A program made the translations under genes and the position numbers. A stretch of 63,225 nt of DNA, filler included, from Octopus bimaculoides (Eukaryota), in the NCBI RefSeq assembly GCF_001194135.2. It is 4 parts of 4 records of this genome, joined end to end, with 100 filler letters (N's around TTAATTAATTAA, not from the genome) between each part and the next. Parts side by side here need not be neighbours in the genome. Positions count along the whole stretch, not along the records: positions 39,359 to 58,952 come from NC_068984.1; 3 more parts are not named here. One strand, written 5' to 3'. This document shows positions 1 to 63,225 of the stretch, piece after piece (the stretch's first letter is position 1; the number at the start of each line of letters is the position of its first letter). Under the pieces are notes generated by a model. That model was not told where the DNA came from and made no database searches. It saw only the letters and a program-made list of their open reading frames with translations.

Positions 1-261
1 TATATATATATATATATATGTGTGTATATACATATACATACATATATATATATGATTTTAACTGAAGTAAGAGAAATCAACTTCATGCTAATCTTGTGAT
101 CATATGAGCAATACTGTAAACACTTAGTCATGCACTTTCACATTTACATACGCACACACACACACACACACACACACATGCACGCACGCACACTCACATA
201 CACACACACAGATAAACACATAAACACATAGAGAGAGAATGAGTGAGTGAGATGCACTAAC

Positions 262-410
262 ACTCAGCTGCTACTCATTTTAATTGAGTTTACTGGATTA
301 ATGTGGAATGAAGTGTCATGTTCAAGGAAGTAAATACACTGCCCTGTCCAGGATTTGAACCCACAACCCTATGCTCATGATACCAGTAACCAAACCATCA
401 GACCATAAAA
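262..410 (-). mobile_element. Degenerate tRNA-headed CORE-like SINE (family C)
   Basis: The reverse strand has the B-box-like ggttgtgggttcaaatcc followed by cttgaacatgacactt, matching the better copy at 56385. Confidence 0.55.
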
Positions 411-467
411 CATCAGAATAGAATTTAACTTTATATCAATGAACATATGTATGAAAAGTTGTCATAT

Positions 468-885
468 ATGCACAGGCGTGGCTGTGTGGTAAGAAGCTTG
501 CTTCCCAATCACATGGTTCCGGGTTCAGTCCCACTGTGTGCCCCCTTGGGCAAGTGTCTTCTGCTATTGCCTCAAGCCGATCAAAGCCTTGTGAGTGGAT
601 TTGGTAGACAGAAACTGAAAGAAGCCTGTCGTATATATATAGACATATTATATGCGTGTGTGTGTGTGTGTGTTTATGTGCTCGTGTTTGTCCTCCCAAC
701 ATCGTTTAACAACTGATGCTGGTGTGCTTTCGTCCTCATAACTTAGCGGTTCAGCAAAAGATACTGATAGAATAAGTACTAGGCTGACAAAGAATAAGTC
801 CTGGGGTCGATTTCGTTGACTAAAAGGTGGTGCTCCAGCATGGCCACAGTCAAGTGGCTGAAACAAATAAAAGAATCAAAGAATA
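468..885 (+). mobile_element. SINE family A (tRNA head, CORE-like cttgggcaagtgtctt, internal TA/TG microsatellite), CpG-decayed copy
   Basis: Collinear with the near-intact copies at 40518 and 60105. Confidence 0.85.
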
Positions 886-1145
886 TCACAGCTGAAATTT
901 AAAAAGAGAAATAAAAGACAACAGTCTTTACTCAACAAGCAGCAGCCAGAAGATGGTCTAAGATTTGCAGAAGGTATTGACAGGAATACAAAGCAATTCT
1001 AAAGGCAAAATTTTTGTTAACGTGATATTATTAATAATAATTATTACACAATGGACAGAATAAATGATGGCAATGGTTGATTTAGATGTAAGTGTATAGG
1101 TGAGTAGGTAGACACACAGACACACTTGCAGATGTATACACAGCT

Positions 1146-1180
1146 AGACAGAAAGAAAGAAAGAAAGAAAGAAAGAAAGG

Positions 1181-1233
<53 letters not shown>

Positions 1234-1300
1234 TGATAGATAGATAAATAGATAGGCAGACAGACAGACAGACAGACAGACAGATAGACAGATAGATAGA
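1146..1300. repeat. (GAAA)n/(GATA)n/(GACA)n compound microsatellite
   Basis: Read directly. It flanks the 3' end of the Tx1-like element. Confidence 0.95.
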
Positions 1301-1985
<685 letters not shown>

Positions 1986-2489
1986 AATTGACAGATATAT
2001 AAATAGACAGAGAGATCAGCAGATAGATACATAGATACACAAATAGACAACCACAAATATCAAGAGAGAAAGAGAGAGAAGTAAAGTGATGAACAGGCTG
2101 CTATAAAGAGGTTGATAGAAGGATAGTTAGGCAGGTAAATGGATTGATAGTTGGATAGGGATAAACAGTTGAAAGTGCTAATAGATGGGTAGACAGGTAA
2201 GTTGATTGGCAGTCAGATATGTAGGTAAGTACATAAGGAGGTATGTATTTATGTTGACAATTAGGTAGAAAGTCTTTGTGAGATAAAAAAGAGACAATAA
2301 TTTCATTATCGAAGCTTTTTGCCTGGCATACTCAGTGAAGCATGGTTAGAACTCATTACTCTTTTCCAGAATCTCTAAGAGTGGTGGTGAGCATAAGAGA
2401 GGTGAACAGTGGACTGGAGTCCTTGTTCAATAATTGCAGCAGAGTGGACTCTACAAATTTTGAATAATTTTACCATGACCTCCGTGCAG

Positions 2490-2700
2490 CTCCAAGAAAT
2501 AAGATCTGTGACTGTAAGTGAACTTCAACTGCTTAAGTTTTCCCAGTTGTCTCTCCATGAGAAAGTTACAGTCAAGAAAATAGGCCGTTCAACACCTGAC
2601 ATTAAAATATCTCAGCCAGGAATAAGCAACAACAAGAGGTATATTCGAATGGTGCTGACAGAAAATTTGGCTCTGCAGCTGTCAAATGAAAAATGCATTT
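2490..2700 (+). pseudogene. Relic of a hAT/ZMYM1-like transposase N-terminus
   Basis: FSQLSLHEKVTVKKIGRSTPDIKISQ, then after a frameshift KIWLCSCQMKNAF, resembling the recalled ...LGRPTP.L.I.Q...WLCGC..KNALFC motif. Confidence 0.45.
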
Positions 2701-4619
2701 ACATTATTTACATTATTTACATTTGACGGATATTTGTCCTCATCTTGTTTGTTGTTAATACAACCTTCTCCAAGTATGTAGCACGAACATAATATCCTCA
2801 CCTATTGGCTTACAAACAAGTAGCCAGTTATGGTCAGATCAGAGAGGTGCACACCTGATGCACAGACAACAAGTCCTTTAAGCAGACAAACTTTCCTTGG
2901 TTGCAGCTTAGCCTTGTATTAAAGGAATATTCGACTGCAACGAACAGAGCATTATTCGTGCCTCTTATGCAAAGCTAATCTTTTCTGTTTTTAATGAAAC
3001 TCTGGGCCGTATTTGCTTCTAGCATATTGCAATACATGACTGACAAGCCATTATGTAACCATATAAATATTGAGCAATTTTCTTGCAAGAATAAATATTT
3101 CATCAACATTTGAAAATCGATTTTAAAATGGTCACACTGTCAAAGAAAGATCGATTTAATACCAATAAAGACCCTACTAATCAGCCCGACTTGTGTACCA
3201 AAATTATTAACACATAATGCGTATGTCAGACTCATTAGTAAGAATTTTTTTAAAGCTTTAAATCATTTTTTAAGTTCAACACCGTACTTCAATAATCCTT
3301 ATGTCACATTGCTTAATAACCAGACAGTTACTGAACATGAACGCTTTAACTTAAATTGGCTATCATAGTTTTCAGTAAATTAAATGGAAAAAGATATATG
3401 AAAGGTTACAGGTTAACAGTTGGCACTCATAAATTTCTAAGTAAAAAGCTGAGAACAATAGGTAAAGGAACTGATGTAAAAATGTAGATTTTGTTTCAAA
3501 TCTTGGCTTAGAATCCAGGAAGCTATTCATTGCAAACTCATAAATAAAAAGTTATAGTTATACATATATAAAAACATGAATAATTTCGAATACTCACTAC
3601 TGCATATATATATATATTTATTTATTTTTTTTTTTTTCTCGGTGTATAACATTGAGGGTAAGAGGGGAGACCGTTTCAATTTCAACTTCCTTTTATTGCA
3701 ATTAAATTTGCATTCACGAAAAAAAATATGTTAAAAATAAATAATCTTGTCCTTGATAATTGTTACATAATTCTGATATTATCCCAGAATTGATGGGAAT
3801 AATATGTATAATATAGAATTCACTAAGAGTTGACAGAAGTCAAAACAAAAATGAAGAATTAAACAACTAAAAAAACAGCACCTACAGAAATGATTAATAT
3901 TAAAATTGCTTTATAAATAATGACAAAACTTTCCTGAGAAAACCAAGAATCTTTCTTGCTAGTATCTTAAACTAAGTCAAATGTAATTTAAGAAGCAAAA
4001 ATGCATATATCAACATAAAACTTATTACATAGTGAATCCATTATTTTTTCCTATTTCAAAATGGCCGATGAATGTCACATATTTTTCATACTGTCAATGG
4101 TTATAAATCAAGAGCAGCATTTGTTCAGTTAGGAACTTTACCTAGGGCTGTAGAGCTGGATTAGTAAAATATATAAAGGATGTGCAGTGACAGAAGATCT
4201 TGGTATTTTTATCATTAATATGAAGCAAGAGAGGGAATTTCACTGTTTCAAAATGGTGATAAAGATTTTGTATGAAAATGATAAAATTTTAAAATATTGG
4301 TAGGGAATTGGTTTCCGTCAACTTACAGAATTTTAAAAAATGTTTTCTGTTAACTTTAAAGTAATTTATAAAACATTTTTCATTACCATATTCCTAAACA
4401 AAGATTTAATTTATGATTATTTCCAACTTAGTTGTATAATTAAAAGATAGTGAGATAGAGCTTACTTACACTATGATGTTCAGTTCACAAAATGAATGCC
4501 AGAGTTGTAAATAAATCTGAATTCACAGCCAATAAGAAAATAAGAAAAAAACAACAGAAAGGAAAGGAAGACTTATTAGACAAAGCGTACTTTTCATTGT
4601 CTTATGCAAATCTTTTGGG

Positions 4620-5620
4620 CACCAGACTCAAGTAATGGTCATCAGGAGTTTAAGATGACCAAGGTCAGTGGCACAGTCCACCTTTCACCTTCAAGATATT
4701 CAGTTCTTTTTTGTTCAATTCATTCAGCACCCACTTCACTGGTCTTCTTTACCTTAAATAATATATCTCGAGTTTTATTATTTTGCCAAGATGAAGTGAA
4801 AGGACTTCAACTTCTGTTTCGTCAGTCAGGTCATTGAAGATCTTTTGCTATCCTCATTTAGGTCATTTTCCATTTTTCAATTGAGAAAAGAAGACTTCTT
4901 TGGAATTTGGATATTAAACATTTGGATGAGATGACCCACCCATCTGAGATAGTTTTTGATCACAATTACTCGTTTTGGCTTCACAGAGAATACGGATGGT
5001 CGTTCCTAACTGATCTTGAATATGTTTTACAGACATCAATAAGAAAAAAATGTTCAGTTTTTCAGATGACAAAGCTAAGAGTTCAGACAACTGTGGACAA
5101 TTTTTGCATCATCTCAAAGATCTTCATTCTTGAAGATATGCTTCAGTAAGTGCTCAAAGATTGTTCCAGAACAATGAAGTTTGTATTGGATCTCATTAGT
5201 GATATCAGCTTAAAATATATTACTTCCGAGAAACAAGGTCACAAGGTCACAAAATGACTTAGGTGCCAACGTCTGGGGTATGATTGTTTCCAGAAGCCTC
5301 TCAATTGGTTCTGCCCCTAAAATAGCATGAGTGATGACCAGATTAATGCTAAATAAAGTGCATTTAATGCTAAATAAAGTTCCATTTTTGTTGTATTTTC
5401 TGAATTACGTATTTTTTCAAGTGATTCCTTTGCAGGTCTTGTGGTTTCGTCCAGCCTTCATCTTTAAAAAAAGATAACATTGTTTATTCTGGGTGTGACA
5501 GCATATCACCAAAATCCATATTTGGAGTATGCACACCAATAATTGTCATATATTGATCTTTTGCAAGTTGAAGCTGAATCACAATTTCTTGTTTGTTGGT
5601 ACTGATTGGGATTTCTGATA
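4620..5620 (-). mobile_element. Degenerate, internally deleted RTE-clade LINE
   Basis: The minus strand gives LSEIPISTNKQEIVIQLQLAKDQYMTIIG (APE endonuclease, ~5500-5620) and LRWVGHLIQM..IPKK (RT C-terminus, ~4900-4960), with stops and frameshifts. Confidence 0.7.
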
Positions 5621-5649
5621 AGTTCAAAAGACGATGATTCTATCCATTA

Positions 5650-5850
5650 ATATAAGGTAGCATGTTAGAAGAATGCTTAGTAGCATTTCTTAAAGTTCTG
5701 TGTACAAATCCCATCATCGCCGATTTTGCCTTTCATTGTTTCATGATCAATAAACTAAGAACCCGTTGAGCACTTGCACCGATGTTATCTACTAACCCCT
5801 CTCTTTGAAATTGCTGTCTTTGTGCCAATACAACATTTTAAACCATTATT
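5650..5850 (+). mobile_element. Degenerate SINE family B
   Basis: gaatgcttag...gattttgcctttcattg...aataaactaag is collinear with the copy at 57361. Confidence 0.6.
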
Positions 5851-5939
5851 ATCTATTAATTAATACGTGAGAGTATTAGTTCGTTTGCTTCTACAGTTTT
5901 TTCTTAGTTTCTTTTTTTTATTTTCATTTTCATTTTCAT

Positions 5940-5985
5940 ACTGTCTCCATTGTCCTGGGCCCTTGTGGCCAATAAAAGAAATCCT
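5940..5985 (+). mobile_element. Isolated Tx1-type LINE 3' tail
   Basis: gggcccttgtggccaataaaagaaat compared with gagccctgtgtggctaataaaagaaat at 8614-8640. Confidence 0.55.
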
Positions 5986-6021
5986 TACAATTTCTCACTA
6001 TTCCACTTGCACCACTGCCAG

Positions 6022-6024
6022 CTG

Positions 6025-6069
<45 letters not shown>

Positions 6070-6092
6070 CAGCAGCAGCAGCAGCAGCAGCC
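6022..6092. repeat. (TAC)n(CAG)n microsatellite
   Basis: Read directly. It explains the poly-T/S/Y/Q ORFs. Confidence 0.95.
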
Positions 6093-7172
6093 GCAGCACC
6101 TCTGCTGTCGCCAAACCAACCTTCTGTCCACCACCAACCGTAGACAGTAAAGCGGTATATGTGACACAGACCATCAAGGCTGAAATGTTAATGAATGAAC
6201 GAACGAACGTATGAATGAACAGGAAGATGGAGAGAGAGAGAGAGGAAAAGGAAGAGAAAGACAAAGAGAAAGAAGGGAAAGAATGAAATAAAGGAAGAGT
6301 CAATAATTGAAATGAGGTGACTAAAGGTTAATAAGTACGGTGACAACTGGTGACAACAAATGCGATGAGACATATTTCGGTTTGGAAGTGAGAAAAGAGG
6401 AGGCTTTTATTAAAAGTCGATGTGATATTTCGTAATTAGAGTGGTACCAAAATGTCGGACATCTGAAAGTTGCAGCAGCTAACACCTTCAACAATTGGAG
6501 TAACATTTAATACATCATGAAACGACAGAAGTAACTAATTGATACAGCAAATGACAGTAACAACCAATAAAGGACGCCAAGAGTTTAGCAAACACTCTCT
6601 CTCTGTCTTTATCTCTCTCCCCCTCTCTCTCCCTCTCTCTCTTTCTCTTTTGCCATCACAAAGTTAGTTGCTCCGTCAGACTAAATTCATTAGCATTATA
6701 TTATAGTCCTCATGTGAATGAATTCGACTCTAGTTGTTGTTTTGTATCTATGAAATAAATGACATACCAGTCATAAAATCGTGGTCACCTCTCCTCTATA
6801 GATTTGTTGTATTGAATCAATGTAATAACAACAACAAAAAACAAAATAGTCATCACACAAAATGCTTGTTTTAAGTAGGTTGGAAGGAACTGGAAGACGG
6901 CACTTATTATTCTTTGGAGACAGTAGAGTGATCCAAGAAGTTTTATATGTATTGTTGGTGGAGGGAGCACTAAATTGCCTTTGGTAGATTGACCTACAAC
7001 TGGGGACTTTATTTATTTTCCTAAATTTTGTTTTTATCACTGTTATATCCTTGTTATCTGTTTCTTTTTTTGACTGATATAAATCCATCATGGTGTGTAT
7101 TGTATTTCATCTTTTGATATTGTCTTCAAAATATTTGGTTCTTGTGACAAATAAAAGAAATTATTATTATTA

Positions 7173-7211
<39 letters not shown>

Positions 7212-7212
<1 letters not shown>

Positions 7213-7432
7213 GGTAAGGCAGCAAGCAGGCAGAATCATTAGCAGACTGGGTAAGATGCTTAGCAGCCTTTCATCCATCTTTACATTTCTGAGTTCAAAT
7301 TCTGCCAGAATCGACTTTGCATTTCATCATTTTGAGGCCGATAAATTAAGTACCAGTGAAACACTGGGGTTGATTTCATTGACTAGTCTCATCTTACCAA
7401 ATTTTAGGCCTTGTGCCTATAGTAGAAAAGAT
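7212..7432 (+). mobile_element. SINE family B, heavily CpG-decayed, tail ggccttgtgcctatagtagaaaagatt, between (TTA)n tracts
   Basis: Collinear with 57361; CG to CA/TG changes at most consensus CpGs. Confidence 0.85.
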
Positions 7433-7459
7433 TATTATTATCATTATTATCATTTCTTT

Positions 7460-7740
7460 CTCCTTATCACAGGTTTTGTTGGAGCATACATAGTGGGCTT
7501 ACTACCTGCAGCCTATGGTACCAGGCAATCTGTTCTTTTGCACTATTTAATATTTTCCTGATTATTCTGACCGTACCAAGGAGGCAAACGTTTTGTAACA
7601 GTTCTACTAGGCACTCTATTCCAATTTCTTTTATATTCTCCTTGAAGCTTTCTGTTATTGTCCCCAAGGACCCAACAATGACTGGCATTATCTTCACCTT
7701 CTTCATTTTCCATAGCCAGGCTATTTCATACTTAAGAGGG
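7460..7740 (-). mobile_element. R4/Dong-clade LINE 3' end (C-terminus after the restriction-like endonuclease)
   Basis: MKKVKIMPVIVGSLGTITESFKENIKEIGIECLVELLQNVCLLGTVRIIRKIL resembles TIPVIVGALGMIKK...MQKIVLTG at 37880. The 3' end runs into a TAA-like tract. Confidence 0.8.
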
Positions 7741-7741
7741 C

Positions 7742-7743
7742 TG

Positions 7744-7829
<86 letters not shown>

Positions 7830-7857
7830 CCTACCTACCTATCTATCTATCTATCTA
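7742..7857. repeat. (ATCT)n microsatellite
   Basis: Read directly. Confidence 0.95.
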
Positions 7858-7858
7858 C

Positions 7859-8641
7859 GACCTGTCTGAGATGCCGGCAGAGCGACGAAACCATTCTGCA
7901 CGCACTCGTACAGTGTCCCACCATTTCCGAGCTGTGGGCTTACGTCGAACAACTGCTATCGCGTGTGGGACGAGTCGGTCTATCAGCCGAGTCTATCGTG
8001 AATATTGTTGCGCCTCCTTCCTTTAAACGGGAAGGAAGAGCCATTTTCATCGTACTTGTGGCTATGGCGAAAGAATGTGTATGGTGGACGCGTCTGAAAG
8101 GTCTAGAGACAAAGACTTTCCTCTCTGGGCAATCTCTCATCAACTTCTTCAAGTATCACCTGAAGAGGAAGGTGAGAGTAGAAAGGGAAGTNNNNNNNNN
8201 NNNNNNNNNNNNNNNNNNNNNNNNNNNNNNNNNNNNNNNNNNNNNNNNNNNNNNNNNNNNNNNNNNNNNNNNNNNNNNNNNNNNNNNNNNNNNNNNNNNN
8301 NNNNNNNNNNNNNNNNNNNNNNNNNNNNNNNNNNNNNNNNNNNNNNNNNNNNNNNNNNNNNNNNNNNNNNNNNNNNNNNNNNNNNNNNNNNNNNNNNNNN
8401 NNNNNNNNNNNNNNNNNNNNNNNNNNNNNNNNNNNNNNNNNNNNNNNNNNNNNNNNNNNNNNNNNNNNNNNNNNNNNNNNNNNNNNNNNNNNNNNAACTC
8501 CCCCTTTTTCCCTTCCTACGATCCCTTTTGATTGACACCACCACTTTTTTTTTTTTCCTTCCTTCCCCCTCCCAAAAAGAAAAGCTCTACATTGTATTTG
8601 TCCCATCTTCGTTGAGCCCTGTGTGGCTAATAAAAGAAATG
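7859..8641 (+). mobile_element. 5'-truncated Tx1/L1-clade LINE (ORF2 C-terminal zinc knuckle plus 3'UTR)
   Basis: TCLRCRQSDETILHALVQCPTISELWAYVEQLLSRVG...FFKYHLKRKVRVERE, with a CxxC..ET..H...C motif typical of the L1/Tx1 ORF2 end. Tail ...gtggctaataaaagaaat runs into (TATC)n. Confidence 0.85.
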
Positions 8642-8679
8642 TATCTATCTATCTATCTGCCTACCTATCGATTTGTTTC

Positions 8680-8890
8680 TGTATATGTCCACCATGATAA
8701 CCAATTTTGAAGTGTTTATCCCCCTAACTTAGTGGTTCGGCAAAGGAGTCTGATCGAATAAGTACTAGACCTACGAAGAATAAGTTTTGGGGTTGATTTC
8801 TTTCGCTAAAAAAACCCTTTAAGGCGATGCTCCAACATGGCTGCAATCAAAAGACTGAAACACGTGAAAGAATAAAAGAATAAAAGAATG
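8680..8890 (+). mobile_element. SINE family A, 3' half
   Basis: taacttagtggttcggcaaa...aataagtactag...gctccaacatggc...gaataaaaga. Confidence 0.75.
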
Positions 8891-9200
8891 GTATATATTA
8901 ATTTTAAACATTTTAACTGATAAGGGAGACAACTTTTGTAATGTTTCTATCTTATTAGCTCTACTCAACAATGCATAGATTTAACTGTCCATGCCAAAGC
9001 AAATTTACAAAATTGAACATGTATAATTCATAATATATTATAATATTAAAAAAATATTATTACTGAATTAGTTACTCAGTAGGCACTGAACAAGTTAATT
9101 AGATACCCAGTTGTATGACTTAATTAATTGTATGGTTCTTTTGTTCATAAGTATATCTATCTGTTTGTATATCTATCTACTCTCTGTCTACACACATACA

Positions 9201-9234
<34 letters not shown>

Positions 9235-9925
9235 AACACAAATATGAACACAGGTGCATTGATATACATATATATATATATATGTAAATATATATATATA
9301 CATACATGTATAAACACATGTATGCACACATATACACACACCCACATATTATTTATGCATAAATACATACACACATACCATCATATACATACGTACATCC
9401 ATCCATAATTGCATAACTTCATCCATATATCTAGAAATCTAGAGTACTACAAACACAAACACACACGCATACACATACACACACACAACCCCAACCCTCC
9501 GACACACACAAACGTATTCACATATAAACACACACAAACACACTCCATTCTACAAACATACATGATATTTCGTACGATATGCCTATAATACACACACAGA
9601 TTCATCCAAGGCTGCGCAAACACTCACTTACATCTTCAGCCTCATACACACAACACATACAGTCAACACATATTCATACACTTACATTTACACACACACA
9701 CACACACACACACACGTACTGCAAGTGTGAGGCATACGTATCATAAATGTAGATACTGTGCTTTTTTTTTTTTTTTTTCCCATTCGGTTGTTACTTAAGG
9801 TTATTTCTCCGCAGAAAATTAATAATTAAAACTTTCCAAGTTATGATGAATGCGGGATTACATTTGTCTCTGCCTTTTGTTTTTGCTTAGTTTTTGTTAT
9901 TATTTGTTTTCAACATCATCATCAC

Positions 9926-9973
<48 letters not shown>

Positions 9974-10105
9974 TATCATTATCATTATCATTATCGTCGT
10001 TCTTGAAACTAAAAACAACCAGTTTTCAAATTACTTACTCGGGCAGATGTGGAAATATGATTGTGTGTGTGTGCATGTGCGTGTGTGTTTTGGGCGTGTG
10101 TGTGT

Positions 10106-10142
<37 letters not shown>

Positions 10143-10231
10143 AAGTTTGTGTGTGAATGTGAAACGGTTTGTATGTATACATTCATGCTTGCATGTATGT
10201 AAACTCATGTATGCTTACATACATACATACA

Positions 10232-10304
<73 letters not shown>

Positions 10305-10581
10305 TCATAAATATATAGACACATACATGGATATATATATATATATATACATGCATATATATATATAGATACATACATGCATATATACATACATGCATAT
10401 ATATATATATGTGTATGTATGTATGTATGTATGTATGTGTGTATGTATGTATGTATATATAATACACACTCATGCACACCTATATTCGCTATTAGGGATT
10501 GTGTGTTTGTATTTTTGTGTTTTAATCTCATATTATATTCATGTATATCTATGTGTATACACACACATTCACAAACACATA

Positions 10582-10647
<66 letters not shown>

Positions 10648-10974
10648 TTATATATACATGCTTTGTTCCTATTATGTTCAATTCTAACTATATTTCTATG
10701 TATTAATTTATCATCATTACAATCATAGTCATCATTATTTTGTTCTTCAAGACTTAATATTTGGGTTTGATTTGTATTATTCACAGCTTGGCAAGAATTA
10801 TCAACATGCCAGGAAAAATGCTTAATGGAATTTTATCCATCATTACAATCTGGGATTGACTTTGATTTTCGTTCGCTGATGAAATAAGTACCGACTGAGT
10901 ACTGGGATCAATGTAACGGAGTAGTCTCTACCCACCAAATTTCAGGCCTAATACTTATAACACAAAGAATTGGT

Positions 10975-11090
10975 CAGCACATTGCTACATCACTTGTGTT
11001 ATCCTTTGGTATTTTTCCATGTGTGTGCACATCTTGAGAACATTTACCACATCTTTTTCCATAGATTCCCTTGGGTTCACCTCAAAATTA
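10975..11090 (-). pseudogene. Possible Chapaev/CMC-type transposase C-terminal relic
   Basis: With a frameshift the minus strand reads GKCSQDVHT-MEKYQ...ADQF, loosely like the recalled GERFHQDI.TMEKRYQG...ADYCW motif. Weak. Confidence 0.3.
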
Positions 11091-11159
11091 CTTTTTACTA
11101 TAAAAATTGAACATTTTAAATACACAGGCATCCCTGTTCCAAATACATATATGCATACA

Positions 11160-11496
11160 TAGATATGGACGGTTTCACTGAGGTCTGGAAAGCCTGAAGT
11201 CTGCACCAAGCTCCAGTCTGATCTGGCAAGGTTTCTGCAGCAGGATGCCCTTCTTAACACCAACCACTCCGAGAGACTAGTGGGTGCTTTTTATACACCA
11301 CTGGCACAGGAGCCAGTCAGGGGTCACTGGCATCGATCATGTTCGGATAGTGCTTTTTACGTGCCATTGGCATGTGAGCCAGTCAGGGGGCTCTGACCAC
11401 AGCTACGATTTTGGTTTTATTTCACTCAACAGGTCTTCTCAAGCATATCATATCACCCAAAGCATCAAGGGTACTTATAAATGGCCCAGACATGCA

Positions 11497-11500
<4 letters not shown>
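11160..11500 (-). mobile_element. RTE LINE 3' end and 3'UTR with an internal tandem duplication
   Basis: The minus strand has gatatgatatgcttgagaagacct (LEKT ORF end). The unit gtgctttt..a..cca.tggca..gagccagtcagggg is duplicated. Related to the 24520-24990 copy. Confidence 0.65.
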
Positions 11501-11537
<37 letters not shown>

Positions 11538-12045
11538 TCAGTAAATATAGTGGGGTTGTGTTACCCGCACGTGGAGAAATAATAGGAAAATGAAAAAAAG
11601 CCAGAATGCTGAACTGGGAGCATAATTTAATAAAGATTTTTTCTAACCGGTTTTCATTGCGATGAAGCAAATTATCAAGAAGAAGGAGAATGAAAATGTT
11701 TTTTTACAAAGAAGTACAAAAAAGTACAAAATGAAGAAAANNNNNNNNNNNNNNNNNNNNNNNNNNNNNNNNNNNNNNNNNNNNNNNNNNNNNNNNNNNN
11801 NNNNNNNNNNNNNNNNNNNNNNNNNNNNNNAATAGTAGTTCATGTATAAATTGGTAGGAAAAATAAGGATGCATGAGAGTTGAGAGTTTTGTTAGGTTTA
11901 AAAAAAGGGTTAAAAGTTTGTGTTAAGCAGGAAATGTGGTGTCAAAACAGGAAGTGTGTGTAAGGGGAGACAAGTGTTTTTAGTTAGAGTTATGAACTCT
12001 TTTTTTCCAAACAGGAAGTTTGTGTCTGTTCATAGAGAAATAAGG

Positions 12046-12190
12046 TCACTGAGGGGTGTGTGTGTTAAGAAATGGTTGGAATTTCTCTATGAAAAGATTC
12101 TCCTTGTTGATTCTTTCTTGTGTGGAGATTCTGTCTTTACATTGATAGAAAGGGAATATAATGAATTTAGGGTTTTTGTTTCTGGTGCAA
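12046..12190 (-). mobile_element. Penelope-like element GIY-YIG endonuclease C-terminal fragment
   Basis: NPKFIIFPFYQCKDRISTQERINKENLFIEKFQPFLN fits the R..KE..FI.KF.P.LN end of PLE endonucleases. Confidence 0.6.
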
Positions 12191-13635
12191 GAGTATAGAC
12201 TCCACCACTGGACCCCCCATCGCTCTACATCCATACCACCACTACTATCACCGCTATCATCATCTTCACCTCCACTGCCATCATCATCTTCACCTCCACC
12301 GCCATCACCACGATGATTACAACCACCTCCGCCATAACCACCACCACCAACACAACCACCACCACCACTACCATCCCCTCCACAATGCTGACAATTTCAA
12401 CCACCATCACCAAGCACATCATCAAGACCATCACCACCACCACCATCACTGTCACAATGACGATGACGATGACGATGACAACCACCAACCACTACCTTCT
12501 CCACCCCCGCCTCCACAATGCCAACAACTTCAACCACCATCGCTACACCACCACCANNNNNNNNNNNNNNNNNNNNNNNNNNNNNNNNNNNNNNNNNNNN
12601 NNNNNNNNNNNNNNNNNNNNNNNNNNNNNNNNNNNNNNNNNNNNNNNNNNNNNNNNNNNNNNNNNNNNNNNNNNNNNNNNNNNNNNNNNNNNNNNNNNNN
12701 NNNNNNNNNNNNNNNNNNNNNNNNNNNNNNNNNNNNNNNNNNNNNNNNNNNNNNNNNNNNNNNNNNNNNNNNNNNNNNNNNNNNNNNNNNNNNNNNNNNN
12801 NNNNNNNNNNNNNNNNNNNNNNNNNNNNNNNNNNNNNNNNNNNNNNNNNNNNNNNNNNNNNNNNNNNNNNNNNNNNNNNNNNNNNNNNNNNNNNNNNNNN
12901 NNNNNNNNNNNNNNNNNNNNNNNNNNNNNNNNNNNNNNNNNNNNNNNNNNNNNNNNNNNNNNNNNNNNNNNNNNNNNNNNNNNNNNNNNNNNNNNNNNNN
13001 NNNNNNNNNNNNNNNNNNNNNNNNNNNNNNNNNNNNNNNNNNNNNNNNNNNNNNNNNNNNNNNNNNNNNNNNNNNNNNNNNNNNNNNNNNNNNNNNNNNN
13101 NNNNNNNNNNNNNNNNNNNNNNNNNNNNNNNNNNNNNNNNNNNNNNNNNNNNNNNNNNNNNNNNNNNNNNNNNNNNNNNNNNNNNNNNNNNNNNNNNNNN
13201 NNNNNNNNNNNNNNNNNNNNNNNNNNNNNNNNNNNNNNNNNNNNNNNNNNNNNNNNNNNNNNNNNNNNNNNNNNNNNNNNNNNNNNNNNNNNNNNNNNNN
13301 NNNNNNNNNNNNNNNNNNNNNNNNNNNNNNNNNNNNNNNNNNNNNNNNNNNNNNNNNNNNNNNNNNNNNNNNNNNNNNNNNNNNNNNNNNNNNNNNNNNN
13401 NNNNNNNNNNNNATACATATATATATAAAAATACATATATAGATATACATACATATGTATAAATGTGTGTGTATATATACACATATATATATAAATATAT
13501 AAAAACATTCATACATATGTGTATATATATATATGTATATATATATGTGTGTACATATATATTTATGCATATGTATACAAATGTGGGTGGCAATGTGTTC
13601 TTTATATATGTTTTTAATGTATGCATATGAATTTG

Positions 13636-13676
<41 letters not shown>

Positions 13677-14299
13677 GGTGAGAGAAAGAGAAGGAGAGAG
13701 AGAGAGAAAGACAAAGGTAGACAGATAGATAGATTGATAGATAGATAAAGGGAGAAAAGGAAAGCCCTATGTTCAAATGAGTGCTTAGTGCATGTATTGA
13801 GGACAGTGGATAGCTTTTCCAGTGAGAAAATGAATCTTTGGTACATTGGCAAAGCTTGGTAACTCTAGATTATGTCCAGCTCAAGCAATATGTCCTGTAA
13901 CTCAACAATCTAAAGCCTTAGGACCAGAACAATGAAGTACCTTAACTTGAATGCAAATAGGATTTCAATTCCGAATTGTGCTACAGAATTACGACTGGAG
14001 ATGTCTTTTGCAAAGCCATTGAAAATGGAAAATGTCAATGCTAAAAAAGATGATGATGATGATGATAACTATGATGATTATGATGACGACGATGATGATG
14101 AAATAGTGCCAAAGATGGAAGTCAGAGGTATGTGGGGATGGGTGTTGTGAGTGGTAAATGGGCTGGGCTGAGTTTCGATGGCAGGCTTGATAGGGTGCTG
14201 AGAATGACAACAGATATGACAAATTGTATATACATATAAATATATATATATTTATACACACACATGCATAAATATATTCACACACACACAAATACACAC

Positions 14300-14470
14300 A
14301 CACACATATACGATGGGCTTCTTTCAGTTTCCATCTACCAAATCCACTCACAAGGCTTTGGTCGGCCCGAGGCTATAGTAGAAGACACTTGCCCAAGGTG
14401 CCATGTAGTGGGACTGATCCCGGAACCATGTGGTTGGTAAGCAAGCTACTTAGCACACAGCCGCCACTCC
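14300..14470 (-). mobile_element. SINE family A, 5' half
   Basis: Reverse complement of the family A head and CORE-like segment. Confidence 0.85.
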
Positions 14471-15299
14471 TGTGTGCACACTTCTATATATTTATACTTA
14501 TATATATATATATCATTATTAATCATAGGGCAGCAAAATAAATTTTAGAAATTTAATTTACCACCAGTGGTCCAGCGAGAATAAAAAATTAGTCAATANN
14601 NNNNNNNNNNNNNNNNNNNNNNNNNNNNNNNNNNNNNNNNNNNNNNNNNNNNNNNNNNNNNNNNNNNNNNNNNNNNNNNNNNNNNNNNNNNNNNNNNNNN
14701 NNNNNNNNNNNNNNNNNNNNNNNNNNNNNNNNNNNNNNNNNNNNNNNNNNNNNNNNNNNNNNNNNNNNNNNNNNNNNNNNNNNNNNNNNNNNNNNNNNNN
14801 NNNNNNNNNNNNNNNNNNNNNNNNNNNNNNNNNNNNNNNNNNNNNNNNNNNNNNNNNNNNNNNNNNNNNNNNNNNNNNNNNNNNNNNNNNNNNNNNNNNN
14901 NNNNNNNNNNNNNNNNNNNNNNNNNNNNNNNNNNNNNNNNNNNNNNNNNNNNNNNNNNNNNNNNNNNNNNNNNNNNNNNNNNNNNNNNNNNNNNNNNNNN
15001 NNNNNNNNNNNNNNNNNNNNNNNNNNNNNNNNNNNNNNNNNNNNNNNNNNNNNNNNNNNNNNNNNNNNNNNNNNNNNNNNNNNNNNNNNNNNNNNNNNNN
15101 TATATATATATATACACATAAAATTATAAATACATGTATGTATATATATATAGACACACATACATGCACACACACATACATACATGCATGCATGCATGCA
15201 TTCATACATACATACATACATATATTTAAAATTATAATTAATCTTGTCAAGAAATTTCAATAGTAATTTGCAATTCATTCTTGATTTATGAGTGGGTTT

Positions 15300-15900
15300 G
15301 AATAAAACATGTTGTGTCAACAGATCTTTGTGGTAGTGGCTATGGTTTTGGTGGTAGTAGTGGTAGTGGTGTAAGTAGACAGTGTGCGGTGGTGGTATTG
15401 GGGATGGTGGTGGTGGTGGTGGTGGTGATGGTGGCAGTAGTAGTGGTAATAGTAGGTGTGATGGTGGTAGTGGGAGTAGAAATTTGTAATTGTAGTAGCA
15501 GTAGGAGTAGTAGATGTTGTTGTTGTTTCTGCTGTTGTTGTGGTGGTGGTAGTGGTGGTAGTGGTGGTAAAGGTTTGATGGTTGTGGTGGTGTTGTTGAC
15601 GTTATTGGTGTGGTGGTTGAGTTGTTGGTGGTATTTTGTTGTTATTAATGGAGATTGTGAAAGCAGTAGTAGTAGTGGTAGTGGTAGTGGTGGTGGTGGT
15701 AGTAGTGGTGGCAATGGTGGTGGTGGCAGTGGTGGTGGTGGTGGTGGTGGTTGTGTCGGCAGCAGCAGTAGTGGTAGTGGTGGTGTTGATTGTAATAGTG
15801 GTGGTGGTGGCTGTAGCGGTGGTGGCAGCAGCAGCAGCAGTGATCGTAGTAGTAGTAGTAGTAGTAGTTGCAGTTGTAGTTGGATTATGGTTGTAATGAA
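15300..15900. repeat. Degenerate (GGT/AGT/TGT)n low-complexity tract
   Basis: Read directly. It explains the Gly/Ser/Val and Pro/Thr ORFs. Confidence 0.9.
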
Positions 15901-15929
15901 GGCAGTGATTTCCCTTCTGGCTTGCCCCT

Positions 15930-16400
15930 AGGTCTCCTGCAATTTGGCTTGGCTTGAAGAATCTGTCTTGCGATCCTTTCCTAAAAGCATTCTAGCTACA
16001 TGTCCACCATAACCAGAACTGTGACATCCCAATGCAGCAAATTTATCATCATTAATACTATCTTTCAGCAGAAAGACAATCTGCAGACAACATGGATGCA
16101 TCCTTGGTCCAAATATTGGCACCTCCTGGATTACATTTTTGTAATGTATGATGAGAAATCACATATGGTCCTTCATTTTATCTGCTGTGAACTCAGTCTC
16201 CATTACAAACCAAAGCCTACGAGAAAAAGTATTTCAAAATGGCAATTCTTCTGGGCAATTCTTCAGTCAGGGTTTGAGAATCCCTACTTTTGTACAGATT
16301 CATCTCAAGTAGTGATTTGGAAACACCTTAAAAACCCATACTGTTATAGTCTTTTGAAGAAGTCTCTTTTCTGCAAAAAGAATGGGTATTAGCTTGATGA
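15930..16400 (+). mobile_element. RTE-clade LINE APE endonuclease fragment
   Basis: FIIINTIFQQKDNLQTTWMHPWSKYWHLLDYIFV matches the RTE motif ITNT.FQ......TTWMHPRSK.WH.IDY. Confidence 0.8.
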
Positions 16401-16479
16401 AAATGGAAAATTCAGGTCTTGTTAGTTGAGAAGAAATCCACCTGCCAAATGCACTTTGGAAAGAAAGCACACTTTGGCC

Positions 16480-16820
16480 TTGTGTAAACATTCAACTCCC
16501 AGGACTTATTCTTTGCAAGCCTAATACTTAATCTATCAGTCTTTTGCTGAACCGCTAAATAACGGGGGCGTAAACACACCAGCATCGGTTGTCTAGCGAT
16601 GTTGTGGGGCAAACATAGACACACAAACATATACATACATGTATATATATATATATTTACATATATACGACGGGATTCTTTCAGTTTCTGTCTACCAAAT
16701 CCACTCACAAGGCTTTGGTCGGCCTGAGGCTATAGTAGAAGACACATGCCCAAGGTGCTACATAGTAGGACTGAATCCGGGACCATGTGGTCAGTAAGCA
16801 AGCTACTTACCACACAGCCA
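16480..16820 (-). mobile_element. SINE family A, near full length
   Basis: Reverse complement of the family A head, internal microsatellite and 3' body. Confidence 0.85.
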
Positions 16821-16830
16821 CTCCTATGCC

Positions 16831-16891
<61 letters not shown>

Positions 16892-17425
16892 GTCTATCTG
16901 TCTATCTATCTATCTATCTATCTATCTATATATATATACATATATATATACATACACACACACATACTCACACATATTTCTCTCCTTTTTTCTGTGTGTG
17001 CTTGTGTTGTGGCTTTTTATGGCTTTGTTTGTGTGTATGCGCATGTACCACAGTGAGTGAGTATGTGTGCAGAAAGCTGCATACGTTTGGGCTGGAGTAG
17101 AATTCCAAGTTAATTAAGTGTACCGCAAACAGACATGATCAGGATATCCTTATCTGTTGCAGACATATCATTATGTCTCTCAGCAGAATATTTAATCTAT
17201 AAATATCTGAGATTACCTACCTGTGAATGATAGCTTACAGATCTTCTGTGAATGTTACCTGAAATTTGATTGCTATTTGAGTTCCACCCAGGGGAACATC
17301 AATCTCTCATCCTATCTAAATTACTGTATGCAAATATACACATACATACATAAATACATACACACACGCATGCATACATACACACACACATACATACACA
17401 CACATACATACAAACAAGCATGCAT

Positions 17426-17458
<33 letters not shown>

Positions 17459-17467
17459 CATATATAT

Positions 17468-17502
<35 letters not shown>

Positions 17503-17551
17503 CATACATACATACACACACACACACACTCATATATATATNNNNNNNNNN

Positions 17552-17615
<64 letters not shown>

Positions 17616-18399
17616 GATGTATTATGTATGTATGGTATAGAAGTAGATTAAAAAACAGTTAAAAGAAGTATAAATAAAATGATGTTAGAAAAATGACTCA
17701 GAATGCCATGAGTATGGAAAACAGAGGTGGATACAGGCTTACTGAATATTTATATTATTTATTTATTTATTAAAATTATCTTCCATTTCAGAGAAAAGTG
17801 AACAAGTACCTAGTGGTGATTGCAAACATCTCAGAATTAGAACAGGAAACAATTTTAGGCATCAAGAATTTTCAGGGAGAACATACTCTCTTTATTTAAA
17901 GGAAAGACATCTGTGGATACATATTTCCGCCTCAATTGATATCATCAGCACAGCAACATTTCTACATTTTTGTCTTGAGTCCAGAAATGATGAGAGTTAG
18001 GAATATAGAAGATAAGTAATAAATTTTCATGACATAGACTAATTTGTATTATTCAAGAGGAAAAATGTAAAAAAATCTATAGATAACCATATATCTCACA
18101 AAATATATTCGTTATTCATTGAAATTATCTTCAGTTCAAAAGGAAGGTAAATAAATGCCTAGTGGCAATTGCACAAGCTTTGAATACGAAGGAAGATAAT
18201 CACAAAAAATTTCTCTCTAATTGTCATGTCATTAGGAAACAGACAGTGTTATTGTCTCAAGACATGAAGGCAGCTGCAAACAAATGTTTCTACTTCAATA
18301 AGCATCATTAGCATGGCAGACATCCTACGGTGACACAAGCAAATGTGTCCAAGCAAATGTGTCCCAGCAAATGTGTCAATCATGGTTTATTGAGACAGT

Positions 18400-18700
18400 A
18401 TAGCCTCAGGCCGACCAAAGCCTTGTGAGTGGATTTGGTAGATGGAAACTGAAAGAAACCCGTTTTATGTATATATATATGTGTATATGTATTTGTGTGC
18501 CTGTGCCTGTGCCTCCAACATCGCTTGACAACTGATGTTGGTGTGTTTACATCCCTATAATCTAGTGGTTCGGCAAAAGAGACTGATAGAATTAGTACCA
18601 GGCTTACAAAGAGTAAGTCCTGGGGTTGATTTGTTCAACTAGAAGGAGTGCTCCAGCATGGCCACTGTCAAATGACTGCAACAAGTAAAAGAATAAAAGA
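18400..18700 (+). mobile_element. SINE family A, 5'-truncated, CpG-decayed
   Basis: tatagcctcaggccgaccaaagccttgtgagtgg...gtgctccagcatggcc...gaataaaaga. Confidence 0.85.
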
Positions 18701-18714
18701 CTGTATATGTACAT

Positions 18715-18746
<32 letters not shown>

Positions 18747-19255
18747 CATATATATAATAATATTAGGGACAAAATCCAAAATTACAGGTAAAAACTGAAT
18801 TAGAATCAATTTTTTTTTTATATATATATATATATATNNNNNNNNNNNNNNNNNNNNNNNNNNNNNNNNNNNNNNNNNNNNNNNNNNNNNNNNNNNNNNN
18901 NNNNNNNNNNNNNNNNNNNNNNNNNNNNNNNNNNNNNNNNNNNNNNNNNNNNNNNNNNNNNNNNNNNNNNNNNNNNNNNNNNNNNNNNNNNNNNNNNNNN
19001 NNNNNNNNNNNNNNNNNNNNNNNNNNNNNNNNNNNNNNNNNNNNNNNNNNNNNNNNNNNNNNNNNNNNNNNNNNNNNNNNNNNNNNNNNNNNNNNNNNNN
19101 NNNNNNNNNNNNNNNNNNNNNNNNNNNNNNNNNNNNNNNNNNNNNNNNNNNNNNNNNNNNNNNNNNNNNNNNNNNNNNNNNNNNNNNNNNNNNNNNNNNN
19201 NNNNNNATATATATAGTATATATATATTTATATAAGTATAGGTATATATATAGGT

Positions 19256-19340
<85 letters not shown>

Positions 19341-19970
19341 ATAGGCATTTACCTCTTATTTCTAAATCAGTGTGTGGCGAAGCAATTAGCTGACCCCTTG
19401 ACTATAATTATGTATATAATTATAGAATATTTTATATGTGAGTGTGTGTGTGTGTGTGTGTATGGATGTGTGTGCAATTATCTACATATGTATCCCCCCA
19501 CACAAGTTGGATACATACTGGACAGTGTATGGGAGAAGTGTAATTTCCCTAGCAACAGACAGCAGGCAGAGTAGGCAAAGATTTGTCATACAGAACAATA
19601 AAGACAAGTAAAAGAGATCTAGTGAAGAAAGTGTGACAAATATAGATATATAGAGAGAGAGTAGCTAGTAAAAGCTGTGCATTCACATAGATGTAATAAC
19701 ATAAAGAAAGATTCCAAATATAAGTAATATTGCTTTCAAGGGACACTACTCTGCTGTTTTGTCTATCTTTGACCTCTGACTGTATCTGGAAGCTTTCATT
19801 GCTTTTCCGGTATATCAGTTATGGAGTTTCCCACTGTGTTAAAATAATTCGGAGCATTTTGGATCTTGTTCTTGTAGTTGTTTTTCTTTTTGTTGTTTCT
19901 TTTTGTGGGTTGATTTGAATTTCTACGTGTATGTGTATGTGTGTACGTGTGTGTGTGTGCGTATGTATAG

Positions 19971-20013
<43 letters not shown>

Positions 20014-21009
20014 GAGATAGATTGATAGATACACATACACATATGTGCATATATATTTATATATATATTTTAATCTATCGGCATCTACATACACACACAC
20101 ACACACACACATATGTATGTATATTTATACATCTATACACACACACATATATATATATAACTGAGTACATGTATATATATACATATATATANNNNNNNNN
20201 NNNNNNNNNNNNNNNNNNNNNNNNNNNNNNNNNNNNNNNNNNNNNNNNNNNNNNNNNNNNNNNNNNNNNNNNNNNNNNNNNNNNNNNNNNNNNNNNNNNN
20301 NNNNNNNNNNNNNNNNNNNNNNNNNNNNNNNNNNNNNNNNNNNNNNNNNNNNNNNNNNNNNNNNNNNNNNNNNNNNNNNNNNNNNNNNNNNNNNNNNNNN
20401 NNNNNNNNNNNNNNNNNNNNNNNNNNNNNNNNNNNNNNNNNNNNNNNNNNNNNNNNNNNNNNNNNNNNNNNNNNNNNNNNNNNNNNNNNNNNNNNNNNNN
20501 NNNNNNNNNNNNNNNNNNNNNNNNNNNNNNNNNNNNNNNNNATATATATATATATATATATACATTTATATATAGACACACACACTCACACACACACATA
20601 TATACATATATATTTCACATATATGTGCATAAATATATAGTAAAATTTATTTATTTATACTAGGTTATATATACATATACACAGAGAGAAATGTGTATTG
20701 ATATGGATAATTATTCATATATTTGTGTGTGCCTGTGTGTGTGTGTGTGTGTGTCTGTGTGTGCATAGGTAGGTTGATATGCATGGATATAACGGAAGAG
20801 TGGTGGAAAGAGGTATACAGTTTCTTTCACATGGTGAACTGTTGTGTTTGCAATTAAAATTTTTGTATTTGTAAGAATATGATACAAAGAAACTCTTTAC
20901 GGTTGTTTTACAATTGCTCTATTGTCAGCTTGTGCTTAAAAACGGATGGGTGAGAGATTCCATTGTGAATTAGTATAATGTAAATTATTCAATTAATGAA
21001 TCATAGCAA

Positions 21010-21066
<57 letters not shown>

Positions 21067-21144
21067 CAACAACAACAACAATAATGATGACGATGATGAT
21101 AATAGTAATAATACTGTATGATGATTATAATAATAATACTACAC

Positions 21145-21198
<54 letters not shown>

Positions 21199-21231
21199 TA
21201 ATAATGAAAATAATAATAATAATAATGATAA

Positions 21232-21283
<52 letters not shown>

Positions 21284-22177
21284 AACAATAATTCTGGTAA
21301 TTGTAGAGTTTAGAATATCAATTTAGAAAATATATTAACTTTTACCCTATCTTAATAATATATTAACAAAACAATATTTGATTAAAAAGATAATTTATTG
21401 GTGAATTTAGAAATTTTTATTTATAACCTATAGTTACGTAATAGTACAGTGAAATATCTGTAAAATTTTAAGGCAGCTTGCTATTTCATATATACATTTA
21501 CATACACACACACACACAAACACATACATACACACATTTATAGATAGATTTATATTCACATACATATTCATGTTTATACTTGATTATATATATNNNNNNN
21601 NNNNNNNNNNNNNNNNNNNNNNNNNNNNNNNNNNNNNNNNNNNNNNNNNNNNNNNNNNNNNNNNNNNNNNNNNNNNNNNNNNNNNNNNNNNNNNNNNNNN
21701 NNNNNNNNNNNNNNNNNNNNNNNNNNNNNNNNNNNNNNNNNNNNNNNNNNNNNNNNNNNNNNNNNNNNNNNNNNNNNNNNNNNNNNNNNNNNNNNNNNNN
21801 NNNNNNNNNNNNNNNNNNNNNNNNNNNNNNNNNNNNNNNNNNNNNNNNNNNNNNNNNNNNNNNNNNNNNNNNNNNNNNNNNNNNNNNNNNNNNNNNNNNN
21901 NNNNNNNNNNNNNNNNNNNNNNNNNNNNNNNNNNTGGCTTCACATTTGTTGAATTTTAAAACTGTACATTATGGGGAATGTGGAACTATGATTTTAAAAC
22001 TGCATCTCTCCTGGCACCAACATTGTCATCATCATTTAACTGCCATTTCCCATGCTGTCATGGGTTGGACGGTTTGTCAGCAGCTGGTAAGGCTGGGAAC
22101 CGTACCGTATTTCATTTCTGTTTTGGCATCGTCTCTATAGCTGGATTCCCTTCCTAACACATTTTATCGTGTCGTGA

Positions 22178-22381
22178 GAGAGTCATTCTCTTTTAGTGCC
22201 TTATTATTTAACACACTCACTGGTTCGATTTCCACTCATTTACTTATTTAAATTTTCTAAAATTTTTGTTACATCTTTCAACCTTTTCAATAGTCATCGA
22301 ACAACTATTGAATTAGTGAATGAGTGGAAATCAAACCAGTGAGTGTGTTAAATAATAAGGCACTAAGAGAGAATGAGTCTC
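22178..22381. repeat. Long inverted repeat (about 67-bp arms, 4 mismatches) with an inner short palindrome
   Basis: 22178-22244 is the reverse complement of 22314-22381. The inner palindrome is ttcaatagt...actattgaa. Confidence 0.9.
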
Positions 22382-22534
22382 CCCAGACAATAAAACATGC
22401 TTCAACACTCGAATTCACATAAAGAATCTTGCAAACCAAATCCAAAAACTTCCTAACACAGTTTCTCTAAAAATCTTTAATTTTTTTATAGAGTGAATGT
22501 GGCTCAGATTGTTATCTCTTATTATATTGATTGA

Positions 22535-22750
22535 TTAAAGTGGCATGCTGACAGAACGTTAGCACACCGGGCGAAACGCTTAGCATTATTTCATCTGTCT
22601 TTACGTTCAGAGTTCAAATTCCACCGAGGTCGACTCTGCTTTTCATCCTTTCAGGGCCGATAAATTAAGTACCAGTTGTGTACTGGGGTTGATCTAATTG
22701 ACTGGCCTCCTCCCCCAAAATTCTGGGCCTTGTGCCTAGAGTACAAAAGA
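22535..22750 (+). mobile_element. SINE family B
   Basis: Collinear with 57361, with tail ggccttgtgcctagagta. Confidence 0.85.
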
Positions 22751-22978
22751 GTGTACAGATTGATTAACTGAGGATGGTCATGTGACGAGATAAGGGAACT
22801 TTATTCAGTTTTCCATTATGTCAATGTATTAAGGTCATGTGACAGCCCCACAGGAAGGTCACATCAAAACTTTAGTACAGTAGAAATGTTATACCACGGT
22901 CAGAAAAATGCTTATGAAAGGCAGATGTCATGACCGAATCTAGAGCTGTTTGTCTCTATCAGTTTATGTATCCATGTG

Positions 22979-23029
<51 letters not shown>

Positions 23030-23123
23030 ATCTATGTGTATGTACATATGTATATATGAATATATGNNNNNNNNNNTATATATGAATATATGTGTGTGTT
23101 TGTAGATAGTAAGACAGATAAAC

Positions 23124-23174
<51 letters not shown>

Positions 23175-23722
23175 TAGACATTCATAGGAGGCCAAACACA
23201 CTCATATGCAGTGATATTCTGTGTGTGTGTGTGTCAGGAAGAAAGTTTCTGTTTCTTAAAATTTATTGTTACTATAATTCTATAGTCTAATAATTATGAA
23301 TATACATATGTAAGTATACATAAGGTGTATGTATGCACACACATTCACACGCACACACACACATTCACACGCACACACACTCACACATATATACGTATAT
23401 ATTCATTCACACATGATTTATAGATGCATCTACATTCTAAATCGTGTGTGTGAGTGTGTGTATCTGTGTATGCATGCTTATTCACAAACACATTTGCGCT
23501 ACTTCAGAAATATATATATATNNNNNNNNNNNNNNNNNNNNNNNNNNNNNNNNNNNNNNNNNNNNNNNNNNNNNNNNNNNNNNNNNNNNNNNNNNNNNNN
23601 NNNNNNNNNNNNNNNNNNNNNNNNNNNNNNNNNNNNNNNNNNNNNNNNNNNNNNNNNNNNNNNNNNNNNNNNNNNNNNNNNNNNNNNNNNNNNNNNNNNN
23701 TGTACACACACACACATACGTA

Positions 23723-23767
<45 letters not shown>

Positions 23768-24233
23768 GTTTATATGTTTTCGTATATACGTTGCAGCCTA
23801 TTTTCAAAAGGTCTTTAGTCTATCCAAAAATGTCACAGAATGATTTAAAGTTTCATTTCTGGCTTCTTCTGTCTGTGACTCTTCCATGTAAGACATCATG
23901 TCTTTCCGTACACTCTTGATATCTTCATTCTTTTTATTTTAAATTGTTTTATTCATTTATTGCTTTGTTTCTCTTCTTTTTTTTTTACATTTTATTTAAT
24001 TTCATCATAAATACTTATTAACATTCTATTGTATCTCTCTTTTTCTTTTGTCTTTTGTAGCTCAAACCTTTGTTTTTTGTTTTTTTCTTTAATTTTTATT
24101 TTTTATTTCTCTCTGTTTTCACTTAAATATAATGTCTCAGTATCTACCATAGGAATTTTAACTTCTGATTGATATCCTGTCAATCTTTTCATAATTTTCT
24201 TCTTTTCTTTCTCTCTTTTCTTTTGTTAACTTC

Positions 24234-24303
<70 letters not shown>

Positions 24304-24519
24304 NNNNNNNNNNTCTTTCTTTTTTCTTTCTGCCTTCCTTTGTTAACTTCTTTTTTTTTTTTAATATTGATTCTGGTTTTTTTTCTTTTTTTGCGTTTGG
24401 AAGAAGTACGAAGCCAATTATTTAGATTTTTATTTTGGTTTTTGAAGAGCAAATGGTATATGCAATACATACATACATACATACATACATACAGATATTT
24501 AAATGTGTAGGCCCAATCT

Positions 24520-24990
24520 CTAATTGCAGAGGGAACATTAAGGAGGGGTAGACCCAAGAAGATGTGTGACCAAATGATGAGACAGAGCCTTCAGACATTG
24601 GACCTTACACAGGGAATTAGAGGGGACCAAGACTCCCAGCAGATTGCTGTGCTTGAGATAACATGACATGCTAAGTTAAACTGTGGTAGTCCCTGCTTAC
24701 AGGTATGTCCCCTGCATCCCTCTCCAGCCGAGCATTCCTAATCTTGTGGCTCGGTGGGGGCTGGTACCATGTAAAATGTACCTATATTGGTGTCATGTTA
24801 AAGCACCCACGCTGGTGCTGTTTGAAAGCACCCAGTAGACTCTGTAAAGTAGTTGGCATTAGGAAGGGTGTCCAATCAGAGAAACAAGGCATGGAGCCGA
24901 GGCAGCTGTTCAGCTGTTCAGCTCATGTCAAACCATCCAGTCCATGCTAGCATGGAAAATGGATGTATGATGATGATGATGATGATGATG
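24520..24990 (+). mobile_element. RTE LINE 3' end with 3'UTR and (GAT)n tail
   Basis: AEGTLRRGRPKKMCDQMMRQSLQTLDL...AVLEIT*, ending ccatgctagcatggaaaatggatgt then (GAT)n. Confidence 0.75.
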
Positions 24991-25032
24991 AATATATATA
25001 TATGTGCTTGTTTTATTATCAATATATTACCA

Positions 25033-25250
25033 GTAAGGCAGCAAGCTGGCTGAATCGTTAGCACGCCGGGCGAAATGCTTAGCAGTATTTCGTCTGTCTT
25101 TACGTTCTGAGTTCAAATTCCACAGAGGTTGATGTTGTCTTTCATTCTTTCGGAATCGATAAATTAAGTATCAGCTGCATACTGGGGTCGATCTAATCAA
25201 CTGTTCCCCTCCCATAGGTGCAGGAGTGGCTGTGTGGTAAGTAGTTTGAT
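25033..25250 (+). mobile_element. SINE family B followed directly by a truncated family A head
   Basis: gcagcaagctggctgaatcgttagcacgccgggcgaaatgc..., then ataggtgcaggagtggctgtgtggtaagtag. Confidence 0.8.
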
Positions 25251-26134
25251 CTTTAACAAACATATCTGTAATTAATTGTTTCTGCAACAGTGTAGAAATA
25301 TAAAGTAAGAAAACAACAATGAAAAAAGTGCAATGGAAGTAAATACACCAATGGAAATAACAGAAGTGAATCCAGTGACCTGTGTGATATATATGTATAT
25401 ATGTGTGCGTGATATATATGTATGTATGTGTGTGTGTGTGTGTATATCCAGTGACTTGTGTTGTACCATTTGCACTAATGCTGTGTTCATTTCACCCCAC
25501 TTCAGTTCTTTCAGTTGCAAAAAGGGAAGAATCCTGTGACAGATGGGCATTCCATCCAGTGGGGAACATACGAGCCACAGAAACTGAGAAACCAACCCAC
25601 TGAGTCCGTTTGACCCATTAATGATTTGTATTCTACACCTGCCAACCCTAGAAATGAAGCCAAAAATGAAACTAATAAACGGAAGTCTTGGAGGGCAGTA
25701 ACACCCAGTATAGCCTGGCTTAGATCCAGGATAAGTCTTTCAAAATTATTCTAGCCTGAATACATGTTTTTTGAAGGAGTAGGGAGTCATTTGAGAGTCA
25801 CTTGACTGCTATTTGACGCACATCAAGTAAAAATAAAAGGGTTCAATCATTGGATCATTGAAAGCCATTTGGCTGCTATTGGCAACAGGTCAAGAGACAC
25901 AATTCCAGGTTCTTGCATTGGTTTGATCCTAAACGGTAAAAGATGAAGAATTTTAAAAAATGACACATCACCAGAGAGAAATTGGAAATGTGACAGCCAT
26001 TTTTCAATGCTCAAATTAGTTTAAGTCCATGTATGAGGGCATATCTATGTAAATATGTGTATATATATGAATAAATTGATATATGATATATATAAATACG
26101 AATATACATATATCTATATACATAATCACACACC

Positions 26135-26192
<58 letters not shown>

Positions 26193-26486
26193 TACATATG
26201 TGCATTAATACACGTTTGTGTGTATTATATGTATACATGTGCTTAAGTATTTATATAGATGCATGTTTACATCTCTTATCGTTGCATCTTTGTGTTCTAA
26301 TTTGTTTTTCTCTCTACGTACATACCTACTAAACTGTCTATTTGAGTTATAAATGCTGTTAACAAATTCAAATTATTACCATATTTTTTCACCCTCAGAT
26401 AAATAATATTTATGTAACTATGTATACATGAAAGCATGAATAGTGTGAGTGTGTATGAGAGTGTTTGTGGGAGTTTGAGTGCATGA

Positions 26487-26520
<34 letters not shown>

Positions 26521-26586
26521 TCACACACAAATGCATGAATATATGTATAGATATGCATATATATTACATATATGTGTGGGTTTTAT

Positions 26587-26627
<41 letters not shown>

Positions 26628-26659
26628 CATATATATATGTATATATAGACATATATATA

Positions 26660-26759
26660 NNNNNNNNNNNNNNNNNNNNNNNNNNNNNNNNNNNNNNNNN
26701 NNNTTAATTAATTAANNNNNNNNNNNNNNNNNNNNNNNNNNNNNNNNNNNNNNNNNNNN
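26660..26759. other. Artificial scaffold join: 44 N + TTAATTAATTAA + 44 N
   Basis: The linker at 26704-26715 places stops in all six frames. The identical construct recurs twice more. Confidence 0.9.
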
Positions 26760-27804
26760 TATATATATATATATATATTCACATATATAGACGTCGCATA
26801 CAAATCAAATTGAACAGACAAATATTTTCCCAGGATTTTTCTCTCAGTTCAAACTCCAAGAAAGAATTCAATCGGTTTAATACCGTTTTCAATAGCCAGC
26901 AGGTTTCTCAGGAAAGATTACCTCCCCCACTGCGCTCTAAAGCAGTGTATCGACTTTCAATTACCATTGTGTACAAACATGAAGACTTATACATGTCCAT
27001 AGGCTTGCGTTCGATGGACTCGTACATATACGCATGCGCACATTCATATACGTACACACTCACACACACACATGTAGACAGGCACAAACACAAATACAGG
27101 CACACATATGCACACGCACACACATATTAACGTATGCATACACATAGAAATGAAACTCATACCTACACAAACACACATAAACAAGCGAAAAGCAATCCGC
27201 CATTGTTATATTTGTAAAAGCAGACGATAGAAAAGAAGAAAAGCAACTGAAAGAGAATAAAACGAAACGAAATGGAAGAAAATATCAAGAAATATTAAAT
27301 AATACCAATAAATATTAAATACATATTTATACATAAAAGTATAAACACATATAAAGGTCTATAAACGTGGTCGAATATCTATTTGATTTTGTAAAAGCTC
27401 TGTATATGAGAGCTTACATAGACACGTTACTGTGTGATTGCACTTCTGTGAAAAGAATTGCGCACGCAGTTGTGTATCCGCGTATGTGTATCCATGTTTG
27501 TGTGGTTTGTGAATTTTACAATATTCGACAAAGAAAAAATACACAATCATATTTATATATTCTTATTTACAACGCTTAACAGAAGCCTATAAATAATAGC
27601 ATTTATCTATTTTTTTCTTCTACAATATCGGTTGTTGACTCACATTTCTTCTATTATTTACGTGCTCTCTGTCGTTTTTCTTTCTTCTCTCTCAATCTCA
27701 TACACGCACACGTACGCACATGCATACAAACATATATACATATAAGATACATATATATATATATGAATATATATAAGTATACATATGTATGTGTGAGTGC
27801 GTGG

Positions 27805-27843
<39 letters not shown>

Positions 27844-27853
27844 NNNNNNNNNN

Positions 27854-27890
<37 letters not shown>

Positions 27891-28092
27891 AGAACGAAAA
27901 TGTTATCAATTCACAAATAGTATGAGTGAGTATAAATGTGTGCATAAGTGTGTGTGTAAATGTATTTATGCATTTATATTATTGTAGTGTTCAGCTCAAT
28001 CTCTGTTGCTACTCATAATTTCACCTTATATGAAACTCCGAACCCAGTAAAAGAAAATGATTTGGACGCCGCAATATAACATAATATAATAC

Positions 28093-28290
28093 GAACTGGC
28101 AGAATCGTTAGCACAGCTGGTGAAATGCCTGGCGTCATTTCGTCCGTCATTACGTTCAAATTCTGCCGAGCTCGAGTTTGTTTTTCATTCTTTGGGGGTC
28201 GATAAACTAAGTACCAGTTGAGAACTGGGGTCGATGTAATGGACTGACCTCTCTCTCAGAATTGCTGGTCCCGTGCCAAAATTGGTGAAA
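28093..28290 (+). mobile_element. SINE family B
   Basis: ctggcagaatcgttagcac...ggggtcgataaactaagtaccag. Confidence 0.8.
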
Positions 28291-29759
28291 CTGTGAAGTG
28301 GTCGGATCGGATACATTACCATATTAGTTCCGGATTTTTCTGTTCTTAATTCAAATCCTGCCGTGTCCTGTTTATATGGTAGACGTATCCTACTGCTTGG
28401 TTTCTTACCATTGCCTGATATCTTAGGTGTATTTAGTGAATTTCATTTTATTGTAAGTTTTTAGACAAGAGGCGGCCATCCTACGTTTGAGGAAACCTTC
28501 CTCTCCTCCTGCAACTGTCGGAGGCGCTGTAACGGGCCATGGGCTCTGCGTTTGCTTAACCAACGTATTTATTCATTCCGATCAAGAACCTTACTGAGTC
28601 ATAGAGCTTCACCACTATCGTTTCTGAAAAACCGCATATCTGCCAAATCTTGTCAATAACTAACTATGAACTTGCCTAATTACGGCATCTCCATGGCACG
28701 AAACTTTTAGAAGCGCTTATGATAATATTGTGTACATTAAATGATACACATACACTCACGAACACACACACATACACACGCATACACACTCATACACACA
28801 CAGACATATATATATACGTTATCGTTGCACAATCTTTATTACTAGGATCCTGTTTCTAAGTCACAATACAGATCAATGTATGACAATGAATACTTGTTCA
28901 CAAAGTGTAACAAAGCATCTTCCTATAGTTACACGATCACCTGACTCTTCTTCAACAAGCCTCTTTGTTGCTGCCGTTGTAGGTATAACTCAGATCTGAC
29001 CTGATAAATCTGAGCTACGATCAAAGGTTGTTCTACCCGTGGCTGTCACATCTTGTAAAATGAGTCAGAGACGCAACCGTTCACGAATGAATTACATCAA
29101 CAGATGAGATGATTTGAGCGTTTGTTTTATTAGAATAATCAAAAGCAGTTCTGTGTTTAAAATACGAAATGATCCCTCATTCAATTCATTTAACAACTCA
29201 ATCAACGATCATTTTTATTTAATTCAGGTGGTAAGTGTGCTTTGAAGAAGAATTGCTTTCTATTTCCGCGAGGTTGAGAGGCCTCATAAAGTTCCATCCC
29301 TAACATATTCACCGCTTCGTTTCGGTGCCTGGTAGGTGTTATTCCACCCCTCCCCTCTGTCAGGCACAATCCCACAGAGCTTTGATCGTCGATGATTTTG
29401 CTATGAATACCCCTTTATATATTTTTAAAAAAACCTCGTGCGTCTCCCGCTACAGTAGAATGTAATTTTGAGGTTCAAGTTTTACTGCTGCTTCTAGACC
29501 ACGTAGGGTGTTTCTTGTATTGTGCCGTGTTTTATCCTGCTTTATCAAATTGTATGCTGCTGTGTTGCGCTCGAAATAAACAAGTTTATTGTCAAATTTG
29601 TTTTAAACTTGCATTGACCATCATTGGATTCTGGTGGAGGTCTTTGTAATGGTTGACAAGCATTCTTCGCACGTTAGTGACATTCCTAAGTTGGCAACTG
29701 CTGTCAAATTGTCTTCACTGCTGAACTCACTAAAGATTTATTCATTCATGTATTGAAAC

Positions 29760-29816
<57 letters not shown>

Positions 29817-30729
29817 TTACTACTACTACTCCTTGTTCATCATCATCATCATCATCNNNNNNNNNNNNNNNNNNNNNNNNNNNNNNNNNNNNNNNNNNNN
29901 NNNNNNNNNNNNNNNNNNNNNNNNNNNNNNNNNNNNNNNNNNNNNNNNNNNNNNNNNNNNNNNNNNNNNNNNNNNNNNNNNNNNNNNNNNNNNNNNNNNN
30001 NNNNNNNNNNNNNNNNNNNNNNNNNNNNNNNNNNNNNNNNNNNNNNNNNNNNNNNNNNNNNNNNNNNNNNNNNNNNNNNNNNNNNNNNNNNNNNNNNNNN
30101 NNNNNNNNNNNNNNNNNNNNNNNNNNNNNNNNNNNNNNNNNNNNNNNNNNNNNNNNNNNNNNNNNNNNNNNNNNNNNNNNNNNNNNNNNNNNNNNNNNNN
30201 NNNNNNNNNNNNNNNNNNNNNNNNNNNNNNNNNNNNNNNNNNNNNNNNNNNNNNNNNNNNNNNNNNNNNNNNNNNNNNNNNNNNNNNNNNNNNNNNNNNN
30301 NNNNNNNNNNNNNNNNNNNNNNNNNNNNNNNNNNNNNNNNNNNNNNNNNNNNNNNNNNNNNNNNNNNNNNNNNNNNNNNNNNNNNNNNNNNNNNNNNNNN
30401 NNNNNNNNNNNNNNNNNNNNNNNNNNNNNNNNNNNNNNNNNNNNNNNNNNNNNNNNNNNNNNNNNNNNNNNNNNNNNNNNNNNNNNNNNNNNNNNNNNNN
30501 NNNNNNNNNNNNNNNNNNNNNNNNNNNNNNNNNNNNNNNNNNNNNNNNNNNNNNNNNNNNNNNNNNNNNNNNNNNNNNNNNNNNNNNNNNNNNNNACACA
30601 CACACACACACTCTGTCTGTCTGTCTCTTTCACTCTGCCTTTCTTAATCAGAGTTAACCATTAAATGTAATATTGTATCATTCTCCTCAAGGTCGGTGCA
30701 ATTTTGATTCGAGATGTTTGGTAGCTTCC

Positions 30730-31050
30730 ATAGGCGCAGGTATGGTTGTGTGGTTAAGAAGAACTCTCTGCAACTGCATGGTTCCAAGTTCAGTGGTAAG
30801 TGTCTTCTATAGCCTTGAACCAACCGGTACCTTCTGAATCAGAAACTGTGAGGAATCCCGTCCTGCCCGTTTGTGTGTTCGCTTACGTCTGTGTTTCTTT
30901 GTGTTTGTATATGCCTCACCACCGCTTGACAACGTCCCAGTAACTTAGCTGTTCGGCAAAAGAGAACAGGTGAATAAGTACCAGGCATGAAAATGTTGGA
31001 TTCGATATGCTTGGCCCAACTTGGCTGCAATGCAATCACTGAAACAAGCG
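30730..31050 (+). mobile_element. Degenerate, internally deleted SINE family A
   Basis: ataggcgcaggtatggttgtgtggttaagaag...taacttagctgttcggcaaaagag. Confidence 0.7.
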
Positions 31051-31121
31051 AAAGATATTCTAACTCATCTTCTTACTTTTCACTGCCTCACACAAGTGCT
31101 GTGTATATTCTTTTATTGTAG

Positions 31122-31232
31122 GGCTGCGAGCTGGCAGAATTATTGGCACGCTTGGCGAAATGCTTAGCGGTATTTCGTCTACCGTTACGTTCTGAGTTCA
31201 AATTCCGCCAAGGTCGACTTTGCCTTTCATCC
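31122..31232 (+). mobile_element. SINE family B, 5' part
   Basis: gcgagctggcagaat...gagttcaaattccgccaaggtcgactttgcctttcatcc. Confidence 0.85.
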
Positions 31233-31373
31233 CAGTTTAGTAGAGTATCAGATAGCAGTGTTATAAGGGACAGCTAGGATACTTTGGAGGGCTCTTGGCA
31301 TCTAAAGGTATTTGTAGCCCGATGTTAGGATTCTTTTCTTTTCCAACAGTCTAATCTATTGAGTGTATATGAA

Positions 31374-31463
<90 letters not shown>

Positions 31464-32179
31464 CCATTTAAATTAAATGGACGGAATAAGATCGAAGCTA
31501 TCAACACTTTCCGGGATCCGTTTCAGATAGTTCTCTGCTTTAATGTCGTTGTTGTTGTTGTTATTTACAATGGAAATCTTGTTGCCGTTTAAGTTGCTTT
31601 TGTTTTTTTCCTCTCTATCGTAAATTTTTCGTTGTAGTAATGGATGGAGGTGGCGGGGTAGGTTGCGGCTGTGTTCATAGACTTGTTGGTGCTGATGATT
31701 GTTGTCTTTGGTCCAATTAATCGCAGGGAATTCAACTTAATGCTTCGAACTAATTCTTTGCACTGTGATATTGCTGAATCTGCTGCCGCTGTTTGTTGTC
31801 TTAATGGTAAATTGCTCCTCTGAACTTTGTACTTGGTGGATGCTCGCCTGCCCTTCTATTTGTGGGTAGAAGGCAGAGGGCGCTACCGCGTCCTGCACCT
31901 CTCTGTCACAGCTACATTTTACTTCCTCTTCCATGCCTTTAAGCAAGGCTGGCTTCGCCATGTTTATTCTAAAAATAAATGATTATTTTCTTTTCGGATT
32001 TGACCTCCACAAGGCGTACAAACAGCAAAACCGACCAAACCTATTCAAAGGTGGTGCTTTTGATAAAACGTTTTGTAACAAAATAAGCAATAAACAACTG
32101 GAGACAAAATGAAAGGCAAAAACTTAGGAGCAAACAAATGAGTGCATTCCGTCAGAACAAACAACAACAACAACAGTAA

Positions 32180-32590
32180 AAATGGTTTCAAATTTTCGCA
32201 CAAGGCCAGCGATTTCGGGGAAAGGGGCTAAGTTGATTATATCGACCCCAATGATCAACTGGTACTTACTTTATCGACCCCAAAAGGAGGAAAGGCTAAA
32301 TCGACCTCGGCAGAATTTGAACTCAGAACGTAAAGAGACAAACGAAATGCCGTTATGCATTTTGTTCGACGCGCTTAGAACTTTGCCAGCTTGCCGCCCT
32401 TCATAGTTTCAAATTTAGCGCAAGACCTGCTATTTTTGGTGGGGATGGGGTATTATCGATTCCATCTATCCCAGGGTTCAACTGATGTTTATTCTATCGA
32501 CTCCAAAAGATGGAAAAGCAAAGTCGACCACTGTGGGATTTGAACTCCGGACGTAACAAGTCAGAAGAAATATCGCTAAGCATTTTGTCC
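32180..32590 (-). mobile_element. Two tandem SINE family B copies (about 32180-32400 and 32405-32590)
   Basis: Each shows the reverse-complement pattern gtcgac...gaatttgaactc...cgaaat..cgctaagcatttt. Confidence 0.8.
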
Positions 32591-32976
32591 GAGAGTGTTG
32601 CTTATGGTTGATGGAATGAGAGCAAAAATTCATGGAAACCGCTGGAAAATACCATTTCGTCGTTTTGACTGATCCACTTCGAAACGTTATTTATGGACCG
32701 AATACGAACTTTTCCTTTTTCTTTTCCTTTACGCCAACTCCTGACGCGTTTACCAATTTGATCAGCTGTATTTTCTAATAAACAAACTTTCTCCTCCCCC
32801 TCCTTCCATAAATATGCATCTACAAATAACTGAAGACTTGTAAAGCTGACGATATATCTGCCGGAATACGTGCATGGTGATATATTGCCGGTCATTAATG
32901 GCTATGAAGGGTTTACAGTGTGAACAATAAACACACTTAAAATATAAAAAAGAATAAAATAATGATGATAATAATG

Positions 32977-33031
<55 letters not shown>

Positions 33032-33099
33032 TGATCATAAGTATATTTACAACAACGGGGCTAGTGGTGCTCCGCTGTTGTTACTGATGATGGTGGTAG

Positions 33100-33138
<39 letters not shown>

Positions 33139-33752
33139 CGACGACTATGACTATATAGTGATGTTTTATTTGCCACAGGGAGTTTCATGAAGGTGACATA
33201 CATAACAAGGACAATTTCCAATTTCAGTGATATCTTCATAAAAGACGAAAGGAAGAAAAGAAGGGGTGGCGGTGGGGTGAAATGAAATGAGTAAAAATAC
33301 AAAACACGCTTCGAGTTGTTCTGTTCCCCCTTACCTATCTTTTGGAACAGCCTCCCACCTTTTGGAACAGGTTCCCACTTTTTGGCCAGTTCTCTGAGGG
33401 AGAATACTTCATTCTCGACCCTCAGATTTCTTTATACGTGAAATTTGAAAAAGTTGATGAGGGTTGCACAGCCCCTTTTGCCCCAGCCAGGAACAATGCC
33501 TGCCCTGCTTTGTCGAAAGGTGGGTTGTGGGGCATTTCTCGCGATGGACTCAGCTTCGTCCGACACGTGATAACAGCTGTTCGACTTTGTGATTTAGAGA
33601 TAAGACCAGCGATTTTGAGGGGAACGCGGTCGGTTGATTACCTCGACCCAAGTTCTTGACTGGTACTTATTTTATCGATCTTTCAAAGATCGAAGGCAAC
33701 AGTAACAACAAAAACAAAGGAAAAATAGTGATGACGATGACGATGTTGTTGT

Positions 33753-33791
<39 letters not shown>

Positions 33792-34639
33792 CGACGATGA
33801 TGATGATGATGATATGGAGGAGGAGAAGGAGGGAAAAGAAGGATGATGACACCGACGCTGATGATATGAAGAATGTTTTACGGTAACCAAGTGTTTGATT
33901 TACACACACAAACACAGTATTGTTTTTTCTCGCTATCTCCATATATTTTAAGGGAAAACACTTGAGCTGGTTTGGCCGTTTGATAAGGACTGTCCACTAA
34001 TAGTGATCGACCGCTGTTCAAACACATGGCTCAAGTGTTGAATATCGTTTCCGTGCGTCGATCTGGTTTATCAGACTGGTTTATAACAATACATTTCACA
34101 CACGCACGGACGCACGCACCCACACAAACACACATACGCACGCACATACTCATACGTATACCCCTACACAAATACGCAGGCACGCATGCGCACGTAGATG
34201 CATTTACATATGCAAAAATATTTACACAAACACGTTTTCAGATGCATACATATCACGTAACATGAACACACATGCAACCATATATATAGATGTTTGTCTG
34301 TATATGTGCATATTCATGTTACGTAACATATCATGTATGTATGTGTGTATATACACGCGCGTGTGTGTATGTATATTTAAACACACATATTATTTTACAT
34401 ACAACTTCCATTGCGTGTCTTTGTAATCATGTCATTTGGTGAAGACAACAACTTTGCCAGCGAACCAGATGAGACATTATGGATCAAACTCCAACATCCC
34501 GATATCCATCCTTGAATGGAAATGCTCTACACTGCTATGTTTGTGCTTCTTTCGACTCTCTAAGTTCCACATATTCAAGCACTTTCTTTAACCTATCTCC
34601 TCTATAATGCTTTCCACATTCATCGTCAACTCACTTCTA

Positions 34640-35010
34640 CTTACATAAACCATTCGCTCCCTATGGGGCATAGGCCTCCGACGATTCTTCTCACTGGTTT
34701 CAACACTAGACTCTCTCTCTTCTGCTTTTGTCCATTTTGATCCCTGCTTCCTTTCTGACTTTGCTGCGTCCCTATCCAAGTTCTTGTTTATTTTGAATTA
34801 TCATCGAGGCCGCCTTAACTCCTTAACCTATGCAAACCTCTTGGAAAGCTGGTCCATATTCGTCTGGCCTCTTTCTTTTGACCTGTCTAGCATGGAAGCC
34901 CTATCAGGAGTTTTCACTCGTCTGGTACGGAAGACCCTATCGAGAGCTTTCACTCCCCTGGCCTAGCTTCCAAGGTCATTGAGGCGTATACGCCACCACA
35001 CCGCAATAAA
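34640..35010 (-). mobile_element. Bipartite RTE derivative (5'UTR joined to 3' end)
   Basis: The minus strand starts gtggtggcgtatacgcctcaatgaccttggaagctaggcc...gatagggcttccatgctagacaggtc (RTE 5'UTR-like) and ends RIVGGLCPIGSEWFM* (RTE ORF end-like). Confidence 0.6.
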
Positions 35011-35564
35011 GACTGCAACGTTTGATGAACCGTCAGAATATTTTTGTCAGGCCACATCAAATTTTATTCTGTTACTGCAATATTGCTGTATAGCGTGGGT
35101 GATTGAGCTCTTTCTCTAAACCCCTCTGCACATTCAAATCATTAACATCATTCGGAAGTCTAGGCCTATATTTCTTTGTTTCTGATTGATCGTCTACAAA
35201 GCCTTTTCTCACTTTCATCGTGGAAATTTTATTTTATTTTCATCGCATTAGTGACGTCGCGTTGCTGTTGTTTTAGCACGTCATCAAGAACGCTCATGAA
35301 ATGGTTATGTCGACAGGAGTATTCGAAAAGGAATGAGTTGTGAAAGGTCAGAACACGACACTGCGTCGCCACAATATCGATGACAATAAGCTGTGACCCT
35401 CTTCTCATATTTGGCCAGATGTAGGACTACACATAACGATCTTGTTAGGTCCATTGCTAGCATCTCCCACGTTATCATCCTTCGATCAAAGGTCTCCCAT
35501 ACCTATGAGACTTATCATGACATTAGAGTAGCATTTGTGAGTAATTAAAACAAGTATTTCCTTG

Positions 35565-35800
35565 TCAACCCCAAAATATCATAAGCTCGTTAACGAGAAT
35601 AATGTAAAAGTTAGTTGCAGTTGCTTGCAAAATATTGTAACTCAAATATGTCAGCATAACCAAGAAACGCATTAACGAATCCCGAGGATTCAATTACAGT
35701 AAAATCACATCCTACCAATTTAAACACAAACGACTCACAAATGTGTTCTTGTATAGAGCTAAAGTAACACCCATGGCTGTCAAGGAAAAATGCACTCATA
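35565..35800 (+). mobile_element. Penelope-like element fragment (RT to GIY-YIG linker)
   Basis: YHKLVNENNVKVSCSCLQNIVTQICQHN...YRAKVT, compared with the PLE motif FNRNNVKVSYSCMPN...YRA.V. Confidence 0.7.
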
Positions 35801-36720
35801 AACATGCTTATAAATGATACTTACACTTGGAGGTCGAGAAAGAAAATAAATTTCTAGATAAAACCGAGAGTTGAATCACCAACAAATCTTGACCATTAAC
35901 GAAAGCACAACATCATTCCAATGGGTTTAAAGAGGTGTTAGTAATGTCCAGCCAAAAGATATATTTTGATCAAATTTTAAAAATGTGAACCCTAAAAACT
36001 GAAGATACACTCCATGTGTATGCAGGTGAATATTACGATATATAGAACCCAGTAATTATAGTAGGTAATTGTTTGAATGACTTTGAAGGGATGGTAGGTA
36101 AAGTCGTCAAGTTGTCCCTATCAAATTAGAATCTAAAGCGTAAAGAAATGTTAATAAGGACCGCAATTTTGTTCACTGATCCATTAATTTATCTCTCCAC
36201 CGAATCGTTTATTTAGGATGCAGAATTTGTCAATTTATCAACGAAAAATCGCCTGCAATGAATATATAAATAAATAAACGAACAAATAAATAGAAAAAAA
36301 TAGTGGCAGAAGACTCTTTGTAATACAAAATGTTTCTTTTAGACATTTTCTTGGTGCATGAAAGAAAACATAAGCGAAAACAAAACAAGTACGAAAATTT
36401 TATTGAAGAAATTTGGTCTGTATTCCTCGACGATTAAAACTAATGCTGGATTACTCTAACCAACAATATCCAATAAATAAATAAATAAATAAATAGATAT
36501 ACATCGAAGTGAATAAGCTATAAAAAGCTAAGAAGGAGAAAAAGGAAGCACGAATAAGAAGAAATAGATATGAGAAGAGGAATCAACCATTGTCTGTTTC
36601 TCTCTGGAAGAATACGATTGCATTGAAAGAAGTTCAATTGTTAGCGTTGATAGGTTGAAGACTCAAAGATGTTTTCTCACATAAGAAACATTAGTTGATA
36701 ACTGTGTGTGTGTGTGTGTT

Positions 36721-36771
<51 letters not shown>

Positions 36772-37094
36772 CTTTTCTTTTTTCAATCTTAAATTCTTTC
36801 TTTTTCGCTATCAAAAGTGGATACGTGCAGCACTTTCTATTCAGAAATGTAAATACCAAAGTCGTTTTGAGATTTGTTGTTGTTGTTGTTCATGTTATGT
36901 TGTTGTTGTTGTTGCAGATAACGGTTATGTTTGGAAACTATAATTTACATTTAAAGAATTCGTCGTTTACCTCTTGTCTGAAGCGTTCTGCTCATGCTTT
37001 ACTTAGAATATATACAATAACAATAGCAACAATAATAATAATGTTGATGATGAAGATAATGATGATACTGCTGCTAATGATGATAATAATAATA

Positions 37095-37129
<35 letters not shown>

Positions 37130-37133
<4 letters not shown>

Positions 37134-37310
37134 ATTCCTTGGAGAATTAATATAAAAAGGGGCATCTTCCAAGGTGACTCGTTTTCTCCGTTACTATTTG
37201 TAATAGCACTAATACCCATAACAATGACGCTTCGGAAAGTGAAGATGGGCTACCGATGTGGGAGGAACGGCCCATCATTGAACCATCTGTTTATGGATGA
37301 CCTGAACGAA
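37130..37310 (+). mobile_element. R4/Dong-type LINE reverse transcriptase fragment
   Basis: INIKRGIFQGDSFSPLLFVIALIPITMTLRKVKMGYRCGRNGPSLNHLFMDDL (QGD..SP and FMDD motifs), starting right after a (TAA)n tract. Confidence 0.85.
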
Positions 37311-37619
37311 ATTTTGCAAACTAATTTGATGCTGTCTGCTATGTAATAACATTAGAATGAAATACTCTATTAAGATTCCGAGCTGTCTATGATGCTGTAT
37401 TTCCAAGAAAGAACACATATTTCAAGACCGCACGAATTTCCGACTTATCCATCTCTAAACAGAAATATAAAAGAGAAAAAACGATTTATAAATACTTTAT
37501 AAAGCACATAATGAAATAGATGTGTCAGCTTTCTAACAAAAAATATTGTCAAAATATAATAATGGCGCAAAATGAGCAGCTGTCAAAGTTTACCATATAC
37601 CTTACTAAAAATTTCATAC

Positions 37620-38243
37620 CTGACGACCTAATACAAGCACCACTCTGAGGCTGTAACTGAGAGAGAAAATGTAACGATTCTTTGGGACTTCCGAGTATGT
37701 ACAGATCGGATCATCAAGGCTAATAAACCAGATATTGTTGTGAAAGACAAAAGTAATAAAGTTTGTTTATTGATTGACATGAGCAAACTCTGTGACCATA
37801 ATGTCTCGGGAAAGGAATTTGATAAGCTCAGAAAATATAAAGATCTGCTAATCGAAATCGAAAAGTTGTGGCATCTCAAGACGGTTACAATACCAGTGAT
37901 TGTAGGAGCACTTGGAATGATAAAAAAAGGAACTGAAAATTATTTAAGAATGATCCCTGGATTACCATCCATGCAAGAAATGCAAAAGATTGTCTTAACT
38001 GGTAACTGGTCACACGTATTAAGAAGAGCCTCGTCGATGTGCATTTTCTTTCCTTTTCTCTCTTTATCTTATTTGTACTTGTCTATTTTTGCATTTTTTC
38101 CTTTTTCTCTATAACATGACTCTGTAAGTGAACAATTTGGTGTGCTTTTTTTAATGGCCTACCAATGTGTATAGTAAGTTTCTCTGCCCTAAGTGTCAAG
38201 AAGACACTCGGCAAGAAATGGAAACAGAACTGAAAGAAGATGC
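37620..38243 (+). mobile_element. R4/Dong-type LINE 3' end (restriction-like endonuclease plus 3'UTR) ending in (TAA)n
   Basis: VTILWDFRVCTDRIIKANKPDIVVKDKSNKVCLLIDMS...KLRKYKDLLIEIEKLWHLKTVTIPVIVGALG (PD..D nuclease motif). Confidence 0.88.
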
Positions 38244-38283
<40 letters not shown>

Positions 38284-38774
38284 TACAACAACACATTAAT
38301 AATGTTACAATTTGCAAAAAGAATTTGTGCAAGGCGTTGCCAAAGGCACCGTATTCGGTCGGTTGACAAAAGAGAAGCTTGCAGAGAGGAAATTAAAGGA
38401 AATGGTTGTTGAATTTATCGTAAAATTGAGAAGCAAAGCTGTTTATGAGAACAGGACGAGAGTAAAAGAAAGAGGCTGGGAGAGTTTGTTAAAAATTCGA
38501 TTGTTTATGTGAATCTTTTTTTTTTTTTTTTTGTAAATGTACATTTACTATAAACTCTTATGGTTATGTTATATCAGAGAGAAGCGACGTTGTTTTATGG
38601 AGTGCTTTTTTGGGAAAAATAAGAAAAAAATAAATAACGATGTAATATAAAACAAAAATTTAACCCCCAAAAGAGAATGTAAGAAAATATATTAAAAAAA
38701 TGATGTAATAGAAAATATAAATTAACGAAAGGAAAATACAATACCGCCGCCGACACCGCCACCTCCACCATCAA

Positions 38775-39125
<351 letters not shown>

Positions 39126-39258
39126 GAATTATAGTGATAATGATAAAAATAATAGTAATGTGTAGTGTGAAATATAAAGTTAATGGTAACAGAATTAGGG
39201 TATAGTAACAATATATGAGAGAAACAGTAAAGAAAGAAAGAATGAAGGAAGTAATGGA

Positions 39259-39358
39259 NNNNNNNNNNNNNNNNNNNNNNNNNNNNNNNNNNNNNNNNNN
39301 NNTTAATTAATTAANNNNNNNNNNNNNNNNNNNNNNNNNNNNNNNNNNNNNNNNNNNN
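39259..39358. other. Artificial scaffold join (44 N + TTAATTAATTAA + 44 N)
   Basis: Linker at 39303-39314. Confidence 0.9.
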
Positions 39359-40517
39359 TATATATGTCATGTTAATGTGCTAAATAGGGACAAAAATGAA
39401 CGCAGCGCCACAAGAAAATCAAGCCTTATTGAGAAAAGATGTAATTCCAAATTGAGATTCAGCGTAGAAAAGTACAGTTAGAACAACCATAAAAACAATT
39501 GTTACAAAATTCTTAAACGTGAAACATTGCTTTAAGTTTTGTTTAGTTCTTCATTATAGACGAGGAAGAAGGTTTACAAAAGCGGGTGAGTGGAACCAAG
39601 TTAAACTAATTCAAGACTTAATTTGGGCATCCATCTTCTCTTCAAATCGTAGTTCATTTTTCTTCACCTTCATGTCTACCCGAAGAACGCAATGGAAAGC
39701 CAGTCTTCTTGATCGAAATACTGTGACGGAGTCACGTTATGATGTATACACGAACTATATTCTTTATAAATAAATATTCGTTTAGGTGCTGCCGAAATTA
39801 GAATATCAAGACTGATAGTTTCATAGAATTGTGTGGCTGAAATACAGCAAAGATTGATCTAGTTGTCTATCCTCTTGATATCAATACAATATTGACAAGA
39901 CTGATAAGATAAAGTTTAAGCGTAGAAATAGATTTATCCGCCTCAACAGAGCGCGTTCACAGGATTGGACTTATACCTATTATGTTAGAAGCTTTGTGGG
40001 AATACGCTGAGTGGAAACGGCTTGCAGTGTTTCATAGATTTGTTACAAATCTATGGAGAGGATCCTGCTCATTGTAAAAGTTGAATATTTACACTCGATC
40101 ATATAATTTACATAACTGAAGAATCGTGATGTAGTTATTTTATCAGACACACTTTAGAACAGAAACAATTCTGGAATTGAAGTAGTTTTAGGAGCACCAA
40201 ATGCTATAAAATTACCGGATAATTTAAGACCAACGAAGTTTGCAGGCACAGTAGAGCGCTACATCTTACTATCCAACTATCTTAGGGTATTTGGGTACAG
40301 GTCACTGAGTTCCGAGTTCAGCTTAAGTGAACTTCTGTTCTTCAGCCATCCGAAATAGCATTAAAAGTTTGGCGCATTGATTATATTTTCACTACAAATG
40401 TTGTCATTTCGATTAAAGAAGTAATTTATACTCAATCATTTGGTATAATATTTTGAACTTCATTTTCTTAGTTCAGACGAACAGCTCTAGTACCAATATT
40501 TACATCAAATATATACA

Positions 40518-41098
40518 TAGGCGCAGGAGTGGCTGTGTGGTAAGTAGCTTGCTTACCAACCACATGGTTCCGGGTTCATTCTCACATCGCGGCACCTTGG
40601 GCAAATGTCTTCCACTATAGCCTCGGGCCGATCAAAGCCTTCTGAGTGGATTTGGTNNNNNNNNNNNNNNNNNNNNNNNNNNNNNNNNNNNNNNNNNNNN
40701 NNNNNNNNNNNNNNNNNNNNNNNNNNNNNNNNNNNNNNNNNNNNNNNNNNNNNNNNNNNNNNNNNNNNNNNNNNNNNNNNNNNNNNNNNNNNNNNNNNNN
40801 NNNNNNNNNNNNNNNNNNNNNNNNNNNNNNNNNNNNNNNNNNNTGTGTGTGTGTGTGTGTGTGTATGTGTGTGTATATGTCTGTGTGTCTGTGTTTGTCC
40901 CCCCAACATCGCTTGACAACCGATGGTGGTATGTTTGCGTCCCCGTAACTAAGCGGTTCGGCAAAAGAGACCGATAGAATAAGTACTAGGCTTACAAAGA
41001 ATAATCCCTGGTGTCGATTTGCTCGACTAAAGGCGGTGCTCCAGCATGGCCGCAGTCAAATGACTGAAACAGGTAAAAGAGTAAAAGAGTAAAGAGTA
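40518..41098 (+). mobile_element. SINE family A, near-intact, with a gap at its internal microsatellite
   Basis: taggcgcaggagtggctgtgtgg...ggcggtgctccagcatggccgcagtc...gtaaaagag. Confidence 0.9.
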
Positions 41099-41100
41099 TA

Positions 41101-41972
41101 TGTGGTCTGATCAATAAGTATCCGGACTGTTGCCATACTAACGAAGCTAAAGCACGCAGAGTTAAGCTGCTGGGCACCGATTGACTTGAAACTCTGCTGC
41201 GAATGCGCACTAAGTTTTAACGTTCTAGTTCACTTCCGCTGTTTACAGCAGTGCTTGGAAGTTAGGTGTGTAGCGTATGATCGTCGCATTGACCATGACA
41301 GTGAAAGTTGAGCAGAAAATCTGCATCAAATTTTGCCAAAAGCTTGGCGATACCTGCTCAGAGGCCTACGCAAAATTTTTAAAAAGTTTTCATTCTTCTC
41401 TACACAATCAAGGAAATCTTGTGCAACTGAAACCCGAGTGTTTTTTTGAAAGCAGTTTTCACAGAAACTTTCCAGATACGCGTCTCATACCCAAATCTCC
41501 AGTGATAATGGACTGAACTGAACTAATATCTGCACATCCTCCGATAACTCACGGATGGTGATTCGACGATTTCCCCTCACAGCTGCGCGCACATCTGCGG
41601 TGTTTTTCTCAGTTCTGCTGGTTGTGGGTCTCATCACTATAGTCATTTTTTCGGCCTTCTTGGAAATGTGTGAACCACTCACACACTTGTGTGTGGCTCA
41701 TACACTCCTCTCCATACACTTTCTGCATCTTTGCGTTGGCCTCTGAGCAGGTATCATCATGACAACTTTCTCTGTCATGGTCAATGCGACGATCACACGC
41801 TACACACCTTCCTTCAAAGCACTGCTGTTAAAAGCGGAAGTGAACTAGGACGTTAAAACTTAGTGTGCATGCACAACAGAGTTCAAAGTCAATCTTTGCC
41901 AAGTGGATTAACTCTGTGTGCTTTAACTTCGTTACTATGGCAACAGTCCGGATATTTATTGATCAGATCTCG
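41101..41972. mobile_element. Mariner-family non-autonomous element built from two inverted 5' ends, TA target duplication
   Basis: Termini tgtggtctgatcaataagtatccggactgttg and its inverse, with TA at 41099-41100 and 41973-41974. The plus arm encodes EQKICIKFCQKLGDTCSEAY. The minus arm encodes RPTTSRTEKNTADVRAAVRGNRRITIRELSEDVQI...DLGMRRVS. Confidence 0.9.
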
Positions 41973-44869
41973 TATGATAAGCAGATTGTTTTTGATGTTG
42001 ATCCTATATGAATACGGTAGCAACATTGCTTGAAAAGGATTGATGCGAGTGGTCTTCAAAAGGAAATTACAGCCATTGGCTTTACATAAAATATCCTACG
42101 GTCAGAATCAGTGGACTGTTTAGTTTACAATTTGTATCGCATACAAAGCTGATTGGATAAATAATATATTCGTTAATGTGCTTGCATTCTTGATGTTTTT
42201 CCCAAACCACCTCAGCTAATGACGAAAGAGTGTTCAGAAGCGAACACTCTTAAAGTACTCGCATATTGAAGAATTGCGTTTTCTTCCTGTATATTCTATC
42301 ACTGCAACAGCATAGCAGAAAACTTCCGATCCATATTATTAGGAAAAGGTTGAGTAGATTGCTTTTGTTTCACGTTTCTCTTTCAAGATACTATTAAAGG
42401 ACAAGGGAGTATTGGTAAGAGATCTCTTGTGAGTCTTTTTGAAGAAGAAATCTCTTGTGGATCTTTTTGAAGACACCATACTGTTGATTACAGAGAAGGG
42501 AAAGAGATTCAGAATAGTGGAAAACAACCGATAGTTTATGATGTTTTCTATTTTTGTAGAGATGCTGAAAGTTATGAGACAGTAATTTGTAGGGTGAAAG
42601 ATTTCTATATAGGACACGTTGTGTCTGTGTGTGTGAGTGTGTGAGTGTGTGTGTGTGTGTGTTTGTGTGTTTGTGTGTTTATATCAAAGGGTAAATACAC
42701 TTGGAGAAAAAGGGGTGGAGAGAAGGAGGGAGAAAAGGAGGAAAGAAAGAAAGTGGAAGAAAGAGGGGAAATAGAGTGGGAGAGAGAGGAGCTTAAATAT
42801 TTTTAATATTTGGTAAGGTGATAGGTCATGTCAGTATTGAAAATTATTTTGTTGGAATTCTTCAGGTACAGTTGTTTTATAGTAGTTAAGTGATCGATAA
42901 ATTTTTCAAACAACCTGGTGGTTGAGTGCAAAGAAGGTAAAGATTGTAGGCTTAAGAAGGAGATTCCATGAATTTATTTGTTGTGCGAGTGCAGTCTGAG
43001 ACAGAGATAACAACTAATGTAGAAATGATGTCTGCCTGAGAGCAGATTACAGAACCGTCTGGTTTGAGGACTGGTTGATAGGTTACTTCATTATTTCGGG
43101 TAAGGTGACAATACCTAGGTCACTCCTGACTAAGATGAGAATGGTGGAAAGAGTGAGCAGAAAGAGCAGCAAATTAGAAAATGAGAAAATATAGGGACAA
43201 GAAAGAAGGTGCACAAACACAAATTGTGTTTGTGTTTAATAAATATACAAAGAGATTCATCCACCCCTACTAGCTTTGCTCTGTTTAATGTCAAATTAAT
43301 TCGAATTGTGTACATTAGGAAGTCTCTACTTACCTCTAACAGAAACTCTTCAGCGAATAAAAGGTTAATTTAGTAGAAAAATATACCGAACATAAACGAA
43401 ATGCAGTCACTGAACATGGAAAAAGATATCAAAAATATTTTGCTGATTCTATTTGCGCTGCGTAGTTATTATTTGACCCTGTGTTAGCCATGACTGAGTA
43501 AATCTTCGAACAATGACTTCCGGTTGTGACCATCATGTCTTATTTCTAAACACAGAGTACTCTAGCTTCCAATGTGTATTTCCATAAAGAAAAAAACAAT
43601 TAAGTGTGATTTGTCTAACACATCACTAGAGCTTGGTTCATGTTTGCTTCTAAAGTTGAATCTCTACGATTCATTGGAATCCACTAATGTTTTGCTGATC
43701 ATTGATTCATATTTATTGAAAATTTAGTTAACTTCTTTAATTTTGATATTTAATTATTCTCTATTTTTCATATGTGAGAATTCGATCCCAGTAATCTATG
43801 TAATCAGGCTACTTTCTCAAACCAATGGAAGTAAGGCAGGAGAGGTTTGTCAAAGAATATAAACTCACGATTTTTCTGTCGAAAGATGGCAACTTATTCA
43901 CGCGGAAATTTTAAACTCATAAATTTCTTAAGTCGTAGATATAATACAAAGCTCGGGAAAGTATTCGTCTCTAAGTGGTCGTCTTCATAATGGCTAGAAG
44001 CAATAAATCGTTCAACATAAGAGAGATGTTACTAAAGAAATAGAGAAATCGGAATAAGAATTTTGTCGAAATATTATTATCTGTTTGTGATCGATAATCT
44101 GTCAGATTGGGCAAAAAAAAACCCCTCTGCAACACTGCATGTGAAACAGACAAATGATGTTTTTTAATAATAACATTTTTCAGATTTTATAAATTAAATA
44201 AATTGAATCAAGCTGGGTATCTAAACTAATCTCTATCACACCAACTTTTCTCGGTAAGGCTTTGGTGACATAATTAAAAAGAACACTTTTCTTCCTTTCT
44301 AATTAAACCCTAAAGAAAGTGGATTTTAAAATGTTAAACTGATAATTAGACAGCCTAATGAGTGACATCATGATTAGCTTGTTCTCGTAATTAGCAAAGA
44401 GCGTAAGATAGAAAGGATGATGATGAAAGAGCTGGGCTATTGGTTGTGATAGCTTTCTTCTTCGATTATAATAACACCTGCTGTTTCAAGTCCTTTCAAG
44501 ACAAAAATCAATAAACCAGTAAGCACACCTTTTCTCCTCGGTCAAGCGGTTTTTATATACTCTTAAAGAGAGCTTTGCAAATATTTGTTCATATATGTTA
44601 CTTTATATCTCGAGTGAGTATTTGTTGGGTGGTTTTGTTGTTTTAAAGTGTTTCTTCCAGCTTTTCACCAATCAAAATTTCTCTGATATATTTCTGCAGA
44701 ACTTTAAATAATTTTCATGATATACTTTCGAATGCATTGATTCTCTGGGAGTCAAACGTTCACTGTGAAATTAGATTAAACCTTCTCCGCAGATACTGAA
44801 AACAGAAAAAAAATCAAAAACGAAAGAAAACAACAAATCGGCTTAATTGTAAACTGAAAATCTTACAAG

Positions 44870-45194
44870 ATGACGCCATTTTCCTCCCTGGCAGTTATAT
44901 TATTACTATCAATATTTCAAGATGCCGAAACAAACAACCAATCAAAACAAAAGATATTCTACTCAATGCCATCTTACCGATTCTATTCCCCACCTGGTTC
45001 ACGCGATGATTTAGGAACATATCCTTGCGAATCTGCTCAACACGGAACAATGATTTGTCTTTCTGTGCAAAGTTGTTGCTGTTTCGTTTTTAAAAAGAAT
45101 AGGAATCCTTCATGTAAGTTATACAGTTTCCTTCCGGAATATGGATCGTCTTTAGAATATGACTCCAATTACCAGCTGTATTACTCTTTAGAAG
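44870..45194 (+). CDS. Exon 1 (coding) of a 293-aa secreted protein: signal peptide plus PAN/Apple-like module
   Basis: ATG at 44870 follows an in-frame TGA at 44855-44857. It reads MTPFSSLAVILLLSIFQDAET (hydrophobic N-terminus)...YPCESAQHGTMICLSVQSCCCFVFKKNRNPSCKLYS...YYSLE, then G|gtaagg. 325 nt, phase 1, matching the next exon. A candidate 5'UTR acceptor ccttctccgcag ends at 44792. Confidence 0.85.
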
Positions 45195-45339
45195 GTAAGG
45201 ATTACTAAAATACAGTTTGTAATTTGTTGAAAAGGATTACTGTACTTATTGCACTTCTTAAATTTTTAAATTTCAAAAGCTATATTATTGAAAAAAAATC
45301 CTAAAAAGAAACTGACATATATGTATCTGGGTAGTAATA

Positions 45340-45545
45340 ATCTTTTTTACTATAGACCTGAAATTTTGGGGGAGGGGGTCTTGTCGTTTAGATCGGCCTC
45401 CAGTGCTCAACTGGTATTTATTTTATCGATCTCAAAATGACGAAAGGAAAAGTCGACCTGGGTGGAATTTGAACTCAGAAAATAAAGACGGACAAAATAC
45501 CGCTAAGCATTTTTGTCCGGAGTACTAACAATTCTTCCAGATCGC
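45340..45545 (-). mobile_element. SINE family B in intron 1
   Basis: aaagtcgacctgggtggaatttgaactcagaa...ccgctaagcatttt. Confidence 0.8.
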
Positions 45546-46767
45546 TGCCTTTGAATAAAGTCGTAATAATGAAAAATGACGCGCCCACCCTGCAATACTT
45601 GTCTTGCTCTGAATGCTGGCAACCCAGGCTATGTCATCAGCTAAGATTTCTCACGACAGTGTCTAATAAAGAAACATTAAATCCACTATCTGATTATTCA
45701 AGGTAACACATAAAGTCTGATTATACAAGATAAGATTCAATTTTTGTATATATAAGATAAAATCAAATTTATTTAAGATACAAACTTACACAATGTCTTG
45801 GCAGTGTTAAATCTACTAAATGAATTTAATATCACCTCATTGTTTAGTGAAAGTAAAATTTTAACCATTGTATATTTGACACAAAATGAAATTTACTGTA
45901 CTTTTTAAAAACTGTTGTCTGCATATTTAAGTGAACCAGTGAATCATAGATTGTCGCTTCATACCCTGCAGGTATGCAACAACAACAATTACAGCGGTAA
46001 CAACAATAATAAGGATCCTTTCTACTGTGAAACACATTTCTGGAATACCTTTTCACGGTCTTCAAAAGTCATCAGGACACATGTCCAGAAAGGCCCTTCC
46101 ACCTAGATACAGGTTTCGATACAGTGCCTTAAAAATGACAAGCCAACTGTCAACGTCTTCTCTGACGTCTTTTATGGTGATCTTCGGATTACTTCAGTCC
46201 ATATTTTGTGGGAATTAGCTTATGAGCAGACCTGTGAAGTGCTAGTTTACCGTGTCTTCTCGCTCTGTCCTCAGTTTTAAACAGGAGACATGTATTTCCA
46301 CATGGTGTGTCCTACTCGATAGAAGAGATCGTACCCCACATATCGGCTAGATCTACTTCCAGTAGTCCTTTCAGGAAGGTACAAGGAAAGCATCTACAAC
46401 TTTCTAGATGAGAAAATAATTTAGTTCTTTCCTTTCTGATGACTTCGAGAAAACATGCACTTGCTTTGGTTTTATTGTGCTGTCACAATAGTTCAACCTT
46501 CAGCGAGATTACCTACTGCAAACATTTGTCTATTGCTTGTAGCGTTAGCGAAGGACGAACATTTTAGATATACGCTTTTGTTTGGGAAAATGTATGTGTA
46601 GTTAAATATTTTGTTTTCAGACGTGTCGTCGGAATTGTTCACATCAATTTTATTGTCTACAGAAGTGTCATTGTTTTCTTTTCTTTTCTTTTATTTTGTG
46701 CGAGTCTTTCTGTAAAATATCCTTGCTAGTCTTTTTCCTTTGAAATATTCTAAGTTTTCAGTATTAT

Positions 46768-46828
<61 letters not shown>

Positions 46829-46858
46829 CACGACGACGACGACAACGATGATGATTAA

Positions 46859-46917
<59 letters not shown>

Positions 46918-46927
46918 CAACAACAAC

Positions 46928-47155
46928 ATGTCTCAGAGAAATCCAAAAGATTGTACTGACAAGTACTGCCCCACATCCTGAGAAAAACCCTATCAATTTA
47001 AATGTCTGTGTTGTATTACATGAAGATATTTCGCTACTTCCCCCTTCCCAAGCTTTCAATCATACTGTAACATCTCTTATCCATCACTCGCCCCAGGACA
47101 CTGGGTGTGTCTCGGCAAGTGACTGTAACAAACATGCAGATTAAAAGTAAAAAGT
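46928..47155 (+). mobile_element. R4/Dong-type 3' end after (TAA)n
   Basis: CLREIQKIVLTSTA.H, with the 3'UTR motif gtctcggcaag. Confidence 0.65.
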
Positions 47156-47202
47156 AATAATAATAATAGCTATTATTATTATCATCATTATTGTTGTTGT
47201 TG

Positions 47203-47292
<90 letters not shown>

Positions 47293-47294
<2 letters not shown>

Positions 47295-47433
47295 TTATGT
47301 TTGACTTTTGCTTTGCATTTGTACAAGTTGGATCCAAGTCTCACCCAGAGACCTCAAGAGACAACAAGTCAGAAGTTCATGTAGGTGTTATGCCTAAGGT
47401 ACCATATATTTGGATTTGTACATAGTTTTGTTC
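47293..47433 (-). mobile_element. Probable LINE 3' end inserted in (TTA)n in opposite orientation
   Basis: A 140-bp unique segment flanked by (TTA)n on both sides; the minus strand ends ...aaagtcaaacataaaataataat. Clade not established. Confidence 0.45.
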
Positions 47434-47461
<28 letters not shown>

Positions 47462-47464
<3 letters not shown>

Positions 47465-47900
47465 GATCAAAATGAGTATTCCTTGTGATCATAATATCTG
47501 GCAAAAGGGGTTTGACTAAGCTCAGAAAATATAGAGATTTGCTAATCGAAATCTAAAAAGATTTCACATCTCAAGGCGATGAGAATACCAGTAATTGTAG
47601 CAGCACTAGGAATGATAAAAAAACAGGAACGGAATAGATATTTGAGAATGATCCCTGGCTTATCATCTTTGCAAGAAGTGCAAAAGATTGTCTTAACCGA
47701 CACGTTACACGTATTTTGAAGAGCATTGATGCTTATCATCCATTTAATTTTTTTTTTCACATAACTTTATTTGATTTTGTAAATGAACAATCAGGCGTGT
47801 TTATTTTAATGGCCTATCAATGTATACAGTGAGTTTCTTTGCCCTAGGGGTCGGATAAACACTCGGCAAGAAATGGAAACAGAACTGAAAGAAGAAGAAA
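47462..47900 (+). mobile_element. R4/Dong-type 3' end, same family as 37620-38243
   Basis: Shares taccagtaattgtag.agcact.ggaatgataaaaaaa and the 3'UTR atggcct..caatgt.ta.agt.agtttct.tgcccta...actcggcaagaaatggaaacagaactgaaagaaga. Confidence 0.85.
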
Positions 47901-47955
47901 AAAATTAATAATAATAATAATGATAATAATAATAATTATAATAATAAAAATATTC

Positions 47956-48160
47956 AGATAAATACATAAAAAAAAACACCAGGACTTACAAATATATATA
48001 ACATACAGAAAATTGCACTACTGGGCACTGCACACATCCTACGCAAAACACTTTCAATACAGTAACCATAAAGAGCATCACAGCAAACCACAGCACGTAC
48101 CCAAGGCACACAGAGCTGCGCTCGGTAGTGAAGTGAAAGCACTCTATAAAAATAAAACTA

Positions 48161-48163
<3 letters not shown>
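47956..48163 (+). mobile_element. R4/Dong-type 3' end, same tail as the 53793 copy
   Basis: DKYIKKTPGLTNIYNIQKIALLGTAHILRKTLSIQ*. The tail tataaaaataaaactactg-(AAT)n also occurs at 54463-54483. Confidence 0.85.
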
Positions 48164-48246
<83 letters not shown>

Positions 48247-48322
48247 AGAAACAATGTCAAAAATATTTTCTTTGAGCTTCATTTAGCATCTGTTTTAACG
48301 GAAAATAGCATTTGTTTTGTAG

Positions 48323-48495
48323 ATCACAAACATAGTTGGATACAAGTGTTTGAATCCGTCGCTGGCACAAGCAGAAACCCTTATGAACTATATAACTCAC
48401 CTTTGAGCGGAGTGTGGAAGGCATCCAATAACTATTCACTTAGTGTCTTTAAAAGTTCTTTGATTGAAAATTGGGCTTCGCTTCACGTGCAAGAG
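48323..48495 (+). CDS. Exon 2 of the PAN-like plus unknown-domain gene
   Basis: Acceptor gcatttgttttgtag, donor GAG|gtattt. 173 nt, phase 1 to 0. Reads (D)HKHSWIQVFESVAGTSRNPYELYNSPLSGVWKASNNYSLSVFKSSLIENWASLHVQE with no stops. Confidence 0.9.
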
Positions 48496-48571
48496 GTATT
48501 TCATTCAATTCTACAACTATATAACTCTACGTACATATCTATCTATCTATCTGTCTTCCTATCTCTCTATA

Positions 48572-48604
<33 letters not shown>

Positions 48605-48679
48605 GTCTGTCTGTCTGTCTGTCTGTCTGCCTGTCNNNNNNNNNNNNNNNNNNNNNNNNNNNNNNNNNNNTATATATAT

Positions 48680-48713
<34 letters not shown>

Positions 48714-49405
48714 ATACAAAAATGGGACAAGGATGCAAAACATCCAGACAGTTAGGTGAAACAAAAAAGGGACAACAAAATATCCAGACAGACGATACAA
48801 GGAAAACAAGGACGGATCATTCGGAGTTTTCTATCCTCAGTCGAGTTCCTGATTACCTATGCAATTTCGGCTGGTTATATATATATACATATATATACAC
48901 ACACATAGGTGTAAGAAGAACAAGCAGTTGTGTGTGTGTATACATATAAAATTTCAGGGTTCAAAAGAATCAGGTACTTAAATACTAAAGCACCAAGATC
49001 AGGGCGGTGATATCACTATCATGTACAAATAATGTTTCAGTGCAAATACGTACTTACTAAAGTAAACACGGATTTGTACTTCGGTTGTGCGTACAATCAC
49101 AAATGGCCGATTGAATATACAACGAGTCGTCAAGCTAGCACATGGGAACACTCGCTGCACCCTTTGCACTGCACTCAATAGACTCTAGAAAAAAAAAGCG
49201 AATTGCAGGTTCCGAGTTAGGTGAATGATAAACAAATAACAACAAATAAATTGTGGTTCACTACAGCTGTTTCAGACATACTTTTATATTGATGAATAGA
49301 AAACTTTTGTTTTTTTTATGCATGATGTAATATTTCTATTCATCAATGAAAAACATGTTTGAAACAGCTGTAGTGAACCACATTTCATCTGTGTTATTTA
49401 TGTAT

Positions 49406-49469
<64 letters not shown>

Positions 49470-49633
49470 ATGTATCAAAGTCTCTGCTTGTAAATGAGCA
49501 ACTGTTCGTAAACATCTGAGGAAAGGCTTTGTTTCTGATTACCATTGTACATGACTATTCAATTCTATGTGTTTTAATTAACAGCCTTTTTTTTACCAAG
49601 GTCGTGGCTTATCATATCCAATAATATTTCCAG

Positions 49634-49797
49634 GTTAAATTCGTTCTTGAGCAAGACAATCAAATAGTGGTGAGTATGATATTTGATGGAAAACAGAGCA
49701 ACAAAATGAACTGGTTTTGCCTCAATCGTCTGATTAAATCGTCGCCTTGGACTGACCTTAAGACAAATAAACCTAGTATTTTTAGTATAATCGGAGA
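49634..49797 (+). CDS. Exon 3 of the PAN-like plus unknown-domain gene
   Basis: Acceptor aataatatttccag, donor GA|gtgagt. 164 nt, phase 0 to 2. Reads VKFVLEQDNQIVVSMIFDGKQSNKMNWFCLNRLIKSSPWTDLKTNKPSIFSIIG. Confidence 0.92.
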
Positions 49798-50047
49798 GTG
49801 AGTATATATATTGTTTACTAATAAATCAACATCTTTTTTTGTTTGTTTTGATAGTCAGTTAAGTCCAGTCTACAAATACTTTAGACCAACAATTAGGTTG
49901 ACAAATATAGGAAGTACAAGTTTTACAAAGAAAATTTATCTGCTTACACACACACACNNNNNNNNNNNNNNNNNNNNNNNNNNNNNNNNNNNNNNNNNNN
50001 NNNNNNNNNNNNNNNNNNNNNNNNNNNNNNNNNCACACACATTTATA

Positions 50048-50837
50048 AAGATTATAAATCTGGAAAAGTACAGGTCAAGTTATTACATCTGGTAAAGTAC
50101 AGAACAAGAAAATTTTTACTTAAAATATTGCAGCTAAGGATAAAATTTGAATATAAAAAATTATTTGATTTTAATTTACAAAGTAACATCATAATTACAA
50201 AAGGTACCATCATTTTGTTGAAATATTGACACACTAGAATACTTTAAAAAATGAGAGCTAGAAGTACCAATATAGCTAAAATTTTATGCAAAGTAGAATA
50301 GTATATATGGTAGGCAAATTCATTATGTTTTAAATTGACATTGGGTCAAGACTAAAAATGTGAAAAATTGGCAATACCTTGAGCAATAATTCGAGCAAAT
50401 TTTACTGTGAATTTGTTGTTATAGGTAGATTTTATTGTAATATATAACTAATTTTTGCATTATTCCATTTATTGTACTAACTAATTATGTATTACTATTA
50501 TTTTTTATAAGCTATTTTCAAATTTCTAATTAATAATCTTTATAAAATGCAAAAAATATTTTGAGTTATTTTTACTTTACAATAGAAGTAAGAAATAATA
50601 ACAAATAGAAGTAATAACTTGTAATAAAATTTTTAGTTTTAATAAAAGCTAATATTTTCTAGATCTAAATATTTTATTTGAAATTTTATCCTTAGCTGCA
50701 ATTTTTACGTAAAAATTTTCTTGTTCTGTACTTTACAAGATGTAAACACTTGTCCTGAACTTTTCCGAGTGTCCTGTACTTTTCCGAGTGTCCTGTACTT
50801 TTCCGAGTATACTGTACTTTTCCAGATTTATAATCTT
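50048..50837. mobile_element. Foldback/MITE-like element with long terminal inverted repeats in intron 3
   Basis: 50048-~50160 is inverse to ~50668-50837. The right arm has a 19-bp unit gtcctgtacttttccgagt three times plus a partial fourth. Confidence 0.8.
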
Positions 50838-50954
50838 AAGACTATTATTTCTCTTGCTCACATTTTTCCATGTAATTATATAATATATAAACCCTACAGT
50901 TATCGAACTTCAATTTTCTTCAATACCAAAACAACTTCGAACTTTTTTTTTCAG

Positions 50955-51127
50955 AGATTCTATTTACAAAAGACGGTTTTATATCAATAAGGAATACGGC
51001 CGCTGTAAAAAGGATGTAGGCTGGCTTCTGGTCAGAGACGATAAAAAGGGCATGGTTTGTTCCTTTGCAGCCTCTAAATTTCCAATCTTCTTATTTTCTC
51101 CGGTGAAAACCTCCACTTATCTTGAAG
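50955..51127 (+). CDS. Exon 4 of the PAN-like plus unknown-domain gene
   Basis: Acceptor actttttttttcag, donor G|gtgagt. 173 nt, phase 2 to 1. Reads (E)DSIYKRRFYINKEYGRCKKDVGWLLVRDDKKGMVCSFAASKFPIFLFSPVKTSTYLE. Confidence 0.92.
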
Positions 51128-51689
51128 GTGAGTCTATATTTGAGTTTATCACTTCCACCTACCATCGCCACAAACATACACATTACTGATCCAGCCATTT
51201 CAGCAGGCTGAGGTCGTTGATATTCTTTTGTAAGAAAATAAACAACACAAACTCTGCTAAGAAATTCACAGCAGGCATGGATGTTTGCTTAAGAATTGCA
51301 CCTCGTGACTTCGTGGGTTCAATTCAACTGTGCGGCATATTTCACAACCGAAGCGTTGAGACTGGAATTTAGTAGACTGAAACTGTGTGGAAGCGGGTCA
51401 GGTGGACCTTTCTTGTTGAATGGTAGACTTAAGCTGTTACCTTCTCTAAGCAGACTCTACTTAGTTGCAAGCATTTAGGCCAGGACCTCTGGTTTCAGGA
51501 GACTCGGACCTCTCTTCCATTCACCTGTCTCAAGGATTCTGGAAAAGAGCATGAATGTTGACCTTCGCATTTGAATACCCAGGCTAAGTACCTTCTTCCA
51601 GTTGTGGAATCCAGTCGAAGCCACCAGTTTAGAGTCGGCCATTCAATCAGCCCTCAACCATTTTAACAACCACAACAACAACAACAATC

Positions 51690-51830
51690 CTTTCTACTAT
51701 AGACATAAGGCTTGAGGTTTTGGGGGAAGGGCTACTCGATTATATCGATCCCACTGCACATCTGGTACTTACTTTATCAACCCTGAAAGGTTAAAAGGCA
51801 AAATGGACCTCAGCGAAATTTGAACTCAGG
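51690..51830 (-). mobile_element. SINE family B in intron 4
   Basis: atcctttctactatagacataaggc...ggtacttactttatc...aaatttgaactcag. Confidence 0.75.
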
Positions 51831-51839
51831 ACGTACATT

Positions 51840-53420
51840 AAGTCTGGTACTGGTGTGGCTGCTGTTGAGGAAGATCTTTAAGTATTTGTTTTCCTTCGTA
51901 TCTCTTCCTTCTGGTCATACCTGCCAGTTTTTTTGTGTTGATGTCGGTATTGGTTTATTTCTTTTTCTTTTGTTCGATCTCCGAACCTTTTCCCACTTTG
52001 GCTCTTCCTGCTCCTCCTCACCGCAGGACATGTCTGATTGCTCTGAACACGGGAGGAGAAAATCTTGCGGAGCTTTTTGTGGTTTTTCTGTTGATAAATT
52101 TTGTGTTGTTGTTTTGAGCGATTCTGATGCTGTTGTTTTTGCTGCTGTCGATGTTGGTTATTTTTCTACAGTTGTTTCCATTGTTGGTTTTGGTGTTGTT
52201 GCTGCTACTGCTGTCGGTGCTTCTGTGATTGCAGTTGTTGCTACTACTGTTGTCTTTGCAGCTGCAGTTGCTTGCTTCTGCTGTTGTTGTTGTGGTTGTG
52301 GTGGTGAAGATGGTGATAGTGGTGGTGGTGGTGGTAGTGGTGGAAGTAGTGGTGTTAGCTAAAACGAAGGTCTCTCTTCTCTTTTTTTTGTTGTTGTGGG
52401 CAGAAGGCCTTTAGATAGTTTGTGCCCCGCACAGGTGACATTTTGGTTTTCTGCCCGCGATAGCCACGTGAAGTTTTGTGGCATCCAGTAGACTTATGTA
52501 ATCCGGGATAGCCTCAACGCTTTTCTGGTCAGCTTGTATTAAAAGCTGCATCCCTTGACCTAACCAGTTCTGCTTGTGAATCTTTTGTATCCGTAGAATC
52601 TTGGTTTTCTTTTCTATGTCAAGGAGAATAGCAGCCACTAACCAGCAGATGTCAATCTCTGATGGGATGTTCAGTATTCTAAATAGGAATGAGGTAAATA
52701 GGAATGAGAATTATTTCATCACTCGTTAGGGTAGCTGTCGTGTGATTTTTTGCTTTCTCCTCTGAGGCGAACCTTACCTCGATAGTCCCATATTTCTTCC
52801 CCCGGGCATATAGGTCTTGCTCTTCCACATCGGTTTTAAGCATTTCTCTATTTCTTTCTGTGTTGCCTGTTATACTTCCCTGATTTTCGCCAATTGTTTT
52901 AAATAGAACTCTCCGTAAATTAATGTCTTGCTGGACAGTTCTAGGAATGTTTAGTACCACATTTCTGTCACATTTCTCCAACATGCATTTTGTATTCTTG
53001 AACTCATTTTCATCTAAATAAAATATCTTCACTTACTTGTCGAGTCGCTTACGCAAAGTTGAAACTGGTCCGACTGGATTTGCATGCTTCGATTTCGTTG
53101 TTTTCTTTTTTTTTTTTCGTTAATTATGTTGGTAATGGTGGTGGTGGTGTTGGATCTGCTGCTGGCACCAGGGGTAGCGGTGGAGGTGGCAGTGTTTTCA
53201 CTTGTGTTGTTGCTTTTCATCATTTTCTTTTGTTCTTGCGATGGTGAAGGGGAGATCAAAAGCAAGTGAAATTAATTTTCATATGTTTCATGTGTGCTAT
53301 TGTTCTTGTTGTTGCTATAGCAGTCGTTATCTTTCACGACTTGGCTGTTCTCTCTTCCGGACAACTGGCTGTTCTTATCAGCAAACGGACAGTTTTCGAT
53401 CTTTGATTTTAGCAAAAACA
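51840..53420 (-). mobile_element. Tx1/L1-type LINE ORF1 (gag-like) relic with 5'UTR, no ORF2
   Basis: Frameshifted ...LYARGKKYGTIEVRFASEEKAK (RRM-like) and VAIAGRKPKCHLCGAQT (zinc-knuckle start), then a low-complexity tail ending ...PHQYQT*. Confidence 0.6.
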
Positions 53421-53792
53421 AAAAAACAAAAACAAAAAAAAAGAAGAAGAAGAGGGATGTCTTAGCCCAAACAAACACTAAAATAGTCTCTAAGGGCTAC
53501 AGATGGAGAAGAACTAACCAGTTTCCCAAGGTCCTGGTTTGTTTAACAAAGTAACAATAACAAATGTACGATGTGTAACAATGTATAACAATACGAATAA
53601 CAGTAAAACTTACGGAGCAATGTGCAGCAAGTGTCGACAGACGAACAATAACTACAACAGTAACAACAACAATAATAATCCTTTCTACTATAGGCACAAG
53701 GCCTGATAGTTTGGGGGAGGGGGCCAGTCGATTAAATCGACTCCAAAGGGATGAAAGGTAAAGTCGACTTCGGCGGAATTTGAACTCAGAAC

Positions 53793-54483
53793 GGCTGCCC
53801 AGTCCTGGCTAAGAAGGAATATATTCACAGACACGACAGAGCTGGGACCTATATACACTGGAAGCTATGCCAACATTATGGAATAGCAACAGAAAAAAGA
53901 TGGTATAAACACACGCCAGAAAAGGTCACAGAAAACGAGAAAGCAACCATACTCTGGGATATGCCAATACACACAGATAGAGAAATTAAGGCAAATAGAC
54001 CAGATATAGTTGTCAAAGATCATGAAGGAAAAAAATGCCTTCTAATTGATGTTTCAATACCAGCAGATGATAACGTTTCTCTAAAAGAAATGGAAAAACT
54101 TTCAAAATACAAAGACCTGGAAATAGAGATAACTCGAATGTGGAATCTNNNNNNNNNNNNNNNNNNNNNNNNNNNNNNNNNNNNNNNNNNNNNNNNNNNN
54201 NNNNNNNNNNNNNNNNNNNNNNNNNNNNNNNNNNNNNNNNNNNNNNNNNNNNNNNNNNNNNNNNNNNNNNNNNNNNNNNNNNNNNNNNNNNNNNNNNNNN
54301 NNNNNNNNNNNNNNNNNNNNNNNNNNNNNNNNNNNNNNNNNNNNNNNNNNNNNNNNNNNNNNNNNNNNNNNNNNNNNNNNNNNNNNNNNNNNNNNNNNNN
54401 NNNNNNNNNNNNNNNNNNNNNNNNNNNNNNNNNNNNNNNNNNNNNNNNNNNNNNNNNNNNNNGTTATAAAAATAAAACTACTG
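53793..54483 (+). mobile_element. R4/Dong-type LINE 3' portion with an open reading frame up to the gap
   Basis: GCPVLAKKEYIHRHDRAGTYIHWKLCQHYG...ATILWDMPIHTDREIKANRPDIVVKD...IDVSIP...KLSKYKDLEIEITRMW; the tail runs into (AAT)n. Confidence 0.9.
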
Positions 54484-54529
54484 AATAATAATAATAATAA
54501 TAATAATAATGATAATAATAATAATAATT

Positions 54530-54890
54530 CCTACTATAGGCACAAGGCCTGGAACTTTTGGTGGGGAGAATAGTAGTCGATTACATCGACCCCAGAGCTC
54601 AAATGGCTGTTATTTTTTCGATCCCGAAAATATGGAAGGCAAAGACAACATTTGCAATATTTGGACTCAGAACCTAAAGAAATGCTTTGAAAAATACTAT
54701 TAAGCATTTTGTCCGATACGCTGATGATTCCGCTAGCTCGGTTTCTGACGGAGGCACAACGCCAAGAATTTTTAAGGGCGAGTTTGAGTCAATACCATCG
54801 GTCAGAAGTCTTGGACTGGTACCTCTATTTTATCAAAGGATGAAAGTCAAAACTGACTTCAGCAGTATTTAAACTCAGAACGGAAAGAGT
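54530..54890 (-). mobile_element. Two degenerate SINE family B copies just upstream of exon 5
   Basis: cctactataggcacaaggcct...taagcattttgtccg; the second has ggtacctctattttatc...aaactcagaacg. Confidence 0.7.
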
Positions 54891-54979
54891 TGGAATAAAT
54901 AAAACTAATTAAAACGTAAGTTAAAAGAACTAAAGCCTTTTTGAGCTTCTCATAAGTATATTTTTTTCTCTCTTTCCAG

Positions 54980-55026
54980 AATATGACAGCGCTGACAAAA
55001 TTATTATCTCCATCAAAATTCGTTAA
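54980..55026 (+). CDS. Exon 5 (terminal coding) of the PAN-like plus unknown-domain gene
   Basis: Strong acceptor tttttttctctctttccag, phase 1. Reads (E)YDSADKIIISIKIR then TAA at 55024-55026. Total CDS is 325+173+164+173+47=882 nt, or 293 aa plus stop. Confidence 0.88.
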
Positions 55027-55090
55027 ACCTGAAGTACAAAAGCAGAGAGCAAGAAAATGGATTCAACTAACCAGTAGAATTAGTAAAGTG

Positions 55091-55096
55091 AATAAA
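55091..55096 (+). terminator. Candidate polyadenylation signal of the gene
   Basis: AATAAA about 65 nt after the stop. In AT-rich DNA this could be chance. Confidence 0.4.
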
Positions 55097-55159
55097 CTAT
55101 GAATTAGAAGAGGAAAAGTGATTAGCAGATATTATGAACATGCACACACGCGAGCGCGC

Positions 55160-55194
<35 letters not shown>

Positions 55195-55523
55195 AGTGTA
55201 TGCTGTGATCATAACGTGACATAGTTTGATATATATAAATTTTAATGCATTAACGATATTTCTTATCCAACGATATTGCTTATTGTTTAATGTGGTTGTT
55301 CTCAGTCTGTCGGTAAGCACGTTTGTTGTTGTTTTAATGATTAATTTATTTTTGTGTTAATTTGCAATGTATCATATAAATAACATGTATTATATAATAT
55401 AAATCTATAATGTATAATATAAATACATAAATAAATTTAGAGTTATTTATTTAAAAGCCTTAATTGTGGAGATTGCAAACAATGTGATTACACACGCACG
55501 CACACACACATACACACACACGC

Positions 55524-55558
<35 letters not shown>

Positions 55559-55849
55559 CATACACACACATGCACGCACAGACAGACAGACAGACACAAA
55601 CACACACACACTCAATTCCGCCAAAGTTGACTTTGTCTTTCATCCTTTCGGGGGCGATAAAATAAGTAGCAGTTGAGCCCTGGGGTCGAGTTAATCAACT
55701 TTGTCCCTCCCCTAAAACTGCTGCCCTTGGCCAAAACTTGAAATCAAGATACCTACCTACCTACCTACCTACCTACTTACCTACCTACATTCATACATAC
55801 ATACAAACATACACACACACATATATATATATGCATATATGAGTACAGG

Positions 55850-56140
55850 ACGTCACCAACAGTAAATAACATGAAATACGAAAACAAATGAATTGAATAC
55901 GTAAGCAACGAGAGAAAAAAATGGAAAACAGGACAAGTAATACAAAGAACGACCCGTCATCAGTTGTCGGCAGTCTATCTACTCCCCATTTCGAGTAATC
56001 AACGACAATATGAGTCTTCGAAGACAGTTGCTCCCATAAATACCAGAATAAAATTTAGGATTTATGGAGGGTACAAAAACAGGACAGTGGAGACATACAA
56101 GGAAACCGAACGAAAACAAACATGGAGGGTCGTTAGACCA
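55850..56140 (-). repeat. Unclassified interspersed repeat, possibly a Penelope-like terminus
   Basis: The minus strand has ctcgaaatggggagtagatagactgccgacaactgatgacggg. Similar A-rich architecture occurs at 48710-48880. Confidence 0.3.
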
Positions 56141-56384
56141 GATCGAGAGGAAATATATATATATATATATATATATANNNNNNNNNNNNNNNNNNNNNNN
56201 NNNNNNNNNNNNNNNNNNNNNNNNNNNNNNNNNNNNNNNNNNNNNNNNNNNNNNNNNNNNNNNNNNNNNNNNNNNNNNNNNNNNNNNNNNNNNNNNNNNN
56301 NNNNNNNNNNNNNNNNNNNNNNNNNNNNNNNNNNNNNNNNNNNNNNNNNNNNNNNNNNNNNNNNNNNNNNNNNNNNNNNNNNNG

Positions 56385-56610
56385 ATCATGAGGTTGTGAG
56401 TTCGATTCCCGGACCGGGCTGCGTGTTGTGTTCTTGAGCAAGACACTTTATTTCACGTTGCTCCAGTTCACTCAGCTGTAGAAATGAGTTGCGACGTCAC
56501 TGGTGCCAAGCTGTATCGACCTTTGCCTCTTCCTTAGATAACTTCGGTGGCGTGGAGAGAGGAGGCTGGTATGCATGGGCGACTGCCGGTCTTTCATAAA
56601 AAACAACTCT
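56385..56610 (+). mobile_element. SINE family C (B-box gttcgattcc, CORE-like cttgagcaagacactt); head lost in the gap
   Basis: Read directly. It matches the minus-strand relic at 262-410. Confidence 0.8.
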
Positions 56611-56809
56611 AGGTTGTGCATCGCCGGTAAGGCGAGGAGGAAGTGAGGATCATGATGATGATCATGATGATGATGATGGTGATGATAATGATGATGATGA
56701 GGAGGAGGAGGAGGAAGTGGAGTGGAGGGGAGAAAAAGTGCAATACTAAATGGTAGAGGAGGAGGAGGAGGGAGCTTGGAAAGGAGGTGTTGAAAGAGAG
56801 GAAGAAGTG

Positions 56810-56848
<39 letters not shown>

Positions 56849-57360
56849 TATATTACTTACTTGTTTCGTGCCGTATGCATTACAAAAGAAAGAGTTTATG
56901 TAATACGAAGTAATTCACATTCAAATCCGAACTCCATTGAATTTGTACTAACATGGGGAGATAACTACCAAATGTCAATTAGAGTTACTTCCCTTAGATC
57001 TAAAACTCGTATTTTATTACTTCACAAATTATTGATTTCAGTTGTCCTTGCTTGGCATGTGACTTGAACTGAGATCTTATATTGGGATTAAAACAATTAC
57101 ATTGTGTTAGAACTGTTGTTACAGTGAAAAAAAGCAGTGGTTTTGTGAATTCCTTTAATTCTCTCTGCGAGACTAAAATAGTGTATTTATTTTTAAAAAT
57201 ATACATTTGCTTTAAAAATTAAGCCACAAGTATTCTCCCCTGATAGCCTATATTTACAAATCAAATAACAAATTGATGGAATATATAAATGTTTTATATA
57301 CTGATAAAATATCGAATATTTCGCTGTAATTTTCTTTAACAAAACTTTTCAGAATATTTT

Positions 57361-57597
57361 AAAGGCGGCGAGCTGGCAGAATCGTTAGCACGCCGGGCGA
57401 AATGCTTAGCGGTAATTTCGTCTACCGTTATGTTCTGAGTTCAAATTCCGCCGAGGTCGACTTTGCCTTTCATCCTTTCGGGGTCGATAAATTAAGTACC
57501 AGTTACGTACTGGGGTCGATGTAATCAACTTAATCCCTTTGCCTGCCCTTGTTTGTCCCCTCTATGTTTAGCCCCTTGTGGGCAACAAAGAAATAAG
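57361..57597 (+). mobile_element. Young SINE family B with a 14-bp target-site duplication and Tx1-type tail
   Basis: agaatattttaaag at 57351-57364 and 57596-57609. CpGs are intact. A-box-like and B-box-like (gagttcaaattcc) motifs are present. Confidence 0.92.
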
Positions 57598-58952
57598 AAT
57601 ATTTTAAAGCCCAAGACAGCAGGCTAGGAAGGGGGCTTCAAATTATATTTGGTGATTAGCAACACCGAAAATTGTTTAACGATCGCCTCTTGGTCTTTAC
57701 AAAACATCCGACTTGGTTCAGGATTAACACATTCTAACAATGGTCTAATAGATCCTAAGTAATCTGTTCTTAATTTCTTATAGAAAAACATTTTAAATTC
57801 CTCTACTAATACCTGCTAAGAAGTTTGTGCACATGTTTATCTCGTTTCAAGTCAAGATTTTCCCTTCAGTACCAAATCACCCTTAGGATAATTAATCTTG
57901 AGGATCATAATTTCAGATATGACATTCTCCGCTCATATATTCACCACTCTATGATGAAAACGTAAGGTTTCTTATCCAAAGTATAAACTAATGGCTGAAA
58001 CATAAATTAATAAGTTTATTAATGATAAATTCTGGCTTATGTTTGTCCAGATCTGTACACTTCTGTAAGAAAAGGTGCTATTATCAGCAAGTCACAAAAT
58101 ATTCGTTCCTATCGTGTACCCATAAGTCAGCTCTGATCGAACGGACTTATAATGAAATAAGTTCCAGCCGTGACCAATACTTCTTATTTCAAATATAGGG
58201 TAGACACAGGCATGGGCGTGTAGTTAAGAAGCAGCCCTTCGAAAGAAACCGCGAGAATGTGTACCAGTCAATTTGTTCGACTAAACTCTTCAAGATGGTG
58301 CACCAGTATAGCTGCAGTCCAGTTTCTGAAACAGGTAAAAGATAAAAGTGTGTTTAAGACTACAATTACCCACTTTTAAGACGGCAGGCTGTATAAATCT
58401 TTTGTAAATATACTATTATCTCAGCCACGATAATTGTTGGTAGCTGCATAGCTTACTACGCTAAATGTATGTCTTTGTCTTTAACTTGTAAATGAATAGC
58501 TAAAAGAATCTCAGCTAGTACCACCTTGAGATCTGTGGATAATGTCTAACTAAGGCAATAAAATTGATTTTAAAAAAAATATCCATACTCTGTAACGGGT
58601 GCTATGCAAATTTTATAATCAAGAAAATTAGCTTTCAATAGCCCAGTCCACGCGTCTGTAACTAACTGCCATCCTTTATGTGATCGCGCAATCTGATAGA
58701 AATAGTAGTCAAATATCCCTCAAAGTTGCACCCTACTACTATGAAAAGGATAATGTACTCTTGGATACACTTTCTTTTTTTTTTTTTTTTTTGTGATGTT
58801 GTGATCACGACTGGAAATTATTTCATTATCGGTCTGTCCGATCAGTTCCAACCTACGGATAGAAAAGGAAAACGAATATTTTATTGTTTACTGAATGGAG
58901 CATGTATTAAGTATGTATACATATATTTATATATATATATATATATATATAT

Positions 58953-59052
58953 NNNNNNNNNNNNNNNNNNNNNNNNNNNNNNNNNNNNNNNNNNNNTTAA
59001 TTAATTAANNNNNNNNNNNNNNNNNNNNNNNNNNNNNNNNNNNNNNNNNNNN
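58953..59052. other. Artificial scaffold join (44 N + TTAATTAATTAA + 44 N)
   Basis: Linker at 58997-59008. Confidence 0.9.
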
Positions 59053-59129
59053 GTGTGTATATATATATATATATATATATATGCGTGCATGTGTGTGTGT
59101 TTGTGCGCGCGGTATGTGTATGTTTCTGT

Positions 59130-59300
59130 GTGTGTCCCACAACCGGTGTTGGTGTGTTTACGCCCTGTAATTTAGAGGTTCAGCAAAAGAGGGACCGATA
59201 GAATAAGTACTAGGCTTACAAAGGAGTCCTAGGATCGATTTGTTCGACTAAAGGCGGTGCTCCAGCATGGCCGCAGTCAAAAGACTGAAACAACTAAAAG
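59130..59300 (+). mobile_element. SINE family A, 3' half
   Basis: ccggtgttggtgtgtttacg...ggcggtgctccagcatggccgcagtc. Confidence 0.85.
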
Positions 59301-59499
59301 AATATATATATACATATATATGAACAAACACACATACACACACACATTGAGACAGTTTGTAGAGAAATTTTTTTACGACAAAAATATGGCCTGCTTGATC
59401 CCACGGGAAGATGCGAATATATATGGGAAAAAATTCCTTTAACTTTCTCACTCACACAAATACGCGTGTGTGTGTGTGTGTGTGTATACGTGAAGGTAT

Positions 59500-59630
59500 G
59501 GGTGTGTAGGTTAAAACTTTGCTTCCCATGCACATGGTTCCGGGTTCACTCCCACTGCGTGGCACCTTGGGTAAGTGTCTTCAACTATAGCCCTGCTTCG
59601 ACCAAAGACTTGTGAGTGGGTTTGGAAGCG
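59500..59630 (+). mobile_element. SINE family A, 5' half
   Basis: cacatggttccgggttcactcccactgcgtggcaccttggg. Confidence 0.8.
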
Positions 59631-59816
59631 CGTCCAGTATACGCATATTATCATCTTCATCAACATTATTATTATTATTATTATTATTAGTCAAAATTAA
59701 AAGAAGAGTGCCATTTGTTATCTAGTGAACAATATTTCGACATCTCGCGTATCTTCAACTGGTTCAAAAAATAAATTTGTCAATCTACTTCATTTGAGTT
59801 ACCTCAATCTTTTCTA

Positions 59817-59855
<39 letters not shown>

Positions 59856-60104
59856 CATTATTTCGGTTAATCGAACACAACAAGCTAGGTTTCTGCAAGA
59901 AGGTTACGAATCTTTGGGTCGCACATAGGGGGCCAAAGCAGATTCTTTTAAATAATGATACATGTAATTGGACTGAACCCGGAGCCACTTGCTTAAGAAC
60001 AGACCTTCTTAACGACATAGCTATGTGTGTGACTGCGTGTGTGTGAACATACACAATATATGCATATATTATATATACGTGTGTGAATGTGTGTGTATGT
60101 ATAT

Positions 60105-60508
60105 AGGCGCAGGAGTAGCTGTGTGGTAAGTAGCTTGCTTACCAACCACATGGTCCCGGGTTCAGTCCCACTGCGTGGCACCTTGGGCAAGTGTCTTCTA
60201 CTATAGCCTCGGGCCGACCAAAGCCTTGTGAGTGGATTTGGTAGACGGAAACTGAAAGAAGCCCGTCGTATATATGTATATATATATGTATGTGTGTTTG
60301 TGTGTCTGTATTTGTCCCCCCACCATCGCTTGACAACCGATGCTGGTGTGTTTACGTCCCCGTAACTTAGCGGTTCGGCAAAAAGAGACCGATAGAATAA
60401 GTACTAGGCTTACATAAGAATAAGTCCTGGGGTCGATTACCTCGACTAAAGGCGGTGCTCCAGCATGGCCGCAGTCAAATGACTGAAACAAGTAAAAGAG
60501 TAAAAGAG

Positions 60509-60510
<2 letters not shown>
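60105..60510 (+). mobile_element. SINE family A, full-length reference-like copy between TA tracts
   Basis: Complete head, CORE-like block, internal (TA/TG) tract, 3' body and gtaaaagag tail. Confidence 0.93.
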
Positions 60511-60547
<37 letters not shown>

Positions 60548-60553
60548 CTGTAG

Positions 60554-60587
<34 letters not shown>

Positions 60588-61064
60588 AGAAGCCTTGAGT
60601 GGATTAAATGAAATCGTGTGATCATAATTGCTTAAAGGGAAACGATACAGAATTATATCGGATAGCTTATACCCGGAATTCGAAAGAGTACCGCCTTGTC
60701 ACATGCTCTCTCTTGTTGGTTTTGTAGCGGAGGATTACTTTAAGGATGTATGGAAGGGAATCTGGAATAATGAGCTGGTAGAGCAACGAGTAAGGGGTCG
60801 TAACGTTGCACGTCCCATCGTCGGAATCGATACGGTAGAATGACGAAACGAAGGGTTGAATAGCACACACGCTTACACACCCGCATCAGAATGTGTTCGT
60901 GGGTATATACATATGTGTGCATGTATGTAGATCTATATATAACTGATAAGAACGTGTATAGGAATGCTGTAAAGCGGTATGAATATCAGGAAAAAAGATG
61001 GGTATTTAGCCTTATAAGAGGGAAATATAGAGAAATATATTTATGCAGTATACATAAGTATACG

Positions 61065-61095
<31 letters not shown>

Positions 61096-61418
61096 TCAAC
61101 GGCGGAAACACGTGTAGGTCACTATAATATGATGTATGAAACTATAAACTAAATTTTGTGGATGTACTGTTTGTTATTATTAATATTTATATATCATATA
61201 AATATATATATATATCATATATATGTATATGTATCATAAATATATATACATTATACATATTAATTGTAATATATATATATATGCATGTATGTATAACACA
61301 TCATACATTAAGTATCATATTCATATATATTATGCATTCACACACAGATACACATATATATATGTATACATATATTCACACACGTATATATAACATTTAT
61401 ATATATCGTGTGTGTAAT

Positions 61419-61449
<31 letters not shown>

Positions 61450-61592
61450 TCCTACATATATATATATATTCACAGACGTATACATATATGCCTATAAATA
61501 CACACGCATAGACGTCACTCTCCTATATGCGTGTGTATATATGTAGATACATATATACATGTATGTATGCATATTTGAGTATATATATGTGC

Positions 61593-61633
<41 letters not shown>

Positions 61634-62118
61634 CATTGAGGTGGTTCAGACAAGACTCAGTGCTTTCATTAAAACATAATATTACAAGGTATTTAGCTCT
61701 TCATTATTTTAAATGTCTCCTTAATTTCCTCTCGATTTTCTCTGTGTGTATGTGTGTGTGTATATATATATATATATATGTATGTATGTGTGTGTGTATA
61801 TATATATATATATGTATGTGTGTATGTATATGTATGTGTATATATATATNNNNNNNNNNNNNNNNNNNNNNNNNNNNNNNNNNNNNNNNNNNNNNNNNNN
61901 NNNNNNNNNNNNNNNNNNNNNNNNNNNNNNNNNNNNNNNNNNNNNNNNNNNNNNNNNNNNNNNNNNNNNNNNNNNNNNNNNNNNNNNNNNNNNNNNNNNN
62001 NNNNNNNNNNNNNNNNNNNNNNNNNNNNNNNNNNNNNNNNNNNNNNNNNNNNNNNNNNNNNNNNNNNNNNNNNNNNNNNNNNNNNNNNNNNNNNNNNNNN
62101 NNNNNNNNNNNNNNNNNN

Positions 62119-62157
<39 letters not shown>

Positions 62158-62584
62158 TTGTATGTATGTATATATACGTATACACACTCAATCCAATGTA
62201 TTTAATATATAGTTAATATATATATATATATATGATCTACGTGTATATACCTTATCGATATATCGTTATTTTAACTCAACACAGTCTATATAAAGCCGGA
62301 ATTAACTTCAGTGCATCGTAGTCCGACGATGGGTTAAGTGGCTGAAATTTCGAAGTTACTGTCAATATTATTCTTGTTTAAGAAAAATAAATATTTCGTT
62401 ATGTATCAATTTATATATAACGTTACATATATAAAAACAAAGACTGGACACTGTGGTATATTTTTCTAATTTTACGTTACACATGTCTCTATATACGATA
62501 TACATTGTGAACATAACGAATAATAATAATAATATCAATAATTATAATTATAATAATAATAATAATAATAATAATGATAATAAT

Positions 62585-62800
62585 AGTTTAGAATTTCGTC
62601 ACAAGGGCAGGAGTTTTGTGGGGAGGGGATGAGTCGTTTACATTGACACCAGTGTTTCACTGGTACTTAATTTATCGACCCCAAAAGGATGAAAGGCAAA
62701 GTCGAGCTTGGCGGAATTTGAACTCGGAACGGAGCGACGGGCGAAAACACCATTAAACGTTTCGTCCAACGCGCTAACGATTCTGCCAGCTCGCCGCCAT
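62585..62800 (-). mobile_element. SINE family B
   Basis: ggatgaaaggcaaagtcgag...gaatttgaactc...cgattctgccagctcgccgcc. Confidence 0.88.
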
Positions 62801-62843
62801 AGTAATAATAATAATAATCATACAAAAAAAAAAATTCATAATG

Positions 62844-62885
<42 letters not shown>

Positions 62886-63225
62886 GAAAAGATACATGGG
62901 ATCTCCTTTAGCAATTTTCTCAAGAATTCTTCGATTTGATACATACTTCCTCTGCAAATATGAATCACAAAAATCTTTCAACTAGAATGCATTTCTCATT
63001 TCAAATAAAATATTTGTATATCTACATCTGATGAGTGGAATGTGCAGATGCGTTTGATGAGAACAGGGCTTCGATTTTGACCCCCGTCTATCTTTCTATC
63101 TGTCTGTCTTTCTATCTATTTGTCTATCAATCAGTTTAGCTATTTAACTACATATCTATCTGTATGTATGTATGTATTTGTATCTATAATATAGCATATA
63201 TATTTACGATATATATATATATATA

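What the first reader, a model, noticed from the sequence alone, without database searches (positions are those of the whole stretch)
44870..55026. Hidden intact five-exon gene for a secreted PAN/Apple-like plus unknown-domain protein (293 aa)
Seen in the sequence: five GT-AG exons with matching phases (1,0,2,1), no stops, an in-frame stop before the ATG, a hydrophobic N-terminus and two N-glycosylation sequons (NQS, NYS). The protein is MTPFSSLAVILLLSIFQDAET...CESAQHGTMICLSVQSCCCFVFKKNRNPSCKL...WIQVFESVAG...KSSLIENW...VKFVL...IFDG...NWF...RLIKSSPWTDL...FSIIG...RRFYINKEYGRCKKDVGWLLV...C...PIFLFS...ADKIIISIK. From recall, the C-terminal ~185 aa matches a motif series that recurs in mollusc and cnidarian uncharacterised secreted proteins, often fused to PAN or EGF modules; I know no gene name or function for it. 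The PAN-like part is atypical: the usual C-x3-C has Gly in place of the first Cys, and there is an extra upstream Cys and a CCC triplet. Inference: a secreted recognition or effector protein (lectin-like, mucus, venom or immune). It is the only intact host gene I found and is largely invisible in the ORF track.
Basis: partly seen in the sequence, partly recalled or inferred. Interest (0 to 1): 0.8.

Follow-up and report, generated by a model that had tools for sequence, protein, structure and literature searches.

The report
Unannotated octopus PAN plus fibrinogen-like gene
The five-exon gene is real and intact: it encodes a probably secreted 293-residue protein with a PAN/Apple domain joined to a widespread, unnamed domain that looks like a very divergent relative of fibrinogen-type and intelectin-type lectin domains, and no function has been tested for it.

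Summary
Exons 44870-45194, 48323-48495, 49634-49797, 50955-51127 and 54980-55026 (+ strand) all have GT-AG borders and phases 1,0,2,1. They splice to an 882-nt ORF of 293 aa. All three N gaps lie in introns. The locus is collinear with the gap-free Octopus sinensis locus, where all five exons and splice sites are intact (dN/dS 0.41, p about 0.009). An annotated paralogue has introns at the same positions. RNA support is thin but exact: one read joins exon 3 to exon 4, and a contig from a related species plus two reads join exon 4 to exon 5. No near-identical full-length protein is in the public protein collection. The O. sinensis model stops after exon 3.

The N-terminal domain folds as PAN/Apple (TM 0.71-0.73 to the HGF N domain) but has Gly where the first core Cys should be. 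The C-terminal 180 residues have no Pfam, NCBIfam or PDB sequence match. They belong to a large family (688 cluster representatives) found in molluscs, a nemertean, a flatworm, echinoderms, a hemichordate, amphioxus and Myxococcota. In some members this domain follows directly on a canonical fibrinogen-type 'YCDM..GGGWT' subdomain, and its weak fold matches are almost all fibrinogen-related domains and intelectin. My best reading is a secreted lectin-like recognition protein. The function is inferred, not shown.

The parts
44770..44869 (+). 5' UTR (minimum extent). The leftmost RNA read starts near 44770. An in-frame TGA lies at 44855-44857.
   Evidence: X9 read depth begins at about 44770, and the X1 contig runs from 44835. 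Upstream stop.
44870..45194 (+). Exon 1 (325 nt, ends in phase 1). Encodes residues 1-108: the hydrophobic N-terminus (probable signal peptide, residues about 1-20) and the PAN/Apple-like domain.
   Evidence: 91% aa identity to the start of O. sinensis LOC118763188. X9 reads and the X1 contig lie on it.
44951..45193 (+). PAN/Apple-like domain (residues about 28-108). Cys53, Cys63, Cys69-71 and Cys82, with Gly59 in place of the first core Cys.
   Evidence: AF2 model with pLDDT 76-92 over this part. Foldseek: HGF N domain 3hms TMt 0.73 at rmsd 2.3 and 3hmr TMt 0.71, plus plasminogen PAN, factor XI apple and SML-2. Viral PAN proteins also match. Alignment.
48323..48495 (+). Exon 2 (173 nt, ends in phase 0). 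Start of the C-terminal domain: W114-I-Q-V-F ... H-V-Q-E.
   Evidence: Same junctions as the O. sinensis RefSeq-derived protein P0001. The paralogue's intron is at the same place. No RNA reads were found in the sampled runs.
49634..49797 (+). Exon 3 (164 nt, ends in phase 2). If the donor at 49797|GT is not used, a TGA follows at once, which is how the O. sinensis 219-aa model ends.
   Evidence: One 150-nt X9 read fits 49677-49797 and then continues with 29 nt that fit 50955-50983.
50955..51127 (+). Exon 4 (173 nt, ends in phase 1). Encodes RRFYINKEYGRCKKDVGWLLV ... C256, the most conserved core of the family.
   Evidence: 82% aa identity in O. sinensis with intact AG/GT. The X36 contig fits 50962-51127 and stops exactly at the donor.
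54980..55026 (+). Exon 5 (47 nt including TAA at 55024-55026). Encodes ..YDSADKIIISIKIR, the family's C-terminal 'AD..A[IV]F[IV]K' strand.
   Evidence: The same 295-nt X36 contig continues from exon 4 into 54978/54980-55108. Three X9 reads begin at the acceptor and there is no depth in the intron.
48337..55017 (+). C-terminal domain (residues 114-291, spliced from exons 2-5). It is the body of an unnamed fibrinogen-related-like family.
   Evidence: Family HMM positions 1-177 are covered at E 3.7e-55. 688 relatives. Fold and bridge evidence.
55027..55133 (+). 3' UTR (minimum extent).
   Evidence: The X36 contig reaches 55108 and an X9 read reaches about 55133.

Best explanation
This is a functional, weakly expressed, five-exon protein-coding gene. 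It is missing from the source species' public protein set, and its O. sinensis orthologue is annotated only in truncated form.

The product has three parts. There is an N-terminal hydrophobic leader, probably a signal peptide. Next comes a PAN/Apple-fold domain with a rearranged cysteine set. Last is a 180-residue globular domain of a large unnamed family.

That family is best understood as the body of a very divergent fibrinogen-related domain, corresponding to the part after the 'GGGWT' strand. In some bacterial and animal members it is still preceded by the canonical fibrinogen/intelectin-type A subdomain. In the octopus and many other lophotrochozoan members the A subdomain is gone and a PAN/Apple module sits in front instead.

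Fibrinogen-related domains, intelectins and PAN/Apple modules are known binding modules for carbohydrate, acetyl groups or protein. By analogy, the most likely role is a secreted soluble recognition protein, lectin-like, acting in mucus, innate immunity or the extracellular matrix.

Shown: the gene structure, its conservation, its transcription and splicing, both folds, family membership, and the sequence bridge to fibrinogen-type A subdomains. Inferred: secretion, homology of the body itself to fibrinogen B/P subdomains, and ligand binding.
For: Gene.
- Canonical splice sites and an open frame.
- The O. sinensis locus keeps all five exons, all eight splice dinucleotides and the frame. Its only indel is an in-frame 6 bp. 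There are 15 synonymous and 25 non-synonymous differences, dN/dS 0.41, binomial p 0.009.
- Paralogue LOC118768521 has five exons with introns at the homologous positions.
- Junction 3-4: one X9 read.
- Junction 4-5: a 295-nt X36 contig from a related species, plus X9 reads.
- Exon 1 and the 5'UTR are transcribed.

PAN domain. Foldseek TMt is 0.71-0.73 to the HGF N domain. Relatives pass the Pfam PAN_1 threshold, for example P0031 at 32.8 bits against a 21.4 cut-off.

Family. 688 hits. The nearly invariant W114, W159, F183, W193, D207, F216, R227, F229, C238, D241, G243, W244 and C256 are all present.

Fibrinogen link.
- The domain model has pLDDT 94.5. Its best 50 PDB fold matches are almost all fibrinogen-related domains or intelectin-1.
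- In members P0018, P0043, P0046, P0057, P0060, P0063, P0098, P0115 and P0118, the motif '..YCDM..GGGWTMVFK' runs straight into the family's first strand.
- Exactly there, Pfam Fibrinogen_C matches profile positions 2-62 of 221, COLFI matches positions 20-97 of 233, and NCBIfam GGGWT_bact also hits.
- A profile of these bridge members finds lamprey and Xenopus intelectins, fibrinogen beta, tachylectin 5A, tenascin and FIBCD1 at E 3e-11 to 1e-4.
- UniProt names one member 'Fibrinogen C-terminal domain-containing protein'.
Against: - RNA support is only a handful of reads. There are none on exon 2, and no RNA run of the source species up to 2025 holds exon 1 or exon 2 words.
- dN/dS of 0.41 is only moderate constraint. 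Exon divergence (about 4.6%) is not far below intron divergence (about 5-13%).
- The link of the body to fibrinogen B/P subdomains is weak. Foldseek E values are 0.14-1.3 and TM is at most 0.40. hhalign against a small fibrinogen-domain profile found nothing. All sequence matches to fibrinogen-type proteins end about 25 residues after the GGGWT strand.
- The octopus protein itself lacks the A subdomain and gets no Fibrinogen_C, COLFI or GGGWT hit.
- The signal peptide was not tested with a dedicated predictor. The leader has no basic residue before the hydrophobic core.
- No member of the family has a tested function.
Confidence: 0.6

Rival explanations
1. The true product is the truncated 219-residue protein (exons 1-3, stop right after the unused exon-3 donor), as annotated in O. 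sinensis. Exons 4-5 would then be relics.
For: The only public model of the orthologue, P0001, ends '...FSIVGE' at that stop. Only one read shows the 3-4 junction in the source species.
Against: Exons 4-5 are intact with conserved splice sites in two species, and a third species' RNA contig reads in frame through them. They encode the most conserved core of the family: R227, F229, C238, D241, G243, W244 and C256. The paralogue's full model includes the homologous exons. A 219-aa product would hold only about 60% of the domain.
Confidence: 0.08
2. It is a young or decaying paralogue (a transcribed pseudogene in the making) with background transcription only, and no longer has a function.
For: Expression is very low and patchy. 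dN/dS is 0.41. The canonical first PAN cysteine is lost, and there is an unpaired-looking Cys set (nine Cys, with C195 not conserved).
Against: No stop or frameshift appears in either octopus species despite 40 substitutions. The single indel is in frame. Synonymous changes are significantly in excess (p 0.009). The unusual Cys pattern is itself conserved between species. All family-invariant residues are kept.
Confidence: 0.12
3. It is a secreted effector (a salivary, venom or skin toxin-like protein) or a structural matrix or mucus component rather than a recognition lectin. The two domains would serve adhesion or polymer building.
For: Family members occur in large extracellular mosaic proteins with ZP, EGF, Sushi, TSP1, C-type lectin and Kringle modules, and with bacterial surface-protein repeats. 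PAN/Apple modules often mediate protein-protein contacts.
Against: Nothing ties this gene to a venom gland or to matrix. The tissue of the runs is not given. The small two-domain soluble layout resembles soluble lectins more than matrix proteins.
Confidence: 0.2

Closest known systems
PAN/Apple domains (Pfam PAN_1 PF00024: HGF N domain, plasminogen PAN, factor XI/prekallikrein apple, apicomplexan SML-2/MIC lectins, leech antiplatelet protein)
   Same: The predicted fold of residues about 28-108 superposes on the HGF N domain (TMt 0.71-0.73, rmsd 2.3-3.2 over 83-89 columns). The helix is followed by a central strand carrying the '..C..FV[FY]..' motif. Related family members pass the Pfam PAN_1 threshold.
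   Different: The octopus protein gets no Pfam PAN hit even at E<=10. The first Cys of the core C-x3-C is Gly59. There is an extra Cys53 upstream and a CCC triplet at 69-71, so the disulfide pattern must differ.
Fibrinogen-related domains (Pfam Fibrinogen_C PF00147: fibrinogen beta/gamma, ficolins, angiopoietins, tenascin, FIBCD1, tachylectin 5A)
   Same: In bridge members the family's first strand (W-x-[LMV]-V-[FY]-K) is the fibrinogen 'GGWT[VI][IF]Q' strand, directly preceded by a canonical A subdomain. Nearly all best fold matches of the body are fibrinogen-related domains. Both have a Cys ... G-W ... Cys loop late in the domain (seen by eye in the sequences; an inference).
   Different: The octopus protein has no A subdomain. 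There is no HMM or profile-profile match over the body. Fold scores are below significance (TM at most 0.40). The Asp-rich calcium loop of fibrinogen-type domains is not evident.
Intelectins / X-type lectins (human ITLN1, Xenopus XEEL, lamprey serum lectin)
   Same: The evolutionary pattern is the same: a fibrinogen-type A subdomain with 'CDMT..GGGWTLV' followed by a body that fibrinogen profiles do not recognise. The bridge-member profile hits lamprey lectin 7e1e (E 2.6e-11) and XEEL (5.5e-11) best. Intelectin-1 is the second-best fold match of the body (prob 0.57).
   Different: The body is about 180 residues, against about 230 in intelectins, and shows no detectable sequence similarity to them. 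The fold match covers only about 110 columns at TM 0.28.
NCBIfam NF040941 GGGWT_bact, 'fibrinogen-like YCDxxxxGGGW domain-containing protein'
   Same: The bacterial and metagenomic family members P0018, P0046, P0115 and P0118, and the animal-like P0043 and P0098, carry this 46-position domain immediately before the family body.
   Different: The NCBIfam model covers only the A subdomain and stops where the octopus domain begins. The octopus protein has no match to it.
Octopus paralogues LOC106873068, LOC106884519 (O. bimaculoides) and LOC118764338, LOC118768521 (O. sinensis), all 'uncharacterized'
   Same: Same size (284-296 aa), same leader plus PAN-like plus body layout, and same five-exon structure.
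   Different: They are only about 26-36% identical to this protein and have a different subset of PAN cysteines. They are annotated, and this gene is not.

Membership tests
Unnamed 'W-x-LVF ... AD..AIF.K' domain family (no Pfam/NCBIfam model) | Full-length match to the family profile | tested here: met
   The HMM built from 84 members is covered at positions 1-177 by residues 114-291, E 3.7e-55. The window protein is one of the 84. Independent phmmer gives 688 hits, with best non-octopus E 4.5e-113.
Unnamed 'W-x-LVF ... AD..AIF.K' domain family (no Pfam/NCBIfam model) | Nearly invariant residues (W, W, F, W, D, F, R-x-F, C, D-x-G-W, C) | tested here: met
   W114, W159, F183, W193, D207, F216, R227, F229, C238, D241, G243, W244 and C256 are all present and all kept in O. 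sinensis.
PAN/Apple domain | PAN fold (helix packed on a curved antiparallel sheet) | tested here: met
   Foldseek: 3hms TMt 0.73 at rmsd 2.3, 3hmr TMt 0.71, plasminogen 4dur at rmsd 1.8 over 79 columns. Viral PAN proteins match at E 1e-4. This is a predicted structure with pLDDT 76-92.
PAN/Apple domain | Match to Pfam PAN_1/PAN_4 above the gathering score | tested here: not met
   0 Pfam families at E<=10 for the octopus protein. 10 of 84 relatives match PAN_1, and P0031 is above the cut-off.
PAN/Apple domain | Four core cysteines, C-x3-C ... C ... C (two disulfides) | tested here: not met
   Gly59 replaces the first Cys. Cys63, Cys69-71 and Cys82 align with the other three. Cys53 is extra. 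Whether Cys53 substitutes for the missing one cannot be told from sequence.
Fibrinogen-related domain (Fibrinogen_C) | HMM match to PF00147 over the whole domain | tested here: not met
   No hit for the octopus protein. In relatives only profile positions 2-62 of 221 match. hhalign of the body against five fibrinogen-type domains gives probability 0.1.
Fibrinogen-related domain (Fibrinogen_C) | A subdomain with 'YCDM..GGGWT' | tested here: not met
   Absent in the octopus protein, where a PAN domain precedes W114. Present in 15 of 178 full domain copies among the relatives held.
Fibrinogen-related domain (Fibrinogen_C) | B/P-subdomain fold of the body | tested here: inconclusive
   Foldseek best hits are ANGPTL3, ficolins, fibrinogen, ANGPTL6 and FGL1, but E is 0.14-1.3 and TMq 0.2-0.40. 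The model used is the homologue P0038, not the octopus protein itself.
Fibrinogen-related domain (Fibrinogen_C) | Calcium site and acetyl/ligand pocket residues in the P subdomain | not tested
   No coordinates were available for mapping, and no reliable residue-level alignment to fibrinogen-type domains was obtained.
Intelectin (X-type lectin) | Intelectin body with its calcium/exocyclic-diol site | tested here: inconclusive
   4wmq is the second fold hit (prob 0.57, 113 columns, TMq 0.28). There is no sequence match of the body.
Secreted protein | Cleavable N-terminal signal peptide | tested here: inconclusive
   Residues 6-16 are the most hydrophobic window (mean Kyte-Doolittle 2.85). They are predicted helical at residues 5-17. 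Paralogues have similar leaders. No signal-peptide predictor was on hand.

The most novel reading that the evidence does not exclude
The C-terminal domain represents an unrecognised, ancient branch of the fibrinogen/intelectin lectin superfamily, shared by Myxococcota and many invertebrate phyla. Its ligand-binding body has become a free-standing module that can work without the A subdomain. In lophotrochozoans it has been re-fitted with a PAN/Apple module to give a new class of soluble pattern-recognition lectins.
Probability: 0.3. Interest if true: 0.65.

Novelty: new variant of a known kind. Interest (0 to 1): 0.45.

Why it matters
It adds a real gene that current annotation misses, and it corrects a truncated model in a sister species.

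More broadly, it flags a domain family with hundreds of divergent members across at least six animal phyla and bacteria. That family has no Pfam or NCBIfam model and no tested function. The report gives it a first anchor: it is the body that follows the fibrinogen/intelectin-type 'GGGWT' subdomain. This turns 'unknown domain' into a testable lectin hypothesis using glycan arrays, microbe binding and a structure.

It could also widen the catalogue of invertebrate innate-immune recognition molecules beyond FREPs, ficolin-like proteins and intelectins. The interest is moderate. Nothing here overturns current views, and the function is still inferred.

Tried and rejected
- Pfam, NCBIfam and PDB sequence searches with the octopus protein gave no hit. 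The weak PDB sequence hits (tweety, C9orf72; E 0.2-0.9) were rejected as chance.
- The word-indexed protein search found only the O. sinensis orthologue. With a family alignment it found 11 proteins, all unnamed.
- A profile of the whole family against PDB sequences gave only chance hits (midasin).
- hhalign of the family body against five fibrinogen-type domains found nothing.
- The viral fold library returned only PAN proteins and said nothing about the body.
I folded the domain-only homologue P0038 instead.
I then used short stretches.
- Exon 2 had no reads in X1, X8, X9 or X10 and no RNA run holding it.
- X2, X3 and X4, which hold the exons, turned out to be DNA-like because their contigs cover introns. 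They give no splicing evidence.
- Literature searches for the LOC identifiers and for DUF7922 gave 0 papers. A search on fibrinogen-related/intelectin terms gave nothing on this family.
- No second copy of the gene lies in the piece or in the 32-kb O. sinensis locus.
- COLFI as the closest relative was rejected. Collagen C-propeptide structures are not among the best 50 fold matches, and the COLFI match covers only the A subdomain and the short stretch just after the GGGWT strand.

Full report
OBSERVATION

The exons are 44870-45194, 48323-48495, 49634-49797, 50955-51127 and 54980-55026 on the + strand. Every exon is flanked by AG and GT. The lengths (325, 173, 164, 173 and 47 nt) give intron phases 1, 0, 2, 1. 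The spliced CDS is 882 nt and encodes 293 residues followed by TAA. An in-frame TGA lies five codons before the ATG.

GAPS

The three N gaps lie in introns 2, 3 and 4. A blastn comparison with the gap-free O. sinensis locus L001 shows the same order and orientation on both sides of each gap. The sizes do differ.
- The O. sinensis sequence between the blocks flanking gaps 1 and 2 is about 1.2 and 1.5 kb. The window has 240 and 84 positions there, so intron sequence is probably missing.
- Gap 3 sits inside about 3 kb of repeat-rich sequence that O. sinensis lacks.
No coding sequence is missing. The family profile is covered from position 1 to 177 by residues 114-291. RNA crosses introns 3 and 4 directly.

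IS IT A GENE?

Orthologue. The only close protein in 5.8 billion is O. sinensis LOC118763188 (P0001). It has 219 aa at 91% identity and ends '...FSIVGE'. That end is the stop codon that follows the exon-3 donor if the donor is not used. In the O. sinensis genome, exons 4 and 5 are present and open, with conserved AG/GT. The full five-exon ORF there is 291 aa. The two CDS differ by 15 synonymous and 25 non-synonymous changes and one in-frame 6-bp indel. That gives dS 0.09, dN 0.037 and dN/dS 0.41, a synonymous excess with p 0.009.

Paralogue. The annotated paralogue LOC118768521 (P0162, 284 aa) has five exons with introns at the homologous positions...E|VK.V....FSI.G.|D.., and ...|.Y..AD.

RNA.
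- In the RNA run X9 of the source species, one 150-nt read fits 49677-49797 and its other 29 nt fit 50955-50983. This is the 3-4 junction.
- Two reads end at 51127, and reads start at the exon-5 acceptor with no depth in the intron.
- Four reads lie on the 5'UTR and exon 1, starting from about 44770.
- In run X36, from a related species, a 295-nt contig fits 50962-51127 and then 54978/54980-55108. The letters before 54980 are the end of exon 4. Its differences from both the window and O. sinensis keep the frame, so a third species supports exons 4-5.
- Exon 2 had no reads in the sampled 6% of the runs, and no RNA run holds it.
- Expression is therefore low or restricted. Junctions 1-2 and 2-3 rest on the O. 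sinensis model, the paralogue and homology.

THE PROTEIN

phmmer against 1.84 billion cluster representatives found 688 proteins at E<=1e-3 and 273 at E<=1e-10. All matches are to residues from about 110 to 293. Several 250-320-residue proteins match from about residue 12 to 292, so they share the whole architecture. None carries a functional name. Sources confirmed by look-up are:
- octopuses, bivalves and gastropods;
- a nemertean (Lineus);
- a flatworm (Macrostomum);
- a starfish and a crinoid;
- Ptychodera (a hemichordate);
- three Branchiostoma species;
- a Myxococcota bacterium.

The domain occurs singly or in up to four tandem copies. It occurs together with ZP, EGF, Sushi, C-type lectin, TSP1, Kringle, SUEL lectin and PAN modules.

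N-TERMINAL DOMAIN

The AlphaFold2 model of the whole protein has mean pLDDT 84.9. It matches PAN/Apple structures over residues about 28-108:
- HGF N domain, TMt 0.71-0.73;
- plasminogen PAN;
- factor XI apple;
- Sarcocystis SML-2;
- leech antiplatelet protein;
- giant-virus PAN proteins.
Pfam finds no PAN match in the octopus protein, but it does in 10 of 84 relatives. Gly59 sits where the first Cys of C-x3-C belongs. Cys63, Cys69-71 and Cys82 align with the remaining core cysteines. Cys53 is extra. This odd set is conserved in O. sinensis.

C-TERMINAL DOMAIN

There is no Pfam, NCBIfam or PDB sequence match. I folded the domain-only homologue P0038 with an 84-sequence alignment instead, which gave pLDDT 94.5 and pTM 0.91. 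Its best 50 PDB fold matches are almost all fibrinogen-related domains (ANGPTL3, ficolins, fibrinogen, ANGPTL6, FGL1, MFAP4, tenascin-R) and intelectin-1. All are weak, with E 0.14-1.3 and TM at most 0.40.

Independent sequence evidence ties the family to that superfamily. In nine of the relatives held, a canonical A subdomain ('SC.d....G...dGvY.IdP......f.VYCDM..GGGWTmVyK') runs directly into the family's first strand, which in the octopus is W114-I-Q-V-F. The following all match exactly there and stop about 25 residues after the W:
- Pfam Fibrinogen_C, profile positions 2-62 of 221;
- COLFI, profile positions 20-97 of 233;
- NCBIfam GGGWT_bact, 'fibrinogen-like YCDxxxxGGGW domain'.

A profile of these bridge segments hits lamprey and Xenopus intelectins, fibrinogen beta, tachylectin 5A, tenascin, FIBCD1 and intelectin-1 at E 2.6e-11 to 1e-4. 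Again only the A subdomain and the first strand align. UniProt labels one member 'Fibrinogen C-terminal domain-containing protein'.

A profile-profile test of the body against five fibrinogen-type domains was negative. The body's homology to the B/P subdomains is therefore an inference from position and weak fold similarity, not a demonstrated fact. The situation parallels intelectins, whose body is likewise invisible to fibrinogen profiles.

MECHANISM

Shown: a spliced, conserved gene, a PAN fold, and membership of the unnamed family whose other members carry a fibrinogen-type A subdomain.

Inferred: the leader is a signal peptide, and the product is a soluble two-module binding protein. Its divergent fibrinogen-like body provides the ligand site, and the PAN module gives a second contact or oligomerisation surface, as in other PAN and fibrinogen-type lectins. 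I put 0.9 on the gene model, about 0.75 on secretion, about 0.55 on true fibrinogen-superfamily descent of the body, and about 0.4 on a lectin-like recognition role.

Rivals are a truncated 219-aa product, a decaying paralogue, and an effector or matrix role. They are listed with their tests in the rival explanations.

NOVELTY

The gene is unannotated in the source species, which is probably Octopus bimaculoides. I infer that from the 2015 DNA and RNA runs and from the 91% identity to O. sinensis. The species name was not given to me. The O. sinensis model is truncated. The family is large, unnamed and unstudied: literature searches for the LOC identifiers and DUF7922 found no papers, and a search on fibrinogen-related/intelectin terms found nothing on this family. 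The PAN plus A-less fibrinogen-like body architecture is, as far as these tools show, undescribed. It is a new variant within known kinds of extracellular binding modules, not a new kind of system.

Noticed in passing
window 44798-44927: Two of the four X9 RNA reads on exon 1 stop fitting at about 44926/44927 (GATGCCG|AAACAA, no GT) and continue with at least 20 unlike letters. Another read and the X1 contig read straight through. The cause could be one chimeric fragment, an allele with an insertion, or a related 5' end elsewhere. The tool does not print loose letters for so few reads.
   Followed up: no
L001 22066-22071 (O. sinensis) / window 49796-49801: The O. sinensis public model LOC118763188 (219 aa) ends at the TGA that follows the unused exon-3 donor. 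Exons 4 and 5 lie intact 2.5 and 3.8 kb downstream, so that model is truncated.
   Followed up: yes
window 50048-50877 (intron 3): A very high-copy element with long inverted arms. Arms 50048-50073 and 50812-50837 are 100% complementary, and arms 50062-50125 and 50703-50766 are 91% complementary. Contig word depth in DNA runs of several octopus species is 10^3-10^5 against about 6-26 for the flanks. It is also present in RNA contigs. It looks like a MITE-type transposon.
   Followed up: partly
window 51352-54466 (intron 4), especially 53793-54148: About 3 kb that is absent from the O. sinensis intron. It includes a repeat with the ORF fragment MPIHTDREIKANRPDIVVKDHEGKKCLLIDVSIPADDNVSLKEMEKLSKYKDLEIEITRMWN, cut by the N gap. 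Two copies at 93-94% identity lie in intron 1 of the O. sinensis gene (L001 14406-14761 and 18327-18681). It is probably a retroelement tail.
   Followed up: partly
window 48427-48432 (residues N144-Y145) and residue C195 (49712-49714): The NYS sequon is lost in O. sinensis through an in-frame 6-bp deletion, while O. sinensis gains an NHS sequon near residue 78. Cys195 is Ser in O. sinensis, so neither feature is conserved.
   Followed up: yes
relatives P0018, P0046, P0063, P0115, P0118: The same body domain occurs in giant bacterial-type surface proteins. These include a Myxococcota protein with TIG and 'choice-of-anchor Z' repeats, and others with FG-GAP, PKD and Big_9 repeats. In each the body is preceded by NCBIfam GGGWT_bact. 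The family therefore spans bacteria and animals, and the direction of any transfer is unknown.
   Followed up: partly
relative P0002 (amphioxus, 1211 aa), residues 459-490: Pfam DUF7922 (PF25538) gives a summed 32-bit match. Its best stretch (profile positions 94-125 of 136) falls on the 'V.L....V...F.G.....WFS..RL' part of one of four copies of the domain. It may be a partial Pfam model of a related family. No other member tested showed it, and no paper mentions it.
   Followed up: partly
window 46768-47298, 48164-48245, 48536-48628, 49408-49468: Long pure microsatellites lie in introns 1 and 2: (TGA)20, (AAT)19, (TAT)43, (AAT)27, (TATC)23 and (GT)30.
   Followed up: no
window exons 1, 3, 4, 5 in run X9: All reads on the exons are of the 'first mate on +' class. 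In the commonest stranded protocol that would mean a minus-strand RNA, but the GT-AG junctions are on the + strand. The library convention is not known to me.
   Followed up: no
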